Source of the DNA: a virus
Taxonomy: Duplodnaviria; Caudoviricetes
Strand: one strand, 5' to 3'
Virus record (IMG/VR): IMGVR_UViG_3300025888_000020
Location: 1 to 37,003 of that record
Length of the DNA: 37,003 bases
Part shown: piece after piece, positions 1 to 37,003 of the stretch
How positions within the stretch are numbered: the stretch's first letter is position 1
Layout of the letters: every line of letters starts with the position of its first letter
Position numbers and translations under genes: made by a program
Notes under the pieces: generated by a model
Told to the model about the DNA's origin: nothing
Database searches by the model: none
The model's input: only the letters and a program-made list of their open reading frames with translations

Positions 1-866
1 ATAAGATGTTTCATAACAACTTCCTCGACGACTGGTACGTACACAGCAGATGTCGCCAAGACTAATCCGTCAACGTTTTTTATTTTGATATTTGTAATAG
101 TAGCAACACTTCCGAACGGAACAATATATTCAAGCGTGACAACTCCTCCTGTACTTGATTTAGTCTCAAATACAGATATCTCAAGTGTGTCATTTATCAA
201 CACACCGTCGATATCATCTGCTGTGAATGCAGCCACGTCTGACATTAGCTGACTAGATAATGATGGAATACTGGCCAATTTGATGTCCCCCTTTCCAATG
301 AAACTCCAAAAGGGTAATGCTCCGAGAACCCAAGTAGTTCCTAGTCTGTAATTATATACGGTGGTGCTATAACTACACACTTCCGACATGTTTATATTAT
401 AGTACGATAGAGGCTTATTAACAAAGACAATATTAGCAGGTTTTACTTTAGACATTGTAACATAGATCTCTTGGAACCAAGATTGATTTTCAGCTGTCGA
501 CTCTACTGTGAGTGTGTGCGTGCTGTAATTCATAAATATATTCCAGTTACCTACGCCTATAATCGAATCTAACTTATTTCTAAGAAACTGCATGGTATAA
601 GGTGTTTCCATGTTTAATCTGTTTAGAACACGAGCGCGTCTAAAGTCTGTTGACTCGATTGCAAGATTAGGAATAATATGAAATATATTCTCGTATCTAG
701 CAATACCCTCTACTGTGCTTGTTTGGATAAACTGATTATCTCGAAGTACTATAAAATCAGACATTGCTTGATCGAACATTGTCTGTTCTACTTCGCATAA
801 TATGTCTGTTTCATTTACACCTTTATATATCTCAGGAAGATAAGATGCAATTGTATCTGTATTCAC
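1..866 (-). CDS. Baseplate wedge protein, XkdU/DUF2313-like (3' end runs off the window)
   Basis: Not in the ORF track. Manual translation from GTG 866 (overlaps baseplate J stop) is open to base 1: MNTDTIASYLPEIYKG...DNQFIQTSTVEGIARYE...DFRRARVLNRLN...VKPANIVF. Follows baseplate J. Confidence 0.8.
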   Translation of the reverse strand, partial: MNTDTIASYLPEIYKGVNETDILCEVEQTMFDQAMSDFIVLRDNQFIQTSTVEGIARYENIFHIIPNLAIESTDFRRARVLNRLNMETPYTMQFLRNKLDSIIGVGNWNIFMNYSTHTLTVESTAENQSWFQEIYVTMSKVKPANIVFVNKPLSYYNINMSEVCSYSTTVYNYRLGTTWVLGALPFWSFIGKGDIKLASIPSLSSQLMSDVAAFTADDIDGVLINDTLEISVFETKSSTGGVVTLEYIVPFGSVATITNIKIKNVDGLVLATSAVYVPVVEEVVMKHL

Positions 867-2005
867 GATAACGTAACACCTCCTAAAACAGGTATCTGCT
901 GTGTAGTTGAATTCTCTGTAAGTACCTTGTCTGCGGCCACAGTGTTTATAGTAACTCCGCTGACGTTAGATACACCTGCTACACTTAGTATGCACACAAT
1001 TATTTTAGATAGATAAACAGACAGAGAGTAAGTATTTGTCTCACTAGGTGTTCCCCATTGTTCTTTTAATTCATCTATATACGCCTGTATCGCAATTTCT
1101 ACAGGTGTCTGTATTTGAGCAAGTGTGAAACCTGCGATAAGAGTAACAGTAGCGCCTATAGCAATTGTTAATTCGGAGGCTGTTACGATTGTAACAGCGT
1201 GACCAATAGGAGCAAGACCTAGTCCTGTTCCTCCTACTAGAGGGTCTACTATTTGCTGCACAGAAGCGAGAAGTTCGACGGACACAGGCTCATTAGCCGG
1301 ACTTATGATACTGCATTTCACAGTGCCTCCGCCATCCCATACCGGATAAACCTGTACGTCTCCTACTCCTTCCAACTCTTTAAGCAGAAGACGATATTGT
1401 GCTACATTTCCGCCGAAAGGTGTTTCCGTTATAACTTGAAGGTAACGACTTCTAAGTTCAGTATCTGTTTCAACATCACGAGCACTCACAACAAGAGTAG
1501 ACATTACAGCCGTGGCAATTCCTCGTACATAAGAGATATTCAGTAAGTTACCTGTGTAACCATTACCCACGGTCCCTGTCGTCTCGCATGTAAGAAGATA
1601 AGCACCCGGAACTGCTACATTGTCTACTTCATAATCTCCTAAAACCTGATACACAAGAGGGGAAGTGTCTGAAATAGTAGAAAACCTATCACCTATTCGA
1701 AGTACAAGCGGATCTCCTAGAGAATCAGCAAACACGCCTTTCTTTACAGCGGAGGTAGCAGAATAACGAGATACACCTCTTTCGGCTACACGCATCTCAA
1801 GAGCTTCCCCTGTTGCTGTCTCGATGTATGTGTCAATGTACACATTTCGAAGCTGCATATAAAAATCTGCGAGAACATAACACGCAGGAGCAAGAGCATC
1901 GTATATAATACTTCCTTGACGCTTATCAACGCTATCCGGTACCTGCGCAAGCGCCTGGCTCATTAAGTACGCAAATGAATATTTCTCGATAGATGAGATG
2001 CTCAT
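863..2005 (-). CDS. xkdT: Baseplate J-like protein (XkdT)
   Basis: DKRQGSIIYDALAP, ETDTELRSRY, PFGGNVAQY, VYPVWDGGGTV and GLAPIGH motifs. Start moved to ATG 2005 (ATGA overlap, GGAGG upstream). Confidence 0.9.
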   Translation of the reverse strand: MSISSIEKYSFAYLMSQALAQVPDSVDKRQGSIIYDALAPACYVLADFYMQLRNVYIDTYIETATGEALEMRVAERGVSRYSATSAVKKGVFADSLGDPLVLRIGDRFSTISDTSPLVYQVLGDYEVDNVAVPGAYLLTCETTGTVGNGYTGNLLNISYVRGIATAVMSTLVVSARDVETDTELRSRYLQVITETPFGGNVAQYRLLLKELEGVGDVQVYPVWDGGGTVKCSIISPANEPVSVELLASVQQIVDPLVGGTGLGLAPIGHAVTIVTASELTIAIGATVTLIAGFTLAQIQTPVEIAIQAYIDELKEQWGTPSETNTYSLSVYLSKIIVCILSVAGVSNVSGVTINTVAADKVLTENSTTQQIPVLGGVTLS

Positions 2006-2403
2006 AGTATTACCTCCGCTGCCCATTGTACTTTACCATATATACTCGATATAGTTATTGTAACATCCACAGAATCAATGGTTAATTTTTTGATTAAAAC
2101 AGAGTCAACAGACAGTATTCTCTCATCCTGTAAAAGTGCTTCACGTACACGTCTCGGAAGATCTGCCTCTATATAAGATAAAGACTGGCCTACAAGACTA
2201 TCTATGTCTACTCCGTACAGTCCATTGTAAATTACATTGGCGTATCTTTTAGTACGCATAATTTTATCTACGGACTGAATAAGAGCCTGCTCGTCTGTTA
2301 TAGATCCGGAAATTCTTTTACTTTCAATATCGAGGTTATAAGTCATAGAAGGAAGAGCTTCATTAGCTACCGTACTATTTATAATAATTGTATTTGGTAA
2401 CAT
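2002..2403 (-). CDS. Baseplate/sheath initiator, XkdS/DUF2634-like
   Basis: IYNGLYGVDI...REALLQDERI...ISSIYG motif; AGGAGG RBS; synteny. Confidence 0.8.
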   Translation of the reverse strand: MLPNTIIINSTVANEALPSMTYNLDIESKRISGSITDEQALIQSVDKIMRTKRYANVIYNGLYGVDIDSLVGQSLSYIEADLPRRVREALLQDERILSVDSVLIKKLTIDSVDVTITISSIYGKVQWAAEVIL

Positions 2404-2429
2404 GTTTCTCCTCCTATTGACTTATTACT

Positions 2430-2458
2430 ATTATTGCAAACTATCGAGTAAAAGTAAA
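2430..2458 (-). promoter_or_regulatory. Possible sigma-A-like internal promoter for baseplate genes
   Basis: Minus strand TTTACT-N17-AATAAT with TG at the extended -10 position, in the 72 bp gap before the xkdS-like RBS. Confidence 0.35.
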
Positions 2459-2475
2459 GAACATACGCATCTCTG

Positions 2476-3933
2476 TTATGCAGTTCTTTTCCACATATAC
2501 ACAGGAAGATAAGGAGGCATGATGTCAAGAGCTGTGCCAGAACCGACAGAACCTGTATTTCCTGAGTAGGCTGTTATAGTAGTAGTATGTTGATGAGTGT
2601 TACTTATGTATCCAGAATTTCCCGAAAAATTAGGAAGATCAACTGTATGGGTATGATCGGCACTCATACCATCAGTGGCTCCTGATACAGTGTGAGAATG
2701 ATCGCCTGCTGCATTATTAGTGGCAGTATTAGCACCTATGCCATATGCTCCTTGATACGTGTTTGTGTTTACAGCCGCTACAGCTAATCTAAAAGTAGCA
2801 CCGCCTCCTGCATTTCCTCCAAAGTCAACACCAAAACTCTGTCCAGGTCCTAAGGAGTGATCATGTGCATTCTGAGAATGGTTATGATTTCCTGCGCTAT
2901 TCGATGAACCCGTAAAATTATGTGTATGATTAGCAGACGGATTACCCGTACTGCATGCCCCATGATCATGACTTATGATGTGGGTGTGATTTGCATTCTC
3001 TACTCCGGAAGTAAAGTCGCCATGAGTATGTGCCATAGTATGCACATGAGAAGGTAAATTCGCTGCGGCAATAGTTTTTGTAGTTGTTCCTCCTGTTACT
3101 CCTGCTGCATAAGTAGAACTCGCTCCTATAAGAAATCTGTCCGGTAATGCTGCCCAAGTTCCACCAAAAAGGTCATGAGGATTGGTGCTTGCAACATTCA
3201 TATAAACAGAGCCTATAGGATGTGCAGCTAACAGGGCATCACTTAGGATGGAAGCCATAGCCACTTCAAGAGCTTTACCTCTATCTCCGGCGAAAGCTGA
3301 GTCAGTTGTTTCGCCGATAGACAGAGAGGAACTTATTAAAATGTACTGTGTTCCGGACCACCTGTAGGACTTATTTGTATTCAGAGCTACGTATATAATA
3401 CCAGCCTCACCAGGAGAAGGGAAAACGGACAAGGTAGCATACTCGAGTACATCATTTACAAATGCAGGTAACTGCGAAGCAGGTACAAGTCCGTTTGTAT
3501 CTAGCTGTGCTACTCCTCCATTTATTCCTATAGATGAAGTGTTAACTTTATTAGAATGTTCGTGACTGTCGTCTACTACTGACACATTACCATTAGAGTC
3601 AACAGTTATATCTGTACCACTTTTAACTCCTCCGACAATAGCTGAGGTAGCAACAGGTACAGTGACAACTCCTCCACCTGTTGTATCTAAATTATCTAAA
3701 ATGTAGTACTTCTGTCCGCCGCCGCATCGAAGCATACGAACCCTGTCTGCCACTGCCGGAACTGCTACACTATTAGGCAGCACTACGAAAGTTTCAGTTA
3801 AAACAATCTTGTCAATTTTAACAGAAAGAGGTGATACTGTCTGTACAATACCAATAACCAAATCCGCTGCTTCGTTTGGATTTGGTTTACCTGCTTCCTG
3901 TATAATTTTGACTAGACGTCTGGCGTCACTCAT
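2476..3933 (-). CDS. XkdR/DUF2577-like spike protein fused to a His-rich tail-fibre needle
   Basis: N-terminal ~80 aa (GIVQTVSPLSVKID...DRVRMLRCGGGQKYYILD) is XkdR-like. C-terminal HPIGSVYM...LFGGTW...PPYLPVYMWKRTA encloses ten HxH motifs. Confidence 0.7.
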   Translation of the reverse strand: MSDARRLVKIIQEAGKPNPNEAADLVIGIVQTVSPLSVKIDKIVLTETFVVLPNSVAVPAVADRVRMLRCGGGQKYYILDNLDTTGGGVVTVPVATSAIVGGVKSGTDITVDSNGNVSVVDDSHEHSNKVNTSSIGINGGVAQLDTNGLVPASQLPAFVNDVLEYATLSVFPSPGEAGIIYVALNTNKSYRWSGTQYILISSSLSIGETTDSAFAGDRGKALEVAMASILSDALLAAHPIGSVYMNVASTNPHDLFGGTWAALPDRFLIGASSTYAAGVTGGTTTKTIAAANLPSHVHTMAHTHGDFTSGVENANHTHIISHDHGACSTGNPSANHTHNFTGSSNSAGNHNHSQNAHDHSLGPGQSFGVDFGGNAGGGATFRLAVAAVNTNTYQGAYGIGANTATNNAAGDHSHTVSGATDGMSADHTHTVDLPNFSGNSGYISNTHQHTTTITAYSGNTGSVGSGTALDIMPPYLPVYMWKRTA

Positions 3934-4916
3934 AAGTCAATTACCTCGGTGTTTAGTTCCATTGTATGCTCTTCGTTTTTGATGGTATGCGTACAGTCCG
4001 TCACCAGCATGTACCTGTCAATCACATTTTCCTCGATGTCAGATAACCTTACCCTAATGATACTTCCTGCGGACACCTTAAACGTTCCGAATACTTTCAA
4101 TTTAAGTGTCTTACGTGCTTTGTTATAGAGGCGCAATATACCCATTGCTCTTTCCTCTATCTGCGCAAGATTAAGTCCCTCTGCTACTGACTCATAGTAC
4201 TGAAGTATTCCCCACTCTTTAAGATTATTTCCTCCGTTAATCGTATCGTTTACGATAAAAATATCTCGTTTGCCTGAGGTTTTATTATCTCTATATAATT
4301 TTACTTGATTTGCTACATCCTTGTCAATAGAAGATTCGTATGTGTACGACTGTATTCCTACTTTATCCCCTATAATTAATTCTGTCCATAGTTCTAACAC
4401 ATTCACATGTTCCAGTACTCCGAAATTGTCTCTTATTATATACCATTTATGCGCATGTATTAAAGTGTCGTCTAATGCCGTTTGTATCATCTCATATAAA
4501 GACACACCGTCGTTGCTCTTCGCGGCGCATATGTAACTGCTCTTATTGACGACCCGGTAAGGAATTAGAAAAGCATTGCAAATGTGACTAAATATCTGGT
4601 CGCTTGTCTTTCCTTCAAATACAAAAGAGTCTTTATTTTTTAGATACCGTAAAGCGTCATACGCTGTGATATTCTTAATATTTATATCCTCTGTCTTTTT
4701 AACAGTGAACACGTATCCTCGAAATACCTTAATGTCGTCGTCGGTTACGGAGATTGTAGCGCCTTCGAACACAGGAAAGTTATTGTCATTAATCAAATCA
4801 AAAGTAAATTTTCCTGGCTGCTCTGTTATGTTAGTCACCCAGGATATATTGGATACGGCTTCCGATATATCGTAAAGCCGATTATTCTTATTGTCGTATA
4901 GTGTTACATTTATCAT
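3930..4916 (-). CDS. Baseplate hub, XkdQ/YqbQ-like
   Basis: PGKFTF, VFRGYVF, ITAYDALRYLKNKD, WGILQYYE motifs; ATGA coupling at 4913-4916 (GTG 4931 is an alternative start). Confidence 0.85.
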   Translation of the reverse strand: MINVTLYDNKNNRLYDISEAVSNISWVTNITEQPGKFTFDLINDNNFPVFEGATISVTDDDIKVFRGYVFTVKKTEDINIKNITAYDALRYLKNKDSFVFEGKTSDQIFSHICNAFLIPYRVVNKSSYICAAKSNDGVSLYEMIQTALDDTLIHAHKWYIIRDNFGVLEHVNVLELWTELIIGDKVGIQSYTYESSIDKDVANQVKLYRDNKTSGKRDIFIVNDTINGGNNLKEWGILQYYESVAEGLNLAQIEERAMGILRLYNKARKTLKLKVFGTFKVSAGSIIRVRLSDIEENVIDRYMLVTDCTHTIKNEEHTMELNTEVIDL

Positions 4917-5680
4917 ACAAGCGTCAGCCACTCCTTTTTAACCCAGCCGAGATAACTCCCCGTAGGCGTAGTGACGTGATACGGATGAGTCCCCTTAAGG
5001 TTGATTAAGTTGATCTTACCTGTATAGTTTGTGAATGTCTTACCTGGTTTAGCTCCGTAGCTGTCGTAATGTACTCGACCATTGAGAATAACTGTGCTTC
5101 CTATAACAATATTCGTGTCCGCTCTTGGAGGAGTAGAAACAGGCGCAGGTGCTACAACAGGAGCAACAGCCTCAACAGGAACAGGAATTACAATCTCTGT
5201 TATCTTAAAAGGTTTGTATTCTTTCAAGTCGAGTGTGTAGTACGCATCTTCGTGGTCTCCTGCTTGGTGAAAATACGTAAACCCTTCTACAGATACAAGC
5301 ATATTCACATTGATACCTGTAACAATAAAGCGCAGCGGTTTCTTATTCAGCATTGCAGTGTTGAAGTAGTCTTTGTAGAACCATTCATCTTCAAACTGTC
5401 CTGTGGTACGTATACCCGGAAACCATGTGCCGTGCGGAAAGAAACAATCAAATTGGATGTCAGCTAATTTCCTATCTTTAAGAACATTAACTTCACCCAA
5501 CTTGATTATCTCTGATGTCTTGTTGTTACCCTTGTACTTTACTTCTAACTTCTCTGGGTTGATAGGAAGTTGAATTATACGATTTTCAAATTCAAAGAAA
5601 AAGCCGATGTCCTGCATTGCGCCATCTCTTCTATCTGTTTTAGGAGGACCTGCGAATTGATTACTTTGTGATAAGTCCAT
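4913..5680 (-). CDS. Tail tube initiator, XkdP-like, with C-terminal SH3-like domain
   Basis: QLPINPEKLEV, IIKLGEVN, YYTLDLKEYK; Pro/Ala linker; C-terminal HPYHV...LGWV; AAGGAGG RBS; follows the tape measure gene. Confidence 0.75.
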   Translation of the reverse strand: MDLSQSNQFAGPPKTDRRDGAMQDIGFFFEFENRIIQLPINPEKLEVKYKGNNKTSEIIKLGEVNVLKDRKLADIQFDCFFPHGTWFPGIRTTGQFEDEWFYKDYFNTAMLNKKPLRFIVTGINVNMLVSVEGFTYFHQAGDHEDAYYTLDLKEYKPFKITEIVIPVPVEAVAPVVAPAPVSTPPRADTNIVIGSTVILNGRVHYDSYGAKPGKTFTNYTGKINLINLKGTHPYHVTTPTGSYLGWVKKEWLTLV

Positions 5681-5691
5681 TTCATACCTCC

Positions 5692-7980
5692 TTATGAAGT
5701 TACAAGAGAAGTAGCAAGAGCTTCTTCTGTCATGTCTGTTAATCTATTCATTATAGCATCCATGTCGGCAGTTTCTCTTACATCTCCAAAATTATTTATC
5801 TGCTTAGGCGTAATTGTCTGTAAGTTGAGTAAGAAGTCGCGTGCTGCTACATCTTTGAGCATCTGTATATCTTCATCTGAAATATTTACGTCGCTCTTTA
5901 TGCTGCCAACAGATCCTACATCATCCAACGAACCGCCGCCCATTACAACAGAGTTCGGATCCCATGCGCCCATTTCCGGAACACCTGTTAATCCTTCACC
6001 TATTTTAGTGACCATATCGTCTCCCCATGTGTTGCCTGCGTTCCAAGCATCCATAGGATTTTTAGTATTGCCCATAGCCCAAGGGTCCAGCATAGTCGGA
6101 TCAAGCATCATATCTTTAGAAGCTGTAATCACGTCTTGCATAGGACCATTAATTAAATCCATGTCATCGCGCTTCCAAGTGTTGCCGATATTTGTCATGT
6201 CTGTCTGCCACTGGTCTCCAATTTTATCAAATGTATTGTCGGGATTAAGTGTAGCACTTACGTCGAGTACAGACTTACCCAAGCCCTCCATCCATCCGGA
6301 CACAGCATCAGCTAAACTGGATCCAAATACAGCATCAATAGCAGAGGCTATTAACCACATGATAGCAAGAACGGCTTCGCCTAATCCTGCAAAGACTGCG
6401 TATAGGCCGATGATAAGTCCTTGAAATACTCCGAATATTGCCAGTGCTACAGATATGACAATGGTAACTACCATCTGTAAAACTGTGTATATACCCAAGC
6501 CTAGCCAGATCATCAACTGTAGAAGAGCCTGCACAAGAAGTACGGCTACTGTTATTATGATATTGCAGACGTCTAAGATAATAGCGAGCAACCAGTATAC
6601 TATCGTGATTATCCAAATGACTGCATCATATAGCACAACAGCGACAAATCCAATGCCGCCAACGAAGCCACCTACTATCTGCTGCATAGTTACTCCTGCC
6701 TGCAGAAGCGCGTAGACAAGTACACCCACTATAACAGCTATCAGCAGTATGGGCCACGCGGCTTGCAGCCAGGCAAGCGCCGTAGCGCCTGCAGAAATAA
6801 TAGCTATGGTAGCAAGTCCTGTCATAATACCTGCAAGTACGTCCGAGTTCTCCTGTAACCATTGTACGCCCGCTACAATCTGGTCTATTGCCCATATTGC
6901 GACATTGGCCATTACGTTTAGTCCGTTAGCTATGTCGTTGAGCATAGTAGCACCTTTATCAGATGCGAGAAAGTTTGCAAACTCCCAGGCCTTAGCATTT
7001 ACTTTTGCAAGTGCTCCGTCGCCAATTGACATCTGATATAAGAAGTAATCCCACACCGAGGTTACTTGCTGCATAGCCTGTCCAAACGTCTTGGGCATTT
7101 TGGCGAATGCTGCATCTATCTCAGGTTCCATTGCTTTGAAAGCGTTAAGAAGTCGAGCAGCAGTGAGTTCGCCGTCCGCACCTAATTTCTTAAGATCTCC
7201 AATACCTATACCGGAGAACTTTTCGGGCTCTGTTTTAGCGAGACCTTCTGCCATTACCTTCGCTAAATAAGGAGTTTGCTCTCTTATAGCACGAAGTTCA
7301 TCGCCTTGTAATACGCCAGAAGCAAGACCTTGTGACAACTGGAGTAAAGCACGTCTGTTTTCATCAGAAGTACCGCCGCCTGCGACAAGAGCCTTGTTTA
7401 TAATGCCGGTCATATCGATAGCACCCTGAGCAGACCCTTCGCCTGTCATGGCACCCGATATAAGAATACGTGTAGCTAAGTTACCTGTTTCTTCTAACCC
7501 GGTTCTCGTGCCGATAGCCGTTTGATATACGCCACCGTACAATTGTTCCGGTGTGTACTGTGATTCGTTAAATAGCCCTAATCTCGCCTGTGTAGCACGG
7601 GCTAAGTCAGGGGATGCCATAATGCTTGCAAGAGAATCCTTAATTTGATTGACTATATATAACGCTGACGCGAAATTTACGAGATTAAATCCACCTGAAC
7701 TTACCTTTTGCATAGCATTGGACATCCTGCCGGTAGCGCCTGCTACCTTTTCAGCACCTGTTGCTGCCCGCGCTAAATTATTCTGCATCTTGGTAAGTTC
7801 GTTGTTGGAACGCGCAATGTCTCTTTCGATTGTTGCGTAGGCTTTCTTGTGTGAACTCTTATTAGTCTGCTGATCTATCTTCTGCATCATCTTAAGAGTA
7901 TCATTCATTGTTCTAATGATAGAACGAAAGACGGGAGACATTTGGTCCTGGAGTACTATCGAATTACGTATAGCTGCCAT
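5692..7980 (-). CDS. Tape measure protein
   Basis: ALLQLSQGLASGVLQGDELRAIRE motif, KMPKTFGQ, long hydrophobic stretch; follows tail chaperones. Confidence 0.9.
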   Translation of the reverse strand: MAAIRNSIVLQDQMSPVFRSIIRTMNDTLKMMQKIDQQTNKSSHKKAYATIERDIARSNNELTKMQNNLARAATGAEKVAGATGRMSNAMQKVSSGGFNLVNFASALYIVNQIKDSLASIMASPDLARATQARLGLFNESQYTPEQLYGGVYQTAIGTRTGLEETGNLATRILISGAMTGEGSAQGAIDMTGIINKALVAGGGTSDENRRALLQLSQGLASGVLQGDELRAIREQTPYLAKVMAEGLAKTEPEKFSGIGIGDLKKLGADGELTAARLLNAFKAMEPEIDAAFAKMPKTFGQAMQQVTSVWDYFLYQMSIGDGALAKVNAKAWEFANFLASDKGATMLNDIANGLNVMANVAIWAIDQIVAGVQWLQENSDVLAGIMTGLATIAIISAGATALAWLQAAWPILLIAVIVGVLVYALLQAGVTMQQIVGGFVGGIGFVAVVLYDAVIWIITIVYWLLAIILDVCNIIITVAVLLVQALLQLMIWLGLGIYTVLQMVVTIVISVALAIFGVFQGLIIGLYAVFAGLGEAVLAIMWLIASAIDAVFGSSLADAVSGWMEGLGKSVLDVSATLNPDNTFDKIGDQWQTDMTNIGNTWKRDDMDLINGPMQDVITASKDMMLDPTMLDPWAMGNTKNPMDAWNAGNTWGDDMVTKIGEGLTGVPEMGAWDPNSVVMGGGSLDDVGSVGSIKSDVNISDEDIQMLKDVAARDFLLNLQTITPKQINNFGDVRETADMDAIMNRLTDMTEEALATSLVTS

Positions 7981-7983
7981 TAC

Positions 7984-8172
7984 TTATTTCCTCCCGCCTC
8001 TTGAGCTCTTAATTTTTTTACTTTCTTTTTTCTCTTGTGCGACTCTTTCTTCTATAAAAGCATACATAAGAGCACGTTCTTGCGGAGAAAGGAAGGCGAA
8101 CTCGGCAGGTTTCCATCTAAGTTTCATTACAGCATAGAAACAATACCAAGTGTCGCCGTCATTCTCCGCCAT
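7984..8172 (-). CDS. Tail assembly chaperone, downstream (-1 frame) part
   Basis: WKPAEFAFLSPQERALMYAFIEER motif; lies in the -1 frame relative to the upstream chaperone. Confidence 0.75.
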   Translation of the reverse strand: MAENDGDTWYCFYAVMKLRWKPAEFAFLSPQERALMYAFIEERVAQEKKESKKIKSSRGGRK

Positions 8173-8576
8173 TAGTTTTTTACTTCGTCCATCTCCTCTT
8201 CGATATCTCTGTCGAATCCGGACAGTTTAAGAATACTCTCAGCGAGGAAACTGATTTCTCCTGCAAGCAATACCTTGTACATGAGTTTGGCAGCATCGCC
8301 GTCGAGTACGCCGTTTGCTTTCTGGAAGTCTGCATCCTTGAAGTTGGGCTCGGTTGTGCAATTGATAACAATGAGCTCATTGAACTTCTTGGTGTTGAAA
8401 CTGCGTTTCTTTTGACTGGCAGCATTCTCGATACACAGCTTCTGATAATCATTGTACTGTGAACCCTGAAGCGGCTTTACTGTGAGCTCGAAGTCCTTGA
8501 GACGCCCACCGATGTTGAGTGTCTGTGTCATAGTCGAAATGTCTTGCTTGGACAGGAATTCTTGTAACTTGTTCAT
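8172..8576 (-). CDS. xkdN: Tail assembly chaperone, XkdN-like
   Basis: EPNFKDADFQ, LLAGEI...LSGFD and terminal EVKN; between tube and tape measure genes. Confidence 0.85.
   Translation of the reverse strand: MNKLQEFLSKQDISTMTQTLNIGGRLKDFELTVKPLQGSQYNDYQKLCIENAASQKKRSFNTKKFNELIVINCTTEPNFKDADFQKANGVLDGDAAKLMYKVLLAGEISFLAESILKLSGFDRDIEEEMDEVKN
8175..8181 (-). other. Programmed -1 frameshift slippery site A AAA AAC
   Basis: GTA AAA AAC TAA; a -1 shift reads AAA AAA CTA ATG GCG, entering the 7984-8172 frame. Confidence 0.7.
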
Positions 8577-8601
8577 GGTATTATTTCCTCCTTAAGATTA
8601 A

Positions 8602-9081
8602 TTAGTTACTAAGCTGCGGAGCGACAAATTCGTCCAGGATGTCAGCATCGTCGAATGTGAAATCGAGATCTTCATCCAGTACGTCTGAGTCAACGTCGAA
8701 CTTGGCAATGATTACCGAATCAAGAGAACAGTTTTTTAGAACCGTGGTCTGGCTCCCTGTTGAACTTGCCGGGTCTTCATTTGTTACCATGACGTCAAAA
8801 TACACGGGGATACCGGTCTTGATGTACTGAACGATCATCTTACGGAACAGTGTTGTTACGTAGTAAATGGTCATCGAGCCTGAACCAGACCAGCTGTTCG
8901 GCTTATTCTGCTCTCCGCGTTTGCCGAGAGTTTTAATAGCCGTCTTGTTAACCTTGCAAGTGCCTTCCAACTTCTTAGCGAAGAACATATCTTCGATAGT
9001 GGAAGTACCATCCGGGTTCTTTATGGTCATTCTAGCAATTGCTTCCTGACCAGAAATAGTATCGCCTGCTTTAAGGAACAT
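8602..9081 (-). CDS. xkdM: Tail tube protein, XkdM-like
   Basis: FLKAGDTISGQE, GSGSMTIYYVT, NEDPASSTGSQT, DFTFDD. Confidence 0.9.
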   Translation of the reverse strand: MFLKAGDTISGQEAIARMTIKNPDGTSTIEDMFFAKKLEGTCKVNKTAIKTLGKRGEQNKPNSWSGSGSMTIYYVTTLFRKMIVQYIKTGIPVYFDVMVTNEDPASSTGSQTTVLKNCSLDSVIIAKFDVDSDVLDEDLDFTFDDADILDEFVAPQLSN

Positions 9082-9099
9082 CTAACTCACTCCCTTCTC

Positions 9100-10467
9100 T
9101 TACGCGTTTACGTTAACAGTCATGTACAATTTCTCCATGCTGTCAACAGGTTGGATAGCGAGATCGACGACAACGGCTTCGAGCTCTTCGCCCGGCAGTA
9201 TCGTAATGTCAGAGGATCCGCCAAAGTTCTGAATAGCACCGGCCTCTTGCAACTTGTCGAAGAATGAAATCATCTCCGCTTTGTATGTGTTGCGACCGAT
9301 AGCGTTATTGTCAATCTTGCCCAGATAATTCCGAGCGAAGATTAATGACGTGTTGTTCGAAATGGAATCCAAACAACGAATAACGCGATTCTTCGAGAAC
9401 GCTACATCCTTGTCAGGTGTAAACGTATGAAGAGAATTGATGTCCTGCTCTACGCAGACTGCGCCGTCCTGTCTGTAACTGAGAACGAAATGACCGAGAG
9501 CAAGCTGATCGGCGATCGCATCTTCAGCGATAGGATTCGTAATCTCGTATGCTTCAGGAATAACACGCGCCGTGTTGCTGACGTTGATAGCAGAGCCTGC
9601 TGTAATACTGGCTACCCAGATCGGAAACAGTGCGAGTGTCACAGTGTCATCAGGAGTCTTGAAACCCTGTTTGACAGAAATAATACCCTCTGTGTCAGCT
9701 GTGTTGTAATCGTATACAACAGCCTGAACCTTTTTGCCGCGATTCTGACGAAGCGTAGCAATCTTCGCTGCGATGAGCGGAGGAACAGCAGCGTCAACAC
9801 TCTCGACAGCCATACACTGCCAAATCTCTGTGTCAACAAGAGCAAGGTAAGGAGTATACGAAGCTGTGCTGACAGTTCCGTTTGTGCCACCCTGAAGTGT
9901 TACTCCGGCAAGTGCAGGAATAACAGTAGAGGCAGGAGTACCGGCAACGACGAAATCCGCCCACTCAGATTCGATATCTGAGAAGTCTGCCATTGCGGAA
10001 ACCGTAAAGGCTTCCTTGAGTTTGGAGTCGACATACACCTGAACTTCATGCAGTCCGGCAGTAGGCTTATCCGCTACAATTGCTACCGTAATTGTGTTTC
10101 CGGTAGTGCCTGTATATTTAGCGACGGCGGTAAGTGAGTCGGCTAACAGTACGCCTGTAGCCTTTACGCCACCCATGTCCGTTCTAAACAAAAGAGCCTT
10201 GCTGCATCCGCTTAATGCGAGACGGAAAGGAAGAGAAGCGGAGATGTCTGAAATAGTGCAACCCACTTTAGCCTGACTCTTACCATTGGTAAGTTCCTCG
10301 TTCAAGAGAGAAATCAGTCTATCTGTAGGACCCCAAGTCATCGGAAACGCAGCAGTTATAATACCTCTGTCTCCTGTGATGCCTGTGGGTTTAGGTACGG
10401 ACGCGAAGTTGATATATGCGCCCGGACGACGTTTGTTCTGAGCGGTCCAAGTTCCACCTGCTGGCAT
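9100..10467 (-). CDS. xkdK: Tail sheath protein, XkdK-like
   Basis: GGTWTAQNKRRPGAYINF, EQDINSL, FSKNRVIRCLD, QPVDSMEKLYMTV. Confidence 0.95.
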   Translation of the reverse strand: MPAGGTWTAQNKRRPGAYINFASVPKPTGITGDRGIITAAFPMTWGPTDRLISLLNEELTNGKSQAKVGCTISDISASLPFRLALSGCSKALLFRTDMGGVKATGVLLADSLTAVAKYTGTTGNTITVAIVADKPTAGLHEVQVYVDSKLKEAFTVSAMADFSDIESEWADFVVAGTPASTVIPALAGVTLQGGTNGTVSTASYTPYLALVDTEIWQCMAVESVDAAVPPLIAAKIATLRQNRGKKVQAVVYDYNTADTEGIISVKQGFKTPDDTVTLALFPIWVASITAGSAINVSNTARVIPEAYEITNPIAEDAIADQLALGHFVLSYRQDGAVCVEQDINSLHTFTPDKDVAFSKNRVIRCLDSISNNTSLIFARNYLGKIDNNAIGRNTYKAEMISFFDKLQEAGAIQNFGGSSDITILPGEELEAVVVDLAIQPVDSMEKLYMTVNVNA

Positions 10468-10468
10468 A

Positions 10469-10915
10469 TTATTTCACCCTTTCTTTTATTTCTATTGTCC
10501 CCATGTCAGTCTGGACTGTAGGCACGACCCTGACTCGATACTGATACGTGACGAGTACTATTAATACATCGTCTTGTACATTCCATGTCAGCGTGCGTGA
10601 TTTCACTTGCTGACCAGAGACCGTTATTACGTTGATAGCATCTACCAACTTGAGTGCTATACCTCTTGCCCATGTCTGAACATCGTTGCAAGTGGCGAGC
10701 GGATGAACACGAATCGCTAACATGTAGTCCTGTAGGGCCGATCCACGCATTTGATTCGTGTGTTCTGTATTTATAGGATGCAGGAAAACATACGGCTTTA
10801 CAACACCCTGACGGGGTTTATCTTGATAAATTGCAGCAATCTGTACCGTAGTAAATGCGGCACGGATTTTGGTGACTAAGCTGTTGATTACTTCTTCCCC
10901 TGTTAATGCTGCCAT
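10469..10915 (-). CDS. Tail terminator / tail completion protein
   Basis: IYQDKPRQGVVKPYVF motif; immediately before the sheath gene. Confidence 0.7.
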   Translation of the reverse strand: MAALTGEEVINSLVTKIRAAFTTVQIAAIYQDKPRQGVVKPYVFLHPINTEHTNQMRGSALQDYMLAIRVHPLATCNDVQTWARGIALKLVDAINVITVSGQQVKSRTLTWNVQDDVLIVLVTYQYRVRVVPTVQTDMGTIEIKERVK

Positions 10916-11334
10916 TACAATGTCCCCAATGTCATTAAGAATTTTCGAAGTTCTGTGTTGAATTGAGCGGGCATCTTACGATATACTGCATCTAGTGCTA
11001 CTGTCATCATAAAATATCCGTCTACCCAATCGTCACTTCCCTCTTTTGCACCTGACCGATAAGGTTTGGCGTGTCCGTACTCTACAAAATCTGCATAGTA
11101 CATCGGATTGGAAAACCAACAATACAATTCATCTCCGCGTCTTGTTACAGTTTCGAGAGTCCATGCACCCCTTAGGCTACCTGTGTCGACAGGAGTTCTG
11201 CGCTTGACATCCGCTATAAAGCGCATGCCCTCATTCATTAAGAAATAAAAAATCCATCGATCAAAGTCAAAATACATCTTCTTAAAATTGTTGGTGTAAT
11301 TTACAAGACCCTTGTAATCGAATGAACTTCCCAT
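10915..11334 (-). CDS. HK97 gp10-like neck protein
   Basis: RTPVDTGSLRGAW and NPMYYADFVEYGH. Confidence 0.9.
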   Translation of the reverse strand: MGSSFDYKGLVNYTNNFKKMYFDFDRWIFYFLMNEGMRFIADVKRRTPVDTGSLRGAWTLETVTRRGDELYCWFSNPMYYADFVEYGHAKPYRSGAKEGSDDWVDGYFMMTVALDAVYRKMPAQFNTELRKFLMTLGTL

Positions 11335-11723
11335 TACGCACTTCCTTGGACTACAAATAGTACCTCTTGGTGTGTGACATACTTAGCAGGTAATCCTATT
11401 TGACCCTCGTATACTGCTAAGACATCTCCGGCGTCCGTCTTACGTGTAACTATAACATAATCACCTACAAGAAGTACAGCCGATGCCTTAAAAAACAGCT
11501 TAGGAGTTGTCATGACAGGAGTTGAATCTACTGCTGCGTCTTTCGGACTTTCTTCGCTGATAAAAGATATCCGACAAGGCGCGTTCGCTATTGTCGGAGT
11601 GCTTGGTAGTGTAGTGTTGGTAGAACCATTTGTAGCAGACGCGTGAGCATATCTAAATACATTCATTGTGTCTGTCATCATCGATTCCAAGATAGTAGAA
11701 AAGCCGCCTAACTTCATTACCAT
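11334..11723 (-). CDS. Head closure / head-tail joining protein
   Basis: PCRISF, KLFF...GDYVIV, YVTHQEV; synteny. Confidence 0.7.
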   Translation of the reverse strand: MVMKLGGFSTILESMMTDTMNVFRYAHASATNGSTNTTLPSTPTIANAPCRISFISEESPKDAAVDSTPVMTTPKLFFKASAVLLVGDYVIVTRKTDAGDVLAVYEGQIGLPAKYVTHQEVLFVVQGSA

Positions 11724-12115
11724 ATCCTCCGATATAAATTCAACTGCGCACGAAAATTCGTAACAATATCATCTAAGTTGGACTGGTGGCTTTGCAGTAC
11801 GCGACTTCTTTGATTGCTGCGAGACTTGTCTCCCAGTGAGATTGTTGTGTCGCCCATTTTTATAGTAGACACGTCACTGGCGTCAAAAGCATCTAGAACA
11901 TCGTCAGGTTTAGTTGCCATTTCATGATCAAAGGTAATTAGGTCCACAGCCATTCTGCACCAAACAAAATGAAGAGCATCCGGAACGGTAGCTACTGCAC
12001 AGTAGTTTTTGATGGACTGCTCCACTTCCGCTAAGGCATCTACAACGATATCTTCAGTGGTTGTGAAAGTAGTTATCTTCTTCTGTACAAATGCTACACG
12101 TTCCGACTGCTCCAT
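11717..12115 (-). CDS. Head-tail connector (adaptor) protein
   Basis: IKNYC...VPDALHFVWCRMAVDL, VSTIKMGDTTI, QLNLYRRI. Confidence 0.8.
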   Translation of the reverse strand: MEQSERVAFVQKKITTFTTTEDIVVDALAEVEQSIKNYCAVATVPDALHFVWCRMAVDLITFDHEMATKPDDVLDAFDASDVSTIKMGDTTISLGDKSRSNQRSRVLQSHQSNLDDIVTNFRAQLNLYRRIW

Positions 12116-12140
12116 GAACTGCTCCTTCCGAGATTAAGGC

Positions 12141-12518
12141 TTATACAGACTCTTCGATGAGAGCTATAATTTCTGCCTTTTTCTCTACTCCCTTAATATC
12201 GACACCCATTTCCTTTGCGAGGCTCTTTAACTCCACAACAGTCATCTTGGTGATGTCTGCTACGGGTTCAACAGGAACTTTCTCTTCCTGTTTGGCAGGT
12301 CCTTCTTCTGATTCTTCAGAAGTGTTCCCCTGTTCAACCAGAGGTGCTTCCAATGGCGCAGGTACTGCAATCGATTCAACTATTGTAGCATCCTCGATTA
12401 CAATTGCCCCACTCTGTTTAAGAGAAGCAAGATCTTCATCTGCTGCTACGAAGACAGTGTGTGCGGGGTACTTGACTCCGTTGTATTTCACCTCGGTCAC
12501 GAATTTAACCTTTGCCAT
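12141..12518 (-). CDS. Head-associated protein with C-terminal Rho-N/HeH-like motif
   Basis: VKYNGVKY N-terminus; KMTVVELKSLAKEMGV...KKAEII C-terminus; follows the capsid gene. Confidence 0.6.
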   Translation of the reverse strand: MAKVKFVTEVKYNGVKYPAHTVFVAADEDLASLKQSGAIVIEDATIVESIAVPAPLEAPLVEQGNTSEESEEGPAKQEEKVPVEPVADITKMTVVELKSLAKEMGVDIKGVEKKAEIIALIEESV

Positions 12519-12533
12519 TGTATCTTCCTCCTA

Positions 12534-13622
12534 TTAGTCCGCTACGTATACAAGATTGTATACGCGGTCCATATTCTCGAAAGACGGCAGAACGATTTCC
12601 GATACCCAGTTGATGACGTTAACAGGAAGTGCAATTTTCTCCGTAGAGACTGCAACACCTGTATTGACAATGCGTACATCAGCAAGAGTATTACCGGACA
12701 TAAGATCTGCTTCCTCAGGAGTAGTGCCGTACCAGGTCTTGCCGAGATTGCCGGTGGGGAACAGAGAACAATATCCGCGTGTCGGATAGAAGTACTGTTC
12801 CGCGTCGTCAAGGTCTTTGTACATCTTGTCATATACCTGAAACTTAATTCCGGTAAGGGACTCGAAGTATGTCTTGATCTGGTCGTCTGTGACGATAACA
12901 TTGGCAGCCTGTGCAGCCATGGGATACATACCGAGTTTGATCTTCGTGTTGGACACGATGTCAAGCCAGGTATTATAGCCGATAACACCACGAGTGAGCG
13001 TAATGCCCTTCTGCTTTGCCTTGCGCTTCATGTCCAGGATGTCTGCAACAGGGTTACTGTTTGCATGATCGGACCAGCGTGTGGTCGTAAGCAGTGTGGT
13101 CTTGTTGGCCGCAGCCCATTTTCCGGAAGGGTCATAATTGTAGTCGTAAGACACGACAATACCCTTTTCCTGAGGAGAAGCGATTGTGAATGCGCCATTG
13201 GTCATGAGTTTGAATCTCATAATCTCCGGAGTAATCATTGCGCTGTCGATCAGGCCCTTGGTGTCGTCGAAAATCCTCGTGATGGCCTCTCTGGCGTAAG
13301 CGTTCGAGTTTGCCTCCATGAACATCAGAAGATTCTGCCTGTCCTGCTCGCCCAATCTCATTGCTTCACGGAAGAAAGGCATCTTGGTGCTTTCCATGCT
13401 GACTCCGCCTCTGTCACGCAGCGTAGGCTTCGTGTCAAATGCAGACGGCATGAGAGCAACAGGAAGTGAGTCATAACCCTTGATCCATTCGAGCTTCAGT
13501 CCCATTTTCTTTTCAGCTGGGAACAGAGCTTCTCCCAAGAGCGGGATTCTGTTGGATTCGATCTCTGTGTAGTACGCACTCAGCGCCTGCGCATTAACCA
13601 TGTCAAAAATTGATTTGGCCAT
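12534..13622 (-). CDS. Major capsid protein (capsid E family)
   Basis: LGEALFP, MPFFRE, LGKTWYGTTPEE, VSEIVLPSFE. Confidence 0.9.
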   Translation of the reverse strand: MAKSIFDMVNAQALSAYYTEIESNRIPLLGEALFPAEKKMGLKLEWIKGYDSLPVALMPSAFDTKPTLRDRGGVSMESTKMPFFREAMRLGEQDRQNLLMFMEANSNAYAREAITRIFDDTKGLIDSAMITPEIMRFKLMTNGAFTIASPQEKGIVVSYDYNYDPSGKWAAANKTTLLTTTRWSDHANSNPVADILDMKRKAKQKGITLTRGVIGYNTWLDIVSNTKIKLGMYPMAAQAANVIVTDDQIKTYFESLTGIKFQVYDKMYKDLDDAEQYFYPTRGYCSLFPTGNLGKTWYGTTPEEADLMSGNTLADVRIVNTGVAVSTEKIALPVNVINWVSEIVLPSFENMDRVYNLVYVAD

Positions 13623-13643
13623 TGTGTAACTCTCCCCTCTCTC

Positions 13644-14300
13644 TTATGCTACTGTAGCAACGGTAGCAGCAGCGGTAGGTGCAACTCCGAGCGACATGAC
13701 AGACGCGGCAGGAATAGCAGTAGTGCTACCAGCAACGGCTGTGGCGGATAATGTGATGGTAAGGTCAGCTTCTGTTCCGTCGTCCGAAATGACGATGGCA
13801 GTGACAGCAGCCTTATTGGTAGCCTGGCCTACGAAAGTCCAGTTACTCAATGTAGCAGCTTCCGGTCTAAATTTAGACCCGACAGCCTTTACGATTGTGT
13901 GATAGACCAAACCAGACGCGGCTCCAATTGCAATAGCTGCGACAGCCAGTGCAGAAATGGTAGCTGTAGTGGCGAACAGCGGAAGGAAGAATATTCCCTT
14001 GAGAGCGGCAACGGCTGTAGAAGCCGGCACTACGGGCATCTTGGCGGTACTGATAAATCCGTGAATGATGACAGCACCATTCTGATCTCCGTCAGTTACG
14101 TCCAAGTCGCTAAAAATGACACCAATTGCGGTTCCATCGTTAGCAGGGAAAATGGTTCCTGCCTTGATAATCTTTCGGCCTTCAATGACGACGGCGAGAG
14201 AATGGTCTTTGGCAAAAGCCTGGGGCATTGCTACATAGTGATCCGGGAAAGCAAGAATGCCTTTCGAAGTAGCGTAACTCTGTGTGTTGTGTTCGATCAT
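13644..14300 (-). CDS. Head decoration protein with beta-rich C-terminal extension
   Basis: GRKIIKAGTIFPAND...DVTDGD...GAVIIHGFI; between scaffold and capsid genes. Confidence 0.7.
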   Translation of the reverse strand: MIEHNTQSYATSKGILAFPDHYVAMPQAFAKDHSLAVVIEGRKIIKAGTIFPANDGTAIGVIFSDLDVTDGDQNGAVIIHGFISTAKMPVVPASTAVAALKGIFFLPLFATTATISALAVAAIAIGAASGLVYHTIVKAVGSKFRPEAATLSNWTFVGQATNKAAVTAIVISDDGTEADLTITLSATAVAGSTTAIPAASVMSLGVAPTAAATVATVA

Positions 14301-14327
14301 TTGTGATTACCTCCTCTTTTATTCTTT

Positions 14328-14969
14328 TTACTTGAAATAGTTATCGACAGCCTTCACAGCAGACGCAGCAGACGTTGCTCTGTCTTTAGCAAGCTGTGTG
14401 CCAAACGATTCAGCACTGTCAGGATTTTTGTCCTTGGCGTCAGCACCTGAAGGAGGAGTTTTTCCAAACAACCATCCAGGGGGAGTGCCATTGTCCGTCT
14501 TGTCCGCAATGAAGTAATGCGGCTTGGCGACTTTGAGAGGATCTAAGATTTCTGTCAATCCGGATACGACCTTACCATCCTTGACAACAATTTTAGTAGC
14601 GTCGATTCTGGAAATAACATCATCGGGGTCATAAACCTTTCCAACAAGTTCAGCGCGGATTGCACTGTCTGTCTGTACCTTAGCAAGATCGGCATTAAAT
14701 TTGTCTGCGGCGATCTTGTTGTCGGCTTCCAACTTAGTTACCTTGGTTTGCAGGTCCTCAGCTGTTCCTTTGAATTTCCCCAGATCCGAAATCTGTGTAT
14801 CGCGTGCAGCAATGTCTGCTTTCAAGGTCTTTACCGTTTCACGTTCCGTGTCGAACGTAGCCTTCGGTACATAGTTCCCGTCCAGTGATGTCTTGTGTTC
14901 CGCGAGTACAAATGTGATCTGTTCGTCGGTCAACCCTTTTGCTTTCAAGTCCTCTTTTGTTAGTGCCAT
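14328..14969 (-). CDS. Capsid scaffolding protein (Phage GP20-like)
   Basis: KGLTDEQI, YVPKATFD, coiled-coil middle, KPHYF; upstream of the decoration and capsid genes. Confidence 0.8.
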   Translation of the reverse strand: MALTKEDLKAKGLTDEQITFVLAEHKTSLDGNYVPKATFDTERETVKTLKADIAARDTQISDLGKFKGTAEDLQTKVTKLEADNKIAADKFNADLAKVQTDSAIRAELVGKVYDPDDVISRIDATKIVVKDGKVVSGLTEILDPLKVAKPHYFIADKTDNGTPPGWLFGKTPPSGADAKDKNPDSAESFGTQLAKDRATSAASAVKAVDNYFK

Positions 14970-14988
14970 GATAATTCTCCTCTCAATT

Positions 14989-15028
14989 CGCCTTGTTACG
15001 GGAGTCGGCGTGCCTTATAGGCTCTCCC
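14989..15028 (-). promoter_or_regulatory. Structured 5' leader of the scaffold gene
   Basis: Minus strand GGGAG-A-GCC-TATAA-GGC-A-CGCC-GA-CTCCC-GTAACAA-GGCG: three short complementary pairs just before the RBS. Confidence 0.4.
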
Positions 15029-15067
15029 TGATTGATTAGACATCTTTCGATGTCTCGGTATAGATAC

Positions 15068-15096
15068 AGTATAGTATATCTAAAAATGTTTGTAAA
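15068..15096 (-). promoter_or_regulatory. Sigma-A-like promoter for scaffold/capsid genes
   Basis: TTTACA-N17-TATACT on the minus strand in the gp7-scaffold gap. Confidence 0.6.
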
Positions 15097-15108
15097 GAAG
15101 ATACTCTG

Positions 15109-16239
15109 CTATTCTGGTGGATTTCCGTACTTCTTTTTGAATTTAAGTAAATCAGCTCTCTGTGCCTCTGGTACATACGTATTTATCCAATCCTCTTGTG
15201 ACATCCTACGAGGTACTCGGATATTGCTTCCTTGTTCGTCTCTTGCTATTCTTTCCTCGGGAGGAGTAGATTTATCTTCCTCGAAGAAAGGAACAGTGGT
15301 AGATCTGCAATTAGGGTGCATGGGAGGATAATTAACGTCGACAACTGCTTGAGACACAAGGCCTATAAACTGATCCAGGCTTCTGCATATATCAGAGGTT
15401 CGCATGTCCAGTGTAGCAAGAAACTGATACTTCCTAATTCCGATTGCCTTGTACATGTCGAGAGAAGCCTGATTGCACATGCGATTAATTTCGGTGCGTG
15501 CCAGCGTGCGTCCTGCGTTCCTCGAAACATTCAATTCCTTAGCAAGTAAGTCACCTAACGTGTCTCCGTTGAAGCCCTGTGAAAAGGACCGAGGAAGAAT
15601 ACGTGTGAGAGTATCAACCAGCTTCGCCTTGTCCTGCCATATGCGATCACTGAAGTTCTTTCCATTCCATCTAGTCTTTATAGCAGCCTCCACGTTACGC
15701 GCTTCCAGTACCTCCAGCGGAGCAGCAGATTCCATTCCTATATAAGTAGTGTAATAAGAAGTATAGTAGGCGTAGATATAATTCTGCTGCATTACAGGAA
15801 CAAAATCATCGTGCTGCTTCTGTTTCATTGTCTCAATCTCATATCGAATACTGGATTCTAAATACTCGAGTCTTGTGATGTATTTCTGTTCGCCTAATGC
15901 TTGCAGGAACTTCTTGTATTCCGCAGATAAGCCGAGATCCATAGCTGCTTTATACCATTCGCGTAGCATCACATTCAGATCCTTGCGTTCCGTGTCCGTG
16001 AGACGTTTGCGCACACTGGCATACGGAATCTTCTTGACATACGAAGGCTTTGTTTCATCCGCACTGGGAATCTCTATGTCCTCTGTGTACTTCGCAAAGA
16101 ATACATTTATACTTTTCTTAATGTTAATGAGAGCAACAGAGTACGCCTGTAGTAAAAGCTCTTCGTACGCCAGAACGGAATACTCAGAGCTTACTATACG
16201 GGATATGGATGTCTGCTGCCAATAAGATAAATCTTTCAT
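15109..16239 (-). CDS. Minor head protein, SPP1 gp7 / Mu F family
   Basis: WNGKNFSDRIW, LARTE, ATLDMRTSDICRSLD, PPMHPNCRST. Confidence 0.92.
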   Translation of the reverse strand: MKDLSYWQQTSISRIVSSEYSVLAYEELLLQAYSVALINIKKSINVFFAKYTEDIEIPSADETKPSYVKKIPYASVRKRLTDTERKDLNVMLREWYKAAMDLGLSAEYKKFLQALGEQKYITRLEYLESSIRYEIETMKQKQHDDFVPVMQQNYIYAYYTSYYTTYIGMESAAPLEVLEARNVEAAIKTRWNGKNFSDRIWQDKAKLVDTLTRILPRSFSQGFNGDTLGDLLAKELNVSRNAGRTLARTEINRMCNQASLDMYKAIGIRKYQFLATLDMRTSDICRSLDQFIGLVSQAVVDVNYPPMHPNCRSTTVPFFEEDKSTPPEERIARDEQGSNIRVPRRMSQEDWINTYVPEAQRADLLKFKKKYGNPPE

Positions 16240-16248
16240 GGCTTCTCC

Positions 16249-17793
16249 TTACTTAGTAGACTTTTTAGCCTGCTGCCCTGTGGCGGGCGAAGAGGGTGTT
16301 TTTGTTCCGTATTCACTTTCCAGATCAAGTACATCACCCTGTTCGGTGAGCATCTGTGCTTGTTCCTTTGCAGCATTCGTAACCCAAGGATGATTCTCTG
16401 CAATTGTCTTACCGGATATAATACCGTTGCTTGTGAAGCAGTTGGTTATAGTTTCTGTCTCATTTATGATAATGTCCGTGTTGAACATTACATCATATTT
16501 GACATCCTGGAAATCGCCCTTACCTTTGGCGATAAGATCCTGCTGTATGAACCATGTCATAAGCATAATGGACCACTCTGTTTCATTGCCCCAGTCAATG
16601 CAGTCCATGTCCAAGTCAGCATACATGAAACGTAGTGCTACACCGGAAGTATCTCTAATATCTTTATCCGCCGTGTTTACTCCCTGGCCGAATTCGTATA
16701 TGTCGACACGCAGTCTTTGAATGTGCGCATCTACTTCTGTAATGTTTAATTTAGTCTCAAGGGAAGAAGCATCTCCGTCGCCCTGTACGAATATGGTGCG
16801 GTACTGATTTTTGTTATGAACAAACTCTTCTTTAGAAGCTCCGTCATAGTTCTTAACAACGGTGATAGAATTCGGGAAATCATCAATGGCATTGGACACG
16901 CCGGATGTCTTTGAGTCGTAGTCATCGATGAGAGATTTAACACGCGTAAGAAGAGATCTTTCGTCTGGATCGTACTTGAAAGGAATAAAAGGAATCTTAA
17001 GCCAGTTGACGCCCTTGTCTGAAACAGGTATGCCGTCTGTAGGAAGTGTCTTGACATAGAAATTACAAGTGAGTGCTTCTGTTTCTGGGTTAACACTCAT
17101 CTTGCCGTCTTTGTCGTACTTATAATGGTATACTCCTTCGTGCGTGTAGTAGTCTACATACTTGTCAAGCTGCTTACCGCTGTCTTTATACACTTCAATC
17201 TGATAGCGCCTAATAACAGCGTCTAGTTCCGTATGATCGCAATCTGCCCATAAAGGAATAACTTCTTCGGGCTCGCAGCGTTTGAAACGCAAGCTACCTT
17301 GCTCATCGTAATAAACAAGCATCCAGCCGAGACCCTTAACGATAGCGTCACGACCGATGTTCTTTATTAAGCGGAAGAAGTCTTTATCGAAATAGTTGTT
17401 TTTAAGAAGATCGAAGAATTCATTGGCATGCGGGTCATCTTGTTTATTAGAGAATAGACCAAAAGGCTTGCCCAGCATGTATCCTATCTTCTGTCTTGTC
17501 AACTTCTTCATAAAGTTGTGCGCCAGTTTGTTGTTGGCGAGAAGCTGTGACTCTATAAGAATAGGATTGTTGTCTCCGTCCTTACCGATTACGCTGCGCT
17601 TGTTTCCAAGGATGTCATTCTCATTGCTGTAGTACTTCTGAGCAACGGCCATGAACTTATAAAAAGGACTAGCTTCATACTCTTTGATTACAGTAGAGAT
17701 AAAATCCATCTGAGGTTGACCTGAGTTGGAGGTGTCTGCTATCTGTCTGGATATGATCTGGGTCTCCGTTTCTCCAAACCAAAATGATGCCAT
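16249..17793 (-). CDS. Portal protein, SPP1 gp6-like
   Basis: NNKLAHNF, IPFIPF, KSLIDDYD, SGVALRFMYADLD, NHPWV. Confidence 0.92.
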   Translation of the reverse strand: MASFWFGETETQIISRQIADTSNSGQPQMDFISTVIKEYEASPFYKFMAVAQKYYSNENDILGNKRSVIGKDGDNNPILIESQLLANNKLAHNFMKKLTRQKIGYMLGKPFGLFSNKQDDPHANEFFDLLKNNYFDKDFFRLIKNIGRDAIVKGLGWMLVYYDEQGSLRFKRCEPEEVIPLWADCDHTELDAVIRRYQIEVYKDSGKQLDKYVDYYTHEGVYHYKYDKDGKMSVNPETEALTCNFYVKTLPTDGIPVSDKGVNWLKIPFIPFKYDPDERSLLTRVKSLIDDYDSKTSGVSNAIDDFPNSITVVKNYDGASKEEFVHNKNQYRTIFVQGDGDASSLETKLNITEVDAHIQRLRVDIYEFGQGVNTADKDIRDTSGVALRFMYADLDMDCIDWGNETEWSIMLMTWFIQQDLIAKGKGDFQDVKYDVMFNTDIIINETETITNCFTSNGIISGKTIAENHPWVTNAAKEQAQMLTEQGDVLDLESEYGTKTPSSPATGQQAKKSTK

Positions 17794-17814
17794 TGTCTAT
17801 CACCCTCGTCTTTC

Positions 17815-18297
17815 TTATTTCATAACTGCCATTACTACAGCCGCAAACACGCCAAGAATAGCCAAGATTGAAGAGATAGCCGCTATAATCTTAAACCCGT
17901 TATCCTTTGTTGCCCGTCCTGCCTGAGCACCGCCACGCTGACCGGTTATGTAGTCCGATAATGGTTGCAAAGCGGAGCGTATTTCCTGAATAGCACTTGC
18001 TAAGTCGTCACGAGTTGCATAGATGCCGTTATCTTTGAGTGATTGCTCTCGCATGATTTCGTTTCGTGCGTCCTTGTAAATCTGGGCTTCCCTTGCGAGT
18101 TCCAGAGCTTTTTCATCAGCGGTTTCTTTAATTTTTAGTGCCATAGCTCTTAATTCATTGCCCTCAGAATGGCGTTTATCCCTCTCGTCTTGTAACCTTA
18201 CCTCAATTGCTCGCATAGCTTCGTTGTGCAATGCGTAAGTGTCTACTGTCCAAACCCGGTCTGGGAATAAGGTAGGTGTTGTTTTACCCTTAGCCAT
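17815..18297 (-). CDS. Hypothetical coiled-coil protein with one C-terminal transmembrane helix
   Basis: IIAAISSILAILGVFAAVVMAVM C-terminus; AGGAGG RBS. Confidence 0.7.
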   Translation of the reverse strand: MAKGKTTPTLFPDRVWTVDTYALHNEAMRAIEVRLQDERDKRHSEGNELRAMALKIKETADEKALELAREAQIYKDARNEIMREQSLKDNGIYATRDDLASAIQEIRSALQPLSDYITGQRGGAQAGRATKDNGFKIIAAISSILAILGVFAAVVMAVMK

Positions 18298-18393
18298 GCT
18301 TTCAGCGCCTCCTGTGATTGCGATTACTCTATCTTTTTAATTATACATTACTGTTAAAGATTTTAATAGTGTATATATCGACAAATATAAAGA

Positions 18394-18459
18394 CTAAAAG
18401 GAAAAGTTGTTCATAGACAACTTCTCGGTAGCATAACGCATGCTATCCATTAGGTGGTT
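18394..18459 (-). pseudogene. Orphan duplicate of the last 21 codons of terL
   Basis: Reads NHLMDSMRYATEKLSMNNFSF-TAG versus the TerL end [24 protein letters not shown] (17/21 identical). Confidence 0.92.
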
Positions 18460-18940
18460 ACTTAGGCCATCTAGCCGCAGATGCTCTCTTGCATATCTCT
18501 TTTCTCATTAGTTTTTCACTTTCGGGCATAATTCTTCCTCTGATTGCGTCTCCTATTTTCTTATTACTTTCAGCAGAACGATTACGACTCTTTTCGCCTA
18601 TAATCTTTCTAGAGGCTTCGGAATGAACAAGTCCGTAATTTCCTTCTCCTCCTAAGGATGCATTGTATCCGATCTTATAAGAATTGTGGGCAAGAATTTC
18701 TTGACTTTCTAGCATGTTCAGTTTGAGTTTAACTTCGTCTTCTTCTCCTTGAACAGTATGAATAACATCAAATCTAAAATTAATGATTCCGTGCTTCCTT
18801 ATAGCAGCATGAATTTGCATAGGTGAATTATGCTCACTGTAATATATGTGCTCTTTATATCGTCTATCTAGATCAATCGTTTGTCCTATATACACTTTAT
18901 TGTTCAGTGTATTAGTGAGGCGATAAATATAGCCTTTCAT
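18458..18940 (-). CDS. GIY-YIG homing endonuclease with NUMOD3-like motifs
   Basis: GYIYRLTN...KVYIGQT, IRKHG, GYNASLGG, HSEASRKIIG; GGGAGG RBS. Confidence 0.9.
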   Translation of the reverse strand: MKGYIYRLTNTLNNKVYIGQTIDLDRRYKEHIYYSEHNSPMQIHAAIRKHGIINFRFDVIHTVQGEEDEVKLKLNMLESQEILAHNSYKIGYNASLGGEGNYGLVHSEASRKIIGEKSRNRSAESNKKIGDAIRGRIMPESEKLMRKEICKRASAARWPK

Positions 18941-18951
18941 GTCTACCTCCC

Positions 18952-20217
18952 TTAGAAGCTGAAATTATTCATGTTCAATTTCTCAGATGCGTATCTCATC
19001 GCGTCGAGAAGATGGTTATACTCGTTTACAGGTTCGTTGAGCACTCTGCCGTCTTTATCCTTGTCCCAAATATAGTTACTTAACTCGACTAGAGTGTTAG
19101 GGCACGAAGGATGTACGAATATCTTCCAGTCCTGCAATTTCTGTATACCGGCATGGATAGAGTCTGGCCCTTTCTTAGCAGGACGTATTCTCTGTATGCC
19201 TGCAACACGAACCTCTTCGATTGACTTGGGCTCTGCGCTGTCTGCTGTAATTAAGCAACCACCGAAGCCCATGGCCTGGATTTCTTTAGCGATCATATCG
19301 TTTGTCATCTTATACTTATAAGACTCTTTGAATACGTACAATTCTTTCTTTCTAGGATCCGCCATGACTGCTATAATAGCATTCGGGTCATTTGAGAAGC
19401 CCCAATCCAGTCCAAACAGTTCTTGGAAGTAGGGTCGGTCGTGTTTGTCTGTTCTGTTCCTGAACTCTTGTATGTTGAAGTCCAGCTCTTGCCAGTTGGT
19501 AAAGACGAGTCCTTCCGCAATACCCCAGCCGCCTAATCCCTCGATGAAGTAACGCCGGGAGTTCTTAAGTTTCATCTCATCAAATACTTCTATGTCCGCA
19601 GCATCCAAGAATTCGTTGCACATGTAATTCGTAGTCAAGCATAATAAGTTCTTACGCTCTCCGCGATCGTACGCATCGAAGAATCTCTTTTTGATCCATA
19701 TATTTTCTGACCAGGGGTTAAATGTAAAGGTTATCTGTTTGAAGTATCCTTCGGGGACAGCGCCACGAATAGACAAGTCGAGTTTGTTGAACTCTTCTTC
19801 GTTGGACATCTGGAATGCTTCTTCCATCCATACCCAGCAAAGGAATCCTATTTCAACTGTTATAGAAGTAATGGACTGCGGATCATCGAAACCTCTGAAT
19901 ATTATCTTCTGTCCTGTGGGCAGGTATACTAATTCGAGAGGATTCATTGTCGCTTTCCATAAGTGCTTTACACGTAATCTACCTATGGCCCATTTCAACT
20001 GCGCGAATGTCGAGTCTCTATGAGTATTGAAGTATCGACGCACGACTACCGTATTGGCGAGAGGATACTTCATCATATTATATATATACCATAATGCAGT
20101 AGTGCAGGACTTCTTAGAACCACGCCCGCCTTTTAGACATCTGTAACGACCTCTAAAGTTCCAAAATTCTTTGTACCCCTTGCCAACAGTGTTTACGAGG
20201 TTCACTCTTATAGCCAT
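18952..20217 (-). CDS. terL: Terminase large subunit, PBSX family
   Basis: KGGRGSKKS Walker A, WMEEA Walker [30 protein letters not shown]. Confidence 0.95.
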
Positions 20218-20218
20218 A

Positions 20219-20971
20219 TTAAGCGTACCTCCAAGTTAATTTGTAAGCTGTCTTTTGATCGCCTCTACAGCACGCATTGATATTTCCTGTCTGCGGATTC
20301 ATGTGTCCCGTAAATCTTTCTGCTTCTGCGCAAGAACTAAATACTTGATTAGTTTCTACGCAAACACATTTCCTAACCACAGGAGGATTTGCACGCAATG
20401 CAGCAGACTGTTTTTGTCTAGTCTCTGCAGACAACACCTTACCTAAATTAGCTGCTCTTATTTTTTGTTTTGTTTCTTCTTTACATATCTTAGGAGGATA
20501 ACATCCTTCAGCCCATCTCTGTTTAACTGCTTCCCTTATTTTATCTCGAGTGATAGTATCTACAGTATGCCCCATCTTGGTAGCTGATGTATTAGGATAC
20601 TTTCTTCCGATTCTTCCTGCGCTTAGTTTAGCTCTGGTTTCAAGAGACATTGAATTAGTCTCTCCTCCATTTGATACATTATAACCATAGTTCACATGCT
20701 GTGTATTGAGTTGCTGTATGAATGTCTGTTCTTGTCTACATGCTTCTTCTTTTGTAAGATCCTGTGCCAGTATTTCGTGAGATATATTATCCCAACCGTA
20801 TTTTAGCACAGCACGACCAAACACCTGTTCGTTATATCCTCGTCCTCCGTCCCACCTTATATTAGGACTAAGTCGAGTTATTCCGATGTAGTGTTTACCT
20901 GATGGTGTAGTGTGCTTATAAACACAATACCCTTTGCCGATGGTCTGTGGAAGATTAATCCGTATCGCCAT
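20219..20971 (-). CDS. GIY-YIG homing endonuclease (NUMOD3 repeats, C-terminal NUMOD1-like HTH) with a TerL-like N-terminus
   Basis: [18 protein letters not shown]; repeated ETRAKLS/ETKQKIR/ETRQKQS; [16 protein letters not shown]...CCRG...WRYA. Confidence 0.9.
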
Positions 20972-20977
20972 GCTGCA

Positions 20978-21244
20978 TTAATCCTCGCTATCTAGCGGTT
21001 GTACCTGCTGCTGCATTTCCATTTGATACTCATGTCGCTTGCCGTCGATGTATCCTAAATAATAAGAGTTATCGCACTCGTATCCGCACACCGAGCAAAT
21101 AAACCGAAATGTCTTATTAGGTTGTACATTGAATATATGTCCTGTGCATTTACTCTTCTTGTCGTTGTTCGCGTTTATCTTCTCGCATATCTGAATACAA
21201 CTATCATCGAACCCTTGCTCTTTCATTCTTTCTATATTGAACAT
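20978..21244 (-). CDS. Small hypothetical protein, possible zinc ribbon
   Basis: CTGH and CSVC motifs; AAGGAG RBS. Confidence 0.6.
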   Translation of the reverse strand: MFNIERMKEQGFDDSCIQICEKINANNDKKSKCTGHIFNVQPNKTFRFICSVCGYECDNSYYLGYIDGKRHEYQMEMQQQVQPLDSED

Positions 21245-21322
21245 ATACTCTTATACTCCTTTATGAGGACCCAAATTTTTTCCGGGGGCGAACGAAGTGA
21301 GAAGAACTCTACCCTCATACGT

Positions 21323-21350
21323 ATTATAGCATCTAGTTCCTTTATGTATA
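21323..21350 (-). promoter_or_regulatory. Possible promoter of the packaging/morphogenesis operon
   Basis: Minus strand TATACA-N16-TATAAT with TG extended -10. Confidence 0.45.
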
Positions 21351-21359
21351 GAGTAAATC

Positions 21360-21518
21360 CGAGTAATTCTTATGTTTATTTGGGACCGAGAGACTCCTCG
21401 CAGTTATACGTACAATAGCATCCGAGGAATCCTCTACGTTATACATACGAGTATTACTCGGTCAGGTATATATACGAGAAAAAATTACCGAGAGAGGTTT
21501 ATGTTCGAGAATATATCG
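21360..21518. repeat. Array of imperfect CGAG-N5-CTCG palindromes
   Basis: CGAG starts at 21360, 21387, 21423, 21448 (CGAGTATTACTCG, the best palindrome), 21475, 21489 and 21506. Confidence 0.55.
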
Positions 21519-21624
21519 TGAAGGACTATCTCGCCCCGATCGGCCGCGTCTCGGTCCCACCCCCCTATCACCCTCATTTTCGGTGTTCCGCATCTACACC
21601 TGCATGGGTGCCTAAGCTACATGG

Positions 21625-21709
21625 TTATCCACATCTAGATACCAGTTATCCACATGTCTTACAAGGTTATACACAGGTAGCCTGTATCTCCTGTGGATTA
21701 TGTGGATAA
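21625..21709. promoter_or_regulatory. DnaA-box cluster, candidate replication origin or DnaA-controlled site
   Basis: TTATCCACA 21625 and 21646, TTATACACA 21667, inverted TGTGGATTA 21692 and TGTGGATAA 21701. Confidence 0.75.
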
Positions 21710-21784
21710 CTGCTATAAATACGGATATCCTATAGTAGATAAGCATGCAGTAGAACGCCTATCTATGGCACTCTTGCCTGTATA

Positions 21785-21832
21785 ACGTACATCAATTAAA
21801 CAAAATAGTTATTTTATTTAATTGGTGTATGT
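21785..21832. repeat. AT-rich inverted repeat with 23 bp arms
   Basis: ACGTACATCAATTAAACAAAATA-GT-TATTTTATTTAATTGGTGTATGT; 20/23 Watson-Crick plus 2 G-T. Confidence 0.8.
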
Positions 21833-22191
21833 ATAACTGCATGGCGGTATCTATATAGACAGGCGCTGCGTGCCACGACGTCGGCGTCTAAGGTAGGTAG
21901 ACAGTACGATACCTATAACATCCATGTCCATATAGCAGACGCGCGTCTTGTGCACTGCATCTCCACAGTAAAGCGCTTGCATGCAGTAGATCCAGTGTGT
22001 AGGCAGTACGTAGACGTGCTGGTTTGTAATACATACATACCAGCTCGCATGCGTGTATAGTGCTACAACCGCGCACAAGGCGTTATACGGCTATGTATGT
22101 ATAACTGCGGTATGTTTGTATTACTGCTCGGTTTCGTAGCTGTATCAACCAACGTCGTGTGTAGAGTAGCTGTATCTGTAGTTATACTGGT

Positions 22192-22213
22192 ATATACAGC
22201 TATAGCTGTATAT
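22192..22213. repeat. Perfect 22 bp palindrome
   Basis: ATATACAGCTA|TAGCTGTATAT. Confidence 0.9.
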
Positions 22214-22443
22214 GACCCTTTTCTCTGCCGCGGCCTTTCGCCCTGCCTTTTCCGCTGCATGACGTGGATTGTACCTATTGCTATAGCCGTAGAACGCACG
22301 AGATTGGTTTATAAGGTGCATGTAAGTTATACATATAAATATACCCGTCTTTTACCGTCGCGGGCGTTATACAGGTTTCTGCCGCTATCTCGGCGTAGAT
22401 CGTAATGGTTTCGCTACTGCATGCAGTTCTCTGTTTTGGCCAT

Positions 22444-22480
22444 AAAAAAAAGTAGCACGCTTGGTGGCGTGCTACTTTTT
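22444..22480 (-). terminator. Intrinsic terminator, probably bidirectional
   Basis: A8-GTAGCACGC-TTGGTG-GCGTGCTAC-T5, 3' of the minus-strand two-ORF unit. Confidence 0.8.
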
Positions 22481-22497
22481 GCAGTGTACTGGGTTTT

Positions 22498-22563
22498 TTA
22501 GACAGTAAGGGCATAATAAAATTCTACTGCCCAAAATCTAAATACGTGTAAAATGTGTTTCAT
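22498..22563 (-). CDS. 21-aa peptide MKHILHVFRFWAVEFYYALTV
   Basis: AGGAGG-N7-ATG; lies between the Ala-rich ORF and the terminator. Confidence 0.5.
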   Translation of the reverse strand: MKHILHVFRFWAVEFYYALTV

Positions 22564-22597
22564 TTTGGTACCTCCTAATGTGGCTATGTTTTGGCAG

Positions 22598-23068
22598 TTA
22601 CTTGGCGGTAGGTTTGGCAGGTGCTACGACGGGCGCTGCAACTGCGGGCTTGACAGGCGTTGTAAGTGCGGCGGCTACGACTGTGGCAGCTTTGGCGGCG
22701 TCTGCTGTGGCTTCAGCGGCTACTGCGGTAATAACGGCGGCCTTGGCGGTTTTGATACTGGTGAACGATTGTACGGCGAGCGTTGCAGTTGACAGCACGT
22801 AGAAAGAGTACGATTTGCTGGCATTGTAATACATTGTGATGACAAGGTAATTGTGGCTGACGTGAGCGGCGAAAGCAAAACAATTTTTGAGGGCGGTTAA
22901 CTGGGCCATGCACTTGGCGTTGATATTGGCGGCGAAAACACTATTTGCAGCGAGGAGCGTTTTCTTGCTATTGTAGGCAACAAAGGCGGCGGCACTGCTG
23001 GCGGACTGCTGGTTAGCTACGAGATCGGCAAGTGTAAGAGTGGCGTTGGCGTTTACTAAGTTTGACAT
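22598..23068 (-). CDS. Ala-rich hypothetical protein, 156 aa
   Basis: AGGAGG RBS before ATG 23068 (MSNLVNANAT...), promoter upstream and terminator downstream. Confidence 0.75.
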   Translation of the reverse strand: MSNLVNANATLTLADLVANQQSASSAAAFVAYNSKKTLLAANSVFAANINAKCMAQLTALKNCFAFAAHVSHNYLVITMYYNASKSYSFYVLSTATLAVQSFTSIKTAKAAVITAVAAEATADAAKAATVVAAALTTPVKPAVAAPVVAPAKPTAK

Positions 23069-23185
23069 GTGAAACCTCCTAGGTGGTGACACGCGGCTTT
23101 CGGCGGCGTGCTGCATGCAACTTTACGAATGGCGGCATGCAGGTAGTTTTGGTGGGTGCGTTTCAAAGTACACTGTATGATTAAC

Positions 23186-23214
23186 ACGATAACAGGTGTA
23201 TGTATAACTTGCAA
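23186..23214 (-). promoter_or_regulatory. Leftward sigma-A-like promoter
   Basis: TTGCAA-N17-TATCGT with TG extended -10, followed by CATACAGT. Confidence 0.6.
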
Positions 23215-23373
23215 GCGTTTTTCATAAATCTTTTTAATTTATTTTTTGACCTGTTTATTTGGAGATTCGTACGTTCACCTTTTTATTGGATTTTCGCCGT
23301 TGTTTTAATATGTATTATACGCACGTTACAATACTATTAATACAGCCCGCCATTCTCGCCGCGCTGCGTGCGT

Positions 23374-23420
23374 GCTGCATGCGGTTTGTTGCGCTGCATG
23401 CGGTTTGTTGCGCTGCGTGC
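23374..23420 (+). repeat. 19 bp tandem repeat, about 2.5 copies
   Basis: GCTGCATGCGGTTTGTTGC at 23374 and 23393, then GCTGCGTGC. Confidence 0.85.
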
Positions 23421-23460
23421 ATTTTCAGCCGTGCTCGCCGCACTGCATTATTAGGCCGGC

Positions 23461-23469
23461 TGTGGATAA
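23461..23469 (-). promoter_or_regulatory. Single perfect DnaA box
   Basis: TGTGGATAA in non-coding DNA. Confidence 0.5.
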
Positions 23470-23685
23470 CTTTAGAGGTAGATTCTGTGATTTTTGAGCC
23501 ACTTTTCTCTCTCTTTCAAAGGCGTTGAGTTTTTCACGTTGATAACATTTTTCAGCAATGCAAAGAAAAATTCTCAGACATTTTCGGAGACTCTCTCTGT
23601 CACACACGTTCTCCCTGAAGCATTTACGAAGTTTCAAGAGTGCCTAGTATACCACGTCTTGAATGGAGTCTAAAAATAAATATGC

Positions 23686-23714
23686 TTGTTTATGTATTTT
23701 ATGTATGTTATACT
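23686..23714 (+). promoter_or_regulatory. Rightward early promoter
   Basis: TTGTTT-N17-TATACT with TG extended -10, A-rich upstream, followed by CATACAGT as in the leftward promoter. Confidence 0.65.
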
Positions 23715-23770
23715 GTATACATACAGTAAGGTATAAGTTAATCCTAAATAATAAGAAGGAGGTAGTCATT

Positions 23771-23878
23771 ATGTTAGCCTATAAATACAGTGATAACGCA
23801 GGACGTGTAGAGTATGACGACGAACATCAAGGCCTTTACGGAAAAGAAGAATCATTTATCTTTACTAAGGAGGACTAG
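23771..23878 (+). CDS. Small hypothetical protein, 35 aa
   Basis: AAGGAGG RBS before ATG 23771 (MLAYKYSDNAGRVEY...). Confidence 0.6.
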   Translation: MLAYKYSDNAGRVEYDDEHQGLYGKEESFIFTKED

Positions 23879-23881
23879 AAA

Positions 23882-24064
23882 ATGAAATACACAGTAGAGC
23901 TCACAATGACAGTCAAGTTTGATGTAGAGGGCGATGATGTAGCAGAGGCTTTTGACACCGCAAAAAATACTCCTATTTATCCGGACATGATGCGATTAAA
24001 ACCTGCCGCAACCAAAATGAAAGATTCGTTTGGAAATAACATAGACATTAGAAATCTCATGTAA
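23882..24064 (+). CDS. Small hypothetical protein, DpnD/PcfM-like pattern
   Basis: MKYTVELTMTVKFDVEGDDVAEA; AGGAGG RBS. Confidence 0.6.
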   Translation: MKYTVELTMTVKFDVEGDDVAEAFDTAKNTPIYPDMMRLKPAATKMKDSFGNNIDIRNLM

Positions 24065-24087
24065 AAAATATAAAGGAGAATAAGAAA

Positions 24088-24240
24088 ATGGAAAAAACAA
24101 AAGCAGAGATCATGGAAATTGTATGGGCAATGCGACAAACACAGAAATTAACCGAGGCAATGACAGGTGTACGCTTTACCGATAAGGAAATGGTAGACTT
24201 TAATGGATTGCCCGCAGAAGTGCTCAACTATTGTAACTAA
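24088..24240 (+). CDS. Small hypothetical protein, 50 aa
   Basis: Below the ORF-track cutoff; AAGGAG RBS; MEKTKAEIMEIVWAMRQTQKL...LNYCN. Confidence 0.6.
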   Translation: MEKTKAEIMEIVWAMRQTQKLTEAMTGVRFTDKEMVDFNGLPAEVLNYCN

Positions 24241-24244
24241 GTTC

Positions 24245-24304
24245 CTATAGACAGAGAACAGGAAGCAGGCGTACTATTGTCTGCTTCCGCACCTGTGTCA
24301 ATAG
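24245..24304 (+). other. Intergenic extended hairpin
   Basis: Outer CTATAGACA/TGTCAATAG, inner GGAAGCAGGC/GTCTGCTTCC; no U-tract. Confidence 0.6.
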
Positions 24305-24334
24305 TATCTAAATAAAAGGAAAGGAGGTACTAAT

Positions 24335-24652
24335 ATGAAAAACATAGCAAAAATAGACGACACTTTAATTGCCGCGAAAGACTCTGTCAACCTTAGAAAA
24401 ACAGCTATAGAACTATTTGAAGCAAAGGAAGAGAATGCAAGAGAATATTGGGGTGTAGGCGAGACAAAGGTAACTCACATTTATTACACACTAGATTGGA
24501 ATAAGACAGAATTAAACGGCGAACATGGCAGAATGGGCGACATGATTGGACTTAGATACGAAGATGATTCCTATACTCTTTTCGTAAAAGGTCATGTTTA
24601 TGAAGTTCCTGCAGAAATGCTACTCATTATGTCTATCATGGAGGAAAGCTAA
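24335..24652 (+). CDS. Hypothetical protein
   Basis: 105 aa ORF with AAGGAGG RBS. Confidence 0.75.
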   Translation: MKNIAKIDDTLIAAKDSVNLRKTAIELFEAKEENAREYWGVGETKVTHIYYTLDWNKTELNGEHGRMGDMIGLRYEDDSYTLFVKGHVYEVPAEMLLIMSIMEES

Positions 24653-24653
24653 T

Positions 24654-24794
24654 ATGTTAAAGATAGCCATTGTTATTGGGATGTGTACAGCACTCGCACT
24701 GTTTCTTACCTGGTTCTTTTGGTCTATCCAGAAAGAAATGGAAAACGACAAAGATGAGACAATTGATTTAAGAAATAATAAGGAGGACAAGTAA
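24654..24794 (+). CDS. Small membrane protein, 46 aa
   Basis: GGAGG RBS; MLKIAIVIGMCTALALFLTWFFWSI followed by a charged tail. Confidence 0.6.
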   Translation: MLKIAIVIGMCTALALFLTWFFWSIQKEMENDKDETIDLRNNKEDK

Positions 24795-25157
24795 ATGAGT
24801 AGAGAAGAAGAATTACACGTAGAATTGGCAAGACTGGCAAGAATGGACGCTATTGTAAAAAGAGAAGCCGCTATAATGTCCTCAATCCTTTCTCTTCTGT
24901 CGGATGGAATGGGACTTGAAGCACTATACGGGTTGAATGAGACATTGTCAGAGAATCCGGATTTGGAACAGACAGTTTTTATAGAAGACGGAGACGGCGA
25001 AGAAACAGAAGAAACAGTACTTCCTGAAGTACGTGCAGGTGTTATAAGCAATCTTGGAACTATATGTGCCTTTGATCTTGTATACAGAGACTATAAAACA
25101 GATGAAATAAACGAGACACATAAATTCATTCTGGAAATAAGAGAGATTATCGAATAA
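24795..25157 (+). CDS. Acidic hypothetical protein
   Basis: 120 aa, Glu/Asp-rich; AGGAGG RBS. Confidence 0.7.
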   Translation: MSREEELHVELARLARMDAIVKREAAIMSSILSLLSDGMGLEALYGLNETLSENPDLEQTVFIEDGDGEETEETVLPEVRAGVISNLGTICAFDLVYRDYKTDEINETHKFILEIREIIE

Positions 25158-25197
25158 TTAATCGGAATCACAATCAGATATAGATAAATCAACAGAG

Positions 25198-25224
25198 GAT
25201 AGAGCAGCAATGCTCTATCTTTTT
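25198..25224 (+). terminator. Intrinsic terminator
   Basis: GATAGAGCA-GCAA-TGCTCTATC-TTTTT. Confidence 0.85.
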
Positions 25225-25240
25225 GTTTGAGAGCTTATAG

Positions 25241-25263
25241 CTGAAGCATTTGGCTGAAGTATT
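25241..25263 (+). repeat. Dispersed motif CTGAAGCATTTGGCTGAAG(C/T)ATT, candidate operator
   Basis: 22/23 identical to 31168-31190; CTCCCTGAAGCATTT is shared by 23611-23625 and 31164-31178. Confidence 0.7.
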
Positions 25264-25334
25264 CAAGGAGTAATAAACGATTACGTAATCCTTCGATAAT
25301 CGCATTAACTAGATTCGAAACACCTGTGTTATCA

Positions 25335-25692
25335 TTAAAGTAGCATCATATAGTATATGGTGACAGCGCCACCTGTGCTCCTTTCTCCGTTATGTTCTAC
25401 ACGCTGTGTAACTACACAGTTTGTCCCACAAAAACGTCTAAGCAGCCTACCAGCGCGTCGTATCTTGCAAACTTAATATAGAGATCGCTTTATACTCTTC
25501 TTCTATCCGCTGTTATTGAAGGCGGCTAGTAAGTAAGTTCGTCATAGACGACAGGAGCCAACAACCATGCCAATGTGCATGAGGAAATGAGCGATAGATA
25601 GTACTTATACGAAATGCAGGAAACCAATAATTCTAAGCATTAGGTTTACCGAAACCTGCAGATTGTAAACGTACTATCCGATGCTACATTAA
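25335..25692 (+). ncRNA. Candidate structured non-coding leader RNA
   Basis: No ORF of 60 aa or more on the plus strand; multiple hairpins including nested 25597-25678 (GATAGTAC/GTACTATC, TGCAGG/CCTGCA, AAACC/GGTTT). Confidence 0.5.
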
Positions 25693-25955
25693 ACATAGAT
25701 ACCTTGGTAGCGAAATAAGGAGCTGAAACCGCAGTGACACGGAGGCGACGTAAATTATGGAACCAACAGTACGTGTAAAAGATAATCGGAAAATAATTAT
25801 TTCTAAACAAACACCACGCTTCTTTATAGACAAAATTGATCTCGGAATTGCTCGCGCACAGAGCGATGCAATGCGTAAAAACATAAACCGAAAATAGACA
25901 GAACAATCGGAATGTTTCAGCTTCTTATTTCGTTACCAAGGCATCAAATGTTTAA
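25689..25955 (+). repeat. Long-range inverted repeat IR1 (arms 25689-25729 / 25914-25955)
   Basis: 28 bp core CCTTGGTAGCGAAATAAGGAGCTGAAAC / GTTTCAGCTTCTTATTTCGTTACCAAGG = 26 Watson-Crick + 2 G-U; outer TTAAACAT/ATGTTTAA. Confidence 0.92.
25757..25897 (+). CDS. Basic 46-aa peptide inside IR1
   Basis: GGAGG at 25741; MEPTVRVKDNRKIIISKQTPRFFIDKIDLGIARAQSDAMRKNINRK. Confidence 0.55.
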   Translation: MEPTVRVKDNRKIIISKQTPRFFIDKIDLGIARAQSDAMRKNINRK

Positions 25956-26653
25956 CCTGTGGATTGTATAGGGTAAACTTTCTTAAGGAAATAATTCTCG
26001 GATAAACCGAGACATAACAGGAGGTTTACACATGATTTATTATGTAAAAGGTGCAGTACTTGTCACAATTCAAGCGGATTGCTTAGAAAGAATAGGAAAT
26101 GGAAGCAGTGATCAGCACCTAAAAGACGGAAAAGTATGCGAATACCTGGACGAAATAAGCGATTTAATTAAGAAACACCAAGTTGATGAAGACTCGAAAG
26201 GGCATAAAAAGATGCTTAATCTTGCCGAGTATATCGACAAATCAACCACATTGGCCGCCGCCGTAACTAATATAAAGATTGGCCTTATGATTGATTCTGC
26301 GGACTATATGCATAGCGTTGCTCGAATTGAAACATCGAGGAATCTGGATGCAGCAGAAAGCAAGGAGCTTCTTAAATACCTCATGGGCCAGTATTCAGAC
26401 GGATTCGGCGAGGGGTTGGAACAGGATTCTTTCGAAGAAAAGCGTATAACTGTTCATACAACAGAGTACGATGAAGAAGAAGATGACTTCTACCACGAAG
26501 AACAGGAAGAAATTGCTTATTATTACTTTCACCTTTGGAACCGGAATATGATGGATTTACAGTATTTCGACATATCCGAAGCCGCCGACCACAACCTGGA
26601 CGAAAAGTAAATAAAACATAGAACAAGAAAGTTTATCCTACACAGTTCACAGG
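25956..26653 (+). repeat. Long-range inverted repeat IR2 (arms 25956-25984 / 26625-26653)
   Basis: CCTGTGGATTGTATAGGGTAAACTTTCTT / AAGAAAGTTTATCCTACACAGTTCACAGG = 25 Watson-Crick, 3 G-U, 1 A-C. Confidence 0.92.
26032..26610 (+). CDS. Acidic hypothetical protein inside IR2
   Basis: 192 aa; AGGAGG RBS; GQYSDGFGEGLEQ motif and EYDEEEDDFYHEEQEE tract. Confidence 0.8.
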   Translation: MIYYVKGAVLVTIQADCLERIGNGSSDQHLKDGKVCEYLDEISDLIKKHQVDEDSKGHKKMLNLAEYIDKSTTLAAAVTNIKIGLMIDSADYMHSVARIETSRNLDAAESKELLKYLMGQYSDGFGEGLEQDSFEEKRITVHTTEYDEEEDDFYHEEQEEIAYYYFHLWNRNMMDLQYFDISEAADHNLDEK

Positions 26654-27390
26654 TCCTAGCTTCATTTAAGAGTACGACTCTACTAATAGAAGAGGTGCAA
26701 TGACATGGAGAAGGAAAACATAATCGAAAAAATTAAGAAACTGCTTGCTCTTGCCGACGGAAACAAAAATGCTTCGGAAGCTGAGGTCCAAGCTGCTACT
26801 CTTAAGGCCCAGGAACTGATGGCTAAGTACGATGTACAGGTTGAACTTACCGAAGAAGATAAGATTGAATACGCTCAGGAAGTTTGCACACATAAGTGGG
26901 ACATGGGCTTCCGTATTCCTCTTGCCAACGCACTGTCACATAATTTCAAGTGCGAAATATTCATTTGGAATAAGAGGATTACATTCGTTGGACATTCTGT
27001 CGACGCTAAAATAGCACGCGGAGTGTTTGAAATGGCGTATGCTTTCATCCTCAAAGAGGGTAACAAACATTACAATAAGGCATACGGTATGGGTCTTCCG
27101 ACTAAAGGAGTATTTAATTCTTATGCCATGGGCTTTATCAAAGGAATAACAATTGCTCTCGGCGAACAGAGCACAGCACTCATGATTGTTACTCCGCCCG
27201 ACGTGACACAGGAACTGAAGCGCATAACTGCCGCTCCTGGATTCCGGACAAAGAACTCTACTTTTGGAACTACAGAAATGGACGCTGCTACATTCTTCCA
27301 AGGATTAAACGATGGAAAGAATATGCTGTCCAAAAAACAGATTAACGCATAAGATGAATAAGCCAGTCGTGCTCTTAAACGAAGATAGGA
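26654..27390 (+). repeat. Long-range inverted repeat IR3 (arms 26654-26679 / 27365-27390)
   Basis: TCCTAGCTTCATTTAAGAGTACGACT / AGTCGTGCTCTTAAACGAAGATAGGA = 23 Watson-Crick, 1 G-U, 2 mismatches. Confidence 0.9.
26705..27352 (+). CDS. DUF2786-domain protein inside IR3
   Basis: IIEKIKKLLALA...EAEVQAATLKAQELMAKY; NSYAMGFIKG. Confidence 0.85.
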   Translation: MEKENIIEKIKKLLALADGNKNASEAEVQAATLKAQELMAKYDVQVELTEEDKIEYAQEVCTHKWDMGFRIPLANALSHNFKCEIFIWNKRITFVGHSVDAKIARGVFEMAYAFILKEGNKHYNKAYGMGLPTKGVFNSYAMGFIKGITIALGEQSTALMIVTPPDVTQELKRITAAPGFRTKNSTFGTTEMDAATFFQGLNDGKNMLSKKQINA

Positions 27391-27402
27391 AATTGTAGCA
27401 TC

Positions 27403-28474
27403 GTAAATGTGTAGACATATACTATTCCTCCGATTCATTCGTATTCACTAAACATATCAGAAGCAGATGAATTAAACAAAATTATAGGAGGATAAATATC
27501 ATGAGTGCAAATATCGAAACTATGTTCAGCGTCAGGCTCACACCGTGGCACGGTCTTGGAACAATTATCCAGGAAGCAGTTTCCAGCGAAGAAGCTATTA
27601 AAATCGCAGGCCTTGACTGGCAGGTACGCCAGGAAGAGATTGTTTACAAAGACCAGAAAGCCGGATACTTCATGAACATTCGTAGCTCCGATGAAAAGGT
27701 GCTGGGTGTTGTTGGAGGTCGTTACAAACCGGTACAGAACCTTGAAGCGTTCGACTTTACAGATGCACTGCTTGGCGAAGGCGTCAAGTATGAAACTGCT
27801 GGAAGTCTTAGCAGCGGAAAGCGTATCTGGATGCTCGCTAAAATGCCCACCACTACTATCCTCGGAGATGCAGTAGAGCCGTTTATGGTTCTTACCAATT
27901 GCCACGATGGTTTTGGAAGCATGAAAGTCTGTATGACGCCGGTGCGTGTTGTATGTGAAAACACTCTCAACTGTGCTCTTAACGGGGCCAAGAGAATGTG
28001 GAATGTACGCCACACAGGTAACATCGCAGGCAAGCTGGACGTCGCACGTCAAACACTCGGTCTTGCTACCAACTACATGGCCAGTCTTAACAACCAGGCT
28101 GAACTGCTCACTCGGGTGCATATTGCGCCTAAGGACTTTCAAATTCTTACAAGCCAGATGTTTCCTATAACAGAGGAAATGACAGAACGCAAAATTGACG
28201 CACAGGAATTATTGCAGAGCCAATTGAAGCAGGCCTGGAACATGGACGATCTGGGTAACATTAAAGGAACCGGTTGGGGATTTATCAACGCCGTGTCCGA
28301 TATGTCCACTCACAAAGAGCCGCTGCGCAAGACAGAGAATTCGCAGGAAAACTCGTTCATGGCTATCCTGGACGCACCGCTACTCTTGGACCTTGCAATG
28401 AAGCTCGTTATGGAACGAGTCCCCGCATAACTACCTAAGCCGGTTGGAGGAATAGTATATGTCTGCACATTTAC
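27403..28474 (+). repeat. Long-range inverted repeat IR4 (arms 27403-27433 / 28444-28474)
   Basis: GTAAATGTGTAGACATATACTATTCCTCCGA / TTGGAGGAATAGTATATGTCTGCACATTTAC = 29 Watson-Crick + 2 G-U. Confidence 0.95.
27501..28430 (+). CDS. DUF932/DUF945 (TIGR03299-like) phage/plasmid protein inside IR4
   Basis: MSANIETMFSVRLTPWHGLG, YKPVQNLEAFDF, YETAGSL, TPVRVVCENTL, GTGWGFINAVSD. Confidence 0.9.
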   Translation: MSANIETMFSVRLTPWHGLGTIIQEAVSSEEAIKIAGLDWQVRQEEIVYKDQKAGYFMNIRSSDEKVLGVVGGRYKPVQNLEAFDFTDALLGEGVKYETAGSLSSGKRIWMLAKMPTTTILGDAVEPFMVLTNCHDGFGSMKVCMTPVRVVCENTLNCALNGAKRMWNVRHTGNIAGKLDVARQTLGLATNYMASLNNQAELLTRVHIAPKDFQILTSQMFPITEEMTERKIDAQELLQSQLKQAWNMDDLGNIKGTGWGFINAVSDMSTHKEPLRKTENSQENSFMAILDAPLLLDLAMKLVMERVPA

Positions 28475-28506
28475 CACATTCGCAGAAGAAAGGAGGTACT
28501 ATATTT

Positions 28507-28692
28507 ATGAGCGCAACTGCTATGATTCACAGCTTAGGCAGGACAGATGAAGTCACAATTGTCAGTGAAAACGGATGCAATAATGTGATAGCTGAATACA
28601 AGGGAAAACGGTACACCGCAGTCTTTAATGGCTTTTCCGGATTGTACTATGTAGACGATGTATACGGCGAGATTAAGGAGGAACAGAAATGA
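28507..28692 (+). CDS. Small hypothetical protein
   Basis: AAAGGAGG RBS before ATG 28507; in-frame alternative start at 28459 with its own GGAGG. Confidence 0.7.
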   Translation: MSATAMIHSLGRTDEVTIVSENGCNNVIAEYKGKRYTAVFNGFSGLYYVDDVYGEIKEEQK

Positions 28693-28976
28693 GTAACAAG
28701 ATGTGGGACAAGGAAACTAATCCTGCTGTCATCATCAAGGTAGCACCTGTACATGAAGGACAGGACTTACCTGTTGCTGTATTCATTCAGTATACTTCGA
28801 CGCCCTGGTATTGGGAGAAGTACAGTATCGAATACAAATACAGAAAGTGTGCTATCAACAAGGCAAAGATAATCGACATGCTGCACTTCGCATGGAAGTA
28901 TAAAGGAGAGAGTGCAGTGGTGTTAAAGGCTACCCTACCTACAGATAAAGAAATCGAGGAGATAAAATGCTCATAA
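28689..28976 (+). CDS. Hypothetical protein
   Basis: 95 aa; ATGA overlap; AAGGAGG RBS. Confidence 0.7.
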   Translation: MSNKMWDKETNPAVIIKVAPVHEGQDLPVAVFIQYTSTPWYWEKYSIEYKYRKCAINKAKIIDMLHFAWKYKGESAVVLKATLPTDKEIEEIKCS

Positions 28977-29413
28977 GCAGAACCTACGAATCACTCAATT
29001 ATGGATTCAGAATGTATTCATTAAATCCTGTCAAGTACGTACTCATAGGAGAAACAGACGGCAAACCATTATGTATGTCGTGGTACGCAACAGGCGATGA
29101 TGCAATCGAAGGAATGGCAATGTACAGGGAAATGATGCCCAAGATGAAACTGTGTATCGACTTAGCCGTAGAAAAGGATGCTCCCGTTGCTCTGCTCGTT
29201 TATGCAGAAACGGAAAGGCTCTATAAAAATGCTCTTAACGGATGTCACAATTTTAGCAAGAGCGATAGGACACCTGTAACGAACGGAGAGAAACAAATGG
29301 CATTCAAAGTGGCTGCTGCTAATATGTTCACAGATTATGGAGTCACAATTGAGTATCTAGAGTTTCTTACTTATCTCCAGATAAGGAGCGCAGGAGGAAA
29401 ACATAATGCCTAA
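28967..29413 (+). CDS. Hypothetical protein
   Basis: 148 aa; overlapping operon arrangement; GAGGAG RBS. Confidence 0.7.
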   Translation: MLISRTYESLNYGFRMYSLNPVKYVLIGETDGKPLCMSWYATGDDAIEGMAMYREMMPKMKLCIDLAVEKDAPVALLVYAETERLYKNALNGCHNFSKSDRTPVTNGEKQMAFKVAAANMFTDYGVTIEYLEFLTYLQIRSAGGKHNA

Positions 29414-29597
29414 GCAGAAAGTTATCAAAACATTTGTCGTCACGTACAAGTCCAGGTACTTTCCTTTCGAAGGTACGCACACCAAAAAAGTCAGAGCATA
29501 TAGCCGGGCTGATGTCAGGTTAAACTGGCACAGCATCATTCACACAGACGAGTACAAAATCACGGATGTCGTAGAGGAGGTCGAGAACAATGGCTAA
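29406..29597 (+). CDS. Small hypothetical protein
   Basis: 63 aa; AGGAGG RBS. Confidence 0.65.
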   Translation: MPKQKVIKTFVVTYKSRYFPFEGTHTKKVRAYSRADVRLNWHSIIHTDEYKITDVVEEVENNG

Positions 29598-29784
29598 ATT
29601 CGAAGTCACAATGAATTTCACATACACTGTCCAGGTTGACGCAGACAATGAAGAACAGGCTCTTGAAATGGTTCAGGAAACCGACATAGACACAGATCCT
29701 GACTATCTTGTAGTCGACGAGGATTCCATCAACGTGACAGCACTGGAAGACGACAGTTTCAACGAGGGGAATGAGGACGACTGA
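29590..29784 (+). CDS. Very acidic small protein, DpnD/PcfM-like pattern
   Basis: KFEVTMNFTYTVQVDADNEEQALE followed by a D/E-rich tail; GAGGAGG RBS. Confidence 0.7.
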   Translation: MAKFEVTMNFTYTVQVDADNEEQALEMVQETDIDTDPDYLVVDEDSINVTALEDDSFNEGNEDD

Positions 29785-29786
29785 CC

Positions 29787-30179
29787 ATGCATGGTAATCG
29801 CTCACGGGTAAGCCCGTTGGCTCGTACGTTCTGCTTATGGTTACTCGGATTAATATTCTTAACCCCGTTCCGGATTATCCGATGGCTCTTTAGTCAGCGA
29901 CGTACAGTAGTAGAGGATGAACTGGAGTATAACGATGAGGACGATTGTATTCCTGACGACCCAGACCCGCTTGCTACTTGTCCGGAGTTCATGCAAATTA
30001 TAGACATTAACGAAGATACTGTAATAGGTATCGAAGATATCGTATGGTGTCCAGACGAAACTGCTCTACTGCGTGTACTCACGGAAAAGGATGTAAGCAA
30101 ATCTTTCAAGAAGAAAGTGTACCAATTCAAGAAAGATCGATACATCAAGATTGGTACGGATAAAGTTTATCTCACATAA
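29787..30179 (+). CDS. Membrane-anchored hypothetical protein
   Basis: N-terminal FCLWLLGLIFLTPF helix and acidic linker. Confidence 0.65.
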   Translation: MHGNRSRVSPLARTFCLWLLGLIFLTPFRIIRWLFSQRRTVVEDELEYNDEDDCIPDDPDPLATCPEFMQIIDINEDTVIGIEDIVWCPDETALLRVLTEKDVSKSFKKKVYQFKKDRYIKIGTDKVYLT

Positions 30180-30216
30180 AAAAAAGCACCTGCCTGTAAT
30201 GGGTGGGTGCTTTTTT
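30178..30216. terminator. Bidirectional terminator between convergent units
   Basis: A8-GCACCTGCC-loop-GGTGGGTGC-T6. Confidence 0.8.
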
Positions 30217-30228
30217 ATTTGACTAAAA

Positions 30229-30699
30229 TTAATCTAATAGATTATCCTCGCCTATGATCTGGACAATCTCTCCTTGTAGATTTACATTGGTCGTTGTGTT
30301 CAGTCCGTTCATGGTATTGAGCTCTTTAGCAGGTAGTATGATAGCGTTTAGGCGGCTTAAGGTAATTCGTTGCGGTTGTTTTCCGCTTGTACCGTATAGC
30401 TCATCCTCAGCGTGCTCAATAAGGCGCATTAACTTCTCTTCCGCTACCTCTTTAGTCCATGCACCCTTTTTCACGGACTTATCGCGGACTTCCTCCATAA
30501 GCGCATTGTAATAATTATAGACAACACGTGAATGAAATACTCGACCTGCCTTTGTCTTTATATCGTCACGTGTTTCATCTGTAAGAGTAAGACCCATCAT
30601 CTGAGCGAATGCCTCTTCCATTTTGAGTCCCTGATAAACCATCAGTTCAACAAACATGCGCTGCTTAGGTTTAATAGGTCTGAACTTTGTATCTGCCAT
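30229..30699 (-). CDS. Probable terminase small subunit
   Basis: N-terminal KPKQRMFVE HTH-like start, helical middle, KELNTMNGL, C-terminal VQIIGEDNLLD; no other TerS candidate next to terL. Confidence 0.65.
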   Translation of the reverse strand: MADTKFRPIKPKQRMFVELMVYQGLKMEEAFAQMMGLTLTDETRDDIKTKAGRVFHSRVVYNYYNALMEEVRDKSVKKGAWTKEVAEEKLMRLIEHAEDELYGTSGKQPQRITLSRLNAIILPAKELNTMNGLNTTTNVNLQGEIVQIIGEDNLLD

Positions 30700-30734
30700 T
30701 TGAATACACGCCTCCTTAATATCTCGATGTGTAC

Positions 30735-30764
30735 ATTATACACTATCAATCGGTGATGTGTAAA
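30735..30764 (-). promoter_or_regulatory. Promoter for the terS-like gene
   Basis: TTTACA-N18-TATAAT on the minus strand, upstream of AAGGAGG. Confidence 0.55.
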
Positions 30765-31008
30765 TACGAATACTATTAAGTAATTCCTCTTCTGTCTGGG
30801 GTCTAAAATGTTCGCATTTCGCGCTCACTGCGGTAGAGCACATACACCCTCTCTTGTCACATATGCGCCCTGTATGGTGACCGCACATAAGACAGTTATG
30901 AGCATCAGGATTACTCAGGCATGCTTTCTCGTGTCGCAAACAAATAATCTCTGTTTTCTTTATCTTTCCGCAGTATCTACATTCCCAAGCTAATATTCTT
31001 TTTGCCAT
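30736..31008 (-). CDS. Cys-rich zinc-finger protein
   Basis: CRYC...HEKAC, CLMC and further Cys; AGGAGG RBS. Confidence 0.7.
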   Translation of the reverse strand: MAKRILAWECRYCGKIKKTEIICLRHEKACLSNPDAHNCLMCGHHTGRICDKRGCMCSTAVSAKCEHFRPQTEEELLNSIRIYTSPIDSV

Positions 31009-31009
31009 G

Positions 31010-31156
31010 TCAACCTCCTGTTATTGTCTTATAGTATAAGGCAAATACGATCACAAATAACATACCTATGAACATTCCCAGTAGAACAGAATAGAATATT
31101 ATAAGTAATTTACCCCACCACGTAACTGCTAATGCCGTAAATATTCTCTCTATCAT
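31010..31156 (-). CDS. Small membrane protein, 48 aa
   Basis: GGAGG RBS; MIERIFTALAVTWWGKLLIIFYSVLLGMFIGMLFVIVFALYYKTITGG. Confidence 0.6.
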   Translation of the reverse strand: MIERIFTALAVTWWGKLLIIFYSVLLGMFIGMLFVIVFALYYKTITGG

Positions 31157-31188
31157 ATGAAACCTCCCTGAAGCATTTGGCTGAAGCA

Positions 31189-32145
31189 TTACATCACATT
31201 GATAATTAAATACTCCAAGGACACATCTGCGTCCACTTGTCCTGTTTTAATTCCCATTTCGACAAACCGTGTTGTTTTCAAAGCGTGAACGAGATCGCTG
31301 ACAGTGTACGCACCCATTTTCTCTTTGGCCATTTTCACTTGCCACGAAGTAAGACCTGTGCGCTTGCATGCGTCGGAAGTGTCTGGACCTAAGCCTTGCA
31401 CCATAAGCATTTGCTTGAAAGAGTTATACAGTATCGAGAGTACCATTATCTCTGGCTCTCCTTTGCTGCGGGCCTGAAGCAGATACTTACCTGTGTTCTT
31501 ATAGTTGCGCGTAAGAATAGCATCTGTCAATTTGAATGTAATGTCACCAATCGGCTGGAAAATTGTACCGTCCTCAATAAGCACTTTGAGCACATCATCA
31601 TATGTGGAAATATGCCCTGTCGGATCTTGAGCATCTGTGTACTGCCGAATCTTATCACACTCAAGAAGTATTCGACTATAGTCCGATTCACATGTTTCGA
31701 TTAATCTCATTTTTCCATTTGTGGATAATCCCGGAAGCTCTGTTTCTACGTACTTGCAAAGTATTCCAGGAGAAACAGGCTCAAACTCTACGATCATATG
31801 TGCGTACTGTTTATAGAACTTACTGCGTTTGTCCAGTACAGGTAATACCAATACGAGCGAATTGGTGTCTGTTGCTGCACTAAATACCTGAGCCCATACT
31901 TTCTCTTGCTTAATAAAAGCATCATCGCCTCTGACTAAAAACAACCTGCGCGAAGCAGTCATGCTCTTTTTGACCATACGCTGGTATGCTTCCAATACAG
32001 TATCCGAGTGCTCTGGTTTTCTTCCTGAAGCATCTATCAATTTCTTAAGGTAGATGTCCAACACTCCGATCTCTTTGCCCGTAAGTATAAGAAGAGGACT
32101 TACACGCTTATCGAATATTTGTTTGTGTAATTCAGTTAACTCCAT
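31189..32145 (-). CDS. DNA polymerase III delta (HolA)-like clamp loader subunit
   Basis: LLILTGKE, LDKRSKFYK, ILLECDKI, IFQPIGDITFKLTDAI, EMGIKTG; clustered with dnaX and holB. Confidence 0.75.
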   Translation of the reverse strand: MELTELHKQIFDKRVSPLLILTGKEIGVLDIYLKKLIDASGRKPEHSDTVLEAYQRMVKKSMTASRRLFLVRGDDAFIKQEKVWAQVFSAATDTNSLVLVLPVLDKRSKFYKQYAHMIVEFEPVSPGILCKYVETELPGLSTNGKMRLIETCESDYSRILLECDKIRQYTDAQDPTGHISTYDDVLKVLIEDGTIFQPIGDITFKLTDAILTRNYKNTGKYLLQARSKGEPEIMVLSILYNSFKQMLMVQGLGPDTSDACKRTGLTSWQVKMAKEKMGAYTVSDLVHALKTTRFVEMGIKTGQVDADVSLEYLIINVM

Positions 32146-32407
32146 TTGTTTCGTCCTCCTGTACCAGATGATACTTCTTGCACAGAGCTTCGCATATGCG
32201 AGAATTCTCTTTTAAGTTTCGCAGAAGTATATTCTGGTCTTTTATACTCATAGTAGAGATAAAATTAATTACTATCTCTCCATACAGTCTGCGATGACTT
32301 ATGTAATGCTGCATTGCGAAATACTGCTTCTGGTCATTGAGTACGTCGCGCAGTATGCCTGACAAGTCGATATGCACTTCAGGTTTTTCTTTATTTTCTT
32401 CTTTCAA
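32132..32407 (-). CDS. Hypothetical protein, 91 aa
   Basis: TTG start overlapping the holB stop, GGAGG upstream. Confidence 0.55.
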   Translation of the reverse strand: MKEENKEKPEVHIDLSGILRDVLNDQKQYFAMQHYISHRRLYGEIVINFISTMSIKDQNILLRNLKENSRICEALCKKYHLVQEDETNGVN

Positions 32408-33252
32408 TCTAATCCAACCTCCGTCCATATTTTGCGCATTTCGAGTACCCACATATCGAAAGTGGCATCTTTCTTTACGCCCGTAAGAGAAAACTGCTGC
32501 TTGAAGAACGAACAGCACTTAAGAGTATTCCGCAGTCTTCTTACTTTGTCTACGTCGCTGCACAGGAATGCTCTCTCATACGCAATCTTGCAAATGCAGT
32601 TGAAGAATAATATAGGGTTGTAACCAGGCGTATCCTCTTTGAAGCTGAAGCTCTGTCCAATCTTAAAAGCATTGACACCTGTTACTACACCTATATTATC
32701 CAACACTTTTGAGCAAAACGCAATAAATGCTGTCGTATCCATGTCAAACAGCTCAATGACTTGCCCAGGATTCTCTGCCATAGACAATACTTCACTTGTT
32801 CTTTCCGGCGTATACCCACCAGGCGTAGCCTTAAGTATGTACTCAAGTAACTCCTCGCCCGAGTAGGGTTCCATGTTAAGAGTAGTAGCACGACTTAACA
32901 GGGTCGGAAGCATGTTACTTCTGCTCTCTACTGTAAGAACAAAATACGCGGAACGCGGAGGTTCTTCTGTAATCTTAAGCAGTGCATTTTTCGCTGCAAT
33001 GGACATCTTGTCAGCATCCGGAAATATGTACAGTGTATTGTGATCACACTTGTAAGCACTTGCTATGGTCTCACGTACCGATTCCACAGAATTGCCCGGA
33101 AGCACTTCGTACGCATGTAGCATATGAGCAAACAAGCTGGCCAGTGTTTTCCTGCCTGAACCTTTTGCGCCGACTAAAATAGTAAGCCTTGGACATTTGT
33201 CACTGTCGAGAAAGGACATAAGACATTGCTTATTTACCTCTTGTCCTATCAT
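32404..33252 (-). CDS. holB: DNA polymerase III delta-prime-like clamp loader subunit
   Basis: MIGQ start, GAKGSGRKT, ADKMSIAAKNALLKITEEPP, LPTLLSR. Confidence 0.8.
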   Translation of the reverse strand: MIGQEVNKQCLMSFLDSDKCPRLTILVGAKGSGRKTLASLFAHMLHAYEVLPGNSVESVRETIASAYKCDHNTLYIFPDADKMSIAAKNALLKITEEPPRSAYFVLTVESRSNMLPTLLSRATTLNMEPYSGEELLEYILKATPGGYTPERTSEVLSMAENPGQVIELFDMDTTAFIAFCSKVLDNIGVVTGVNAFKIGQSFSFKEDTPGYNPILFFNCICKIAYERAFLCSDVDKVRRLRNTLKCCSFFKQQFSLTGVKKDATFDMWVLEMRKIWTEVGLD

Positions 33253-34313
33253 ACTCCACTCTCCAGACAAGACAGTATAACTGCTGTCTCTACCATAGCT
33301 TTCGCATTGGGCTCCCACTTTATGTCGGCATTAAGCTGACGTGTCCATTCCAGTATCTTTACGCAGGAATCGTATTCCTCATCTTCCATTTTCTGTCTGT
33401 ACTCCGGAAGCTCCGGTATGGAAACATATTCAAAAGATTCGAATAGTTTGTACTTACACACATCGATAATAAAGTACTGGAACTGTTTAAGAAACTGTTT
33501 CAGATCCTTGCCTGCGTTATACGTATCATCGATGAGCTTAACCGCCTGTTTAACACCGCCTGTCGCCAGCAAATACAGCAGTTCAAAGTGCGTAGTGTAG
33601 TTTACGGTGCCCAAGGCAGTAACAGCGTTCTCAATGGTGAGATCTTCACTGTATGAAAGGCATTTGTCAAGCATAGTAATAGCGTCACGCATGCCGCCGT
33701 CAGCCAGCTTTGCAATGTACTGCACAGCTTCATCTTTCCACAAGATACTACCTATGTCACACAAATCAGGATCATCAATGTCTTGACTGTTTTCGCAGTG
33801 TATAATCCACTTAAGACGCGCAACAATACTTTGCAGCGAAATTTTACTGAAGTCGTAACGCTGTACACGAGAGAGGACAGTAGCTGGAATTTTTTGCGGA
33901 TCGGTGGTGCACATAATAAATACAGTATTTTTCGGAGGCTCTTCGATTAACTTGAGCATGGCGTTGAAAGCACCGATGGAAAGCATATGTACCTCATCTA
34001 TAATATAGACTTTGTATTCGCTATCCAGTGCTCTTCGTTTTGCATTGTCTATAATCTCACGAATATTGTCTACGCCGTTATTGGAAGCAGCATCTACTTC
34101 AATCGTGTTGCCCTCTCCGGAATTAATATCACTGGCAAATATTCGAGCAGCGGTAGTCTTTCCGCAGCCCGCAGGACCGCAGAACAAATACGCCTGCTTG
34201 AAGGTGTTGGTTTCGATTTGCTGACAGAGGATAGTTTTAATGGAGGCCTGCTCCACTACATCGTCGAATGTCCTCGGTCTATACTTTACTGCTAGTGTTA
34301 CTCTTGCGCACAT
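33249..34313 (-). CDS. dnaX: DNA polymerase III gamma/tau clamp loader ATPase (gamma-sized)
   Basis: LAVKYRPRTFDDVV, GPAGCGKTT, EVDAASNNGVD, IIDEVHML, EEPP, GGMRDA; start ATG 34313 with AAGGAG. Confidence 0.92.
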   Translation of the reverse strand: MCARVTLAVKYRPRTFDDVVEQASIKTILCQQIETNTFKQAYLFCGPAGCGKTTAARIFASDINSGEGNTIEVDAASNNGVDNIREIIDNAKRRALDSEYKVYIIDEVHMLSIGAFNAMLKLIEEPPKNTVFIMCTTDPQKIPATVLSRVQRYDFSKISLQSIVARLKWIIHCENSQDIDDPDLCDIGSILWKDEAVQYIAKLADGGMRDAITMLDKCLSYSEDLTIENAVTALGTVNYTTHFELLYLLATGGVKQAVKLIDDTYNAGKDLKQFLKQFQYFIIDVCKYKLFESFEYVSIPELPEYRQKMEDEEYDSCVKILEWTRQLNADIKWEPNAKAMVETAVILSCLESGV

Positions 34314-34314
34314 A

Positions 34315-34668
34315 TCATATCTCCTTTGATCTTTTATAAATATTTGGTATTCTTCCTGTCTTTTCCAGGAACCTGTCAACCACGCTGCTAGAACAATCGA
34401 GCGTTATTCCAATAGCTGAATTATGATAACCCATACTGTGTAACTCTGCCATGCGCTCATACAGAAATTCCATTTCATCTTTATTTCTGTTTCCTCTGCG
34501 TACAGCTTTTATACTCTCTTTAGGTGTCAGCTTAAGGCGCTCTACACCTGCTACGATTTTACGAATTTCATCCGACGGCTGACAGTACAGCTGAGCCAAC
34601 ACACTTATGTCGACCCAGTTCTTATACTTAATTCGTATCTCGTTGATTACATGTTCATCTGTTATCAT
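34315..34668 (-). CDS. Hypothetical protein, possible HTH
   Basis: LHSMGYHNSAIGITLDCSSSVVDRFL; ATGA overlap. Confidence 0.6.
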   Translation of the reverse strand: MITDEHVINEIRIKYKNWVDISVLAQLYCQPSDEIRKIVAGVERLKLTPKESIKAVRRGNRNKDEMEFLYERMAELHSMGYHNSAIGITLDCSSSVVDRFLEKTGRIPNIYKRSKEI

Positions 34669-35009
34669 TTCTTATTGCCCGCCTTACCTGCATTAAGAAT
34701 CAGCTGAAGATGTTCCAAACGTTGAATGACTTCACCCATATCAGGAGTGTTCTGTCCTAAACAGGACATGTCAAGGTAGTAATTATCATCCCCGTATCCG
34801 TCTCCTGCTCTGGAAAACTGTAACATCTCTCTTGCTGCTGCATAGTCCTTTTGCCTGAACTTATCTACAAAATCCTCTAAAATAGACAAGGCAGCTGAAT
34901 ACAGAACATCGTGCTGTGTCTGCGCTAAGTCCTCCGGCCCGAGTGCAAGCACTTCTGCTACCGTCATGTTACTATCAGAAGGATCTTTGATTACTCTACG
35001 ACTTTCCAT
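34665..35009 (-). CDS. Hypothetical protein
   Basis: AAGGAGG RBS before ATG 35009. Confidence 0.65.
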   Translation of the reverse strand: MESRRVIKDPSDSNMTVAEVLALGPEDLAQTQHDVLYSAALSILEDFVDKFRQKDYAAAREMLQFSRAGDGYGDDNYYLDMSCLGQNTPDMGEVIQRLEHLQLILNAGKAGNKK

Positions 35010-35199
35010 TACTCGTTGCCTCCTTGAGCTTTCTCGTGATTTCGTTAGCGTCTGCCAACTGTGCTTTACACCTATCACGATCTTCTGTTAACCGATTAAC
35101 GCTATTCCGTTCGTAGGTTAGGTCTTGCTCCAATCTGAATATCTTATTATCTCTTTCTGCTATCATGTCAAGCAGAGTTGATAAATTCTTATCGTCCAT
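34996..35199 (-). CDS. Small coiled-coil protein
   Basis: 67 aa heptad-like sequence; TAATG coupling. Confidence 0.6.
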   Translation of the reverse strand: MDDKNLSTLLDMIAERDNKIFRLEQDLTYERNSVNRLTEDRDRCKAQLADANEITRKLKEATSNGKS

Positions 35200-35870
35200 T
35201 ATTTGTTTCTCCTTTCCCTTACATCTTTACTAAAGGCATAACAGCCTAAGTCCGGATGGCTGCGCTTGACATGCTGCCTACCGTTTTCTCTCGTCTCACG
35301 TACCATTGCGCTATACTTTCGAACAGCAGCCTGCTCCTCTTCTGTCATGTGGTCGATTACTTTATAGCGATCAGGTACGACAGCTAAAACATTATCGATC
35401 AGAAGAGAATTGGAAGGACGCTCACGAAGCATAGACAGCTTCTTAGGCATAAAATGAATACGCTCCGTAACAATGAAATTTTCCATGTCCTCCGGGGGCA
35501 TAGCAAACCAGTGCCTATGCAGAAGTATCTTGCATATAGACACAGCAGCACGTATCGAGTACATATCCAGCATCCCATCTTTCAACGAACTCTTGTGTAT
35601 GATTTCATGGTCTATAAGATACTCAAGGAACTCGGGAGCTTCTGCTGCGCGTATTTGTACGCAGTCCGCAGAAGTTATTCCTAAGGAACGCCGAGCCGAA
35701 TTGTCCTTTAAGATCTCTTGTAAAGCATGATTGCAAACAGAACCCGGATGACGTGTACCGTCTGGATCCATTCGAATGCCGGCGCCATTAGCATGTGCAT
35801 AATCTTCGATGTTTTTCGCTACTGTAAATATAGCACCACTGGGAAAGATAAAGAATTCAATCTTGGCCAT
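35199..35870 (-). CDS. Hypothetical protein
   Basis: 223 aa; AGGAGG RBS. Confidence 0.7.
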   Translation of the reverse strand: MAKIEFFIFPSGAIFTVAKNIEDYAHANGAGIRMDPDGTRHPGSVCNHALQEILKDNSARRSLGITSADCVQIRAAEAPEFLEYLIDHEIIHKSSLKDGMLDMYSIRAAVSICKILLHRHWFAMPPEDMENFIVTERIHFMPKKLSMLRERPSNSLLIDNVLAVVPDRYKVIDHMTEEEQAAVRKYSAMVRETRENGRQHVKRSHPDLGCYAFSKDVRERRNK

Positions 35871-35903
35871 TTGTTTTCCTCCTATTTAATTTATTAGTTG
35901 CCA

Positions 35904-36248
35904 TTACTCTTCCTCTCTTGTTTCCAAGTGATGCACCAGTGTTCTAAAAAGAAGTGCATCTATTACGAAATGATCTTCCTGTTCTGGACCGAATCGAAAT
36001 GCAATAGCAGACCATATTCTTCCTTGCTCGAAGGCTTGCTCCTGCGCTTTATCGAACCATTCCTTTTTAAGCGTGAAGCATATCTTATCGGTTGTCTGTG
36101 TTTTTGCTTCTACAAAGAAATCCTCTGTGAGTACATCACCGCCACCAAATTTCGTTCCACCTGAGTTGGGCTGTGTCTTACCATCGATCAACTTAGCTAT
36201 TTGTTTCTCTTGCAGTTCCGAACATTCTTTACTTGTCAAATACTTCAA
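35904..36248 (-). CDS. PD-(D/E)XK nuclease, Holliday-junction-resolvase-like
   Basis: QEKQIAK...PNSGG...GDV...VEAKT. Confidence 0.75.
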   Translation of the reverse strand: MKYLTSKECSELQEKQIAKLIDGKTQPNSGGTKFGGGDVLTEDFFVEAKTQTTDKICFTLKKEWFDKAQEQAFEQGRIWSAIAFRFGPEQEDHFVIDALLFRTLVHHLETREEE

Positions 36249-36626
36249 TTATGTTTCCCCCAGTCTTTTAATATCTCTAGTATAACTTGTCTCGACTAAG
36301 CCTAAGGACACCTGCATAGCAGCGTCTACTTGCTCCATGATGTATTCGTCTATGTATCCTAAACAAGTAGTAAGATCATCTTTGCTTATGCACATTACCT
36401 GTTCAGTTATTGCTACAGCTACTCCTCCCTCCGACACGAACATTACATGTGTAGGAAAGTTTCTCTTTACTTGCCGAGTACAAGGGATAGCAAGCAATAC
36501 GTTTGATGTTAAGTTGATTACATTGTTCGAAACAATGATAACCGGTCGGCTTCCACTCTGCACACTGCCAGACACTTCATGCTTAGGAGCATAATACCAC
36601 ATCTGGCCTCTGCGTACATTAACCAT
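36249..36626 (-). CDS. PemK/MazF-family endoribonuclease-like protein
   Basis: VRRGQMW, GSVQSGSRPVIIVSN, LAIPCT, PTHV, EQV, MEQVDAAMQVSLG. Confidence 0.85.
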   Translation of the reverse strand: MVNVRRGQMWYYAPKHEVSGSVQSGSRPVIIVSNNVINLTSNVLLAIPCTRQVKRNFPTHVMFVSEGGVAVAITEQVMCISKDDLTTCLGYIDEYIMEQVDAAMQVSLGLVETSYTRDIKRLGET

Positions 36627-36987
36627 TTACTTCCTCTTTCGACATCGTTGCCATTAACATACGAAGCGCCTGCTTGGTAATGGTCTGAAAATGCTGCACT
36701 TCCAAGAATGCTAATATATCAGCATCTGTGTTCTTGTTTAGGCGTATAGCTTTCATGACAGTGTTTGCTTCATTGTATTTCTTCTGTCGGCGATAAGCAT
36801 AAGGCACGACAGCAGGCTCGAGTGTACCTTCAGCCTCTTCTGCTAAGTACGCTTCCATGGGTCCATAGTCTTCTGCGATCATAGTTTCCACAGCGGAAGG
36901 AATAACAGTAACCTGAGTAGAGTCAAACATAATGTATTCTCTACCCTCTACGACATGCTTTACGCGGAAGGGTTTACCTACACGCAT
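36619..36987 (-). CDS. Hypothetical protein with C-terminal RHH-like DNA-binding segment (5' end uncertain)
   Basis: AIRLNKNTDADILAFLE...KQALR; the frame may extend beyond the window edge. Confidence 0.6.
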   Translation of the reverse strand: MRVGKPFRVKHVVEGREYIMFDSTQVTVIPSAVETMIAEDYGPMEAYLAEEAEGTLEPAVVPYAYRRQKKYNEANTVMKAIRLNKNTDADILAFLEVQHFQTITKQALRMLMATMSKEEVNG

Positions 36988-37003
36988 AAGTTCTTCAGAA
37001 GAA

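What the first reader, a model, noticed from the sequence alone, without database searches (positions are those of the whole stretch)
25568..28484. Four consecutive genes each looped out by its own long stem, with arms abutting in a multi-way junction
Seen: IR1 (25689-25955) encloses a 46-aa ORF, IR2 (25956-26653) the 192-aa acidic gene, IR3 (26654-27390) DUF2786, and IR4 (27403-28474) DUF932. IR1/IR2 and IR2/IR3 abut with zero spacer. CGATGCTACA (25679-25688) pairs perfectly with TGTAGCATCG (27394-27403), closing IR1-3 into a four-way junction, and IR4 starts at that base. TGCCAATGTG (25568-25577) pairs 9/10 with 28475-28484, right after IR4. The four stems are unrelated in sequence, and non-Watson-Crick positions favour G-U on the sense strand (8 G-U versus 3 A-C), pointing to single-stranded, probably RNA, pairing. 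Established: rRNA precursors are excised by RNase III from such long-range stems. Inference: a polycistronic early mRNA built as a branched scaffold that releases end-paired, stabilised or circularised single-gene mRNAs, or a structured RNA carrying exchangeable gene cassettes in its loops. I do not recognise this as a described phage system.
Basis: partly seen in the sequence, partly recalled or inferred. Interest (0 to 1): 0.93.

Follow-up and report, generated by a model that had tools for sequence, protein, structure and literature searches.

The report
Phage genes unlocked by enclosing stems
In an uncultured phage, four small genes each sit inside their own conserved long-range stem, likely formed in the messenger RNA, and in three of them the first strand is predicted to hide the ribosome-binding site until the whole gene has been transcribed, on a message that likely borrows the host's ribosomal-RNA transcription and cutting machinery.

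Summary
The four stems are the four best inverted repeats in the window, and every long-enough relative with DUF932 at 65% identity or more carries a chain of abutting gene-enclosing stems (20 of 20 loci, about 8 distinct phages; 0 of 131 more distant loci). IR2, IR3 and IR4 have homologues with 19-22 doubly changed pairs each. G·U outnumbers A·C 99:32 on the sense strand, and the four-way junction recurs in 12 of 12 loci. The outer 10-bp helix is weak. Two features are new. First, the leader carries a Clostridia rRNA-operon boxA, strong in 15 of 16 relatives and degenerate here. Second, the inner half of most left arms pairs with its own gene's Shine-Dalgarno and AUG; folding predicts this lock holds until the right arm is made (IR2-4, not IR1). 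Best reading: an rRNA-operon-like early transcript of completion-gated translation switches, likely cut by host RNase III into end-clamped messages. No RNA data were available. Recombination and circularisation are unsupported. Ten literature searches found no such system. This scan has noted similar layouts in other phages' DNA.

The parts
25325..25335 (+). Candidate extended -10 promoter (TGTG-N-TATCAT), no clear -35
   Evidence: Read by eye; not listed by the promoter scan. Relatives have clear sigma-A-type promoters at the same place (by eye). Inferred.
25458..25480 (+). boxA-like site, degenerate copy of the Clostridia rRNA-operon boxA
   Evidence: 10.2 bits, rank 2 in the window, against 18.8-32.1 for host sites; aligns with 17-23-bit copies in relatives
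25566..25581 (+).
   Evidence: In the centroid fold; a hairpin at the aligned place in relatives
25597..25678 (+). Leader hairpin abutting the closing helix
   Evidence: p about 1.0; -23.5 kcal/mol
25679..25688 (+). 5' strand of the helix closing IR1-IR3 into a four-way junction
   Evidence: p 0.98 on a constrained skeleton; -14.5
25689..25729 (+). IR1 left arm (no stable lock on its gene's RBS)
25757..25897 (+). 46-aa ORF in the IR1 loop; no family, no homologue among relatives' cargo
25914..25955 (+). IR1 right arm
25956..25984 (+). IR2 left arm; inner half complementary to the RBS at 26017-26034
26032..26610 (+). 192-aa acidic protein, no family; homologues are cargo in 16 other loci
26625..26653 (+). 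IR2 right arm, 14 nt after the stop codon
26654..26679 (+). IR3 left arm; pairs moderately with the RBS at 26688-26707
26705..27352 (+). DUF2786 + DUF7168 protein, 215 aa
27365..27390 (+). IR3 right arm, 12 nt after the stop codon
27394..27403 (+). 3' strand of the closing helix
27403..27435 (+). IR4 left arm; inner end is anti-Shine-Dalgarno for the RBS at 27485-27503
27501..28430 (+). DUF932 protein, 309 aa
28442..28474 (+). IR4 right arm, 11 nt after the stop codon; itself reads like an SD plus AUG
30187..30205 (+). Terminator-like hairpin at the end of the + strand island, likely end of the transcript
   Evidence: inferred

Best explanation
The four stems are conserved long-range helices, likely formed in one early phage mRNA, that each enclose a gene and are predicted to work as completion-gated translation switches, on a transcript that likely uses the host's rRNA antitermination signal (boxA) and is likely cut by host RNase III. 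Steps: (1) A host-type promoter and boxA would let RNA polymerase run fast and without trailing ribosomes (inferred). (2) As each cassette is made, its left arm would fold onto the gene's own Shine-Dalgarno and AUG and block initiation (complementarity shown for IR2-4 and five of seven stem families; blocking predicted). (3) The right arm, about 6-17 nt after the stop codon, would invade from the free outer end of the left arm and form the far stronger 26-41-bp helix, freeing the ribosome-binding site, so only fully transcribed genes are translated (predicted). (4) RNase III would cut the A-U-rich centre of each helix and release messages of about 214, 672, 713 and 1044 nt whose ends stay clamped by a 13-17-bp stub that keeps the anti-SD occupied (inferred; least tested step). 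The conserved arms also act as fixed sockets into which genes are gained and lost (shown by comparison).
For: Conservation: stem chains in 20 of 20 clade loci, 0 of 131 distant DUF932 loci (2.0 Mb) and none in 123.6 kb of the rest of three relatives' genomes. Covariation with arms aligned independently: 95-98% of cells paired and 21/31, 19/26 and 22/28 pairs with double changes for the IR2, IR3 and IR4 families; slid controls 30-54%; each window arm binds its own partner 12-43 kcal/mol better than relatives' partners. Strand: G·U 99, A·C 32. Junction: a three-stem closing helix in 12 of 12 loci, with different sequences. boxA: top hit lies 143-295 nt before the first stem in 15 of 16 relatives (the 16th lacks the leader); two copies match host 23S-spacer sites over 20-21 nt; the B. 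subtilis boxA binds NusB (PMC13753749, passages). RBS lock: cost to open SD-AUG averages 10.3 kcal/mol without the right arm, 3.4 with the arm occupied, 5.8 with shuffled arms; 45 of 56 stems gain over 3 kcal/mol against 18 of 56 shuffled; arms prefer their own RBS to other cassettes' in 46 of 55 cases; in the window RBS-to-arm pairing holds until the right arm appears for IR2-4 (0.63, 0.61, 0.45 falling to 0.00, 0.07, 0.00). RNase III: B. subtilis enzyme cuts 10-36-bp long-range duplexes up to 505 nt apart (PMC11780869, section 24); stems show a dyad with A-U at the fourth pair, G-C/G·U at the fifth and mismatches near the centre, also in the family that lacks the lock.
Against: No RNA data: transcription, pairing, cleavage and gating are all unobserved. 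The window's boxA is degenerate (10.2 bits, below every host site), and 12 of 70 control loci have a hit of 17.7 bits or more somewhere; the profile came from a pattern I wrote after seeing both sets. IR1 and the S1 and S4 families show little or no RBS lock. Own RBS is only slightly better than same-family RBSs (-13.4 vs -11.6; best in 13 of 51). After the switch the RBS is still predicted partly paired elsewhere (0.62, 0.52, 0.40). The strict four-point RNase III rule is met by only 17 of 54 stems and none of the window's four (shuffles: mean 8.4, max 18); registers were optimised, differ by 0-4 nt, and the A-U core may only mirror the RBS spacer and AUG. Stems are related, so p-values are inflated. 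Homologues of three cargo genes lie outside any stem in the window, and four relatives have a promoter inside the DUF932 loop that bypasses the left arm.
Confidence: 0.58

Rival explanations
1. The stems are only rRNA-style RNase III stalks that split and stabilise the messages; pairing to the ribosome-binding site is a by-product of pyrimidine-rich arms or of how the arms arose.
For: Same length and geometry as host 16S leader-trailer helices; boxA leader; IR1, S1 and S4 lack the lock but keep the stem and the A-U core.
Against: The lock beats composition-matched shuffled arms and ordinary genes (55% vs 16% at -12 kcal/mol or below). Several newly gained cargo genes have unusual RBS sequences that mirror their arm (L088 5528, L003 8020, L001 5318, L001 7812).
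Confidence: 0.22
2. The scaffold stays uncut. Stems gate translation and hold each stop codon next to its own ribosome-binding site for ribosome recycling, or shield the message.
For: Stop codons lie 6-17 nt from the right arm in 42 of 57 stems; the RNase III signature is only partial.
Against: Near-perfect 25-42-bp helices are within the substrate range of B. subtilis RNase III (PMC11780869, section 24), so escaping cleavage would need explaining.
Confidence: 0.1
3. The repeats act in DNA, as inversion or excision sites or as single-stranded-DNA hairpins.
For: Cargo differs between phages; G·T bias alone cannot tell RNA from + strand ssDNA.
Against: Cargo ORFs were found on the + strand in nearly all loops listed (the - strand was not searched). 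Arm sequences change while pairing is kept. No tyrosine or serine recombinase in 5 near-complete relatives. The folded strand is the coding strand, with boxA and anti-SD features.
Confidence: 0.05
4. Cut stems are ligated into circular single-gene mRNAs, as for archaeal pre-rRNA.
For: Cleavage would leave 5' and 3' ends adjacent.
Against: No RNA ligase (PF09414) or RtcB in 5 near-complete relatives; no bulge-helix-bulge seen in the stems listed. A host ligase is not excluded.
Confidence: 0.05

Closest known systems
Leader-trailer helices and boxA/Nus antitermination of bacterial rRNA operons (PMC11404451 passages; PMC10250234 abstract; PMC8632103 passages; bioRxiv 10.64898/2026.03.17.712431 abstract and section 19)
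   Same: Long helix from flanks around a looped-out unit; boxA in the leader; about 26-34 bp with an A-U-rich, mismatch-tolerant centre in Clostridia.
   Different: Loops hold protein genes; 4-9 helices tile with almost no spacer into nested junctions; boxA is a separate upstream element with no paired trailer, whereas in host operons it is the 5' strand of the stalk; arms also pair with an RBS.
RNase III processing of T7 and SP82 early mRNAs (PMC8708148 passage on T7 R1.1; SP82 seen only as a mention and reference in PMC4838370)
   Same: A phage early polycistron is cut by host RNase III into protected messages.
   Different: T7 R1.1 is a local 49-nt stem; here each helix joins the two flanks of a gene. 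That SP82 sites are local hairpins is recalled.
Metastable SD-sequestering hairpins of type I toxin mRNAs, Helicobacter pylori (PMC6733600, abstract)
   Same: A transient hairpin blocks the Shine-Dalgarno during transcription.
   Different: There the full-length message stays silent until processed and an antisense RNA is involved (recalled); here the 3' arm is predicted to switch translation on, and the unit repeats per gene.
PeSL regulatory cassettes of T4-type phages (PMC2839356, abstract)
   Same: Conserved flanks around exchangeable small early genes.
   Different: PeSLs are repeated promoter plus terminator units that recombine with each other; here each pair of arms is private to its slot and complementary across the gene.

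Membership tests
rRNA-operon leader-trailer/boxA system | boxA in the leader | tested here: met
   15 of 16 relatives at 17.9-22.9 bits; window copy degenerate at 10.2
rRNA-operon leader-trailer/boxA system | Long helix from sequences flanking the unit, with covariation | tested here: met
rRNA-operon leader-trailer/boxA system | Enclosed unit is an rRNA | tested here: not met
   Loops hold ORFs; no convincing Rfam match
rRNA-operon leader-trailer/boxA system | boxA strand paired with a trailer, as in Clostridia 16S stalks | tested here: not met
   No consistent partner in 7 phage loci; paired in 8 of 8 host loci
rRNA-operon leader-trailer/boxA system | NusB/S10 binding and antitermination | not testable with these tools
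   Needs binding or read-through assays
RNase III substrate | Double helix of about two turns or more | tested here: met
   25-42 bp in 72 stems
RNase III substrate | Proximal-box preferences (A-U at D/D', PMC6212723; G-C next, PMC3074117) | tested here: inconclusive
   D/D' A-U about 75%, E G-C/G·U about 75-83%, but 17 of 54 meet all four points, registers optimised
RNase III substrate | Staggered cuts with 2-nt 3' overhangs | not testable with these tools
   No RNA run available
T7/SP82-type early mRNA processing sites | Local intergenic hairpin as the cleavage site | tested here: not met
   Abutting arms pair across genes, not with each other
Type I toxin-antitoxin mRNA | Transient SD-sequestering hairpin | tested here: met
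   Predicted for IR2-4, not IR1
Type I toxin-antitoxin mRNA | Small toxin ORF with antisense antitoxin RNA | not tested
   Cargo of 192-309 aa does not look like type I toxins; antisense RNAs were not sought
Invertible or transposable DNA segment | Conserved recombinase sites, cognate recombinase, both orientations | tested here: not met

The most novel reading that the evidence does not exclude
A natural array of cis-acting toehold-like switches: a phage early operon transcribed like an rRNA operon and folded into a branched scaffold, where each gene's ribosome-binding site is unlocked only by the sequence after its own stop codon, then released by RNase III as an end-clamped message. This would be a general phage strategy for uncoupling translation from transcription and for plug-in expression of newly gained genes.
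Probability: 0.5. Interest if true: 0.92.

Novelty: categorically new. Interest (0 to 1): 0.83.

Why it matters
Bacterial mRNAs are not known to carry tiled rRNA-like stalks or a per-gene check that transcription is complete. If confirmed, this shows phages using the host's ribosome-making machinery for protein genes. It gives a sequence-only marker for early gene slots, which may include counter-defence genes (inferred). It also offers short, orthogonal natural parts for end-protected, gated mRNAs, and tests what boxA does in Firmicutes, which PMC13753749 leaves open.

Tried and rejected
No RNA holder listed. DNA contigs of runs X1-X3 showed no joints, which contigs cannot exclude. Rfam: no convincing hit in window 21000-31500; only two tRNAs in 7 relatives. 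No cultured relative: no blastn match among 50,697 phage records, DUF932 below 60% identity, terminase below 60% in 1957 of 1958 records. No phage RNase III in 5 relatives. The idea that the phage's MazF-like protein targets UACAU and the phage avoids it found no depletion in 4 genomes. A giant outer stalk built on boxA was not found. My early note that stems differ wholly between phages was wrong. Cargo function stayed open: the acidic protein has 1 other hit and no usable Atlas match; the DUF932 model (pLDDT 67) had no PDB match at E 0.001 or below. The B. subtilis RNase III site table was seen but not tallied, so no quantitative comparison with it was made; the E. coli frequency table was listed but not opened; figure heat maps and bioRxiv supplements could not be seen and may bear on the RNase III signature. 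One search found no 16S gene in three genomes. The tool-based pair count was not completed; covariation rests. Loci too short or truncated (L078, L095, L096, L098, L149, L154, L158) were left out of the 20-locus count; six other short clade loci each have a stem around DUF932, one weak.
Full report
Setting. The window is part of a contractile-tailed phage (sheath, baseplate, portal, Terminase_3). Its main genes run on the minus strand. A plus-strand island of small genes (23663-30179) lies between the small terminase gene (30229-30699) and the large one (18952-20217). A Firmicutes host, probably Clostridia, is inferred from the Shine-Dalgarno sequences, XkdN-like tail gene and boxA match. 'Early' is inferred from host-type promoters and variable small genes; it was not measured. 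No cultured relative was found.

The observation. IR1-IR4 are the top four inverted repeats in the window, score 49.5-70 against a best of 50 in 25 Markov copies, and appear with the closing helix in the fold of 25560-28500. The outer 10-bp helix is weak (-8 kcal/mol, p 0.16) and competes with a local hairpin. A further hairpin at 25597-25678 abuts the closing helix.

Relatives. A DUF932 alignment (47 of 120 listed hits) fetched 80 viral, 80 metagenome and 4 genome loci. All 20 long-enough loci with DUF932 at 65% identity or more have three or more such stems; the 20 include the window's own record and duplicates, about 8 distinct phages. None of 131 loci at about 51% or less does. The nearest relative has nine stems. 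27 of 45 gaps between successive stems are 3 nt or less. No such stem lies in 123.6 kb of the rest of three relatives' genomes.

Covariation. With left and right arms aligned separately, the families of IR2, IR3 and IR4 (9, 9 and 12 rows) keep 95.7, 95.3 and 97.9% of cells paired at 56-60% sequence identity, with double changes at 21 of 31, 19 of 26 and 22 of 28 pairs; slid controls give 30-54%. Stems were picked for complementarity, so the percentage paired is partly built in; the double changes around homologous genes are the real evidence. G·U outnumbers A·C 99 to 32 in a strand-symmetric count of 72 stems, 72 to 24 in eight divergent phages, so the coding strand is the one that pairs. A short helix closing three stems recurs in 12 of 12 loci with different sequences (on skeletons with stems enforced, which raises probabilities). 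Homologous stems hold different genes, and extra genes are added inside loops. IR1's family is uncertain; it resembles the S4 stems weakly and sits in a different order.

boxA. Leaders share a motif. I fetched 16S loci from the class of an Anaerobutyricum genome and found the same motif in leaders and spacers, where it forms the 5' strand of the processing stalk. A profile from 17 host sites puts its best hit 143-295 nt before the first stem in 15 of 16 relatives; the sixteenth lacks the leader. Two phage copies equal host spacer sites over 20-21 nt. The B. subtilis consensus AUGAUCUUUGAAA binds NusB (PMC13753749, passages). In E. coli the complex speeds transcription and holds 5' and 3' helix halves together, boosting RNase III cleavage (bioRxiv 10.64898/2026.03.17.712431, abstract and section 19). 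Against: the window's copy is degenerate, and 12 of 70 control loci have a strong hit somewhere.

The lock on the ribosome-binding site. IR4's right arm reads like its gene's own SD and AUG, which prompted a test. Across 56 stems the cost of opening SD-to-AUG averages 10.3 kcal/mol before the right arm exists, 3.4 with the left arm occupied and 5.8 with shuffled arms. Arms bind their own RBS better than other cassettes' in 46 of 55 cases; 55% reach -12 kcal/mol against 16% of 108 ordinary genes. The effect is clear in the acidic-protein, DUF932, S2 and S6 families, moderate in DUF2786, and weak in S1, S4 and IR1. In growing transcripts of the window, RBS-to-arm pairing for IR2-4 stays at 0.45-0.63 until the right arm is made, then falls to 0.07 or less; these folds start at each left arm and leave the RBS partly paired elsewhere. 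Stop codons lie 6-17 nt before the right arm in 42 of 57 stems. All of this is folding prediction.

RNase III. The stems are 25-42 bp. B. subtilis RNase III cuts long-range duplexes of 10-36 bp up to 505 nt apart (PMC11780869, section 24). A symmetric motif search finds an 8-bp A-U core with G-C or G·U at the fifth pair and mismatches near the centre, in line with the A-U preference at D/D' (PMC6212723, passages) and G-C at the next position (PMC3074117, passages; my mapping of its numbering). A strict rule is met by 17 of 54 stems against a shuffled mean of 8.4, and by none of the window's four. The core may partly mirror the RBS spacer and AUG, though it is also present in stems without the lock. 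Cuts at the predicted axes would leave stubs of -18 to -25 kcal/mol. The five relatives tested encode no RNase III, RNA ligase, RtcB, tyrosine or serine recombinase.

Mechanism. Shown: conserved, covarying, coding-strand helices around genes; a conserved junction; boxA in relatives; arm-to-RBS complementarity. Predicted: lock, then release by the right arm. Inferred: Nus-assisted transcription and RNase III cleavage. I put RNA-level function at about 0.93, gating at about 0.65 and cleavage at about 0.7; the combined reading at 0.58.

Novelty. Ten searches listed no paper describing gene-enclosing stem arrays in phage mRNA; the library lacks most subscription journals. It works like an rRNA operon and like a toxin-mRNA hairpin, but fails membership of both and of T7-type sites. 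This scan's earlier notes describe similar layouts in actinobacterial, cyanobacterial, groundwater and gut phages and, in two cases, the same gating idea; I reached boxA and the lock before seeing the notes on them, and they are not independent evidence. An unrelated 146-kb phage fetched here also has two boxA-like sites followed by a stem-enclosed 62-aa gene (L023).

Noticed in passing
window 36249-36626 (-): MazF/PemK-like gene (PF02452), with homologues in 9 of 11 relative loci searched; no UACAU depletion.
   Followed up: partly
window 22598-23330 (-): Homologue of the relatives' first cassette gene lies on the opposite strand with its own promoter-like site and a boxA-like core at 23173, outside any stem; suggests a rearranged leader.
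   Followed up: partly
window 21250-23660: Mostly non-coding; DnaA-box-like words (label recalled) near 21626, 21648, 21701 and 23462, and a repeated TGTATGTATAAC word; possible origin or genome-end region.
   Followed up: no
window 25241-25263, 31168-31190, 23609-23633: Repeated CTGAAGCATTT-type word before gene blocks; similar words in relatives' leaders; possible operator.
   Followed up: no
window 18458-20971 and 30229-30699: Large terminase gene is flanked by two GIY-YIG homing-endonuclease genes and separated from the small terminase gene by about 10 kb holding the opposite-strand island.
   Followed up: no
window 28507-28692 and 29406-29597: Homologues of genes that sit inside loops in relatives lie outside stems here.
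   Followed up: yes
L004 1718/2299, L009, L010, L088, L001 first stems: Conserved 2x2 internal loop (AG-U/C-UG opposite CACAU) at the centre of the first two stem families; possible nick or protein site.
   Followed up: no
L001, L083, L088, L089 DUF932 loop: Sigma-A-type promoter (TTGACA or TTTACA, 17 nt, TACAAT) inside the loop, which would give a message without the left arm (by eye).
   Followed up: no
L004, L005, L009, L010, L088 leaders: Conserved structured leader of 150-350 nt, often with a second weaker boxA about 150-190 nt upstream; no Rfam match.
   Followed up: partly
L023 4112-4990; L050 872-1159: Larger unrelated phages with boxA-like sites followed by long stems; in L023 the stem encloses a 62-aa gene.
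   Followed up: partly
L074 1132-2416: Perfect 28-bp inverted repeat without G·U around transposase-like ORFs (label from my reading of the sequence); a DNA-type contrast to the stems.
   Followed up: no
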